Shown: positions 1-64,000 of the stretch, one piece after another
Layout of the letters: every line of letters begins with the position of its first letter
Numbering within the stretch: position 1 is the stretch's first letter
NCBI GenBank assembly: GCA_951406725.2
Contig: OX597823.1
Coordinates: forward strand, 72,912,001-72,976,000
Direction of reading: 5' to 3'
DNA from: Octopus vulgaris
Lineage: Eukaryota
Length of the DNA: 64,000 nucleotides
Translations under genes and position numbers: made by a program
Notes under the pieces: generated by a model
Seen by the model: only the letters and a program-made list of their open reading frames with translations
The model's database searches: none
What the model was told of the DNA's origin: nothing

Positions 1-609
1 TTGTTATGATTGTAGGGATGCGGTTGATAGATGTGAGGCTGATAGGAACAGTGACGTCCATGCTTATCATAAAGTCACAAGGGAATTTATACTCAGATGG
101 AAACAACATTATCATAATGATAGTAACGGTGTTGGTGTAGATGATGGATGAGTCTGTAATTGTGGTAGAGATTGTAGTGGTGGTAGTGGTAGTAGTGGTA
201 GAGTTAATGCTTTGGTAGGTTAGTAATATTGTTCTTAATGGTAGTAATGAAACAGAGATAGCCACGGTCTTGTACATGACGTTGTCGATGCTAAAGAGTT
301 TTGAACGTGTGATGGTGTTGATGAATATGTAAGATTGTCTTCTTGTGGTATTATTTTTGTTGTACGTTCGATTAATCTTGATTTCCTTCTTATGGCATTC
401 TATCGTTGACAGTAGTTTAGTTGATGTTACTAGAAGAATTGTAAACAATTGTTTCGTGTTTGTAGTATATTTTCAGTCTTGGTTAGCCACACTGTTATTA
501 CTTATAATCATTTAAGTGCTGGTGGCACTTATTGCTAATGGTGTTAGTGTAGCGTTAGTTTCGATACTGATGTGACTAGTAAAGGCAATCATGAACGAAG
601 AAAATATTC

Positions 610-1005
610 TTTTCTACTCTAGACACAAAGCCCGAAATTTGGGGGGAGGGGACCAGTCGATTACATCGACCCCAGTACGCAAAAGGTACTTAAGTTATCT
701 ACCCCGAAAGGACGAAAGGTAAAGTCGCCGTCGGCGGAAGTTGAACTCAGAACATAAAGACAGACGAAATACCTATTTCTTTGCTAACCATAAGGGGCTA
801 AACACAGAGAGGACAAACAAGGACAGACAAACGGATTAAGTCGATTATATCGATCCCAGTGCGTAACTGGTACTTATTTAATCGACTCCGAAAGGATGAA
901 AGGCAAAGTCGAATTCGGCGGAATTTGAACCTAGAACGTAGCGGCAGATGAAATGCCGCTAAGCATTCTGCCCGGCGTGCTAACGTTTCTGCCAGCTCAC
1001 CGCCT
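610..1005 (-). mobile_element. tRNA-derived SINE family A, internally duplicated copy
   Basis: Minus strand begins ggcggtgagctggcagaaacgttagc (A-box-like), followed by GGTTCAAATTCC (B-box) and the body motif gcctttcatcctttcgg..gtcga...agtaccag, which occurs twice. The same sequence recurs at 22085, 39703 and 60432. Confidence 0.75.
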
Positions 1006-1180
1006 TGGGTACGATAAAAAAATTGCTAACAAGATAAAGAAACTTATCTTTTTGTCAATGGTAGTAATAATTATTGTTTCTAGAATTGAAACACGTAAGA
1101 ATGATTGAATTTTAAATGAGCTAAATCCCTTCCTTTAATCTAATTTTCATTCATTTTATAAAAACAATATAAACCATACG

Positions 1181-1452
1181 GTTGTGTCTGGGGAGAGTCA
1201 GTTTCTTTTTGCACTTTATAATTTAACAGACTCACCGGTAAAATTTCCACTGATCTCTTATTTTTATGTTTCTAAAATTGTCGTTGCGTCTTGCAACCTT
1301 TTCAATAGTTTTCGAGAGTCAAGACTACTGAAGAGGTTGCAAGACGCAACGAAAATTTTAGGAAAATAAAAATATGAAATTTGTGGAAATTTTACCTGTG
1401 AGTGTGTAAAATGATAAGGCATAAAAAGAAAATGGCTCTCCCCAGACACAAC
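1181..1452. repeat. Imperfect fold-back (inverted repeat, ~130-bp arms), probably PLE-derived
   Basis: gttgtgtctggggagagtca... pairs with ...tggctctccccagacacaac. The overlapping +/- ORFs are near mirror images of each other. A related single arm lies at ~29170-29295. Confidence 0.85.
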
Positions 1453-1647
1453 AGAATATGCTTCATCACACGAACTCAAATAAAAAATCATGCAAAACAA
1501 ATCCAAAAACGAAATGTAAACCATGCTGTTGTCAAACGGAAATTTAGAGAAATTTTATAGAATATCACCGCAAGATCATTTTACTAGGCAGTTCCATGGC
1601 CCTGCCATATAGTATTAGTCATGTCGTTTAGTTTACGCAATACTATA

Positions 1648-1923
1648 TGTGGTAAGTATGGTATTGAGCTGAAGCTGTGTTGAAGGCGGGAGTGGGAGTG
1701 TGAGTAGGCCCTGTCCGGAGTCCCTTAGTACGGAAGTGCTGAAGAAAGCATGCGCAGCGGTGATAGGAAGAGGTCAGAGGGCAACCGGACAGCGTGAAGG
1801 CAAGAGTGTGTGCACAACGAAGAGAAGAGAACGCCCACATGGGTAGTGAGAGAACGCTCCCTCCAGATCGACAGGTAAGGAAGCCTAAATTGTCCTTTTT
1901 TCTAATTTCCTCTTCATACCACA
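1648..1923 (+). mobile_element. 5' LTR of a Ty3/Gypsy retrotransposon
   Basis: 276-bp GC-richer segment bounded by TGTGGTA...TACCACA (TG...CA inverted termini), directly upstream of gag. Confidence 0.65.
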
Positions 1924-1986
1924 AGCTATTTTAGCTCATTGCGTAGCGCTCAAAGGAAAAAAAAAACTAGTTTTCAGCGGTAAAAT

Positions 1987-2750
1987 ATGGCATCGAAAAT
2001 TAGATTCGGCAACGACATGTTGAGACCATTCTCCGGCCAAGGCGACATGGTGGCTTGGATAAAGAAGGTGAAGCTAGTTGCAAAATTACAAGGAATACAG
2101 GACCCAACCAGCCTCCTACCATTGTATTTAGAATGTAGCGCACTGAGCCTGTATCTAGAGATGCTGGAGGGCGATCAGCAAAAGATCGAAAAGATCGAGG
2201 AACGGTTAAAAGTTGATTATAGGGAGGGAGCCTTTAAGGTGTATAGTAAGCGCGAAAGCGTGAACTGGACCGGAGAACAGGTCGACGATTATGCGAGTGA
2301 AATTAGGAGATGGTGGCTTTAGCAGGGATTTCCGGCGAGGCAATAGAGTGTTGTGAGGTTGCCCTTTGTGACTGTATTTCTCGATCACATTTCAATAAGT
2401 TTGTAGCAGCTACCGGGTATCTACACCATACCAGTGAGCGAGGTGATAGAGCGTACTCGCGTCATGACTCAGAACAACACACGCGATGTAGTTTGTACGA
2501 TGACGGAGACGAAACTGACATAGAGGCGAATCGAAGATAGCAGGAAGAAGAATGAGGCGAGAGAAGCTGGGCGAACGATGAAGGACCATGTTTCAGATAT
2601 CTGGGTCCTCATATAGTCAGAGACTGCACGGCACCGAAACCGGAAGTGATGTGCAACCGGTGTGACCAGCCCGGACACATTACTAACCAATGTAAACAGG
2701 GAAACGGATGGAAAAGAGCTACTGCGCCGGTAGCTACCCCGCCAACCGCT
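1987..2750 (+). pseudogene. gag: Gypsy gag (frameshifted, internal stops) with two zinc knuckles
   Basis: Gag-like N-terminus (PFSGQGDMVAWIKKVKLVAKL...LLPLYLE). The frame from 2583 reads GPCFRYLGPHIVRDC...CNRCDQPGHITNQC; the second knuckle is an intact CX2CX4HX4C. Confidence 0.8.
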
Positions 2751-2925
2751 TAGAGGCGCACTCGCACTCACTGCCAATAATAAACGTTCAGGTGCTGTCG
2801 AGAGAGGCCCGAGCCCTTGTGGATACTGGTTGCGCTACAAATTTGGTGACGGTAAAAATGGTGACTAGCTGGTGCGGTAACCCACATCTAAGTGCGGTGG
2901 ATAGCAGGAAAGTGAGGTGCAGAGG
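2708..2925 (+). pseudogene. pol: Retroviral-type aspartic protease (5' end of pol), truncated
   Basis: LPIINVQV...ARALVDTGCATNLV contains the DTG active site. The sequence switches to an unrelated AT-rich repeat at ~2925. Confidence 0.8.
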
Positions 2926-3091
2926 CGAAGACTGTTTGATTTCATTATTTTCTTCTTTTTACCTATGTGACTTACAAGTAGTGTTTCCTGTGGAGACATA
3001 TTTTGTAGGAAAAAGAAATAGCGGTCTTTTGGCTACTATTTCTAAATTTTCAGTATGTGGTGAAGCAACTTTGTGGCTAAACCTTTAATTA
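2926..3091 (+). repeat. Non-coding PLE-tail-like repeat ending near (AT)n
   Basis: Reverse-complement match to 28900-29076 (gaagactgttt...ctatttctaaattttcagtatgtggtgaagcaac...taaacctttaatta). Confidence 0.6.
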
Positions 3092-3391
3092 TTGTTATAT
3101 ATATATATATAATAATAATGGGTAAAATTAATTAATCAATTAATAATTAATAATTTTACCATGTCAGTCGGAATGTTAAAAGAACCATTATCAGTAAACT
3201 TATACAAAAATTCAATAAATATGAGCATGACTATAATTAGCGTTCAGCAAAATTTGTTTCACCACATGCCGAAATTTTAAAATAGCAGTTAAAATAGTAT
3301 TCTACCACCATAAGATATCTCCCAGACAGCAATACTCAAAAACCCACGCAGGTAAAGAGAAACAAATAACGAATCCACCCGGCTTTGATTA

Positions 3392-3474
3392 ACTGTATAC
3401 GCGTTTCAGGGTTAGAGAGATGTAAAAAATGTAAAAACATATTTCTACTCACTCATTCCCTTCATCAGTACAGT
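3392..3474 (-). ncRNA. Minimal type I hammerhead ribozyme (predicted)
   Basis: Minus strand: actgta-CUGAUGA-aggg[loop]ccct-GAAA-cgcg-UA-tacagt. Helix I actgta/tacagt, helix II aggg/ccct, palindromic helix III region, GUA cleavage triplet. Confidence 0.75.
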
Positions 3475-4454
3475 ATTTCAAATTTCAAATTTGAGAGCAC
3501 TGATGATTAACATACGCATTCGTTTATATATATATATATATACGTGTGTGTGTGTTTATGTGTGTTTGTGTGTGTGTGTTGAGAGGGGGAGATAGAGCTG
3601 AATAAACTGATAGATTCATACATACATATATACATACATAAATACATAAGCGGGTTTATATGTGTATGTGTGAGGACTCTGATTATATGTTTGTGTATAT
3701 ATGTGTATCTGTGTGTATGTGAATGTACGCGTGTGCGTATGTACCTGCGCATACGTATACTTTATATGTTATTCTTATAATGTACTACGCTGTTTGAAAC
3801 AGTTTTGAGATACGCGTAATAAGATTCTTGAACGCCGTTTCCTTTACATTTGATGTTCTTGTTTAATTCTGCCTGATAATGTTGATTTATTAACCATCGG
3901 AAATTACAACACATATTCATGGTATTATTTGTAGTCATCTTTCATTATTAGATTCTATTTCTCCCGATATCGAACACATCTTTGGTAACGTATTTCAGAT
4001 AGTGCAAAAACAGCGTGGAGAAAGAGCGAACGGTAAAGAATGAAATGAACGGAGTGGGGGAAAGAGAGAGAAAAGAGGGGGTTGAGCAATAAATTGTAAA
4101 GAGATGCATTCAGTGAGGCTCAAATAATGACATCCTCTTTTTGTAGTTCTGTAGATTATTTGAACTAAGATAAAAGAGTAAATGATGGAAGGCAATTAAA
4201 CTTCTCGTGAAGACACATCCACATCCACACACACACTCCATCCCATAAATATGTATATATGTACACATATTTGTGTGTGTGTGTGAGTGAAATGGTGTTA
4301 CTGAATAAAAAATAGTATATTTTTTTTTATATATAATCTTTTTTATATATAATATAATCTTTAGGGATATCAAAAAGTGAAATTGTGGAACTCTGACTAC
4401 ATAATAACCGCACGTAATATTAATCGATCTGTGTGGTATGTTTATTTGCATAGC

Positions 4455-4541
4455 TATGTGTCTGTCTGTCTATGTATGTATGTATGTATGTATGTATGTA
4501 TGTATGTATGTATGTATGTATCTGTCTATCCATCTGTCTAT

Positions 4542-4600
<59 letters not shown>

Positions 4601-4627
4601 GCTATCTATCTATCTATCTATATATAT

Positions 4628-4658
<31 letters not shown>

Positions 4659-4905
4659 CATTTATCTATCTATCTATCTCCCTTTCTTTCTATCTATCTA
4701 TCTTTATTTTTCTCTTTTATATATATGTGTGTATCTGTATTTCTTTGTATATCTGTGTACATATGCGTAGCGTGCGAATGTTTGTGGGGTGCGCGTGCGT
4801 GCGTGCGTTCGTGTGTGTATGTGTGTGTGTGCGTGCGTGCGTTCGTGTATGTGTGTGTATGTTTGTGTGTGTATGTTTGTGTGTATGTGTGTGTGTATGT
4901 GTGTG
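4455..4905. repeat. Compound microsatellite (TATG)n-(TATC)n-(TA)n-(TG)n
   Basis: Seen directly. One of many such tracts (e.g. 8690-9215, 27840-28050, 35620-35830, 43505-43690, 47430-47760, 58580-58810). Confidence 0.95.
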
Positions 4906-7262
4906 CTTGTTTGGATAAATACAATTGAATATTTGTCCGACCGCTTTTTTGAATAAAGTGCCGAAAGCGTTTTAACTATGATACTTTGACCTGAATGATT
5001 CTATCAATGAAATGAATGATCAGGAATTTAACTGAAATAAAATAATTATCAAAAAAAAAAAAAAAATCAAATGTAGGGAAGAAAAGAAAGAAAGTTCTAA
5101 CAAATTCTTTATACTCACACTCAAAAGTATGGTATGCATCTAGCTTCAGGAGTCGCCTCTGTAAGTCTAATCCACATTATAAACAGAATACTTTATTTGC
5201 AAAGCTGTTCTGTTATTTATTTAGTTGCTAGTTGCCCTATACGTGAACGACTAATGTATTGCACAGCACTGGCCTTCGGATTGTGTTGGATTTTTGAATT
5301 ATTTTTTACTTATTGATTTTCCTTTTAAGTGAAGTCTCTTTTGTGAACAGAATGGGATTGTTGTACCTCTTATGTAAATATATGAAAGAGCTCACCGATA
5401 TCAATATTTTGCGTGTGATAAAGGATATATAAGTAGTAAGGAGAACCAGGTTTTAGCTATAAAATACACGTATTTTCTGGAAAAGATCAATAGAGATCCT
5501 AAATATATGTTCCCATCTAAATAGATGAGAACCAAAAAAATCAGTCTAAAGACGATCAAAAATAATTTAAGATAAAATATATATGTGTTTAACTAATTTA
5601 GTTTTCCCTAATATAATGTAATTTTCAATAGATGTTATTATTCGCTGAATTAATTGCATTTTTATGTTGCAGTATATTGCTGATAGGAAATCTATTACAG
5701 CTTTAATATTCTTGCATTCTTAAGGACGCAGAGGAAATATGAAGGATATTGTTATAGTTTCGAAGATAGATATATTATTTCCAATGCAATTAATGTTAAG
5801 AAGCAATTACAAATAATCTCGAACACAATATATAATGGCCTAGTGTAACATTGTTTATATAAAGATAGATTTTAGTTTCCACTCTATGAAGAAAAACTAT
5901 AAACCACTTGTTTTTAAAAGTAATTTCTCCATGACAATAAAAAGGAGTGATCATTTGAACTAGATTTAATTATATTGCTGGATTTTCTACAGTTTTTTTT
6001 ACAAATTTTAATATATATTGCATAATGTTTCCGCTGTGTAAGCCGTTTATACATCAAATACGTGCGCGGACGCCACACTCACACGCATGCATACACTTAC
6101 ATATACGTACTTTCATATATTGCTATATGCTTTGTAAAAAATATATAAATTGTTTACCCTTTATACTCGTGTCACTGTGGTCAGTAAACAAAACTAATAT
6201 TTACCTATTAATCTGTAAGTATGTTCTTAATTATATTTTATCGCATTTATTGCGCTTGAAATAGGTATTGCTATTCTTCCAATGATATTTAGTTCAGATT
6301 TCACTAGTTTTCTATTTTTCTGTATACTTTGCTTTTCTTACTAATTTTTTGAGTTAATTTAGCTTACCCAAGTGTTTCTTTGAGCAGATTACATTATAGA
6401 CTTCGAATTACATATTTTTATGAAAAGGATAAACCTAAAGTTTCATATTTAAACTTCAAATATCATAGGAAGGATCTGTTTCTCATATAATTGCAGTTTT
6501 ACACCCACATTGACACTGTATCCTTACGCTGTTTATTTAATACTATAAGCACTTCTGCCAAGGATACATTTTAGAGAAAAAAGAAAACCCGAAATTTTAT
6601 ATCATTAGTGGGGATTACTTAATGGAAATGGACACAAGAAGGAAGTGAAATTGCATTGTATTCTCGAATATTAACATCTGCTCAATAGCGGTAGGCATAC
6701 CTTTCATGTATGAAAAAAAAATTGTTACAAAATAATTAGGTGCTATGTTTTAAGCTAAAGGCCACGGAAGGCGACACACGCATTTGTCAAGAATATGACG
6801 GTTGATTAATCATATAGTAATATCAACATTACCATTGAACAAAACATCAAGGACTTCTCTGACTGATTAGGTTTTAGAAATACCAGTCAAAAAAATGCAT
6901 CAAACATCATCTTTATGAGTTAAAAAATAATGAGTGCTTGTCAAAGTAGCATTAGATATAACATATTTGAATAGAGTTATGTTGGTCAAAGTGAAAATGT
7001 CTTTTCGCATTGGTATTGTTTCATCACAACTACATTCTAAGAAACAAGAGCAACAATAACATGAGCGAAAACAAAACAACAATGACAATATTAGAACTTT
7101 CTTTGTGAAATCATGTCTTAGTATAACAAGGACGCATTGAAAAGGTAGTTTAAGGCATTGAAAAATGAAAGCAGGTTCAGTGTAGTAGTGCTGTTGATCA
7201 TGCGTTGCTCATTTAAGCGTGATTGCAGAGTTACAAACAACAACACTATTAAACAACTATAC

Positions 7263-7832
7263 TATTGGGTTGTCCGGAAAGTTCGTGTCGATTTATAGTA
7301 GATTGCCTATCGACTTATTTTAGAACATGGTTGAGTCCATAAAATAGGATTTGACTACAGCTCCATTTAGAGCACAGTTTAAGCGATCTTTTCATGGAAG
7401 AAGGTTTATGTTCCTATAACCTGTGTTAATTATGTAACCCTTTAAAATGGAAGATAAGAAAGTTCATTTTCGGCACTTGATGCTTTGGGAACCAAACAAA
7501 AATTGCTGCAGCTCGGCTGGGATGTGTTACCTCACCCTCCATATTCACCGGATATTGCCCCTTCGGATCTCCACTTATTCAGGTCTCTGCAGAATAGTCT
7601 TAATGGTAAACATTTCAATTCCTTGAATGACGTAAAAAGATACGTTGATGAATTCTTTGCCATGAAACCACTTCAATTCTGGGAAGAGGGTATTTTCAAT
7701 TTAAAGGAAAGATGGAGAGGTATTGTGCAACAAAATGGTTCATGTTTGGTTGATTAAAAATGTAACGGCAAGTATTTATTCACCTTTTTCTTTCCTTTAA
7801 AAATCGGCTCGAACTTTCCGGACAAACCAATA
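7263..7832 (+). mobile_element. Non-autonomous mariner deletion derivative (570 bp including TA TSDs)
   Basis: TIRs ttgggttgtccggaaagttcg / cgaactttccggacaaaccaa with TA flanks. Transposase N-terminus MEDKKVHFRHLMLWE is fused to the C-terminus LGWDVLPHPPYSPDIAPSDLHLFRSLQN. Confidence 0.92.
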
Positions 7833-8834
7833 TTTTTATGATGAGAACCGTTCGTTGCTGTGCTTGATGCACTTTCTCGCCATCTCTGATCCAACAACGA
7901 AGACCTTAGTCTGAATGTGATCAAGCAGTATCCGTATCTAGGTTTTGAATGTAAGACCATCTTGAGGCTCCATGAAAAGTATTGACTGAAGGGAAAATAT
8001 TCATTCCTCATATATAACAGTTGCGCAAATGAAATGTAAGTGATTGATTGTTGCATGGAAGCAGAACCATGGATTCCAGTCAACTGTTGCATAATCCTTC
8101 GACCATAAGATTCCCAATTTAATCGTACATGTTAAACTAATAATTTAAATTCTGGTGAATAGAGAACGTTTTAAGATGAAAATATTAAAGTATCCGTTTC
8201 GAAAATATTTCTTTCCAAATTGCGAATCAAAGTGAAAAAAACAGCGTTAGAGTAATTTCTAGTATAATAGTTTGAAGAAAGCATTGTATGTCAAATGCAT
8301 TGTGACATTGAGCAAAACCAAGCTGAATAATGCAAGGTTTAATATTGTTTGATGTTTCATATTGTTTGCTCGCACCTTAGAATGATTATGACAAGATTAA
8401 AGGCAATGCTATAAGGCATATTCTATTGAAGTTCGCTCAATACATCTGGTGTATTTCAAAGTAACATAGAGTCAGATCTTTCATAAACATATTTGTTCCT
8501 AAATCTATAGATGATGCAAATTTATTATGCATCATCGAGTCAGTTACTCCGCCCACAGAATGTTGGAGCTTACACGGAAATACAGGCAAACGTTGCAGAA
8601 ATATTTCAGGCAGCTTATAAATCGTATTTTCTATCCAACATCAATCTTCCATTCTTTTTTCTCTTTTATTTTTTCTCTTCATCCCTCATTATGTACGCAC
8701 ACTCGCACACGCATGCACACACACACACATACACATACACATACACACACAAACACTCGTATATATATGTACATACACACACACACACACAAATATATGT
8801 ACTTATATATATTCAGGTAAATATACATATATAC

Positions 8835-8873
<39 letters not shown>

Positions 8874-8993
8874 CATACAAGTATATATATATTTGTATTT
8901 GTATATATGTATATATATACATATATATGCATATATATTTTAGTGCCCTTTTTTCCACCTTGTTTCACATTTATGTGCTCACTCCGGTATATA

Positions 8994-9037
<44 letters not shown>

Positions 9038-9061
9038 CATATATATACATTTTTATTTATA

Positions 9062-9110
<49 letters not shown>

Positions 9111-9217
9111 ATATATTATATGCGTATATATATATATATATATACATACATATACGCATATATTATACACACACACTCGCAGTCACACATACACATACGT
9201 GTGTGTGTGTGTGTATC

Positions 9218-10096
9218 GAGCAAAAATGTTACTCTAAAAATATGTCTAAGAGATCAACGCAGTAGCTGTATGAACACGTAAAGCTAGTAGCCACTTCAAA
9301 ATGACTGTCCGTTCAAATGGACTTTACTGCGACTTTTAAACCTCAAGAGGACATTACCTTCAGCTGGTTAACCATGCATAGCTACACTCGAACTATTGGG
9401 AGCAGGGGAGTGAACTCCTGCCACATTCAAGCGACAGGACCAGGAGGCCAGCCTATATTTCTCCTTTGGTTCATTACTGAACACCTCATCTGATAGAGAT
9501 CCCAGTAGCTCGCTTCTGCTCGCAATATATGTAATTTCAAGTGCCATAAAGTTGCCTGATTTTGCAACCGGTAAAAGTGCTAGTTTTAAAATTATTTCTA
9601 AGAGATCAACGCAGTAGTTGTACTAACGAGTAATGGCTGTCCTTTCGAACGGACTTCATTGTGATTTTAACCAGCTAGAGGAGTTGACCTCTTTGAGTTA
9701 CAAATCGCAGGAAAGTCCTTTCGAAAGTCATGTTTAAGGGAATGAGAACATTACTTGTTAGTAAAACTACTGCGTTGATCCCTTAGAGAGATTTTAGAGC
9801 TATAAGCTTCGCTTGTTGGAAAATCAGCGATTGTATGTCGCTTGAAATTATATATATTGCGAGCAGAAGCGAGCTTCTACCATTTCTGGCAGACGAGTTG
9901 TCCAGTATTGAAGAGAGGCAGAAATAGCCCGAAACAAGGCTGGTCTACTGGTCCAGTCGCTAGAATGGTTCGCTCCCTTACTTGTAATATATCGGATGCA
10001 GCTGTGCATCGATAACCAGCTAGAGGAGATGTCCTCTTGAGGTTTAAAAGTTGAAGTAAAGTCCGCTCGAACGGATAGCCATACTAAAGTGGCTAC
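9218..10096. repeat. Diverged ~352-bp repeat: 1.4 direct copies plus one inverted copy
   Basis: ctaagagatcaacgcagtag at 9246 and 9598, with its reverse complement at ~9767. Further blocks (aaacctcaagaggacat, tctgctcgcaatatat) are mirrored in 9840-10060. A related fragment lies at 40962-41100. Confidence 0.75.
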
Positions 10097-10121
10097 AAAC
10101 ACACACACACGCACACAGATA

Positions 10122-11344
10122 TACTGTGTGTGATAGGTAAATTGTCACCGTTTTATATATCTTTTATTTCGCGGAGGTGCAATGTTCGATTTTGATTTTG
10201 TCGACTACATAGTACAGTAGTGTCAATTGAGTACCGTTTGTGAGAGAAACAGCACCATGACGCAATGCACTCTGTCAGAAATTTACAAAGGATTCGGAAA
10301 GAGTTAGATGAATCTAATGGTAATTAAGAAGGTAGGACAGCTCAGAAAAGTCACTCTCATTGTTCTGATAATAAAAAAACACTCCAGGCCACGACTGACA
10401 AGGATCTCTCCAAGTCAATTAAGTCTATCGCCAAGGACATGGGAGTGCCTGAGTTTCTTATCAGGCACTTAGTGCATGAAGACATTCGGTATTACTCATA
10501 CAAATGAGAAAGGGCCACTATTTATCCTAAGCTATGAAGGACAAGAGGAAAGATGGCGCTATGCAACTTCTGAACAAACACAAGCATCCCCTCCAACCAA
10601 ACATGCTTTGGATTTTCTCAGACGAGAAAAGGTTTCTGCCAGGATCAGAACAACTGTTGGTTTGCCGTGTCCCCAAAACATATACCAAGGGTGATAAAAA
10701 CCAAACATCCAGTCAACATCATGGTGTTTGGAGTGATCACTAGTGATGGCGACGCTATGTCTCCGTTCATCTTCCCACACGACATCAGACTCAAGACGGA
10801 GGCTTATATCAAGTGCTGGGAGGAGGTATTACTACTCTTGGTCAAGAGGATGGCTGCTGGAAGACACTATGTCTAACAACAGAACTCTGCACCATGCTAC
10901 ACAAGCAGGAGTACCCAGTCATGGCTCTCAGACCATTTTTGCAACCACATCACCCTTAACATCTGGCCACCTAACTTCCCAGACTGCTATTCCCTTGATT
11001 ATTATTTGTCGAACGCAGTTGAGCAAGAAACCAACAAAACTCCTTGTAACACCAAAGATGAACTGTAGGCAAAGATTATTATTTGTCGAACGCAGTTGAG
11101 CAAGAAACCAACAAAACTCCTTGTAACACCAAAGATGAACTGTAGGCAAAGATTATGGCAGCATTCACCACCTTAAACAAGATCACTGCTCAGAAGAGTT
11201 GTAGATTTTATTGAAAAATATTTACACATTAGTATTTTGAGATATTTTAATATAATTTTGGTAACTATATCGGTTAAATTGAGATTTCAGGGTTATTTTC
11301 ATTTGTGCGTTATTTAGATAAAAAATTATTCACCGCACGCTGTA
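10122..11344 (+). mobile_element. Degenerate Tc1/mariner-superfamily transposon, maT/DD37D-like
   Basis: Transposase remnants WIFSDEKRF, TKHPVNIMVFGVITSDG, QQNSAPCYTS and WPPNFPDCYSLDYY. Imperfect TIRs tactgtgtgtgatagg / caccgcacgctgta with TA ends. Confidence 0.8.
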
Positions 11345-11404
11345 TATATATAATTAATATGAATAGCAGTTTGCAATGATTCACCATAAAGGAATACTGC
11401 AACT

Positions 11405-12170
11405 GTTACTAAATGGCAAAGCGAGACCGGAAAGTGTCGAAGCCGCGCTGGTCCGTTAAGCATTCTCGATCGACACTTTTTGGACGATTATGGTCCCTGT
11501 TAGTTCATGATTTCGTTGATGTACGTTAACTATAGCATTAGAGCATTTAGCTCTTATTTCTAGCAATGTATGTGTTTTCTAACACCCTCGTCATATTTAA
11601 TGACATTTGGAATACTCCTTTTTGGCCAGACATTGCAAACTGTTGTTCATATAAATTTTGCACATACACATTAGCGAATCGCTAAATCATCCAATTATTT
11701 AGATGTCGAAAGTATTAATACTAATGGCAAATCGAATCCGGAAAGTGACAAAGCCACTGGCTAAAGGGATGAGGCGACGGAAATTGCTGAAACTGACACG
11801 TAAGTATTAATCATTCTCGATTGGACGATTGTGGACCCTCTTAGTGTACATATTTAGTGAATATCTTTAGGACATACACATTAGCGAGTCGCTAAGTCAT
11901 CCAATTGTTTAGATGACGAAAACATAAATACTAATGGTGAAGCGAATCCGGAAAGACACGAAGCCGAGCTGGAAAAAGAGTTGAGGCGACGGAAAGTGCC
12001 GAAACTGTCACGTCAGTATTAATCATTCTCGATCGGCACTTTTCGGATGATTATGGTCCCTGTTAGTGTATATAATTTCATTCATGTGCGTTATGCACAG
12101 CATTAGAGGAGCGTTTTAGATATTGTTTCTAGCAATGTAGGTATTTTCTAACCCCCATTTAGTGACGTAT
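11405..12170. repeat. Three diverged tandem copies of a ~210-310-bp unit
   Basis: Recurring blocks actaatggcaaa.cga..ccggaaag, cattctcgat...ggacgattatggtccctgttag and acatacacattagcga.tcgctaa.tcatccaatt. Confidence 0.7.
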
Positions 12171-12369
12171 GTCGGGTCACTCCGTCGCTTACGACGACGA
12201 GGTTTCCAGTTGATCCGATCAAAGGAAGAGCTAGCTCGTGAAATTAACGTGCAAGTGACTGAGCATTCCACAGACACGTATACACTTAACGCAGTTCTCA
12301 GTGAGATTTGGCGTGACGGAAAGTGTGACAAACCTGGCCCATTGAAATACAGGTACAACAGAAACATGA

Positions 12370-12557
12370 AGAAAGAGTGAGAAAAGTTGTGGTGAAAGAG
12401 TACAGCAGAGTTCACCACCGACCCCTGCCGGAGCGTCGTAGAATTTTTTTTGGTGTTTTCGCTCAATATACAATCACAACGCCCGGTCTGGGAATCGATG
12501 CCGCGATCCTACGATCGCGAGTCCGCTGCCCTAAACACTGGGCCATTGTGCCTCCAC
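12370..12557 (-). mobile_element. tRNA-derived SINE family C (5' part)
   Basis: Minus strand gtggaggcacaatggcccagtgtttagggcagcggactc...tcgattcccagacc (A- and B-box-like). Homologous to 44985-45173 and 46495-46810. Confidence 0.75.
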
Positions 12558-12570
12558 AGTGGCATACGTA

Positions 12571-12608
<38 letters not shown>

Positions 12609-12611
12609 GGG

Positions 12612-12653
<42 letters not shown>

Positions 12654-12661
12654 GGGGAGTT

Positions 12662-12710
<49 letters not shown>

Positions 12711-13134
12711 AGAGCAATAAGAAAAATGGAAGGGATCAATAGGTGGTTCATCAACTTTTAGACATTATATTATGTTAACTTACGAAACTGACAATTACAA
12801 GAATATACATACATGTATAATATATGCTTTACAAATAAGATATAACAATAATTTATATATAAAGATACCAATAATTATTACAATATAACATACATGAATA
12901 TAAATTGAGGAAATAACTTAGAGCTGTTTCAGCCAAGAGGCACAGGGAGGGATAAAAAAATACACACACACATATCTATCTATCTATCTACCTATGTATC
13001 TATATATCTATTTTTCTAACTATCTGTCCGTCTATCTATCTTTTTATCTATCTCTCTATCTATCTATTTATTTCTATATACATATATGTGTGTGTGTGTG
13101 TGTGTGTGTGCGTATATGTGTGTCTGTGTGTGTG

Positions 13135-13352
13135 TTTGTGTCTGCGTGTTTTTGTTTGGCCCTTGCTGCCGCTTGACAACCGGTTTTTGGTAAGTTTATA
13201 TCCCTATAACATAGCGGTTCGGCAAAAGAACAGATAGAATAAGTAACAACCTGAAAAAAATTTAGAACTGGGTCAATTCATTCGACTAAAAGTTCAAGGC
13301 GGTGCTCCAGGTTAGCGTCAGTCGAATGAAGAGACAAGTAAAATAAAAGGTA
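13135..13352 (+). mobile_element. SINE family B, 3' half
   Basis: gcttgacaaccg...ggttcggcaaaaga...aggcggtgctccag...acaagtaaaa matches the tail of the full copy at 55122-55524. Other fragments lie at 15485-15840 (both orientations) and 16823-16860. Confidence 0.65.
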
Positions 13353-13373
13353 AAAGGCATATGTGTGTGTGTA

Positions 13374-13432
<59 letters not shown>

Positions 13433-16400
13433 ATCTGTTGAAAGACACATATGTACTTGACGGTACACCAAAAAAAATAATAAAAAAAGTTTAATTTAGT
13501 ATTTGTGGATCAAATAAGCATATCTTGAGGTATTAGATAATTGCTTTACCTATATTTTCTACGTTTCGCGGCGCTAACATCATAATCATCATTGCAGTAA
13601 GAGGCTGTTTCACCTGGCGCAACGTAGAACATCTTTTACGGATTTTAATTACTGAATGTTGAGGTAAGATCCGGCATTCACATAAGTTTTTCGCTTGTCT
13701 TCCTAAAGGGCCTATATAAATGAGTGCTTATCTTATGTCTTATGTAATATCCAAAATATTAATTCTTCTGTTATTCCTATGGTAATTTTATATGCTATAT
13801 GTCTGAATGTTTACCCTCCTTTAACACATCTTGAACACCCGCATTTGAAATTTGAGTTATATTTTACATTTCCCTATAGGAAAAAATAGTGGGAAATTTT
13901 CAGGTAAATTATCAGGCATGGAAAGCACTTTGGGATCGCATATGGCTATACTATGGAAAGACATTATGCTTTGGTTTCTTTGTGACTGTTATTATATTTT
14001 TAATATCGCTATACTTTAAACCCCGATAAATGTCTTAAAAATTAAGGGCAATGCTGGTACATTTATAAAGTTGAGTTCCAATAATTTTCATCGCAAAGTT
14101 GCAAACGAAAGAAGATTTAGAGGGTTTGTTGTATCAACTCAATAGCGGGGACACAGAATTGTACTCACTTTACATTTCATGAACGTTCACATTAAGAAGT
14201 TGCCTTTCTGTATATATAAACAAAACGTTAATCAGTCCTGTAAAAAGATCAAAAAATAAATTTGAGTTTGATTAGGGAAATGTCACACCTGAAGACAAAA
14301 CTAGATGTGGGTTTCTTCGAAATTGATGGAAATAATTAGATAAAAACACAATTTACATACAATAATGGGGTTTACTGTTTTTGTTCGCTGTCTTGCTATG
14401 TTTATATGATGGAAAGAAGGGGGCGGAAATAAGAAATATAAAATTAGTATGTAACAAGTAAAATGAAAGTCTTTAGAAGAATGAAGCATTTATTCCATTG
14501 ATCTGACTGTCAAGCAACGTGTGAAGGCGCGCTTGCAGTTTTACAATAAATATTAGTAAATCTCTGAATGGATTATAATTTTATGAGATTTTTTAATAAA
14601 TATATTTTGATTTTAAACCGTTCAGTATAACCGATGAAAATGCAAGACATCGATTTACCATCATCAGTTTTATCTTTGTAACTCTATCGAATATTCTAAA
14701 TAGTTTCATTAATGAATGTACCCATTCTTTAAATACATTCAATATTGATCGTGCAAATTATATTTTTGAAAAGTAATCAATAAGATTAATAGAAATAGAC
14801 AGCCACTGAGTTGCTTACAACTTAGAAATCAGAAAAAAATATTATCAAATTAAACGCTAGTATTTTGAGCGAATGACTGACGCCACTTTAATTCAAAAAT
14901 AAGATGCTCTGGAGAAAATGCCCAGCATTAGTTTGCGGGTGTGTCACATTATTTCAATATATTTCATTATCCTGAATATATACGTTGTTATTGAAAAAAA
15001 AACTAATATATTCAATAGCGACGCATTTAATGGACGGATATATCCAATAATAAAACTCCTTATATTCTTAATTTTTTTTTTCAATATCCATCCACGGTTA
15101 AAACTGATAAGAGAAAAAAAAATGTATTTGTATTCCTCTGTAGAATCAACCTCTCAGTAGAGAAGTAGAAGATGCCATAAGTTATAAGCCATCCTTACTG
15201 TCGATAGATATTTTTATCTGATTATATATCCTTATGACCTATCATTTTCGGCGAGCGTTATGCACTATCACATTTGTGAAATATTGTTCCTGTTATTTTG
15301 CCTTTGATCAAAATGCTGTGTATTAAACTCAAAGAACAAATTCTGTAGGTAAGAAAAAATATATATGAATGGTTTCATCTATTGTATGGAACGTATAAGC
15401 TATCCTGTATAATTATCAAAACTGACATTATTTTTGACAACATACTGTGTGAATAGACGAGTAAATATATCATTTATTTTTTATCTTTTCCTTCTTTCAG
15501 TCATTAGACTGCAGCCAACCTGACGTACCACCGCGAAAAATTTTTTAATAACTCTAATCGACCCCAGTACATATTTTCATTTTAAGGCTGGCACTTATTC
15601 TATCGGTCTCTTTTTCCGAAACGCTAGGTGTATTTCTGTCTCAGTTTAGCTCCCAATAGCACTTGATGATCGATGTTGATGCGTTTACGTCCCTGTAACG
15701 TAACAGTTTGTAAAAACAAAGCAACTGAATAATACCAGACTTTAAAAATAAGTATTGGCTTCCATTCGTTCGACTAAAATCTTTCAAGGCAGTCCCCTGC
15801 ATAGCTGCACACTAATGACTGGAACAATTAAAAGATAAAAGGCACATACTCACACACACACACACACACACATACATACATACATATATATATGTATGTA
15901 TGTATATATCATACAAGCAGTGGCAAACAAACACACACACGTAGATCCATATACTCACACACAAACACATGCGCGCATAAATATAAACAGAGAGCAGGAG
16001 ACAAGGCAACCTTTCTACTTGGTGGATTTAATCATCATTTTCCCTAGCTTAAACAAAATCATTTAACATAACTGCTAATGCCGACAACAGGAACATATGT
16101 CATCTTATGGTAGCATATATAAAATGAAGATTAAAGGATTATGAAATAATTTTCCTATTATGCATCGAAAATGAGAAGATTTATTTAAGTATCCTTTCAG
16201 TAATTCTTTAGCTTTTGCACTTCAAACCTTGATGCGGTTTTTTAACGTGTTTCATTTTTGTCTTTCGTCAATTATTGTTCATTTTTACCTCGAGTCTTGC
16301 ATGTTTTCATGTTTTATGAAAGCTGTCTCCAAATCACATCTTGTTTTAATAATTTTCGTATTTTTCTGCCATTTAAGACGAACATTTTTCTTTATGATTG

Positions 16401-19400
16401 ACAGTTTCTTCGTCGGTTTAATTTACAATAACCTGTCGTATATAGTTATCTTTTCCATCCTTAACTTTACACTTTCTATTTTATTTATTCGTCTTTATTA
16501 TTCTCACTAACATACTTTCTTATTTCTTCTCTTCCTCTTTATCTTTCTTTCCCTTGAAATACAATATTGCTTCTTCCAATGCAATCCGAAGGACAGCCGA
16601 GTAAAATCCGAATAAGGAATTTTAAGTTCAAATAGTATTGCGAATATTTGGTGATATATTTAAATGAAACGTGTCGAGGTATGGTCCGGATATGTTTTGT
16701 GACATTGCACTGTAAAATTAGTGGCAAATGATTAATTACCATCTGTGAGAGTCTTGTCCAATTACAAGCTAATGCATCTAACAATCGCATGACGGGTGAC
16801 TATGTTTAACAGAACACCATGTACGGTGCTCTAGCATGGCCGCACTCAAATGATTGAAACAATTTTTTCCAAATGACAACTTTAGCAGAAACAATGTGAA
16901 TGGAATACCATTTCAAATATTCTTTGTCTCTGCTTCTCCCATTCTTTCATTTTTCTCTATCTCCTTCAGATCTAGCATTTTAAAGCTGACTTCGAAAGTA
17001 CCTAGAGTGTTCGCGTATTTCAATCAAACTGGAACGTTACAACACCCTTGAAACATATTATTAGGCCCTAACAGCAAGCAAGTTTGCTGTTTGCGAAACG
17101 TACGTCGGGTTCATGGAAAGTTAGGGTTATCAGAACAAACGTCCAAAGAAAGCATCCGGTCGAGCAAAAATCAAGCGATTCATCATTGTCAACGAATAAA
17201 CAGTGCAGTCCAGGAATAAACATGCAACGATAAACAATCGATGCAGAGGAGTCAAACACTTCAAAATCAAACAATATTATTGCATATGCCAATTATAAAT
17301 AACATGCATAGCATTGTTTTCTGCATTCTAATGACTGCAAAATTGCCAGTTTTCTTTGCAGCACAATGCAAGAACGACATTCATAAAAGAGCTGAAATGG
17401 TAAATACTACGGTAATAATAAGTTAGCTATCATTAGTGAATTGTAGGTTGTATAAATTTAGGATCGTAACAGAACTAGCGACCAATTTATTCCTCTACCA
17501 TTCATCCTAATCAGTGAACGTTCTTTTTGCTATAAACAATGATAAGCATGAGAGAAACGTTGGCGAAAATGAAACATCGTAAGCCAGTGAAAGAGAGAAA
17601 ACTGTTTTTAAATGAGAGAGTAATAGGAAGATATCTCAGAAAATATAACAGGCAGACAAAAATATATCTTTTGCAAAATATAACTTTAAAAAACACGTGA
17701 ATATGAAAGGCAGAAGAGAAAACAAAGATGTTATAACTTTAGAGAAACAATATTTTAGAGAATTAGGCTAGAGTGTAAAAATAAACAAAAATACACAAGA
17801 AAATAAAACGTCAAAGAACAAAGGTTGCATAAAAGGAGAGAAATGCGTAGAAAAATAAGCAGGCGAATCAAAGAGTGACGTATAAGATAAAAACGAGGAT
17901 TTTACTATGAAAATATGCAGAAAAACTATGGACAGAAGAACCGATTGAATGACAGTATGTGTTTGTGTTTCGGGGCATGATTATGCATCTGAAAAAATAC
18001 ATCCCTAGGCTCTATATGCAAAACGTTTTCAAATGCGGCACTATAAAGTAGGACAAGAAATCATTAGGCATATTGTATCGTATTTTCGCCTATAACTGAG
18101 CCAGCAGGAATTATGATGGGTTTTGTTTTGAGTACCACTTCAGAATCAAAACAATTTCTAAAAAACAGTCTAGCACGCAATTGTTTTGCAGTGAACATCT
18201 TTCGACCCATTTGAAAGAGCAAATTTATCAGATGCTTTTTTATTTCTCCAGGCTTTACCAAATAAAACTACAACAATTTTTACAGATATATTTTGTATTT
18301 GATGTTCAAAAGAAGCATAATAACGCAACAAGAATAGCAAAGGAAGATAATTCAAAGCTTCGTATAAATTATTCTTGTGCTAGACATTTTCGTTATGTGT
18401 AAAGATGTACTGGATCTATGGATAATTAGGTTGTTATCAATGCAAAAATTATAAATAAAATATTTTAAATAGAAAAACCAACTCACTGGAAAAAATGATT
18501 TAAACATCCTTATTACAATGGAAGGGTTGCAGGAGTGGTTAGCAAATAAGGTATTATTTTGATGTGTCGTGCAGGCAACAGCAACAAAATCATGTAAAAA
18601 CAGTTCATATAGAACTTAGTAATATCCCTCCTATTTTCCCAACGATGAATATCGATTATATTCCTCAGCACCTTACTGATATTTATGTCAAAATATAATT
18701 ACAAAGGTTGTACAATGTAAAGCACTAAAAATTTACATTCAGGATCCTATATACATTTACGTGATGGCATTAACAGAGTTATGGCTACGATAGCACCAAC
18801 AACTCTGTACTTTCTCATCAAGTTTCACACGAGTGCGCTCTATATCTACGAGAGAAGACAAGTTGCCCTGATTAATGCATGGAAATATCGATGTCCTTGT
18901 ATCTTCTAAACCAAATTGCTCAAGATTTTATCTAAAATGTTTAAATAGTTTAGCCATGTATCTATGTTGCAAATATATTTTTATTACTACAGGATTAAAG
19001 ATACTCAATTGAATGGAAATAACAGATCCAACTCGAACAAATACTTAAAACTGGCATTTGAATAGTTATTTATTCCACAGCCATTTCTTCTGCAGAAATT
19101 CAAATCTCTACAAAAGATGAGGCACATTTGAAAGTTGGCGCAATGAACATGATGATTTGTTCACGTGATCTCTCTCAACTTCATCGAACTTTGAATGTAA
19201 GACAGCATATATATATATAGAACGGTTGTGCGGTGAATTTATTTCAAGAAACCGACCAGATAAGTGAGAAATATCATGTAAATGATGAGAAACATAATAT
19301 GTATACTTTGCAAAAACAATATCCCAAATGAATTGGGGATGTTAATGGTAAGTATCTTAAATCTACGTGAGAATGTGTTGTGCTGTAATTCCCTCAGTCT

Positions 19401-19865
19401 ATGAACTAAATGTGTAAATAAGTTTGCAGAGGCTCGGACACTGCGCTGTTTACCGTCTTACGAAAAACGTAAGAAAATGGAAATACACAATTCTTGATGG
19501 AGCAATATATTAAAATAAATGACATTTTTGATGAGAATTCGGCGTCTTGAACGATATAACCCAGGCTAATTATCAACTAACATTTCAAAGAATAAATAAA
19601 ATATTTTTAAACATGCGTCTTAGTATGTTTATATAGAAGCATGTACGCACATATACACATATATTTGTGCTTATCTAGTTAAATCGAAAAATCGAACAAT
19701 AAAAACAACAAAGAAAGGGTCGTGCACATGGAATGTATTCGTTAAACACTCAGTAAAAATACATCTACATACTACAAATAGATACGTACACACATACATG
19801 CTCATACACATATATGTTCGTACACAAACACGCACACAGACACACACACACAAATATACATACAT

Positions 19866-19977
19866 GAAAAATATAATCGTCTCTAAATGCGACTAAGGGT
19901 GTCAAAACATACATTGCTACAAATAAGAGCAATGTGTCTTGACACCTTTAGTCATGTTTAGTGACGTCTATATTTTC
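19866..19977. repeat. Short imperfect fold-back (~52-bp arms)
   Basis: gactaagggtgtcaaaacatacattgct / agcaatgtgtcttgacacctttagtc around a 9-nt spacer. Confidence 0.75.
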
Positions 19978-20384
19978 TTTCTATTTAGCGTAACACATTG
20001 AGCATAACTGTTTATATTAATTTGTGTGTGTGTGTTTGGGTGTGTGTGTATGTGTGTGTATGTGTGTGCGTTTGTGCGTGCATGTGTGTGTGTATGTGTG
20101 TGTGCAGCAGTAGTAGTAGCATTTGATAGATTCAAGTGGAGTACAGAATCTGTATATCAAGGAAAATAAGGAAGTCAGCGCTTAGATAAAAAAAACTATT
20201 TATTAAGCGCTTTCATCCCTTTCAGGAATTAATCATGAATCAGTGATTTATTGAAATTTATCCCTTTTATGTAAATGTTTTACTTAGATTGCTCCGTACT
20301 TAGAGTATCTCTCTCTCATTGCCTTTCTTTCTCTCAAACTTCTGTGTTTATAAATTTATGTGCACGTACATATAGTTATTCTTC

Positions 20385-20790
20385 TAGGTCTTCTCTTTGT
20401 TCTGATTATCTCTCTTCTCACCTCTCGCTGCTTTTCCTTCTCTTTTTAAAAACTTCTCTCCTTTAAACCATCTCTCCCCAACTTATTCCCTACTCTTTCC
20501 CTGTCTATCCTCTCATATCCTCACTAAATATCCAATCTTCCCCGTTCATCCTTCTCTGCATTTCCCCCCCTCCAGCCGTTTTTCTCTATCCTTCCCCACT
20601 CACTCTTCTCTCTTAGCCTCATCTTCTCCTCGACTTACTCTTCTCTCTGTCTCATCCTACTCTCCATTGACGTCTCTTCTTCCCCTCACGCATCAATTTG
20701 CACTCTCTCTCGCACGCCACTTGCTTTTTTCTCTTATCCTTCACTTCCTTCCCATCCACCCTCTTTGCTTCCTCGCTTCTCTGTTTCAAC
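20385..20790. repeat. Polypyrimidine (CT-rich) low-complexity tract
   Basis: Strongly C/T-skewed plus strand with no clean periodicity. Confidence 0.7.
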
Positions 20791-21052
20791 TTACGCAATT
20801 GTGAGATTCACCCACTGATACACGATTACATATGAAGAGTTGTACTGAGATTCACAGCTACTGTCTGTATTTATGAAACATTCAGAGTTGGTACTGCATT
20901 CAGAGTTGGTAACCTCATTTTCCCAGGCTTCATCTTTGAATGTTAGCGGACTAAACACGTATGGTAACATCCAATGGGTCCTTAGATAATCAGATTAGTA
21001 TTAGTTTAAATGTTCCGTTGGATTATTTAGCTGAAATGACAGGAAATCCAAA

Positions 21053-21622
21053 TATTGGTTTTTCCAAAATGTTCGTTCCGATTTATAGTAGATTACCTTT
21101 CGTCTTATTTTAGAACGTGGTTGAGTCCATAAAATAGGGTTTGACTACACCTACATTTAGAACACGGTTTAAGCTATCTTTTCGTGGAAGAAGGGTTATG
21201 TTCGTATGACCTGTGTTAATTCTGTAACCCTTTTAAATGGAAGATAAGACAGTTCATTTTCGGCACTTGATGCTTTGGGAACCAGACAAAATTTGCTGCA
21301 GCTCGGCTGGGATGTGTTACTCCACCCTCCATATTCACTGGATATTGCCCCTTCGGATTTCCACTTATTCAGGTCTCAGCAGTATAGTCTTAATGGTAAA
21401 AATTTCAATTCCTTGGATGACGTAAAAAAATACTTTCATGAATTCTTTGCCATGAAACCACCTAAATTCTGGGAAGAGGGTATTTTCAAGTCAAAGGAAA
21501 GATGGAGATGCATTGTGCAACAAAAGGGTTCATATTTGGTTGATTAAAAATGTAATGGCAAGTATTTATTGACCTTTTTCTTTCCTTTAAAAATCGGCAT
21601 GAACTTTCTGGACAACCCAATA
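21053..21622 (+). mobile_element. Second copy of the non-autonomous mariner derivative
   Basis: Same length, TIRs and internal junction (gatgctttggga|acca) as 7263-7832. Carries the PPYSLDIAPSDFHLF motif. Confidence 0.92.
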
Positions 21623-22084
21623 ATATCATAGTTTCGGTTTACAATAACTTACCGACAAAATATGAAATGCACATAAACATCTCTAACTGCTAAACGTTCC
21701 GAATGCAAAAATCAAACATTTTTACGATTGCAAGAACTAACCGAATTTCTAAAACACTACTCAAAATATTCAATGCAAACTCAACTATTTGTATCTGAAC
21801 ATATTTTGTGAAGGCCAAATCTCCCAGTGGCCTTTTTGAATCGAACACTGCGTTAGACTTTGCGGAACCTAAATGTGATGAAAAAGAGTTGCAAAGAATT
21901 GTATTTCCACTAGCTAGTTCTATTTTAGCTATTTCTATTTAACGAGCCATTTTGTATTCATTCTACTTCCACAGTCTAGATACATGAATTGTTTTTAATG
22001 AGACGTCTATTTTACTTCACTTCAAATATCTACCTTTTCGTTAATTTTTATTTAAATCTCGTTCTATATTTGCGGTGAATGAAC

Positions 22085-22489
22085 GAGCTGGCAGTCATTG
22101 GATGAAAGAAATGCTTCGTGGTATTTCTCCTGCCGCTACGTTCTGAGTTCAAATTCCGGCGAGATCAACTTTACCTTTCATCTTTTCGGAGTCGATTAAA
22201 TAAATAGCAGTTACGCACTGGGGTCGATATAATCAATTTAATCCGTTTTTCTGTCCTTGTTTGTCCTCTCTGTGTTTAGCCCCTTGTGGGTGGTAAAAAA
22301 TAGGTATTTCGCTCGTCGCTACGTTCTGAGTTCAAATTCCACCGAGGTCGACTTTATCTTTCATCCTTCCCTAGTCGATAAATTAAGTACCAGTGAAATT
22401 TCGGGGTCGATGTAATCGTCTAGTCCCCCCCACACACACACACACACACGACGCTTCGGGCATTGTGCCCATAATAGAAAAGATTATTC
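22085..22489 (+). mobile_element. SINE family A, internally duplicated copy
   Basis: Two copies of cgctacgttctgagttcaaattcc...ctttcatc...gtcga. Homologous to 610-1005. Confidence 0.75.
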
Positions 22490-22768
22490 ATATCATAATA
22501 GTAGAAGTTCAAAATCTCAAATTGTTATATAATAGCAGCACGGTATGCCATGACTTACTTATATTTGTTTACAATTTTGTGGGTAAGCGGTACCATGATA
22601 AGGTTAAGACTGGTTGACACTCGAACATTTCAATAACTTTGTATCTAGTGAAAATATAGGACTTCCCAAAATAACTCAATTATGTCTCATAAAGGTTCGT
22701 TTTATTGATCATTGCGTGTGTGTTTGTGCGTTCCTGAGTGTGTTTGTGTACATATACACACACAAACA

Positions 22769-22840
<72 letters not shown>

Positions 22841-22843
<3 letters not shown>

Positions 22844-25800
22844 CAACAATTGAGGGTAAAATTAATTAATTATTAATCAATTTCACCAAGTATTCAGTAT
22901 GTAAAGGGACCATTTAAGGCGAATTCAAATTATTACATTATATAAAAGGGCTTAGTAAAATAAATTACTTTGCCACATACTGAACTCATTAGAAATAGTA
23001 GCTAAAAAAACTTTTAAAAACTATTTCTAATACTTAAAGAAAATCTCTCTCATATAGTGTTTGCTCAATTCAACTCACGAAAGTATGGGGGTAAAGACAT
23101 TAAAAAATCAAATGCAAAGGTTATTTGAGAACGTACGTTTCAAGATTAGTCAACTCGACATTTCTATCATCAGCTCAGAACTCATTGGTTTGGATTTGAA
23201 AACACTGAAAGTGGGAGCATACCCTTTCGGCTTCTTATCGCTTCTGAAGATCTGCTCGAAACTAACAGTGCCAGCAAACCCAAAGTATGCAAGCGAAGAA
23301 TTTCTGCTCTCCCCTTTCCACCAGCGTGGGTTAAAATCAGTAAACACTATGCTTTTTCGGTAAAATCCGAAGCATTAAACAAAGAGAGATGAATTATAAT
23401 TTCAACAATTGAGGGTAACATTAATTAATTATTAATCAATTTCACCAAGTATTCAGTATGTAAAGGGACCATTTAAGGCGAATTCAAATTATTACATTAT
23501 ATAAAAGGGCTTAGTAAAATAAATTACTTTGCCACATACTGAACTCATTAGAAATAGTAGCTAAAAAAACTTTTTTAAAACTATTTCTAATACTTAAAGA
23601 AAATCTCTCTCATATAGTGTTTGCTCAATTCAACTCACGAAAGTATGGGGGTAAAGACATTAAAAAATCAAATGCAAAGGTTATTTGAGAACGTACGTTT
23701 CAAGATTAGTCAACTCGACATTTCTATCATCAGCTCAGAACTCCTTGGTTTGGATTTGAAAACACTGAAAGTGGGAGCATACCCTTTCGGCTTCTTATCG
23801 CTTCTGAAGATCTGCTCGAAACTAACAGTGCCAGCAAACCCAAAATATGCAAGCGAAGAATTTCTGAAATTATAATTCATCTCTCTCTATTTAATGCTTC
23901 GGATTTTACCGAAAAAGCATAGTGTTTACTGATTTTAATCCACGCTGGTGGAAAGGGAGAGCAGAAATTCTTCGCTTGCATATTTTGGGTTTGCTGGCAC
24001 TGTTAGTTTCGAGCAGATCTTCAGAAGCGATAAGAAGCCGAAAGGGTATGCTCCCACTTTCAGTGTTTTCAAATCCAAACCAAGGAGTTCTGAGCTGATG
24101 ATAGAAATGTCGAGTTGACTAATCTTGAAACGTACGTTCTCAAATAACCTTTGCATTTGATTTTTTAATGTCTTTACCCCATACTTTCGTGAGTTGAATT
24201 GAGCAAACACTATATGAGAGAGATTTTCTTTAAGTATTAGAAATAGTTTTAAAAAAGTTTTTTTAGCTACTATTTCTAATGAGTTCAGTATGTGGCAAAG
24301 TAATTTATTTTACTAAGCCCTTTTATATAATGTAATAATTTGAATTCGCCTTAAATGGTCCCTTTACATACTGAATACTTGGTGAAATTGATTAATAATT
24401 AATTAATTTTACCCTCAATTGTTGAAATTATAATTCATCTCTCTCTATTTAATGCTTCGGATTTTACCGAAAAAGCATAGTGTTTACTGATTTTAACCCA
24501 CGCTGGTGGAAAGGGGAGAGCAGAAATTCTTCGCTTGCATATTTTGGGTTTGCTGGCACTGTTAGTTTCGAGCAGATCTTCAGAAGCGATAAGAAGCCGA
24601 AAGGGTATGCTCCCACTTTCAGTGTTTTCAAATCCAAACCAAGGAGTTCTGAGCTGATGATAGAAATGTCGAGTTGACTAATCTTGAAACGTACGTTCTC
24701 AAATAACCTTTGCATTTGATTTTTTAATGTCTTTACCCCTATACTTTCGTGAGTTGAATTGAGCAAACACTATATGAGAGATTTTCTTTAAGTATTAGAA
24801 ATAGTTTTAAAAAGTTTTTTTAGCTACTATTTCTAATGAGTTCAGTATGTGGCAAAGTAATTTATTTTACTAAGCCCTTTTATATAATGTAATAATTTGA
24901 ATTCGCCTTAAATGGTCCCTTTACATACTGAATACTTGGTGAAATTGATTAATAATTAATTAATTTTACCCTCAATTATTGAAATTATAATTCATCTCTC
25001 TCTGTTTAATGCTTCGGATTTTACCGAAAAAGCATAGTGTTTACTGATTTTAACCCACGCTGGTGGAAAGGGAGAGCAGAAATTCTTCGCTTGCATATTT
25101 TGGGTTTGCTGGCACTGTTAGTTTCGAGCAGATCTTCAGAAGAGATAAGAAGCCGAAAGGGTATGCTCCCACTTTCAGTGTTTTCAAATCCAAACCAAGG
25201 AGTTCTGAGCTGATGATAGAAATGTCGAGTTGACTAATCTTGAAACGTACGTTCTCAAATAACCTTAGCATTTCATTTTTTAATGTCTTTACCCCCATAC
25301 TTTCGTGAGTTGAATTGAGCAAACACTATATGAGAGAGATTTTCTTTAAGTATTAGAAATAGTTTTAAAAAGGTTTTAGCTACTATTTCTAATGAGTTCA
25401 GTATGTGGCAAAGTAATTTATTTTACTAAGCCCTTTTATATAATGTAATAATTTGAATTCGCCTTAAATGGTCCCTTTACATACTGAATACTTGGTGAAA
25501 TTGATTAATAATTAATTAATTTTACCCTCAATTGTTGAAATTATAATTCATCTCTCTCTGTTTAATGCTTCGGATTTTACCGAAAAAGCATAGTGTTTAC
25601 TGATTTTAACCCACGCTGGTGGAAAGGGGAGAGCAGAAATTCTTCGCTTGCATATTTTGGGTTTGCTGGCACAGTTAGTTTCGAGCAGATCTTCAGAAGC
25701 GATAAGAAGCCGAAAGGGTATGCTCCCACTTTCAGTGTTTTCAAATCCAAACCAAGGAGTTCTGAGCTGATGATAGAAATGTCGAGTTGACTAATCTTGA

Positions 25801-26006
25801 AACGTACGTTCTCAAATAACCTTTGCATTTGATTTTTTAATGTCTTTACCCCCATACTTTCGTGAGTTGAATTGAGCAAACACTATATGAGAGAGATTTT
25901 CTTTAAGTATTAGAAATAGTTTTAAAAAAGTTTTTTTAGCTACTATTTCTAATGAGTTCAGTATGTGGCAAAGTAATTTATTTTACTAAGCCCTTTTATA
26001 TAATGT

Positions 26007-26011
<5 letters not shown>
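22841..26011. repeat. Young array of ~556-559-bp monomers (about 1.8 units forward, 3.85 units inverted), flanked by (AT)n on both sides
   Basis: Forward units at 22841-23399 and 23400-23866 (partial). Inverted units at 23865-24422, 24423-24979, 24980-25535 and 25536-26011 (partial). Units differ by only a few substitutions and homopolymer indels. Confidence 0.97.
24091..24142 (+). ncRNA. Type I hammerhead-like motif, one per monomer (also 24650-24701, 25206-25257, 25763-25814 on +; 23126-23177, 23686-23737 on -)
   Basis: tgag-CUGAUGA-taga..gtc[gagtt]gac..tctt-GAAA-cgtacg-UU-ctca. Helix I tgag/ctca, palindromic helix III loop GUAC, GUU triplet. The closing pair of helix II is U.U. Confidence 0.65.
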
Positions 26012-26084
<73 letters not shown>

Positions 26085-26658
26085 AACTCTTCTAAACGAT
26101 TCCGCTACGTATGGTAAACCCATTCTAAAAGGATGATGATGATGATGATGATAATGATGATGACGTCGATGAAATACATTATACATTTTGTACGCATCCC
26201 GGAAATCTATAGATGTCGATGTTGTTCAATTATAACACAGAATATAAAATTCCCATGCGTAATGTTACATTCTCTATATTTTTTAACAATATTAGATTCC
26301 ATGGCAATATAAGCTATTGTGCCCAACTATGCAAATTTACTCAAGTCGCACATAATGTGAAACCTAATAGGCATTTCTCAAATAGAATATCTAGTAGTAT
26401 TGGTGTAGGCGTTTCGATATGTATATTAGTTTTATGCGGACTACGATAATTTTAATCGAAGCAAAATTAAATACAAAATGGCGTCCCATAAATTTATTCA
26501 AAAGTTGTTTCAAAGATCGATTTATAACATGATATTCAGTTTCGAAACCTATCGGCTTACCAGCTAATGATGTAATCCGCCTATAGATGTCAGGTTAACT
26601 TTTCAAACTGAAGATATGTATAAATTCAAGTGTATGGCTGAACACACACACATGTACG

Positions 26659-26735
<77 letters not shown>

Positions 26736-26834
26736 ATAAAACGGTAAGATAACAAAAGAAAGAAAGAGACCTCAATATTATGTAAATAGAGGAAATTTAT
26801 CTATACAATAATATGTTACTTTACTCGGTGGTCA

Positions 26835-26895
26835 AGATAAAACTGAGTTTCAGATGCCGAAGTGGAAATCCACAACACCATCTCTTCGGTTATCT
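26835..26895 (-). ncRNA. Variant hammerhead-like motif in the PLE pLTR
   Basis: agataa-CCGAAGA-gatg...catc(t)-GAAA-ctcag-UU-ttatct. Helix I is perfect; the core has U4->C and one extra nt before GAAA. A second partial copy lies at 35506-35566. Confidence 0.45.
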
Positions 26896-27087
26896 GGCTA
26901 TTTGAAAACGCTATGAAAAAATACCGTTAAATAAAGGGAAATTATTTTGTTATAACTCTGCTTGCCTGCGTACTTATACATCGCTCGCATTTTTCGTCAT
27001 AAAAATTATATAAAAATACATAAAACATATATAAAAATATATAAAAATATATAAATTCTTCTTGGGACATAACATAGAACGCATGTT

Positions 27088-27530
27088 CTATCTGTTTTCT
27101 TTAGGGGACCAAAAACGTAACAGAAATTTAGTCACATGTGGGCATGATCCGAAAAGCTCTGTCCTTGTATTTAGACATGTAGTAGGGTCTAAGCTGCTTT
27201 TCCAGATAAGCCATCTCTCCATGTCGCATAGACCGCACCTTCCGCTGCCGTTGGTATAGGGCTTACATCTGGCCAAAATCTTCCATTGTATGTTATAATC
27301 GACACCTTTATCTCTTAAAGACCAAATATGATTAGATAATTGTGTCGCTTTTCTTTTGTTCCAGTGCCTAAAGCTCAAAGTGTGGTTATTGAATCTGGCC
27401 TTGAAATTATCCTCTGTAAGGCCCACGTATTTCTTCGTCGAAACGGTGTCTTTAGTGGTTATAGAGTTTACGGTAGCTTCATATATGATGGTCTTGGACA
27501 TGCAAGCTCCATTTAGCGGGCACAATTTAT
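27088..27530 (-). pseudogene. GIY-YIG endonuclease domain of the PLE
   Basis: IIY...YVG motif with the conserved R, H, E and N residues and Cys/His zinc-binding motifs. Confidence 0.85.
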
Positions 27531-27895
27531 TGTGCATGAACAGCTGCATGAACAGCTGTTTTCTTGTGTTTTTTGTATGTTATGTTTGATTATGTTTTTA
27601 AAATTGGTAGTTGAACTAAAACTAATTTTTAAATTGTGTCTATTGAAGAGTTTCCTATAAGTATGGTTAACTGGAAAATGTCTATCTATCAGTGCTAGGA
27701 AATATTTACCTATATTGAAGGCCACCTCGGGTGAGTAAGGGGGCGTAAACCAGATGACCTTCCTATTTCTATTATTCCTTTTCCTTACTGTTGGGCTAGT
27801 GATAGGTGTATATTTTATTTTTTCGCTAAAACCACTATCTTTATCTATATATGTCTATATCTATATCTATCTATCTATATCTATCTATCTATCTA

Positions 27896-27958
<63 letters not shown>

Positions 27959-27986
27959 ATATATACACACACATATATACACACAT

Positions 27987-28046
<60 letters not shown>

Positions 28047-28774
28047 ACATATACATACACCAACACATACAGAGACATGCGCGCACACATGGAAACACAT
28101 GCATATTAACATATTATTTACTGAGTCTGATGGATGGCAAGGTACTCTTGACTTTTACTAACAATTCTAGTCCCCTTGCCGTTAATATACACTTGCAAAT
28201 TCAATACCTTCAGAAAGATCAAGATAAGAATTCCTGAGTGCAGATATTCTGAGAAGGAAAGAGTAGGTTCAATGATAATTATGTAACCCAAGACAAAACG
28301 TTAGGCTTCGTAATGATCCCAACCATTATAATAGCAGAGAGAGAGATGAGAAATAAGGAAGCAATAGTGTCTTATGAGTCGCACCTGAGGTTTGTAGAGA
28401 GTCAAGGATCCTTAGGAGTTGAAGCAGCTTCTCAAAATCGATTGATAGGGATGCTGCCGTATTTATATTAAGGATTTTCTTGTGTCAACAGAGATCTTCA
28501 GTCATAATGCGACTCACTATGTGGAGCAATTATGACGGCCGCAGATGAATGTGGTTCAAGATTTAGGGTGATCAGTCATCGAGTAGTTTTTATTCACTTG
28601 CAACATATATATATTTTACTACTGAGACAAAAGTTAACATATACCTTTTCCATAAATACTTACATCATTAAGTGAGTTTCTATACGGCTTGTAACAGTTG
28701 TCACTCTACTATGTTTCTATTGTTTATACGGCTGAAACTCCCTCTCTCCACCTCTCTCTTCCTATTGCTCTAGG

Positions 28775-28898
<124 letters not shown>

Positions 28899-29299
28899 TA
28901 TAATTAAGGGTTTAGCAACAAGTTGCTTCACCACATACCGAAAATTTAGAAATACCATCCAAAGACAGCTAATTCCTTTTCACCACAGATATGACTCCGC
29001 AGATATTGACTCCGCAATATTTGTAATTCACATAAGCAAAAAGAGGTAAAAAAACAACGGAATAAAACAGTCTTCGATTTTTTCCATACCGCAACTACTT
29101 CACAAAATATATTAATTACAAAATTAATCATTCTTTACCCTATATCTGTAATAATTATATATATATATATTGTTGTGTCTGTAAGAGTCATTCTGTTTTA
29201 ATGTTTTATTAATTGATACACTCACTGGTTCAATTTCTACTCATTATTTTTCTACTAAAATTTTCGGTGCTTTTTGCAACCTCTTCAATAGTTGTTAAC

Positions 29300-29371
<72 letters not shown>

Positions 29372-29547
29372 AAAACCGTCCGTGTATGTGTCTGTCCATT
29401 TAATGTGTTCGAATTTCACTGAGGTCTACTTTGAATTTCATCCTTTTGGGGTCGATAAATCAAGTACCATTTGAGCATTGGGGTCTGTGTAATCGACTTG
29501 TCACATACTCTCAAATTCCAAACAGGATTATTATTATCATTATTTCT

Positions 29548-29579
<32 letters not shown>

Positions 29580-29976
29580 TTCGTGTGTGTATATACATAC
29601 ATGCATAACGTCAATTCCACATCTTTGATCTTTGTTAACCTGATAATATTATCTTATTGCAAGTATATACACATAGGAATATGCGAGCTTATGCAACGAT
29701 TACAAATATTATCAGGTTTAATCTAAAAGATTACCGAGAGGTTTATAGAGGAATGGATAATTACAGAATAGAACTGTTCCTATTGAAAACATACTGAAGG
29801 CTGGTAGCAGGAGTGCAACTGAAAATATGTCCCATCCCGTCATGTCGACTAGATAAACACTATGCACAATCGCAAAGCCAAGAAGAAAGGCTGCGTACAC
29901 TTATATTCAAATCATCATTATACGATATAGTGCACAAAAATATCTAATCATTGATATAGTTGCACCTTCGGAGATA

Positions 29977-30528
29977 TCTATTATATAAAATCCGTTCTGT
30001 CTGTCTGTGTGTGTGTCTTCTAGGATTTCGAGCATCCTCCATACGATTGGGCTCCAATTTGATATGTAGATACCGACGGTATCAGGGCGTGTATAAGTCT
30101 TGCAAAAATTACAAAAAATCGATTCCAGGTGAGAAAGCGATCGATAAAGCCGTTTTTGTCCTGCTTTTCTTCCGTCAACCTGTACATAACTGCACCTTCC
30201 ATTTTTTGTTGTTTTTGTGCTGCTTAAAGGCACGTTTCTTTCCTGCCAAGCTTACTGTTTAAACCATGTTTTTGTTCTCCCAGTCAACAGCCTTATCATT
30301 ACTGGTAATTTAAACTCTTCGGTTGCATATTTGTGTGAATAAAATCGATTTTCTTTGGAATAGAAAAATGTCTATCTTTATTTCTTCTTTTGTTGGTCTC
30401 AAATTTAGGTTAAATCAGTGTTTCTCAAAGGGGAGGCCTATAGGACGGCCGGACAAGTTGTTTTGAGAAAATTTCGTTTAAATATTTGACAACTCAGCGC
30501 CGTCCACTGGACAGGAGCTTTTTGCTCG
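29977..30528 (+). mobile_element. Probable non-autonomous Helitron
   Basis: A|TC 5' end (tctattatataaaa...ctgtctgtctgtgtgt). The 3' end has a short hairpin gtcc-act-ggac about 12 nt before CTCG|T (degenerate CTRR). Confidence 0.4.
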
Positions 30529-31879
30529 TGCTTATATATAGACACATTTGAAAATAGCATGTCGATTTGCGTGTGGTTTGTAGCTCAATGAAGTCACACT
30601 AGATCTCAATACTGATTCTTAGCTTCTTCTATCCATGTCCTAGCCTTTATGTAGCAACTAGAAAATTATTTTCGAGTAAATTATGTGTATGCTTGTTGTA
30701 TGTGTCTGTGTGAATACAATGCATAACAGAAATAAGTCCGACACAACAATATTTTTATACTTGTTAGTTTCTTGGAAACATGGCATCTCCAAGAAACTAC
30801 ATAAACAATTTGTGCTTTTTAATGTATATATTTTTGTTTTGATATGGTCTCTCTTTTAATACTAAGAAATATGTAAATACATTCATCCGTTCCCATAGAT
30901 ACAAACACACACGCATACATGCACATACGTCCATACGTACATATATACAACACAGTTTGTGTGATTGTCTGTGTACGTATGTAAGAGGTATATGTAAGTT
31001 TGTATATTCGAACAAAAGCATACGCACAAACACACACACACATACACACGCATGCAAATCTATCTATCTTTTGTGTGGGGGTGGGTGAACAGATATCGAT
31101 CATATATGTTAAAAGCAAACCTCTTAAAATATCGAAAGAAATAAATAAAAATACCTTCTCCCATGAAAATCTAAATAGACATTGTTTTGCTTCGAGCCAA
31201 ACGCCACAATCATTATACCACGTTACGATGTAAATTTTATGGAAATATATACATTGTATATACTCCTGTACACATCAAATACATAAGTGCATAAATGCAT
31301 AAATAATAATATTCTCTGCTGTTTCTCAAGAATCTAATATTTTCAGTCCTATTTATTACCAGAAGATACACACAACTTTGAAAATAATATTGTATGACAC
31401 AGCTTCCAGACACTTTAAAATAAATGGAATTGAAATTGCAAACATTCTGCATAGCTATTTCTAGAAGAAAACTTTGTTTTTCTATTTCTAACATAAGTAT
31501 TATTTAATTCACTACAATCTCTGGTTTGAAACAATTATCTTTAAATGGTTTATTATATTTTTTTCAATTGCTTTTTTTAATCGGCTGTGAAACACTTCAC
31601 TCAGGTGAATTTTTACTTTGGTAGGATAAACTCCAAAGTTTGGTCTTTTAAAACAGCTATTCCCTTAGAAATATATTTTTGTCTCAAATGGAAATATATT
31701 ACGTCAATTTTTTTCATAAATTAAGCGAATTTTAAGGAGGAAAAGATATTCTTATTTATTATATTCTTTATAGAAATGAAAGAAGCAACTTCCAAAATTG
31801 CTAAATAGCCATTAAAAAATGTCACGCACGACATAACAGTCGGTGTTTCTTCTTTGAACGATGGTTTAAACACTCACCT

Positions 31880-32228
31880 ATAATAAGCCTCCTTATGAGA
31901 TCTCAAAGTCTCTCGTGGAAGCCTCATCCAACCAAAGTAAAAATATATGGGAAAATACCACCTGTATCATCTCTTGTGAAAGGTAGAAGAGACCAGTTTG
32001 CTGGACATTGTTGTAGAACTGAAAACGAGGTAATTTCTACTCTTCTCCTCTGGAAGCCTTCTGCTCGCGATACCAGAGGGCGCACACTCTCCTACCCTGT
32101 TGTAATCTCAAGGGGTACAGGTATCCAGCAACAGGACATCCGCAATGCTACGATGGACCGTAAAGTCTGACGTAACATAGTAAAATCCATTGTCTCGACC
32201 ACGGTCGAACAATGATGGCGATAATAAG
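31880..32228 (+). mobile_element. 3' end of an RTE-like LINE
   Basis: C-terminal RRDQFAGHCCR...LLLWKP...GRTLSY...MDRKV pattern followed by a short (ATG/ATA)-like tail. Confidence 0.6.
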
Positions 32229-32747
32229 TATGATTGGATGCTAAAATACTAAAACTAGTTCATAGCGAAAGCCAAATTGAAAACATTTTCACAACACACA
32301 CGTGCGCAATTGCACAAAACGCATGCAAGCATACACACACACACACACATGCACTGTTTATAAAGAAAATATCTCTCAGGTGAGGGTTTTCGCTGCGCAG
32401 ATCTTTGAGTATACCCCAACATGTAGAACATAATTCTGCTACCAATGTTTTAATTATTGTTGTTTAATGTGCCTGTAGAAATCTTTCCACAGTTTAGTAA
32501 ATGTTTTATTTCTTGTTTAAATATAACAACACTAGTTCATAATGGGCTACGAAAACCAGATATGGTGTCTGGATCTGATGAAGTGTGACAACGCAGAAAC
32601 ACTTGTCCGATGCTCTGGAGACACCATTAATAGCCCAGTAGTGTGTTTTTCATGCACATTCTTTATAATGATAATTGCTCTTCAGAGAATATTTTCGCAG
32701 TGGATTCATTATACATTTGAGTGTACGCGAACTTGTAAATTATAATT

Positions 32748-32793
<46 letters not shown>

Positions 32794-33771
32794 GCGCAAA
32801 ACAGCAACAACAACAACAACAACAACAAAAACAACAGCAACGAAAACGACAACAAACAAACACACACAACATTATGGTCAACGACAACAGCAAGAAACAA
32901 ACACACACACACAAATACCTATGTTTGTGTGTGTGCCAATTACGATGACTTTGTACATGAGCCAAAAACGGATTTATAAATAGCTTAGATGCTACGAAGA
33001 TGTCTGGACAGCACCAGAGTTTTCAGTTAGGTGATTCGGAAGAATGACATTAGTCGACTTAGCTATTACTGTGTCCTTCCCTACTTCAAAGAAATACTCT
33101 CCAGATACCTTGCACGGGTGCAGTTGCATTTCGAGAGGGCTCATTTTTGGAAATCGATTACAAGACCCGGAGAAATTAATCGTAACTGGCTACGTAATTC
33201 CCCCTATTCTTACCATTATACGGATGGACTCCCTAATAAAAGCTGCTCATAACGAAGAGCAAAGATCGAGAATGGAGTCAGTCAGTCAGTCAACGACATT
33301 GAATAAGGAAATTCATAGATGCCCTCACAATGCAGCCAAGACATACAGGATGGCGAACGGGTGCTAACTTCACTTAAATATACGGTAACATGAGTTACAT
33401 TTCAGTTTTTTGCCTGAAATCTCCCGGAACAAGGTAAACAGGAGCGACTTACGGACAAACAGGATCAAAATGTAAGCACAAGCGGAGGCTATTCTGTCCT
33501 TGTATTTTACTATCTTCATTACTCCTTCAATTTTCTTCCTCTTAACTCAGTATGACTGAAACTTTGATGATATTTATTGTTCGTCAATCACTACTAACAC
33601 TAATGAACTTTGTACATTTAAATAAGTTGATGCACACTGAAACTTGTTTTGTATATATGTAAATATATTTACTTTAAACAATTACAAGTTTTTGAAATTT
33701 AGGTGCATTTTCAACAACAAAGTTGCCTACATAAATATAATCAAAATTAAGACGAATGTATACTTCAGATA

Positions 33772-33885
33772 ATCATTACATGCGTTTCAATACTGTTTAT
33801 TCGAAATGCAAGCACAACTGCATAACCTAATAGGTAACATTATGTAATTTCATATTATTTTACAAACGCCATTTCTTCAGGTGAT
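33772..33885 (-). ncRNA. Degenerate type I hammerhead motif
   Basis: atcac-CUGAAGA-aatg..gttt[long loop]aaac..tatt-GAAA-cgcatg-UA-atgat. The first helix I pair is mismatched. Confidence 0.45.
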
Positions 33886-34860
33886 ATTTAGTATATTACA
33901 CATGTGAAAGATCACCTGAATATATGGAATATCATCTACGTATAAACTATATATACGTAAATATAGTTTATATACAGCATGAATGCTGAAAATCCCAATT
34001 TAAGTTAAGTGTAAGATCGCCAGCTCAAATTGTGACATACTTTTCTCAGTACTCATATTTCATCAATTGTCTAATTTGCTGCCTGACAAAATTTGTTCAT
34101 ACATCTTGAAGAAATCTTTTCATATACCACATATTCATGCTTTACATGCTAGCGGAAAATAACTTTTACGCATCTACGATAGAAAGTAATTCGATGTATT
34201 TTTATTTTAAATTCGATAAAAGAAAATCTATAAATTCAGGATCAGTTAATACTACGACTGCTACTCCACATCCATAGAAAATATCGACAGATTTTAAAGT
34301 TACATTAAATATACATAGTTGTGTGTGTGCGTGTGTGTGTGTGAGTGTGTGTGTGCGTGCGTGTGTGTGTGTGTGAGTGTGTGTGTGTGTGTGTGCGTGG
34401 GCGCACGCGGTACACGTGTGCGTATGTGTGTGTATGATCTTATTAAAAATTAATACAGAAGCTATCGTTTCAACTCCAGTTGTTCACCGTGCATATAACG
34501 ATTTATTATTGATTGGCAGATCTCATCACAGATCAACGAACAAGTTGTTCGTTGAAATTGTAAACAAGACCATTGGTTCTTGTTTAAAATCATTGGTCTG
34601 AAGTCTTCTGGTTGACACGGCGCACACTATTGAAACAAGAGTATTCCAGAGTTCTTTGTAATAATGAATCGAAAGTGTTATCAACGCGTAGTCGTCGCAA
34701 AGGAGAGGTTGTTCACGTGGCACGAATAGGGCAATGGTCTGCATCTTTGTGTTTGAATCTCCTAGAACACATCAATATGGATCTGCAAGCTATCGTTTCG
34801 CATCCATGTATATTACACACACATACAGACATACGTGCTCACACGTAAACGCACGCACAC

Positions 34861-34905
<45 letters not shown>

Positions 34906-35699
34906 CATGTATGTATAAATATTCTGTGCGTGTGTGTGTTTCGTATGTATATGTATGTATATATATGTATGTGTGTATGTGTGTGTTTCTTAAGTATGTA
35001 TTTATTGCTTCTCTTAAAGCAGCCTTGAACAACCTATTTTGTCAATAAAATATCCATTAAAAATTACTGCTTGAACAGTATATATATCTTCTCACATGCT
35101 GTAAGTAGTTGAAGAAAAGGTTTCACAGGCGCAGATAGCTCAGACACCATTGTTTTCTTCCTACACTGTCAATATTCGACAAATATTTTCAAATTATCAT
35201 TTTATGAGAGACTCCGGTTCACTCATAATTACGTTCTTAATATTTCTGATGTAAATATATGAATGACCTCTGATAGAATAAATACATGAACATATTTACT
35301 TTATTATTATCACAACAGTTTGGCTTTGTGTAAGAAGTTTCTTTCGGCTTCATACTGTTACATCTCAGAAATATGTAACAGCATAGGGTAAAATATGTGA
35401 TTATTATGAAAAGTTGATAGTAAGGAATAACTAACATAAGTGTGTATTTATAATTAAAGATGGTACATAAATATATGTATGTATATATATCACAATTATT
35501 CAATAGTCAAGATAAAACTCTGAGTTTCGGATGCCGAGATGGAAATCCACAACACCATCTCTTCGTTGGACTTTATATATATGTGCACACACCTATAAAG
35601 ATATATATGTATTCATATGCACCCATAAACGCACACACACACACTCATACACAAAATCACACACACATACACAAAATCACACACACATACACACACATG

Positions 35700-35733
<34 letters not shown>

Positions 35734-35734
35734 C

Positions 35735-35816
<82 letters not shown>

Positions 35817-36119
35817 GGATAGATAGATAGCGACACCAATTTCTATAATTGCGACAGAAATTTCTATTACTTTTATTATTGCATATTGAAAATATTTCAC
35901 TTGTATAGTTTCATCACGATAATTTGTAGTGATTGACTAACATAACTGTCGTGAGAGTGCTTGGACATTTGCTGATTGTTGTAATTGCTTGAGTGCTGTA
36001 CCGGAACTGGATCGAAGGTCCAAACCCGTTGCATGTAATATATTTCAAACCTCTAATCTCATCGCTGTTCTGGAGCCTCCTTTCTTCCATAAATTTGTGC
36101 GACAAATTATTTACTAGTC

Positions 36120-36320
36120 AAAGGAGTGAGAGATTTTCATCTAGGCAAGTTATGCGGATTCTGCCGTTCAGAGGAAAATTAATATATAAAGGAATCCATG
36201 TAACCAATGACAACCCAAGAGGAATTATCAATACGATGGATGAACAACACCCAACAAGATTCATAATATTTCTTGCCTTGATCCACTATACATCTTTATG
36301 AAGGAATACACAGTCCAACT
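36120..36320 (+). pseudogene. Highly decayed Gypsy RT fragment
   Basis: PFRGKLIYKGIHV...RFIIFLALIHY resembles the FLGHxISxxGI...LRSFLGLxNYY region of Gypsy RT (by-eye only). Confidence 0.3.
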
Positions 36321-36424
36321 GTTATTTTAAAGATGGCTTATTTTATTACTTCTACGAATGAACACGCAGAATATATTATACAATGGAGATTTTAAACCAA
36401 CGTAAAAGATATATATATATATAT

Positions 36425-36497
<73 letters not shown>

Positions 36498-36972
36498 CAG
36501 AGAGAGAGAGACAGAGAGACAGAGAGTTAAGCGGTGCCTGTGTAGGTGTATACAAGCATATAGATGTATGATGTAGGGAATTTATGTTTGCATTGCAAAT
36601 GTAGAATTATGCATGCGGCAGCTCGTGTGAAAAACATAACATATTCCATCGAAAGTACTTGTTTGCGTTGCAGCTTCTATATTGCTAAATAATTGACAAT
36701 TGTTTAGGTCGACCTACTTGTACTTTATACAAGTTGTTTTCGCTAATATGAGGCCCAGTTTTGTCTACAGATGTCATTGAAATTTATTTCACTTGGAAAT
36801 ACCCAATTAACTCAAAGGATAATACGGACTGTATTTCTTCATGCTAGGTGTATTTGCTTTGTGTCGTTGGAATATATCATCATTACAATATATCATCTGC
36901 TAACATAATGAACTCCAGTTCAATGAAAAGTTCTTGTGGATAAGTTAAATCAACTGATATTACAAGCTAAAG

Positions 36973-37200
36973 CAGTGGTTCTCAACTATTTTTAATGTAT
37001 TATTACTTTATTGTCGTGTTCAAAATCTAGTTTTATGGATACTATTTCCTATTTTGTTCATTACGTTTTCACTTGTAATAAATACATCTAAAGCAAATTT
37101 TTGTCACGGACACATAAAATGCTATTGTAACCCCAATTTACTATTTTAACTTGTATGGACTCCCAAAAAAACTTATGTTGATCCTGGTTGGGAACAACTG
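36973..37200. mobile_element. hAT-type MITE (228 bp)
   Basis: TIRs cagtggttctcaac / gttgggaacaactg with a perfect 8-bp TSD agctaaag at 36965-36972 and 37201-37208. Confidence 0.85.
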
Positions 37201-39702
37201 AGCTAAAGTGAGCATGTGTAACTTTATATTTCTGTTAAAGTAGAGCAGACAAATTCCATTAAAACCACACAGTACCATTTTACATAAAATCAGTACACTT
37301 TAAAATGATGGCCCTTAATGTATTTTGATCATTATCGGATTCGTTCAGGCTGAAACTTCGGCCAATCAACGATATCATTTAAACCATTAATATCATCTTT
37401 CATCGCAAGACTGATAAAATCCAAGCTTATTCCGTGCTTATTAATGTTATATTGTACCTTGTGGCCATAAAAATATTACACATGTGATATATATATACAT
37501 CTCACTGAGGATAAACGTTGTATATCCCTTTCTACCCTCTGTTTCCATGTATCATGGTTTCTATTCTCTCTTTTGAAATGTTTTCAAGTACGGTTGAATT
37601 ATAACACTCCGTTTTCTGCGAGCATGTTTTGGTGCATAAATCCAAGATATTAATCATGTGTCTTGGGCACTGAGAAACATATTTTTCGTGTAATCTTTCT
37701 TTTCCATTCTGAAAACAGGCTACGTTCCTGTTACAGAACTACATACTACATTGACTTAATATTTACCTTTATTTCCGTTGGATTCCTAATAGCGATACAA
37801 CACAGAAAAAATAATACCCTTCTTTGACTCAGAATTTCAGTTGGTTCCAACCGTTTCGTTACAAGGTTTGATTGTCTGATATTTGTGATATTCAGCAGAA
37901 CAGTCGATTGTGGTATTGATATTTTTAACTTATCATCATTGATCATAAAATGTCTAGTATTGATTTTATAACATTTCATCACGAAGACAATTGGTTCCAA
38001 CAAAAAAATAAAAAGAATATAATTTCTTGAAATTTCTTCTTCCAAAAGCTATCTTGCGAATGCTACATCACGTTCAAATATTTGCAAGTTGTCTGCTTCG
38101 TATTATTTCATGGAATGAGAAGAGAATGCATTAGCTACAAAGCTGTCAGAAAAAGGGCAGGAAAGGGAAGATTACAAAACGAAATCTCTAGACTTTCTAT
38201 TAATATAACTGCTGCTAAAAATTATTTCCACACATATATGCGCGCGTGCACAAGTGTATATTAGTTTGTGTATATATAGGTGCATGTTTCACTAGGTATA
38301 TTGAGGTATATGCTCCTCTAGTCACTGATACCTGTTCAAGAGGAGTGTATAGAGTTTAGGTTGCTTTAAACTGCAAAGCATTCGAAGTATGAATTCTGAA
38401 AAAGAAAAGAGCAAATCATGCTCTAACGAGGAAGAGCTGCCCGAAACGTTTGCAGGAAAAATGCGAAGAACCTGATGAGTTGCGATCCAGACTCGAAAGG
38501 ATGTTTCAGCCTAGTGACTCATCCAACTGAGATTGAATGTTTTATGTACGTCAACAAAGTAGCTTTATTTGCTCAGCGATGATTAAAAATGAATTATGTC
38601 GACCCAAGGTGGATGTTAGTTGCCTTATTGTATGTAATGACATAGAGAGAAATATAAACACTTATAAATGTATGTAAATGTTTTGCCACTTACCTTTTAC
38701 TTGGACAGCGACCATGCTTGAGTATTGCTTTTATATTTTAATGGAAAAAAATTGGCCTCAATACATATTTTTAACTCTGGTCTTTTATCAGCAAAGTTAC
38801 GGCGACGTCATAAACAAACACTCACACACGCACACACACACACACACACACATATATGTATATAGACAGATATGCATGTATGTATATATATATTACTATT
38901 AAGGATAAGCAACAGAATGTCTCAACGCACGAACTCTCGGCCCTTGAGTCACTGTGTTGCATCTCATATATTAATAAAAATATACATTGAATCAACATAC
39001 TTCTATATGTGTGCGTGTTTATGTGTGTTGTGTGTGTGCACGCGCACCTGTGTGTTTGTACATACACAGATAGCTTCCACAAAGTTTCCATTTACCAAAT
39101 TCACCCACAAAGGGCGGTCAGCTATGGGCTATAGAAAACGATACTTGTCCAAGTTAGCATGCAGTATTCTACATATGTATCCTCGTGGCTGCTAAGCGAG
39201 CGACTTACAATAGTGGTGGAAAGTGAGAATGTGTACTGAACTCAGCATATATTGATGGATTATACTTTATCTTTCTGTAGACTTTGTATACATCCTCAGA
39301 TTTTTAAAATGCTCCACTTTCACAAGGAGGTAAAAGCATCTCCATTTTTATGCGGCAACGTGGGATTTCGCGTGAATTTAAATTTGGTTACGGGATATAA
39401 AATATCGACATAGAATATAGAGATAAGGGGAAGTAATTGTCTACACCCTAGACTAGGGTATTTGGCAGTGGTTGCTACACTTACACAAGTATTGATCTTT
39501 ATAAAGATAGTATATCAATACTTGTCCACCCATGCTCTTAGTAGTTGTAAATGAGATATCTGTGAGCCCATGAATGCATGTGTACCAAATGTGTATGTAT
39601 TGTTTCAGACAATTAAAATATATGGAAGAAATGAATATAATATACACGTGAAAATAAAATACGTGTTCATGTACTAAATAATTTGTAGGCTATTTACCAC
39701 AC

Positions 39703-39886
39703 AATGCTTAGCGGTATTTCGTCTGCCGCTACGTTCTGAGTTCAAATTCCGTCGAGGTCGACTTTGCCTTTCATGCTTTCGGGGGTCGATTAAATAAGTA
39801 TCAGTTACGCACTGAGGTCGAAATAATCGACATAATCCGTTTGTCCTCTCTGTGCTTAGCTCCTTGTGGGTAGTAAAGAAATAGGT
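39703..39886 (+). mobile_element. SINE family A fragment
   Basis: atgcttagcggtatttcgtctgccgctacgttctgagttcaaattcc...ctttgcctttcat. Confidence 0.75.
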
Positions 39887-40472
39887 AACTAGACAGTAAT
39901 TAGACTACGATTTTTATCTCCGTTCGAATATTGTAATTGTATATTTTATTACAAAATCCTTGTTTGAGTATTACACAGTGCATTAATAGAAAGGCAAAAC
40001 TTGAAACTGTGTTTACATTAAGTTACTGCAGCTTACATTCCGTTAACATAAAGTGTTCATTAATTACATTATGCAAATCATATAATCATGACCTGTAGAA
40101 AAATGCCACAGACATGTAACTTTTATACATAGCCTTGTTGGATTAAAAACTCGACAGAAATTTCCATTGCGAATAAGCGTAGTGGCTGTGGTAATATTCC
40201 ATTATATTGATGTTAGATAGAAGAAATTAACAAAGAAGAGAATGACAGGAGACATATCAGAGTTAAAATTTGACCAGAATGTCTGACAATATGTGTGGTG
40301 ATATTTAGATTAACCATTTTACGGGCCTTCATATTACATATCTTACTTTGATGCTCGTAAAGCTTGAAGCTGCCATAAAATTGCCGACGGATATATATTG
40401 ACTGCACAAATGAGTCATACATACGTCTATCTCCGCAAACATAAAGACACATTAACAATTTAGGTATGTTCG

Positions 40473-40513
<41 letters not shown>

Positions 40514-40519
<6 letters not shown>

Positions 40520-40645
40520 TATATAGAAGGAGCTTCTACAGGACTAGTACTGTTTCATTCAAGAGAAATCTTCAGGAAGCTTCCTGAAGATTTCTCTTGA
40601 ATGAAACAGTACTAGTCCTGTAGAAGCTCCTTCTATATAATAAAT
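40514..40645. repeat. Perfect 132-bp palindrome with no spacer
   Basis: Arms 40514-40579 and 40580-40645 are exact reverse complements, centred on gaag|cttc, with (AT)n on both sides. Confidence 0.97.
40578..40628 (+). ncRNA. Type I hammerhead (mirror copy on - at 40531-40581)
   Basis: agcttc-CUGAAGA-tttc[tctt]gaat-GAAA-cag[tactagtc]ctg-UA-gaagct. Helix I 6 bp, helix III cag/ctg, GUA triplet, U.U closing helix II. Confidence 0.7.
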
Positions 40646-40711
40646 TAATTTTACTCTGCTATGTATTGAGTACCTTACTTACTGTGGTTAACCCCGAATC
40701 AACCCGGGACC

Positions 40712-40761
<50 letters not shown>

Positions 40762-40782
40762 TATATTTATACATATATATAC

Positions 40783-40834
<52 letters not shown>

Positions 40835-40850
40835 ATATACATATATATAT

Positions 40851-40893
<43 letters not shown>

Positions 40894-40904
40894 TTTAAAT
40901 ATAC

Positions 40905-40947
<43 letters not shown>

Positions 40948-41542
40948 TGCGTGTATGTATATAAGCAAAAATGCTAGTTCTAAAATCTCTTTCATAGATT
41001 AGCACAGTAGTTGTACTAACAAGTAACGTTCGTAGCCACTTCAACATGGATGTTCCTTCGCAGTCAAATCCGTTCGAGCGGACAGCCATGTTGAAGTAGC
41101 AAATCTACTCATCCACGACGGAGGCATTAAATGACGGTTGGAAGTCATAACGCATTATGTATTGAGAAATGTGTGAATGGACTTGATAGATTACTGGGTG
41201 ATGTCTTAGAGAGATCACATTACTGTTGGTGATGCAGCATTCTATTGCAGTTATATGACATGTGTTTGCGACTAAGTGACATGTGATGACGATTCACTCC
41301 AGAACAGAAATATGGGTTCCCAGCCTGTGTATCATGAATGGTTATTTGAACCACTCTTAACGAAAGCCAGAGCTTCCTTCGACCATTACATAAAAAGTAT
41401 TAAGAACTAAACGTTATTTAGATATACTTTTATTTTAGCTGTTTACACTATTTTACGCTTGTTTATTCATTTATGCATTCAAAGTTAACAAATTTTCCTT
41501 ATCTAAATTATGAATCATATTTCTTTCGATAATATCAATGTG

Positions 41543-41801
41543 GTTCTATATTTAAGAGATGAGGAATTATCTTCATTATTTACATTATTTACATTTGACA
41601 GATATTTGTCCTCATCTTTTTTTGTGTTTGTGACAACGTTTCGGTTGATATACCCTCCAGCTTTCATCAGGTGCCTTGGGGAAATTTCGAACCTGAGTTC
41701 TCTTTCCTAAGGTAACTTTCGATGTCATTATTATTTTTCAGGGCACTGCCTGGAATCGAACTTGGAATATTGGGGTTAGTAGCCCGCGCCCTTAACCACT
41801 A
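41543..41801 (-). mobile_element. tRNA-headed short element carrying a hammerhead-like core
   Basis: Minus strand agtggttaagggcgcgggctactaacccc...AGTTCGATTCCaggc (tRNA-like head with B-box), then CUGAUGA-aagctg...caacc-GAAA-cgtt at 41633-41670 and an AT-rich tail. Confidence 0.6.
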
Positions 41802-42001
41802 TGAAAAATGCCTTAGGAATGAGAACCCAATTAAAAATATTCACCGCCGATATCAACAATTGTAACATCTTACTTCGAGTGTAAATACTCGAACGCTTTT
41901 GCTCATATATATATATTGCACCATGTGGACCGGCTAGGCGCACAATTACGCATAACATTGGTAGATTCATAACGTGACGGACTTAGAATTTGTACCAGCG
42001 G

Positions 42002-42058
42002 TTCATACTGAAGAAGTTTGCGGCCCTGTGGCCCGAACCCGAAAACATGGTATATAAG
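42002..42058 (+). ncRNA. Degenerate type I hammerhead motif
   Basis: ttcata-CUGAAGA-agtttgcggcc[ctgt]ggcccgaaccc-GAAA-acatgg-UA-tataag, with several broken pairs. Confidence 0.45.
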
Positions 42059-42168
42059 TATCTGAGTGGCATATTTTTTTAAAGGTATGTATTTTTAATG
42101 TCTTATCACAGCAGATGATATTAACAATAGTAACATCTTACTTAGAGTGTAAATACTCGAATGTTGTT

Positions 42169-42208
<40 letters not shown>

Positions 42209-42209
42209 G

Positions 42210-42338
42210 AGGGGATTCTTTCGGTTAGCGTCTACCAAATCCATTCACAAGGCACTCACAATGTGCCACGGGGTGGGACTGAACCCAAAACCATGTGGTT
42301 AGGAAGCAAGCTTCTTAGCACACAACCACGCCCGTGCC
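42210..42338 (-). mobile_element. SINE family B head fragment
   Basis: gtggttgtgtgctaagaagcttgcttcctaaccacatgg...gggttcagtccca matches the head of 55122-55524. Confidence 0.65.
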
Positions 42339-42489
42339 TTATATGCATATATATATATATGTGTGTGTGTGTTTGTGTGTGTGTTTGTGTGTGTGTATCT
42401 GTGTGTGTGTATGTATACATACGGACGTACCTACATACACACATACATACATACATACATGCATATCTTATAATAGCAAAAACCACTTT

Positions 42490-43465
42490 TCACTAAAGAA
42501 TAATACAGACGAATAAAGAAAATTTGGACTCCAGAACTCTGTGTATTCAATAAACCAATGCCCCACAATGTGCTTGCAGTGTCAGTACTCATACCAACAT
42601 ATGGGCTGCTTGACTGGACGTATGATGAAATGAGCCATTGAAGTGAAAACCCGAAAAATACTAACAAGCACACATAATTTCCACATCAATGTCTATCGAG
42701 GAACTCTAGCCGAATTACTGCCTCCACTTTGAGGGGGTAGTATTTACAATCCTGGTACAGGAAATATCAACCAAATACCTGATGCAAAAAAGGGATAGAA
42801 ATGAAAGAAAATCAGTAAAAATGTGACAACCTATGCAGATTTTGTGGATTTAACACCGAAAATATCACCCACATAAGCAGTTGTCCGTAAATTTCATCAC
42901 GGTATTTTCTACCGATGGCATATGATGTTGTAGCTGGGGCACTCTATAATGAAATCCATCGGAAGATGATCCCGAGGACCAAAATATAAGAACGCACAAT
43001 TTTGTAGAAGACATAGTCAAACATAATGACATAGGAGTACTAGTGGAATAGCCCAGTAAAGACCTCAATAAAATGTAAGCACAACAGACCTGATATAATG
43101 ATTTGGGATGAGAAGAGAAACGGTTTTTCAGTTGTGGAAATTAGCTGCCCAGCGGATGTTAACACAAAGCGGAAGATCAGGGAAATAAACAGAATACCTA
43201 CGCTGAAATCTGCAGTTATTCCATCCAGATTACAAGTTCAGATTTATACATATAACAATTGAGGTCCTGGGATATGTAGCACACTGCCTAAATACCAGAT
43301 TATACTTGTAGTTGTTGGGGTCTTGGGATATGTAACACACTGCCTAAATACCAATCTTGAGGAATTAGGTTGCTTAAAATCAGAAAGCAGAAAGCTAATT
43401 CGAAGACTACAGATCCAATCATTGGAACTGTAAAACTTTCCATAAGTTTATCATTTAAATAAATA
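42490..43465 (+). mobile_element. 3' fragment of an RLE-type non-LTR retrotransposon (R4/Dong-like)
   Basis: Decayed YRRIKKIWTPEL...NK...N.LAV.VL.PTYGLLDWT plus the RLE motif KCKHNRPDIMIWD...VVEISCP.D. Flanked by (ACAT)n tracts. Confidence 0.7.
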
Positions 43466-44247
43466 CGTGTATGTCTAGATAAGTAAATATGTGGATGGGA
43501 ATCCATACATACATACATACATGCATACATACATACATACATACATGCATACATACATACATACATACATACATACATACATACATACATACATACATAC
43601 ATACAGCATATATACATACATACATGCATACATATATACGACATACATACATACATACATACATACATACATACATACATACATACATAAATGCAAACAA
43701 AAATACTCCGTTGCTGATGTTGAAATTCTAATGAATTGTTAGAAACCGGCCCTTTTTCTATTGAATTAAAACTGAACAATGATGCATACTGACATACATA
43801 CATACATACGAGACTTACGGATGGTAAATAAGTGAACCAATTAGCAACTACTAGCAATGTTGTAAAGGACGATGTCCTCACAAGCGCGTGCCATTAAATA
43901 TTCACAAAGATTATTTGCGCTCTGAGATATTGTACTTTCTCGTCGGTTACCATGTGAATATATCAAAGATTGAAATATTTCAACGATAGAAAAAGTAAAT
44001 GTTTATAACGAACATTAAATTACAGTTGAATATGAAAGGTTAAAATTATCTTATGATGATTTTAATTACTCCATACGCATTCCAATGCGATTTTTTAGGC
44101 TTGTGATGACATCTCCCCTTCCAAGTATCTCTTACTTTTTAAAAAGAAAATTTTCGATATCCATTTTTATTGAAAAAAGAAAAAAGATGGTAGCAACAGT
44201 GCAGAAATATCTTAAAATATGGTATATATTCCTGAAATTAACTCCAA

Positions 44248-44285
44248 CTACTAACACCACCACCACCACCACCACCACCACTACA

Positions 44286-44346
<61 letters not shown>
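44248..44346. repeat. (ACC)n/(ACT)n trinucleotide repeat
   Basis: Seen directly. Confidence 0.95.
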
Positions 44347-44609
44347 TATCTACGGTGCATCAGAGCTCGAATCTGAACTGACGATGATAACAATTACGAA
44401 TGAAAGTTATGTTTTTGTTGCCGGCTCTATTGAATCTATTGAAATGCTTATTCAAGAGAAGAGAAACACTGCTTTTTTTTATCAGAATAATGCAGCAATA
44501 TTTCGAAAACATTGTCATAGAAAACCCTTGTGGGAGAACACTGCATATATACTTCAGTTGGCAAGAATCAAACATCAGTTTTATAATTATGTCAGTATGA
44601 TTGGTTGTT

Positions 44610-44698
44610 TTCTTCTTCTTCTTCTTCTTCTTCTTCTTCTTCTTCTTCTTCTTCTTCTTCTTCTTCTTCTTCTTCTTCTTCTTCTTCTTCTTCTTCTT
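44610..44698. repeat. (CTT)n trinucleotide repeat
   Basis: Seen directly. Confidence 0.95.
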
Positions 44699-44984
44699 TT
44701 TCTTTCAATCAGGACTCACGCCATTAGCCACAAAAAATCTCTAATTCGAGCCTGTTCTATGCTACTAAGAATGCGTGTGGCAACTTGAAGAGCAACTCAC
44801 CACACGCGATAGACTGGCGGTTGCACGGGTGCGAAAACTACGTTATTATCCTCATTCCGTAAACAGTGGCTTTTAACGGGTGGAGAGCTGAACCATCCTG
44901 GGGTACAGAGGATTCTCAATCTATACTAGGGTCTGAAAGTGTACCACACCATAGTGGGTTACACATGCTTTGTGGCAGAAGCAG

Positions 44985-45173
44985 GAAGAAAGAGTGAGAA
45001 AAAGTTGTGGCGTAAGAGTACAGCCGGGTTCACCACCACCCCAACGCCGGAGTCTTTTGGAGCTTAGGTTTTTTTTGCTCAATAAACACTCATAATGCCC
45101 GGTTTGAGAATCGAAACCGCGTACCTACGACCGCGAGTCCGCTGCCCTCACCACTGGGCCATTGTGCATCCAC
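44985..45173 (-). mobile_element. SINE family C (5' part)
   Basis: Homologous to 12370-12557, with a tRNA-like head. Confidence 0.75.
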
Positions 45174-46271
45174 TTTGGTTCGCGTTGCCGATCAACTGAA
45201 TTGGATATCGTTGCAATTGGGTTATCTCTAATGCAGGTGCAGTTGAATTAATTTGTATTCATTGTTTACAATTCATCTTTCATATGAAATGTCGTATGAT
45301 ATATGCTAACTATACGGCGTTTGGGAATAAACTGATGACTGTACAAACGTTTATCGCAGAATATCTTGCCAAGGCACGATGATATATAAGAAATATTGAA
45401 ATTAATATAATCGCATCTCTTATGGGCTTAGTGATATAACAAAAAAAAGACGTCAACTTCAGTTTGGAGTAGGCATATTTTCTAGTTCTTAGATTTGGTA
45501 GTTCGCTTTTATTTTTTTGTTTTCTCACCATCATAGCCAAGGTTATGTTACATCAGTGTCTTCATTGCCGCTTGAGAAAACAATCTTTTTTATCTGCGGC
45601 ACTCAAGGTGCTTGAACACAATCTATAAATACTAGTAGGTTCTTATTAAAGGAAAAGAGAAATTATTAAGAAAAATAGCACGTGTGTTGTGTCCATGATT
45701 TCTCCAGTGTATTTGACAATACATGATCGGATCTATTGTTATTTCTTTGAATACTCTCCCATGTCGTGAATGAGTAAATCCTTTGCAATTCGCTGACCAA
45801 TTCCTTTTCACATAGTGTTTCCTATTACTTTTACAAAGCTTGCCAATATGCTGGTAAATTATGTGAATCTTTTGCTTTTGTATTCAATACCAGAATTAGG
45901 ACAATTCTCCACTAGAGTGTTCCTTGTTGTTTGTTCTTCAATCTTGCTGTGAATATCAATCATCTGTACACATGGTATTTGTAACATGACTTCTCTCACA
46001 TTCATTAGTGGCCAGTGTTATTTACTAACACTAGAGTTTCCTTTGTTATGAATGCGTGATTGAGGTCGTTAATGCCACATGTCACTTACTATTTACACAG
46101 TTGATGAATAGTGGTTTATTCAACGATGACTGTGGAGATACTCAGATATATTTACTCAGAAATGCAACGACGTCGAAATTGTTTCCACTGATAAACATAA
46201 CAGCACTGCTGAACACTTGCGAGCATATAATGATGAAAATATAAACATTTAATCGAAGCTGCTGAGATATA

Positions 46272-46825
46272 TTGTGGAGACGCGTGGCTTAGTGGTTAAG
46301 GTGTCAGCATCATGATCGTAAGTTTGTGGTTTCGATTCCTGGATTGGGTGAAGCGTTGTGTTTTTGAGCAATACACTTCATTTCACGTTGCTCCAGACCA
46401 CTCAGATGGGAAAAATGAGTAACGCTGTGATGGACTGGCTCCTGTCCAGCTGGGGAACACATACGCCATAGAAACCAGGAAATCGGGCCCATGAGCAATG
46501 GTCCAGTGGTTAGGGCAGCGGACTCGAGGTCGGAGGACCGCAGTTTCGATACCCAGACCGGGCGTTATGTGTGTTTATTGTGTTTATTGAGCGAAAACAC
46601 CTAAAAGCACCACGAGGCTCCGGCAGGGGGGGGGTAGCGACCCCTGTTGTACTCTTTCGCCACAACTTTTTCTCACTCTCTCTTCTTGCTTCTTGAGTAA
46701 CGCTGCGATGGACTGGCGTCCCATCCAGCTGGGGGGGGGGGGGGCATAGGCCATAGAAAACGGGAAACCGGGTCCAAGAGCCTTGCTAGGCTTGAAAAGG
46801 GCGAAAAGGATAAAAAAGAAACGGA
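46272..46825 (+). mobile_element. Head-to-tail dimer of family C-related SINEs
   Basis: Two tRNA-like heads (46273, 46496), each followed by gagtaacgctg.gatggactggc.cc..tccagctgggg (V-domain-like). Flanked by the 10-bp direct repeat ctgagatata. Confidence 0.75.
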
Positions 46826-47132
46826 CTGAGATATACTACAAAATTAAAACTTAAAATACTTGTATATATGAAGTGCATTGTGGGTTAAAATATGCAAGCA
46901 ACAATGCGGCGGATTTCAAATATTTTGAATCCTGTAAAGTATAAAATTTTGCACTCCGTTGATACGAGGCAATGTGTGCAGAAACATGATTATAATTTCG
47001 TGGAAAGATTTATGCCTCAGATTACGTTATTGCTGTGTTTCCTGGAGGTGTTTCATTTATAGCTTCTTCATTTCGCACATAAATATACATGCTCATACAT
47101 TTATGTGTTTATGATTATACACATACATATAC

Positions 47133-47181
<49 letters not shown>

Positions 47182-47428
47182 TACACGCACTCTCACACAC
47201 AGATGTGTAGATGTGCGAGGGAAATATGTATGAGATGTGGAGCAACAGCAAAAACAAAAGCAATTTCTAAATGAATGTCTCTATAAATTCCTCATATAAT
47301 TACTCCTACTTTGTTCAGGAAATATATTCTGATAAAAATTTAATGTCAATCTGGAGGTTGCTTTATCCGACCTTGAATTGCATTAGGCATTTTGCAAATA
47401 AACATGTTTTTCATAATTTAAATACATG

Positions 47429-47534
<106 letters not shown>

Positions 47535-47609
47535 TATATATATAGAGAGATAGATAGATAGATAGATAGATAGGTAAATGGATAGATATATAGATCGATA
47601 GATAGATAC

Positions 47610-47647
<38 letters not shown>

Positions 47648-47659
47648 AAATAGCTAGAT

Positions 47660-47743
<84 letters not shown>

Positions 47744-48032
47744 ATGTATGTATGTATGTATTTATATATTTAAATTCTCTTAATACTAAATCATATCTCT
47801 TTGTTTTAAAGATATAACTGGGTGAAATATTCAGAGGTAAAGCTGCTCATTAAAATTACAGTATAGAAAAATATGTAGCTTACGTTACATGCACTTATCA
47901 TGGGCCATTAAATGTAAAAGTAAATGAATATATGCATGTTTGGAAAAACTGATATATATGTATGTCAATATTTATATATGTATCCATGTATTTATTTATA
48001 TATGTATCCATGTATCCAAGTATTGATATTTC

Positions 48033-48099
<67 letters not shown>

Positions 48100-48204
48100 G
48101 TATATATATATATATATATTATATACACAATCATACAAACATACAAACTTACATACATACATACATATTTACATACATACACACATACATACATACATAC
48201 ATAC

Positions 48205-48492
48205 ATAAATGAAAGAATGGAGTCGAACGACGATTTAACAAAATTCCTTGATTCTCGACATAAGTTTCGAAGACTGCACATTCCTAATTCCCAAGGAATA
48301 AGGGGTGTATCATGCCGCCTTCTCATCAGGAAAGTCAAGGTACTTATGTCAGCATCATGACGAACTAAAACTTTTAGATGACTGCCCACGGACTCCGTGT
48401 GGGCACACGGAGTCCGTGGGCAGTCTTCGAAACATATGTCGAGAATCAAGGAATTTTGTTAAATCGTCGTTCGACTCCATTCTTTCATTTAT
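48205..48492. repeat. Inverted repeat (73-bp arms) with a nested 22-bp perfect hairpin
   Basis: 48205-48277 pairs with 48420-48492. gactgcccacggactccgtgtg-gg-cacacggagtccgtgggcagtc lies at 48380-48425. Confidence 0.92.
48246..48340 (-). ncRNA. Type I hammerhead ribozyme (predicted, canonical core)
   Basis: ccttgactttc-CUGAUGA-gaaggc[loop]gtcttc-GAAA-cttatg-UC-gagaatcaagg. Helix I 11 bp with one mismatch, G-C closed helix II, GUC triplet. Confidence 0.8.
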
Positions 48493-48669
48493 TTATAGTT
48501 AAAAAAACACACAAATTTCCACACGAAAGCACGTGATCTCTGCCCTTGGCATATAGCTTCAACCGTGTTTTCTGACGTGAATTTGCTACCCAGGTATCGA
48601 TTAACTGAATTATCCATACTAGGATAATTCATTCAACTACATACATACATACATACATACATACATACA

Positions 48670-48703
<34 letters not shown>

Positions 48704-48704
48704 C

Positions 48705-50290
48705 GTGATGGCTGTCTCATCGTTATCGAGTATGGCGTATAGCCCTCGCATGAGGCTTAAATGTTACTTCTGCTATGATCGGATGTGACATTTTAGCCCT
48801 GCTAAAGATTTAAAATATGTTGTACACAATTGGCTGCTAAAATCTTTACTGGCAATAGCCGACTGTAGTTGTCATTGGGCTTCATGTACCTTTGCATGTC
48901 GTTTAAGTCCTCCCGCCGAATTGCACTCCCTTCCATATGCCGACAGATATGATTAGTATGGTGTGTAGCACCACCACTAGCAGTCAATCATCGGCCTCAC
49001 TTTATGACTACGAAGATGACTCTTGAGTCTAGCTTTACTGAGGCAAGATCTTGCACATACACTGCATGTGTGGAGGGATGCCCCTCCTGAAATCCCTCCT
49101 TACTTTCTCATGCGTAGCTCGAGATTTCTCAAAAGTAGATGTCCCCTTATCTATATGTTCATCATTTTCCTTAATCCAATCTTGATGCATTATTTGTATC
49201 AATCCTAGAACTTTGTATCAATCCTAGAACCTGCCTATATCATAAACGGATTTTTTAAGGGTCGGCCAATCCTTCCCAATATCTGCAACATTCATTTCCA
49301 CTCGTAAATGTCTTGTGACACTATTACACCTAAGACGGATTTTACTTTTTGTGATTAATTTCACTTTTGCACGTACCAGGCGGTGGTCAGTCCAATACTC
49401 AGCCCCACGAAGAACACGAACACACTGCACATCTCGTCTGTCACGCACCCTAGCAAGATTGTAATCCAGAATATGCAGAGTGCATCCATGCACTTCTTAT
49501 ACTTATTCTGTTGTTGAAACATGTTATTGGTAACACACAGACGCAGCTCCTCGCACATCTGCAACAGAAGCATACCATTACTATTAACTTTCTCAACCCA
49601 TGCTTTCCAATTACAGTTCATGTGTTAAAATGCGTACCCACTCTTGCATTAAAGTCACCCAAAACGACGATTTTGTCTGCCCGAGGGATATTTCTTATAA
49701 CGACCTTCAAAGCGTGGTAGAAAGAAACTTTTTCGTCATCAGTAGAGCACATAGTTCAGCATACACACTCACCAAGGTCACATAATTTCCTTTAACCAAA
49801 GAATTCTCATGGACATAAAAGTCTCGTTAATCTCGACTGGGAATTCTTCCAACTTGTCCACAATAGTAGTCTTAACAGCAAATGCCACTCCAGCTTCTCC
49901 TCTAAACTCTTCATCTCTCCCTTTCCAAACGAATGTATATTTTCCACAAAATTCCCAAATTTGACCATTTCCAGCTAATCTCGTCTGAGATAAAGCAACG
50001 ATGTCAAGATCATAGAGTCGAAACTCCTTCGCAACAACAGCAGTCCTTCTTTCAGGATATTCTGACGACTCGCGGTCAAGTAGTGTCCTTACATTCCAAC
50101 AGCATGTATTCAATATTTTATTTGGTTCTATCACAGTAGCTCGATGACGGCCCGATTCAGACTGTGATGCTCTGGAGGCCCTGCCGGGCCAGATTCTTTC
50201 GTCTGAAGTGGTTCCACAGTCCTTACTGCCATTTATTTTTATACTGTTTTGGTACATCATGGATTATTTGCTTGTTAAGGCTACAGCCAG
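48705..50290 (-). mobile_element. Decayed RTE-clade LINE, 5' region (APE endonuclease into the start of RT)
   Basis: WNVRTLLD...ERRTAVVAKE...DIVALSQTR...GVAFAVK, ILGDFNARVG, NSNGMLLL..C, ILDY and WTDHRLV motifs spread across frameshifts. Confidence 0.88.
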
Positions 50291-51036
50291 CCATTTAGTT
50301 GAGACTCATAGCACTATCAACAATCGTCAGTTAGTTAGTTAATTAATTAATCAATCAATGTTGTTATCGTGCAGTGCTTGTGCAAGATATTTCTAAAGTG
50401 AGGAAAGGATGAGTCAATCCCACTCACTAAGTATCAGCAACCATAACCCAAAAAGAAGAAAAGCCAACTTCATCGGTAACCACTGAGACGCAGATTTTAT
50501 GTCGGAGTTATCACAGTTACCTGAGTTGCCTTCTAGAAGGATGGCCTAACATGGCAAAGGGGTCCTTCACTCCAACTGGTTTGACCACGCGATCGGGTAT
50601 CGAGTCCGATAATTTCTATGTCCCCGTGCAAGATATAGCCATAAGCTGGATAAAATAGATATAAGAAAACAAAAAGAAAAACACGTACGATATATAAAAA
50701 ATATTGATATACAAAATATACATTAAATATACGATATGAAATACATAAAAATATATATGTAATGAGCAAACTATAAAAAATATACAATATAATAAATTAG
50801 TGAGAAAAAGGGGGATATACAGTAAATATATAATTATATACATATTGGGTGGCCGTTGACTCTCAAGAGTTCCTCCACCTTTTCACGGGTTTTATTTTGG
50901 TGGGGTTGCCGGTTTAGTCAAGGATGGCGTGACCATGCAACAGGTTGTACTTGGTTACACGTAACCAGTAGCACTCGAAAGTGACCTGACATAACATACA
51001 TACATACATACATACATACATACATACATACATACA

Positions 51037-51067
<31 letters not shown>

Positions 51068-51319
51068 GTATGTATAAATGCTCTCTTCATCAGTATTACC
51101 TGTTGGTTACGGCTAAAGAGCAATAAACGCATTTGGAAATCCGATAGAGGCGGTACTGCGTAGATATGGTTTCTTTACAGGTTTCACCATAAGAAAGAAA
51201 CTTTTCTTCACAGCAACTGCAGTAAATTTGCTTTTAGAAGCAGATATATATCTCAAACGCATTTTATCTAATATACACTTTGCTTATGCCCAATCATTGC
51301 TTGCTTGGCTCTCGCTATA

Positions 51320-51606
51320 CATACTTACATACATACATACTTCCATACATACATACATACATGCATACATACATATACACACACACATATATATATATAT
51401 AATACCTATATGTATATATGTATATATATACATATATATATATATACATACATGCATACTTACATACTTACACATACATACATGCTTACATACATGCTTA
51501 CATATATATACATGCTTACATATATATACATGCTTACATACATGCATACATACATATACATACACACATATATATATATATATATACATACCTATATGTA
51601 TATATG

Positions 51607-51644
<38 letters not shown>

Positions 51645-51965
51645 CCTCTATGTATATATGTATATTTATATATGCATACATATACACATATAGATATATA
51701 CATCCATACATGCATACTTACATACTTACACATATACATACATGCTTACATACATGCTTACATACATGCATACATATACACACACACATACCTATATGTA
51801 CCTATATGTAGATATGTATATATATACATATATATATATATACCTCTATGTATATATGTATATTTATATATACATACATACATATACACATATAGATATA
51901 TACATACATACATGCATACTTACATACTTACACATATACATACATGCTTACATACATACATGCAC
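51320..51965. repeat. Compound AT/AC microsatellite with higher-order duplication
   Basis: The block catacatgcatacttacatacttacaca recurs at ~51446, ~51705 and ~51907. Confidence 0.8.
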
Positions 51966-52034
51966 ACGTACAGATTGACGTGTGTATAAGTAACTAGAGT
52001 GCTATTATACATTCTGATGTCATACATATTCCTT

Positions 52035-52430
52035 CTTTCTATCGATATTTTCATGCCATCGATCTTTTGTCGCCATTAGAATCCAAGCACTCATAGGTAA
52101 GATCGTTTGTATTACAAATGCTGTTGTACACAATGGCTTCACTGAAACCATCTTCACATTCTATTAAAACGTGATTTGATTCTCTAGATGCTATATCTCT
52201 CTGAATCTTATTGTGTCCATCAATTACGTATATGAATGTCATTGCATTTAACTTTCCGCTTGTGTTCGCAAAAATGAGAACGCACACATGTTCCATATTC
52301 CCTGGGCATTAGGGTTTTCAGAATATAAGAATGGTTTCCATGGCATTTTTATAGACCTAACTATTTGTGGACGTATGTTTGGTTTTGAGCGGAGTTGCTC
52401 AAATCACTGGATTCTTCATGCCATTCAACA
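52035..52430 (-). pseudogene. Very decayed mariner-like transposase fragment
   Basis: MEHVCV...ECEDGFSEAIV...DKRSMA*KY loosely follows the mariner MRKVC...EGDxFLxRIV...KRQSMEW pattern. Confidence 0.3.
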
Positions 52431-54411
52431 GTCTAGTTACTTGTATACATAAATAGATACATATTGCATCAGATATTTGAGAACAAAATTTCAATTTCAG
52501 GAAAACAAAAATGCAATTTAGGAAAAATCAATATGTTTTTTTTTTTTGATTTGCAGCACATATTCCTACATAAACCACCATCAACCTCGACTACTGCCTC
52601 GGTGCGGCTTTTGAAACAGCTAAATGCCTGGGATCCATATTCATGTTAGTTCTGACGGTTGCGCGTCGGAAAATTCTTAGCAGCAATTCTTCTGATTCTT
52701 TACATGCTGAGCTGAAATCATGTTCAATTATCCTGACATCCTTTTGGTTTCAATGAAAGAAATATCAGCTGAGGAACTAGTGTCAATGTAATTGATTAAT
52801 CTCGCCACCTAAAATTTCAGAGTTGGGCCCATAGAAGAAAGGATTAACGAAAAGCAAAGAAGTTCGATGGACAGACGGAGCAGTGAAATTTCTCGGTTTC
52901 TGGTTTGGCTCGGATCTCCTGTGGGCAAGAACTGGGGTGACGTTATATGCACGGTAGCCATTTTCACTTAGAAACGAGCCGAGAAGAAATCGTCCCTGAA
53001 AGCACAAGCAAATGTGGCAATTGGGAACATCACTTCATTAATAAATTATCACTAATTCATTAATAAATTATCGTTGTACCCTGTCACAGTCCATATTTTG
53101 TCGGATGGTGGCGTTTACTTTTCTGCTACCTGTGGAAATAACTCACCCCACTAGTCACGCGGGCCATCTATTACCAACGCCCTCTGGATGACTGACTTGG
53201 CCTGTCGTTGTTGCTAATGTGCAGACACGCGCTGCAGCTACATCATGGACTGTGAGTCGGTGTGGTCTTCGTTTCTAAGGCAATCTCCTCTGCGTCATCT
53301 CTTTTACGGAGTTGCAATCCTGAGTCACGAAAACAATAATAGGCGCCTGGCATCTGTAATGTCGCCCGGCGTTCACTGCTCTTTACTAGTATCGCAATAC
53401 ACTCGGTGGAAATTCTACTGTAGCAAAATCTAGAATTCTAATCGTGGGTAAATTCGATATCGTCCTCAAGGAAACTCTATGCGTCGACAGGATGAACTAG
53501 CTGGTCTATTTCGGAGAATTTTCGTACCCGTTACTACCCTGGATATCTCCCAGAAATACTTGGCCTGGCAATGCTACCGGGTAACAATGCCAGTTTCAAA
53601 TAAACTTTAAAAGCAGGAAAAACGCCGTTCAACGGGGCTATCCCATATGCGCTTAGAACGACGAAACCGCTCTGCATACACTCGTAAAGTGTCCAAGTAA
53701 TGCTGTACTATGGAAATATGTCAGCAGCTGTTATTTCGTATGGGATGAGACCGGCTATTTAATAAGGCAGAGCAAGTGGCGTTCCTCTCTCCAGTGGTAA
53801 TTGTGAAAGAAGTTGTGAGGTGGACGAGGATGAAACGATTGAGAAAAGACAGCATCCTCTTTGGTCAATCTCGCATCGCTTATTTTACGTTCCATTTGGA
53901 AAGGAAAGTGAAGGTGGAGAGGGCAGTGCATATGCCAATGACTTTTTGGAAAGAAGGGAGACTGTGGCAAAAACGGTTAGAACTGAGTAGGCGTCTGTGG
54001 ATTGGAGAGTAGGGGAGAGACTTCGTTCCTTTGAAGGTCAGGGTAATTCTGGAGCTGTAGGATTCCTTGATTGGTCCTAGTTTATCGATCAAAAAGTCCT
54101 TCAAAAAGGGTTGTTTAAGAATGTTGAACGAAACATTCATGTTTCCAAAAGTGGATTATTAAAACCCCAAAGAATTCCTCGCAACACATGGTTATGATGT
54201 TCAGTCACTGCTTATGTTCGTGATCAGAGGTGCTCATATCCTCAGCCACCAAGTGACATGCTCAACTGGTTAAGGTCAAACAATTGACAAGTAAATATGT
54301 GGTATTGAGCAGAATATTTCCTGTAGCCCATCTTGTATGCCAAGACAAAACAATGTATATGATAGCACTTCCAATCAGTTAAGATCAGAAGCCATGAGAG
54401 CCAGTGCCCGA

Positions 54412-54412
54412 A

Positions 54413-54492
<80 letters not shown>

Positions 54493-54558
54493 GTAGTAGT
54501 AGTTGTTGTAGTTGTAGTGGTAGTAGTAGTAGTAATAGTAGTAGTAGTAGTAGTAGTG

Positions 54559-54608
<50 letters not shown>

Positions 54609-54668
54609 TGTGGTGGTGGTGGTGGTGTTAGTTGTGTTGGTGATGGTGGTGGTAGATGGTAGATGGTA
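54412..54668. repeat. (TTA)n-(GTA/GTG)n trinucleotide repeat
   Basis: Seen directly. Confidence 0.95.
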
Positions 54669-55121
54669 GCAAAGCGAGTTCACAAAATAGTTGCATTTAC
54701 TTGCTGTTCATGTTACTGTACATGATCCAAAGTTTTCCGTTCCTTGTTTCAAAGGATTTTGTCCAATAGAAGCACATATTTTTGCATATCAGAATGACAT
54801 TGTCCGGTGTAACCTCCATTGTTTTTTAAAGTGTTGGGTGATTTTATAGGTTACATTATGTGTTTGGTAGTAATGATTTTGGTGATGTTAAATGTGTTTT
54901 ATGGTAGTGAATTTGTCCTATAAATAGCCTAATGATGTAAGTATTTTATATGCAGTTAGTCGGTCAAGTGACTAAATTCTATCTACAAATCTTTACTTTT
55001 TATCTCAGTAAGAATCGTACTGGATGTTCGCTTATGCTGCACCGTCTCTCATATTGAATGTGATGTATGTAGTAGTGATGTCCCACAAGATTTTATGTTT
55101 TGGGTACATATTCTCTTTTAA

Positions 55122-55524
55122 TCTCTTTTCTCTCTCTTTTACTTGTTTCAGTCATTTGACTGCGGCCATGCTGGAGCACCGCCTTTAGTCGAGCAAATCG
55201 ACCCCAGGACTTATTCTTTGTAAGCCTAGTACTTACTGTATCGTTCTCTCTTGCCGAACCGCTAATTTACGAGAGCGTAAACACACCAGTATTGGTTGTC
55301 AAGTGATGTTGGGGGTCAAACACAGGCACACAAACACACACACACACACACATATACATATATACGACGGGCTTCGTTCAGTTTCCGTCTACCAAATCCA
55401 CTCATATCGCCTCGGTCCGAGGCTATATTAGAAGGCACTTTCCCAAGGTGTCACGCAGTGGGACTGAACCCGGAACCGTGTGGTTGTTAAGCAAGCTATT
55501 TACCACACAGTCACTCCTGCGCCT
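55122..55524 (-). mobile_element. Near full-length tRNA-derived SINE family B (CORE-like centre, internal (TG)n)
   Basis: Head ggcgcaggagtgactgtgtggtaa...GGTTCAGTCCC, then gtgacaccttgggaaagtg (CORE-like). Tail ggcggtgctccagcatggccgcagtcaaatgactgaaacaagtaaaa(ga)n. Confidence 0.8.
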
Positions 55525-55984
55525 ATTGATGATTTTCACGGGCAAAAAACATTTGGGTTTTCAAAGTACTGAATTGGTTGTGGGAATGTTCATCGAAGAG
55601 AAAATTTCGCAGATTAGAGATCATGAAGAAGCTTGTGTCTTACAGTTTTCGATTCTATATCTCCTGTAAATATCTTACTATAGAAGAATCACTTTCGTAC
55701 AACAAGCAATTCTTCAGTATCAAAAACCAGTAGAAGATATTCTTACAGTATAGAAAATATGTTTGTAGCGTTCTAGTGTCCCTTATAATATTCATTTAAA
55801 CCTATGTGGGTGAGATTATATTCAATAATTACATGTTTGATGCGATTGTAGAATCGAAATTTAACATATGACAACGTTTAACATCTATTATTGCCCTTTC
55901 GGTTCGGGAGCTTGAGCCATTGTATACACTTCTCGATCTTGTAGGTCACAGCTGCGAAGATATCGTCTGTTCCGATAAATATTG

Positions 55985-56052
<68 letters not shown>

Positions 56053-56338
56053 TGTTAACAATTAACACGAAAGAAATAGATAAAAAGTTACAAGGGTAGC
56101 AAAAAATCACACGAGTAAAAAGGTTGTAACTCCTTGTCTTATTGTCGAGTTTCGTTTCTTCATTTCTCTGAAGAGAAAAGTACATTGTTTTGCACCATTT
56201 TATTCCTTTGGAATAATACCAGTGATATCTTCGAAACATGTGTGTATATATATAATGCGTATATATTCCTTTCTTTCTCTCTCTCTTTCTTTCTCTCTCT
56301 TTATAGATACACACACACATACACACACACACACATAT

Positions 56339-56384
<46 letters not shown>

Positions 56385-58659
56385 ACATATTTTATCAATC
56401 TCTTTGTCTCTTTGGCTAGAAACGTTTTTGTGTATACACCGATAGCTATCTATACGCGTATTCATTTATTTCACAACGTATCAAAGTATCTTGATTTATA
56501 AGAGTATAAATGGATATTTACAAACACAATTGAATACCTTACTATTTTTTCCAGTGCGTGACATGGTTTACAAACAAAAGAACTTCTGTTGATCTACATG
56601 AATATTTTAAGTCAAAACTAACGAGGAATAAAATTAAAATAATTCAAAAACTAGAAGATTAATTTTGGTAATTGTAGAACTAACATTCATATTTAATATT
56701 CATAATTAATAAAAGACCAATAATTTTTGTTTAGAATTTATCGAATAAAATTACTAAATAACGAATTAAATAAATAAATGTTTTAAAGATATATACGGCG
56801 ATTAGTGGTTTGTGTGATAGAGATAACTGGATTAAATACAGGAAAGTAGTGATCATAAAATCGTATATCTAATATATTTCAATGGAGTCAAAAGTTGTTT
56901 GCCAGATATTATTTTTGCAACTTAATGTGAAGCATTTGATAATACAAAATTTAGTTAAGTTGTGGTTAATATTCATCCAAAATAGAATGGTGAAATTAAA
57001 TCCTGCTACACTTAACTGAAATGTTTTGGTGTTTTATGAAATATTCTGATACGCAGATTTAGTGGTGTAGGGCCCATTACACGTAAAAACGGGGATTTGA
57101 AAGCCTGTCTAATCTATCTCAAATATACCTAGATATTTCTGAACACTAATGGATACATTAGTGAAACATCACTATAAGAAAAAGCGTTATGCTTCAAAGT
57201 TTGTTCCTCAAAAGTGATGCTGAACTTATACAAATAATGTTACTAACTACATATCAAGACAAAGCGTCCGAGAAATATATTGTATTTATATATTGAAACT
57301 TTTTGCTGAGTTTTCTAAAGGAAAGTACTTACGTATATTTTAATAGTCAAGCAACTTTCAATTTTAATATTGATTTCATCAATAATACTCCCAGTATTTA
57401 TCAAAAGATATCGATTGTTTTAGAAGCAAGGGAGGCTAGAGTGATTGGATAGACAGCTTATAATTTAACCACTTGAAATGGGGGAAGTTTTTTAAACTAA
57501 ATCTACCAGTTTAAGCTCACAATCTACTGTGTTATCGCAGCTGTTACTTAGCCACACTGACATGCTTATCCCCACTGCACTAAATCGAACAAGTTTGGTT
57601 ATGATAATATATGACTTCCAATCGATCACTGGATATAATTCTAATATTATTAGTCTCTGTAAATGATCGACCAGTTATTAAAAACCTAAGAAGCAATGGT
57701 TTTGTGATGAGAGTCGGGCCACTCCAGTCTACTACATTGAGTAAATCTAAAATTGCTTTTCTATTCTGTTTAAAGAAACCAATTGTCTATTGAAGTTTCC
57801 TTATTCCTCAAAGGTATACAAATCGCTTGTATGACTGCTAAATTTATGGGACCTAAAAGAAATTTGTTAATTTTTTACCTAATTCATGTTTTTAGGATCA
57901 GTAACACTACATGTGGAATTAGTTCGAAAATACCTATACGGTTTTTCAAGATTATATTAGGTTGATGCTTAGCAACATATTGAATTCATTGTCTATTTCA
58001 GATGCTGGTGGCAGTGTACGACATTCTGCATTCATAATGTTACATATGTTAGAATGTTATTTTTCTTTTTTAATGAAACTTCCTGGTATTTACACATAAA
58101 ATATAAATTATATTTATATTGTTGCATAGATACAACACATTCGAATATAAAATCTTTTTAAAATAAAAAAATAACTTCTTTATGAAAAATATTTTACGAA
58201 ACAGTATTATAAAATTTAATCTATAAAACAAGTCCAATATCTAATGAAACTAACTTTAGAAAACAACTCTTCTTTCCCTTCAAATATATTTAACTTCTAT
58301 TTTTTTTTTTTGTTCAGTATTGAACATGCATACGTATATATGTATGGGCGAGAGAATGGATGAATATATCTATATGTCGGTGTATCTGTGTATACATTTA
58401 AATATTTTTATGCGAAACAGATTTACATACATATATATATATATATATAATGTGCAAATCTATATGTGTGTGTGTGCATGGGTGTGAGTGTGTAGATATG
58501 GTTTCCACATATACTGTGCGCTATTATATCTCTCTTATCGTCTGCTTGCTTCAGTCATTAGATTTTGGAGGGGGAGAAAAAACACACACACACTCACTCA
58601 CTCACACACTTACACATACACATACACACACACATACACACACATATATATATGCATAT

Positions 58660-58694
<35 letters not shown>

Positions 58695-60431
58695 GATAGA
58701 TAGATAGATAGATACATACATACATACATACATACATACATACATACATACATAGATACATACATACATACATAGATAGATATGTATATATATATATATA
58801 TATATATCCTATTATAGATTTGTGTGATATATCTCTGTCCCTTACGTTATTATATTCGTTAACTCCTCCTACACCGTTGGTGGAAGGACAACGGAACTCA
58901 AACCAGTAACTCCCTTAATCCCATGGAATGTTTTAAGGGCCGCCTAATTGGGGCGCCGCAGACCCCTATTTTTCTACGTTGTAGACTAAATACATTGCAT
59001 TGGCGACTGAATAGTAGCAATGACAATGAATTTCATACCACGAACTCCCAGGGAGTATCGTAACGAGGTTCAATTTCTGAAGGGCTGCTTAAATGGGTCC
59101 CACTGACCCTCCTTCCCCTAGTTTTTCTGCACTTACCTTGCTCTTACGCTTATTGATAAAACTATGACCAGCATCAGTGCTTAGCACATTTGCAGAAATG
59201 CTTGATTACGCAAGGGTAGAGTACCGCAAAGAAGCCCGATACTTGGGCCGAAGACCTCAATAGTACCACCTGCAGTGGCATGGAGCTCGGAACTATGTGG
59301 TTGGGATGGAAATGTCTTATCACACAGCTACGGGTGTGCCTACTTAATAACATTGTCTTTCTTTTGTAAGTCGGATGTTAGCTTTAAACCAAAACAAATC
59401 TTGGTTTATGAAATATGTAATTCTCAAAATAATGTAAATAACTTAAAATACTGTGGAAAATCATCTTGGTTGGACAGCATGTTTCAGGGAATTGCAGCTG
59501 GACCAAAGATGTTCAATATAAGAATGTTACTAAATTACAAGATGACTTCCGAGAGATTAATCATTTAATTACTTTATTTGGAACATTTTAGGTAAAGGAA
59601 GGGCACATCAATTTTCCTGCTAAAAGACATTAAGTTATGGCTACATATTTTTTGACGTAGAGCAGTTGATAAGCTGGGGTGGGAATGTGTTGTGTAGTTA
59701 ATATAAGATTAAATGCTCATCGTACTGAATTGGCATCTGGTTTACGCCCATTTCTATATTCTTTGATTGTTTACTGATATTCACCAGTGATCATCCACCG
59801 GTTACGATTATTTAGGATGTAAATTGAATCGTCTTCAAGGGGAGGCGGTTTTTATAAGTAACACACATCCATCGAATATTTGCAACAGGAATTAAAGTAA
59901 CATTCTCGGTGACTGCAACGCAAAACTGTGGAATAGTTTAGAACACTATGCATTAAAACACAGAAATCAAACACTAATCTAACGATTTACTTACATAGAC
60001 TTGAAGTTAACTGTTTGTGAAATATTCTTTAAAATAACGGGATTCTCAAATTAAATTCCATATATAAGTGTACCAATAAAAGGGACATGATTTACGACTT
60101 TTTAATTCAATTATGTGAAATATGTCAAAGATGTAGAAGGCAGAATATGTGGCAAGGTTTATAAATTGGTTGAACCAAATAGAAGCAAAATAACGAGCAT
60201 AATTTTTAACGCTAAGCGCCCCTATGATTTGTAAATTAAACATTTTCAAGTATAATATAGTAATATTTTAACCCTTTAGCTCATAACATTCTTTTCGGAT
60301 CTTTACCTTGTGACCTACAGATTTAAAAAGTAATTTTTGTAATTAAACACTTTCAAACTTCGGACACTGGTAGAATGTGTCATATAAAACATCTTTTACT
60401 CTTAGCATTTTTGAGAAAAACTTATATTCAT

Positions 60432-61036
60432 ATTTATTAGATCGACCCCATTATGCAACTGGCACTTAATTTATCGACGCAGAATGGATGAAAAGCAAAG
60501 TCGACCTTGGCGGAATTTGAACCCAAAACGTAAAGACGGACGAAATACTGCTGAGAATTTTGCCCGGCGTGCTAACGTTCCAGCCGGCTCACCGACTTAA
60601 AATTTGAAACCAATATTTATTTCTTTATTGCCCACAGGATGGTGGTGGTGGGACTAAACATAGAGGGGACAAAGAAGGTATTAAGTCGATTAGATGGACC
60701 GCAGTGCGAAGCTGATACTTATTTAATCGACCCCGAAAGGATGAAAGGCAAAGTCGACCACGGCGGAATTTGATCCCAGAACGTAAAGGCAGACGAAATA
60801 CCTATTTTTTTACTACCCACAATGGGATAAACACAGAGGAGACAAACAAGGACAGACACACGGATTAAGTCGATTAGATCGACCCCAGTGCGTAAGTGGT
60901 ACTTATTTAAACGACCCCGAAAGGATGAAAACGAAAGTCGACCTCGGCGGAATTTGAACTCAGAACGTAACGGCAGACGAAATACGGCTACCGCATTTCG
61001 CCCGGCGTGCTAACGTTTCTGGCAGATCGCTACCCT
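60432..61036 (-). mobile_element. Multimeric SINE family A (three body copies, two heads)
   Basis: ggatgaaa.gcaaagtcgacc..ggcggaatttga occurs three times; cccggcgtgctaacgtt occurs twice. Confidence 0.8.
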
Positions 61037-64000
61037 CTTTAGCTCATAATATTAAATGAAATAATATTAACTTCAGTATAAATTTGGCAGGTTACAAATT
61101 ATAAAAGCAAGGACATGCTCAGCAATAAAAATAAGAGCAAACGAAACTTATTACGTAAGGAAAGATTTCTACGTAAACAACTCATTTGGAATGAAAACTT
61201 ATTGGACTACTGTAACTACTGAATCGAACGTACTTATTATCTTCCAAAAAACAAAAAGTATCACGTGTTATGTTTGCTCTCTTATAAATCGTATTACTAT
61301 TCTTTGCTCAATCTTATGCTCCTATTGAACTAGCAATAGCAAAACACTTAGTAAAGATCCAAAAAATATCTATCACCAGCGTCAATATTTTTTTAGAAAT
61401 CTGCTAAATTACTTACGAAACAAGAAAGAGTTCTCTAGCAATGTCCATGAAAACGCTTTCTTGATTATGTATCAATTTTCGAAGAAATAAGATTTGCCAT
61501 CATTGTGGTTCCAGGAATCGTATGTAAACAAGAGGAAATAGAATGCTGGATAGTTACAATCTCTAGGAAAAAGATTCAGTTCCATAAGGTTTGAGAGATG
61601 CGAGACTGAATGTGTTTTATAGAGAAAACTTTTGTAGAAACATTTACCGCAATTTTCTGTACTTGTATTATCTCCTTGTTGGTGTTGTGGGGAAATATTG
61701 CACATAATAACTCTTGATGGGCTCCGTCAACTCATTGTGATACCTATATCTTCTTCCTGCGTCGTAGTTTCATTTCAGTACTGAACAAGGAACGAATGAA
61801 ATTTTCTCAGTTCTCCCCCATCATTTTGCATCGCCTACACTAAGATCGTACTCCCAGAAAAGCTGATTGTCCTGATAAATTAAACCTATTGCCAAACATT
61901 TCATGTTGATATTTTAACACTTTTCAACAAAAGTTTTCAACACATTTTTGTTTTTATTTTAGAACGACTAAGTATGTAATGTTGAGATTTTGAAGTCAGC
62001 TAGCGTTGTATGCATGCATGTCCTCTCACAAAGTGTAGTGTGCTGGACGTTAGTTCATAAGGAAAAGTAAGGTGAACTATTTTTTTCTAGAAATGGCCCA
62101 TCCATACACGGCATTAAGTCTGCCTTTATACTCATTTGAAAAACCAAGTTTATATTCATGTAGAAATGTTATACAACCAAGCATTTTACAAAGAATTGCA
62201 GAAAATACGCAAAATTACTGGAGAGTAATCCATATGGTCCGAATATATTAATAAATAAACAAATAAATTAGTCAATTAGTGATTCAGTCGTCAAAGGAGA
62301 AAATGGTTATATTTTAAAATGCTCTTAGCACAATAATCCTCTGACAGAAACGATAAAATAAAAGATATTTAAAGAATTCGTAACTACAGTATGTGTTCCG
62401 TTGTATGCTTGCTAAGAATAGTAAATAATAATTAGATTATAATTAGATTAAAAATTAAATTAAGTTAAGTGAAAATTATGAAAAAGGAGCAAATTTAGAG
62501 GAATAACTTTCGGCATTAGAGAATGAAGATATCGTTGAAGAATTAGTTCCACAGAGTGTAAGGGAAAATATGGCGAGAGATGAAAGAAAATATAAAGTGT
62601 ATGCGATAATGTAAAATGAAAATCTTCTTCTAAAAGTGTTAGGTTAATTAATTAATTAAATGATTAAGTGAATATGTTAACAATAGATATGAAGCAATAA
62701 GGTAAATTGATATGAAGAATGGCAACATAGTGGATAAACTAGGGAAAGATTTTGAGGAAAATCCGAGCAGTCGAAAGACGTTCAAATATGAGAATGAATA
62801 AAAAATGTTGAATATTAAAGGAAGAAACCTAAATGAAGTAGATGAAAGAAACCTATATAAATTGTTTCAAGTAGAAATTTCGATGCTAAATCAAAATGAA
62901 TAAGCAAAAATAATCCAGGAATGGTGGTGACAGAGAAGTTAACGTTTATCGATGTAATATAAAAACGAATGAATTTGAATATGAGGAGCGACGTGTAAAA
63001 TTGGGAATGATTTGTAAGGCTTCTGAATAACAATAAGTGCAGTGTTTACGTTGAAAGCATAACAAAGAAATAAGATGGTTCTGAACGTGATACATTGATG
63101 TGAGTATTATTTACCATCTTTATAAATCAGTTGAAGTAGTGGTGGTGCAAATTAAATTTAAATGAATACATTGATACGTGAACCCATACTAATTAAATGG
63201 AAGTTAATTTTGTACATATGCAGAGAAATATTAACCCCTAACGTAAGCAAAATATTTACAATATATATGAATTTATAAATATTCTAAATTAATATGATGA
63301 TTTCATTTGAGGTGACAGTGAATATTCTCTGAAAGTATGGTCTTAACCAAATAAGATTTTCAGTTTTAAGATACTGAAATATTTCCTGGCATTTTGTTGC
63401 TTGTTTAGGATTTAGCTGTAGATAAAGTGCTCCATTTGAATTAATATGTTAATTACTTCTATTTAAATTCCGAGAAGGAGCATGAGAAAGAGAGGTTTCA
63501 TTACATGGATCGGGATTTCCAGATGAGTGAGTATGATTACTGAAGCAGATTTATTAATAAAAAAAAATCCGCCCTTTAAATTGTTAATCTGTGCTGTGGT
63601 TTGATAAACTATATAATTAGCTATGTAGTTAGAATGTAGAGGAAAAATGATAAATACACAGAGTTAGGTATTGTTAGGTATTTAGTAAGTTTATCCAGAA
63701 AAAAACATTGAAAAGTTGGGGTTTGATTTTGTTTCAAAATGTTAGGATATTTGTTCTATGGGTTGTCTAGCAGAAAATTTATCATATTAATGTTAGTTGC
63801 CTTAAATATTTGCACGTTTAGTTTTCAGCGGATATAGCAAAAGGAGACCGATGTGATCGCTTATTAAGAAGCTAACATATAACAGAAAATTTAAATGAGG
63901 TTTATTCTCATAAAATCATTGAAATTTACGAAAATTTTTCATCAATGTAATATATAACCTACTTGGGAGACAGTTATGTCGGTAATCGATTTTGCAAAAT

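Follow-up and report, generated by a model that had tools for sequence, protein, structure and literature searches.

Anatomy of the array and its flanks

The window, that is, the whole stretch of 64,000 nucleotides of Octopus vulgaris DNA that was analysed, contains at positions 22841–26011 an array of 5.7 non-coding units of 556–560 bp, 98–99% identical to one another, which are laid out in two outward-pointing arms joined head-to-head at a TG microhomology and bounded at their outer ends by (AT)n.

22756–22841, no strand: (AC)n followed by an (AT)19 tract (the latter at 22804–22841); left target/primer side
22841–23866, minus (hammerhead sense): left, inverted arm, 1,026 bp, 1.84 units
23865–23866, no strand: inversion junction with TG microhomology, where left-arm unit position 98 meets right-arm position 1 head-to-head
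23865–26011, plus: right arm, 2,146 bp, 3.85 units, with unit starts at 23865, 24423, 24980 and 25536
26011–26081, no strand: (AT)35 tract; right target/primer side

When read in the hammerhead sense, the left arm begins at unit position 98, takes in a full unit and ends near position 5 of the next, and the right arm stops at unit position 477; the TG at 23865–23866 is common to both arms. Tracts of (AT)5 or longer make up only 2.5% of the window, and (AT)19 and (AT)35 adjoin the two ends of the array. Because both flanks are (AT)n, no target-site duplication is readable in them. An earlier reading of this DNA from its sequence alone (the sequence-only reading) had described about 5.7 near-identical units of ~558 bp, the junction with its TG, outward arms ending in (AT)n and an inverted repeat of ~1 kb, all of which hold, the inverted repeat measuring 1,026 bp with 1,015 identities and a 95-nt spacer. 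It had likewise noted the lack of reverse transcriptase (RT) or endonuclease coding, in agreement with the longest stop-to-stop frame of the array, an antisense frame of 124 aa with no significant Pfam match, and with the lack of any RT or GIY-YIG frame within the array. The unit has a GC content of 33% and contains no tRNA-like or Pol III module (no tRNA gene, no B box), and no host-gene Pfam family was found among 124 scanned of the 192 longer open frames, plus 9 others.

The hammerhead ribozyme

The hammerhead reported for each unit is present as six complete type I motifs with the cleavage triplet GUU, one in every unit equivalent (6/6); the full motif arose by chance in 13 of 20,000 dinucleotide shuffles of the unit.

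23126–23177, minus: type I hammerhead of unit L2, C3 at 23173, predicted cut after 23130
23686–23737, minus: type I hammerhead of unit L1, C3 at 23733, predicted cut after 23690; family variants were mapped here
24091–24142, plus: type I hammerhead of unit R1, C3 at 24095, predicted cut after 24138
24650–24701, plus: type I hammerhead of unit R2, C3 at 24654
25206–25257, plus: type I hammerhead of unit R3, C3 at 25210
25763–25814, plus: type I hammerhead of unit R4, C3 at 25767

In R1, the motif is composed of a 4-bp helix I with an extension, CUGAUGA, a helix II closed by U-U, GAAA and the GUU site. Helix III is a single base pair inside a perfect 10-nt palindrome, with a computed energy of -9.8 kcal/mol as an inter-unit duplex versus +2.4 kcal/mol as a hairpin; metazoan hammerheads of the dimer design have been described with just such a helix III. 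Passages of Cervera and de la Pena (2020, PMC7229834) describe axolotl hammerheads that cut efficiently as dimers, and passages of Li, Clavereau and Pollet (2026, bioRxiv 10.64898/2026.07.22.740005) report that 8 of 9 Xenopus dimers did not cut. The hammerhead of each array unit is predicted to cut its own RNA; in the predicted monomer circle the active ribozyme fold lies 5.9 kcal/mol above the minimum. Rfam gave 0 matches at gathering score and no hammerhead family among the 24 matches at E ≤ 10.

Predicted fold of the unit

Folded as a circle, the ribozyme strand is predicted to be 63% paired (z=-4.8) and to include all three hairpins named in the sequence-only reading. The antisense strand folds as far below its own shuffles (z=-4.7), and the circular folds contain 20 G-U pairs on the ribozyme strand versus 7 on the opposite one. 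The elements of the fold, with R1 as the example, are as follows.

23919–24213, plus: predicted long-range helix closing the ribozyme domain, unit 55–97 with 305–349
24235–24281, plus: hairpin, unit 371–417, with the family compensatory pair 383/405
24283–24376, plus: stem-loop, unit 419–512, with the compensatory pair 429/502
24381–24413, plus: perfect AT-rich hairpin of 33 nt, unit 517–549

The loop of the stem-loop at unit 419–512 contains position 477, where the right arm ends, and the 33-nt hairpin lies just upstream of the site at which the left arm ends and the right arm starts.

A second ribozyme on the antisense strand was considered and rejected: the candidate is a bare CUGAAGA-7-GAAAC core that lacks helices II and III and a NUH site, is found in 99 of 20,000 shuffles and varies in the family at its G12, and pairing it onto the sense core costs 13–15 kcal/mol.

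The family in public contigs and variation between units

The unit extends well beyond this locus, as the sequence-only reading required, and belongs to a large and varied family represented in two public DNA runs by 4,179 (X1) and 2,834 (X3) contigs of 85–100% identity, only about a third of them at 99% or above; these figures count contigs, not loci, and summed contig depths are not copy numbers. In total, 20 public runs contain the unit, none of them on record as RNA; two runs guessed to be RNA (36 and 52 unit contigs) may be DNA and were left out of the evidence. Exact-pattern scans of metagenome and viral contigs gave 0 loci, and no report of an octopus or cephalopod hammerhead or retrozyme family was found in the literature, where paper supplements could list the family or inverted copies. 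Head-to-tail tandem joints predominate in the family contigs, and the public runs also hold 9 non-canonical joints. Inversion junctions other than that of the array account for 7 of the 11 listed family joints, four of the seven having less than 30 nt on one side and one coming from a run that may be RNA. The array junction itself is spanned by one contig (X1 record 7) with 27–29 nt on the left side, a few letters short of the 31-nt rule for junction support, and with 3 of 94 positions different. The 24 loose ends shown of 223 family contig ends suggest no common adjoining coding sequence.

Family variants spare the hammerhead core. Among the 40 variants listed of 63, those within the 52-nt ribozyme fall only at N7, 10.1, H17 (GUU to GUA) and the loops, none of the variant positions (0/6) being among the 33 constrained ones (P=0.0013), and both 10.1 changes restore pairing. 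Across the fold, two compensatory pairs occur among 24 common variants (P=0.01) and there are 4 uncompensated pair breaks against 8.4 expected (P=0.016). When pair breaks were counted plainly, with compensation ignored, the difference did not reach significance (6 versus 8.6, P=0.13), and the sense fold did no better than the antisense fold (P=0.15).

Within the array, pairs of units differ by 1–8 substitutions per 380–560 columns, and of 14 substitution sites 13 differ in a single unit only, these private changes being evenly spread (chi-square P=0.52); the remaining substitution is common to R1 and R2 only. The length of the G3/G4 run alternates as 4, 3, 4, 3, 4 along L2–R4. L2 and R2, which are opposed in the inverted repeat, have two homopolymer length variants in common, and no other variants are common to L1/R1 or L2/R2. 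R3 carries the common family allele at the site equivalent to 23676 (28% in X1), and the array units are uniform at all sites that are highly polymorphic in the family.

A neighbouring Penelope-like fragment and the candidate mobiliser

A fragment of a Penelope-like element (PLE) adjoins the array at a distance of 0.7 kb and sits between AT-rich microsatellites.

26734–27842, minus: 5'-truncated PLE fragment with a GIY-YIG end and Hydra-type motifs, separate from the insertion

It is 50% identical to the RT-GIY-YIG proteins P0001–P0013 and contains a hammerhead-like motif at 26889; its 3' region has no homology to the unit (best E 0.25). Hammerheads are found in Hydra PLEs, whose insertion targets are (TA)n, and in PLE insertions a partial tandem is accompanied by an inverted copy truncated at its 5' end (Craig et al. 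2021, PMC8557442; Frangieh et al. 2024, PMC11167929). For the only PLE enzyme studied in vitro, a purified protein nicked AT-rich DNA and extended its two strands, began copying at internal positions without homology, and took unprocessed RNA as its template (PMC8557442; PMC11167929). The array was most likely mobilised by a PLE that targets (TA)n, for which the Hydra-type family represented 0.7 kb away is a candidate.

End geometry and the proposed insertion mechanism

The marks of PLE-type insertion proposed from the sequence alone are supported by the inverted arm, the microsatellite target and the seven other inversion joints. In unit coordinates, the outer end of the left arm and the inner start of the right arm overlap by 6 nt, a phase match expected by chance in ~2% of cases, which was noticed after the fact and at one locus, the other junctions having no flanks. 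The outer ends of the two arms fall at unit positions 477 and ~563, 86 nt apart. In the layout of twin priming, the second target end primes inside the same RNA (Kojima 2010, PMC2912911), and both arms are likely to have come from one multi-unit RNA because the left-arm outer end meets the right-arm start position in just this geometry. The same ends fit an uncleaved multimer or a dimer circle somewhat better than a monomer circle.

Starting from what is directly established (the anatomy of the array, its family, the conserved ribozyme core and the end geometry), the reading that we favour, to which we attach an even chance, is that of a non-LTR retrozyme inserted once by a PLE RT/endonuclease that nicked both (AT)n strands and primed twice on one multi-unit RNA. 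Source arrays would be transcribed, and in the transcripts the palindromic helix III of one unit would pair with that of the next, forming double hammerheads that would cut at GUU to give 558-nt monomers, which a host ligase could circularise. Monomers would cut poorly, and with a ribozyme weakened by its 1-bp helix III, its helix II closed by U-U and its GUU site, uncleaved multimers would remain. One target strand would then prime at unit position 477 and copy 3.85 units; the other would prime at about position 5, where the first cDNA stopped, and copy 1.84 units further upstream. Annealing of the two cDNA ends at TG/CA would produce head-to-head arms with their 3' ends facing (AT)n. The template would comprise at least 3.17 kb of contiguous units, either as an uncleaved linear multimer or as a multi-unit circle. 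The inter-unit duplex of helix III, the complete motif in every unit, the large family with its spared ribozyme core and compensatory pairs, the recurrent inversion joints, the 6-nt phase overlap, the behaviour of the purified PLE protein and the Hydra-type fragment nearby count in support of this reading. Against it, six intact hammerheads should cut well if they are axolotl-like, depleting long linear templates, though most of the Xenopus dimers did not cut; the private, evenly spread unit changes fit one ancestral unit, as in rolling on a circle or recent amplification; and the outer ends lie 86 nt apart, versus a PLE tail of 30–40 nt. The non-significant plain pair-breaking test, the antisense fold as deep as the sense one, the energy cost of the active fold in a monomer circle, the absence of homology between the unit and the nearby PLE, the lack of a readable target-site duplication and the short sides of four of the seven other inversion joints weigh against it as well. 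A narrower version, held only tentatively and on the whole improbable, would make the locus a direct footprint of retrozyme retrotransposition: a Hydra-clade PLE would have primed both (AT)n strands on one and the same retrozyme RNA of several units, which may have been a two-unit (1,116-nt) circle, as the alternation of unit variants hints.

The sequence-only reading had instead proposed rolling reverse transcription of a 558-nt circle. With the same PLE machinery, an RT primed by one strand would roll round a monomer circle 3.85 times, and another, primed by the opposite strand, would go round that circle or a further one 1.84 times, the first RT being halted by the protein-bound start site of the second. 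Rolling on circles is a published proposal, the array ends are arbitrary and permuted, the unit is predicted to fold well as a circle, and the uniformity of the units where the family is highly polymorphic, together with their star-like private changes, is in keeping with this proposal. However, one round of synthesis would pair a monomer circle with cDNA along its whole length, and a second primer would then find no free site; if two circles were used, the 6-nt match becomes a 2% coincidence unless the block is assumed; and a circular 558-nt RNA is so far hypothetical. Rolling on such a circle is possible, yet it is not favoured, because the units have variants in common that a single monomer circle would not give (the R1/R2-only substitution and the alternating G3/G4 run need slippage or later conversion), because unprocessed RNA served as template for the PLE enzyme examined in vitro, and because the end geometry points to two primers on one multi-unit RNA; we consider it doubtful.

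Growth of the array at the DNA level, in which a short retrozyme copy came first and the tandem and its inversion arose later by unequal exchange and fold-back from the TG, would account for the two homopolymer variants common to L2 and R2 and for the substitution common to the adjacent R1 and R2, and local tandem amplification is proposed for retrozymes in passages of Li et al. (2026). It is nevertheless unlikely, given that the two outer ends, both 3' in the RNA sense, stop precisely where (AT)n begins, that fold-back gives no reason for a stop at the right-arm start phase, that L1/R1 and L2/R2 have no further variants in common and that the family shows inversion junctions repeatedly. The unit could also be the pseudo-LTR or the 3' end of an autonomous PLE, with the array as a run of truncated ends rather than an independent parasite, since PLE pseudo-LTRs are matched by Xenopus retrozymes (Li et al. 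2026, in the passages cited) and an inverted 5' copy accompanies the partial tandems of PLE insertions; the head-to-tail joints without coding remnant, which also predominate in the family contigs, and the lack of a common coding neighbour at the 24 loose ends shown of 223 make this very improbable, although an origin of the unit from a PLE pseudo-LTR is compatible with the favoured reading too. The slimmest chance of all is left to an assembly artefact of copy number or inversion: the junction contig does fall short of the 31-nt rule and differs at 3/94 positions, but no unit lacks variants of its own, among them a common family allele in R3, a short-read contig spans the junction and similar junctions exist elsewhere in the family.

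Relation to known systems

The class of element is already known, and what the array adds is an insertion footprint in which the end of the left arm and the start of the right arm match in phase; the array unit is a member of the described retrozyme class with an informative insertion footprint. So far, animal retrozymes have been linked to PLEs through their co-occurrence and through similarity to pseudo-LTRs, and rolling on circles has the status of a proposal. A young and abundant family with multi-unit arrays and inversions in (AT)n offers junction-level data on retrozyme movement, and its junctions could identify the mobilising PLE, tell a circular template from an uncleaved multimer, and settle whether twin priming is the source of PLE inversions. 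If true, the twin-priming reading with a Hydra-clade element would reveal, within one family, the mobiliser, the form of the template and how PLE-type inversions originate.

Judged from its sequence, the array family is a non-LTR retrozyme, in support of the retrozyme identity proposed in the sequence-only reading. Like metazoan non-LTR retrozymes, it has tandem head-to-tail, non-coding units of low GC content (33%, below 45–50%) with one type I hammerhead each and no LTR arrangement, many copies (here thousands of variant contigs in public runs), a highly self-paired monomer (63%, by prediction) and a PLE in the same genome (26734–27842). The sequence-only reading held the unit to be longer than animal retrozyme monomers; at 558 nt it does exceed the 170–400 nt of the experimentally studied ones (passages of PMC7229834) and the 150–450 bp of the original non-LTR description, but it lies inside the 51–972 bp of predicted units (passages of Li et al. 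2026). The unit has no Rfam sequence relative; cleavage is predicted for its RNA, which might also circularise. Its 1-bp helix III and palindromic tetraloop recall axolotl HHR_Amex1, and its U-U at the base of helix II recalls HHR_Amex2 (passages of PMC7229834). Retrozyme target-site duplications, when present, are longer than 4 bp; the passages cited of PMC7229834 and Li et al. (2026) mention neither inverted arms nor targeting of (AT)n.

With PLE insertions, especially those of the Hydra clade (PMC8557442, PMC11167929), the array shares the partial tandem beside an inverted 5'-truncated copy, the (TA)n microsatellite target, a type I hammerhead, an internal RT start and little target homology. 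Unlike them, it lacks the RT and GIY-YIG frame of an autonomous PLE, its ends are 86 nt apart instead of being separated by a tail of 30–40 bp, and it has no detectable homology to its Hydra-type neighbour. Plant LTR retrozymes and hammerhead viroids (de la Pena and Cervera 2017, PMC5680766) resemble the array in having a hammerhead, a highly paired non-coding RNA of similar size and the capacity to circularise, which the array RNA could share; in contrast to them, its hammerhead is of type I and not type III, and it has neither an LTR arrangement nor a tRNA-like primer module, nor a complete ribozyme on the opposite strand. Finally, twin-primed, 5'-inverted L1 copies (Kojima 2010, PMC2912911) differ from the array in their poly(A) tail, readable target duplication, LINE sequence and non-periodic template, but they share with it microhomology at the inversion junction, an outer end of the inverted part that adjoins the inner start of the direct part in RNA coordinates, and a second target end that primes in the same RNA, as would have happened here.

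The array and its family

The array consists of two arms that diverge in ribozyme sense and are built from one 556–560-bp unit, with 5.7 units in total:

22841–23866, minus (ribozyme sense): left arm, 1,026 bp
23865–26011, plus (ribozyme sense): right arm, 2,146 bp

Sequence and repeat search together confirm the layout proposed in the sequence-only reading, namely two divergent arms of about 5.7 near-identical units, a TG microhomology junction (23865–23866, common to both arms) and (AT)n bounds. The outer ends are (AT)19 on the left and (AT)35 on the right, and tracts of this kind make up 2.5% of the window. Pairwise, the units differ by 1–8 substitutions, 13 of the substitution sites being private and one being common to the first two right-arm units (R1 and R2), while two homopolymer lengths are shared between units. 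The unit (33% GC) has no frame above 124 aa, and Pfam gave no significant match for it, in line with the earlier view that it encodes neither reverse transcriptase (RT) nor endonuclease; neither a tRNA gene nor a B box was found in it, nor were further copies found elsewhere within the 64-kb window. The inverted repeat made by the arms, first put at about 1 kb, measures 1,026 bp (1,015 identities, 95-nt spacer), and the dsRNA, editing and siRNA suggested for it would require read-through transcription. Just left of the array lies a 115-nt direct repeat (22120–22417, 183-nt spacing), and 10997–11182 is a 77-bp tandem duplication. Fragments at 1984–3088, 10574–10876 and 49778–50263 resemble pieces of other mobile elements, being gag/protease-like, transposase-like or LINE endonuclease-like (the last with Pfam PF03372, E 0.0016).

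The unit or part of it is present in 20 of the 24 public runs listed (8 studies, four organism labels, one possibly the source of the window), and eight of these 20 contain half or more of its words. Contigs of four of the runs were aligned to 23405–23962, which includes the junction and every position of the unit a single time. In the DNA runs, 4,179 and 2,834 contigs match the unit, of which 1,434 and 876, respectively, are at least 99% alike and the remainder 85–99%. Because there are thousands of contigs, most of them only 85–99% alike, the unit represents a large and varied family and not a local amplification, an outcome that the earlier reading had named among those that would refute it. 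Differences between array and family are mostly A/T here and G/C elsewhere (A>G or T>C at 15 of 27 places in the DNA run X1), for which mutation bias or RNA editing are possible causes.

The hammerhead ribozyme

The hammerhead expected in each unit was found in all six places: a helix I of 4 bp with an extension, then CUGAUGA, a U-U-closed helix II, GAAA, a helix III of one base pair, and GUU as the site. The full type I motif arose by chance in 13 of 20,000 shuffles; Rfam did not score the hammerhead of the unit. Helix III lies inside a perfect 10-nt palindrome with a predicted energy of -9.8 kcal/mol as an inter-unit duplex versus +2.4 as a hairpin, matching the dimer design known for metazoan hammerheads (PMC4209133, in its available text), and axolotl retrozyme ribozymes provide a counterpart for each of two traits, the palindromic helix III of 1 bp and the U-U base of helix II (PMC7229834). 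In a monomer circle at 37 °C, the active fold is predicted to lie 5.9 kcal/mol above the minimum, with a helix I probability of 0.4–0.5.

Variant statistics rest on 40 of the 63 family variants. Among these 40, six positions fall within the 52-nt ribozyme (N7, 10.1, H17 and three loop sites), with U replaced at 10.1 by A or G, either of which restores pairing, and GUU becoming GUA at H17 (26% in X1); the 33 constrained ribozyme positions carry none (P=0.0013). The 24 variants reaching at least 5% in a DNA run include two compensatory pairs versus 0.16 expected (P=0.01), namely 429/502, whose shares match in X1 (48% and 47%), and 383/405; uncompensated pair breaks number four versus 8.4 expected (P=0.016). 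A simpler pair-break test that takes no account of compensation fell short of significance (P=0.13) and did no better than on the antisense fold, and each of the two strands folds about 4.7 SD below its shuffles, so that strand-specific structure rests on the ribozyme and the excess of G-U pairs (20 on the ribozyme strand versus 7 on the other).

On the opposite strand, 23804–23822 (plus) and its equivalents in each unit form a bare hammerhead core (CUGAAGA, 7 nt, GAAAC) adjoining a 6-bp helix (chance 0.5% per strand); a second ribozyme there was rejected, as helices II and III and a cut site are absent and G12 varies in the family. Elsewhere, a palindromic element at 40540–40620 has, on either strand, a hammerhead-like core and what could be a helix I (C3 at 40584 plus and 40575 minus), and isolated CUGAUGA...GAAAC cores at 32575 (plus) and 41670 (minus) resemble decayed hammerheads of the Penelope-like element (PLE) type, with helix I not intact.

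Insertion mechanism

The left arm's outer end runs through unit position 5–6 and the right arm begins at position 1, a 6-nt overlap with a chance of about 2% on the 558-nt cycle (post hoc, at one locus); joined in RNA order, the arms form a contiguous 3.17-kb multimer. Both array ends are located in predicted loops of the unit fold, with only about 2 nt of homology to the target. The arm layout is that of twin-primed insertions, in which, according to the available text of PMC2912911, the second target end primes internally on the RNA already in use, and both cDNAs then anneal through microhomology. One PLE protein studied in purified form nicks AT-rich DNA and extends both strands, starts internally on RNA without target homology and prefers unprocessed RNA (PMC11167929). 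The inverted arm resembles the inverted 5'-truncated copy described as frequent in PLE insertions (PMC8557442, available text). Because of this layout, the behaviour of the PLE protein and these inverted copies, the reading that we favour, at about an even chance, is that a PLE would prime on both target strands, using one multi-unit RNA as template.

The sequence-only reading, like a published proposal, had a 558-nt monomer circle as template; its view of the inverted copy as a mark of PLE insertion is supported, while the circle is possible but less favoured, and we regard it as rather unlikely. Uniformity of the array at sites polymorphic in the family and the star-like pattern of private changes (P=0.52) are consistent with a circle, but it would be fully paired by the time the second primer must land, and shared variants would call for slippage or conversion. 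A G3/G4 run alternates 4, 3, 4, 3, 4 from the left-arm unit L2 to R4 (23312; 23955, 24513, 25070, 25627) and a shorter A run occurs in L2 and R2, weakly hinting at a two-unit template period, which the substitution common to R1 and R2 contradicts. Growth of the array at the DNA level is improbable, and bare PLE ends are a distant explanation.

An artefact is the least credible reading of all. The junction of this locus is supported by one X1 contig, which spans it at depth 186 with 27–29 nt on the left (below the 31-nt threshold) and 3 differences in 94; this contig could, however, represent an allele or more than one copy. The 11 joints listed comprise two normal tandem continuations, two same-orientation rearrangements and seven other inversion junctions, six of the seven having depth 44–84 in DNA runs and three a short side of at least 30 nt. 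Among 24 of the 223 loose ends, one (a single contig of run X9) leaves the unit at position ~551 and continues as AT-rich and (TA)n sequence, close to where the left arm of this array ends.

A candidate source of machinery

Between AT-rich microsatellites lies:

26734–27842, minus: 5'-truncated PLE fragment

It matches GIY-YIG weakly (E 0.0014) and is about 50% identical to RT-GIY-YIG proteins (P0001–P0013) that carry CxCX5C, CxxC and CxH motifs; of these motifs the fragment shows CxxC and CxH, and its linker is disrupted. In the available text of PMC8557442, these three motifs define the Hydra clade, which has (TA)n insertion and hammerheads in nearly all families, and by motifs the fragment is probably Hydra-type. 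It bears a hammerhead-like motif at 26889 (GUU site, core CCGAAGA instead of CUGANGA) and, close to a 12-bp duplication (27533–27558), a single frameshift. Another stretch of its 3' region, 60 bp long, lies at 35506–35565. Because it has no detectable sequence in common with the unit, the fragment shows that suitable machinery is in the genome, not that this PLE mobilised the array.

Comparison with known retrozymes

[quoted passage not shown] The array behaves as a PLE parasite rather than an autonomous PLE. No report of this family was found in the literature searched (freely available main texts). The word "inverted" is absent from the main text of PMC7229834 and was not found in the available text of PMC5680766, insertion junctions are not a subject of the main text of Li et al. 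2026, and the three papers listed for twin priming together with Penelope are, as far as the listing shows, unrelated.

As judged from sequence, the unit appears to have every testable defining feature of non-LTR retrozymes, cleavage and circular RNA being predicted. It exceeds the experimentally studied retrozymes (170–400 nt, PMC7229834), yet lies inside the range of 51–972 bp that Li et al. 2026 predict from 35 genomes, so that its length, thought unusual for an animal retrozyme, is neither novel nor exceptional. The same authors argue that retrozymes derive from PLEs and are non-autonomous, and leave the mechanism to be worked out. The class is known, yet the footprint of this array allows direct tests of what mobilised it and of what served as its template.
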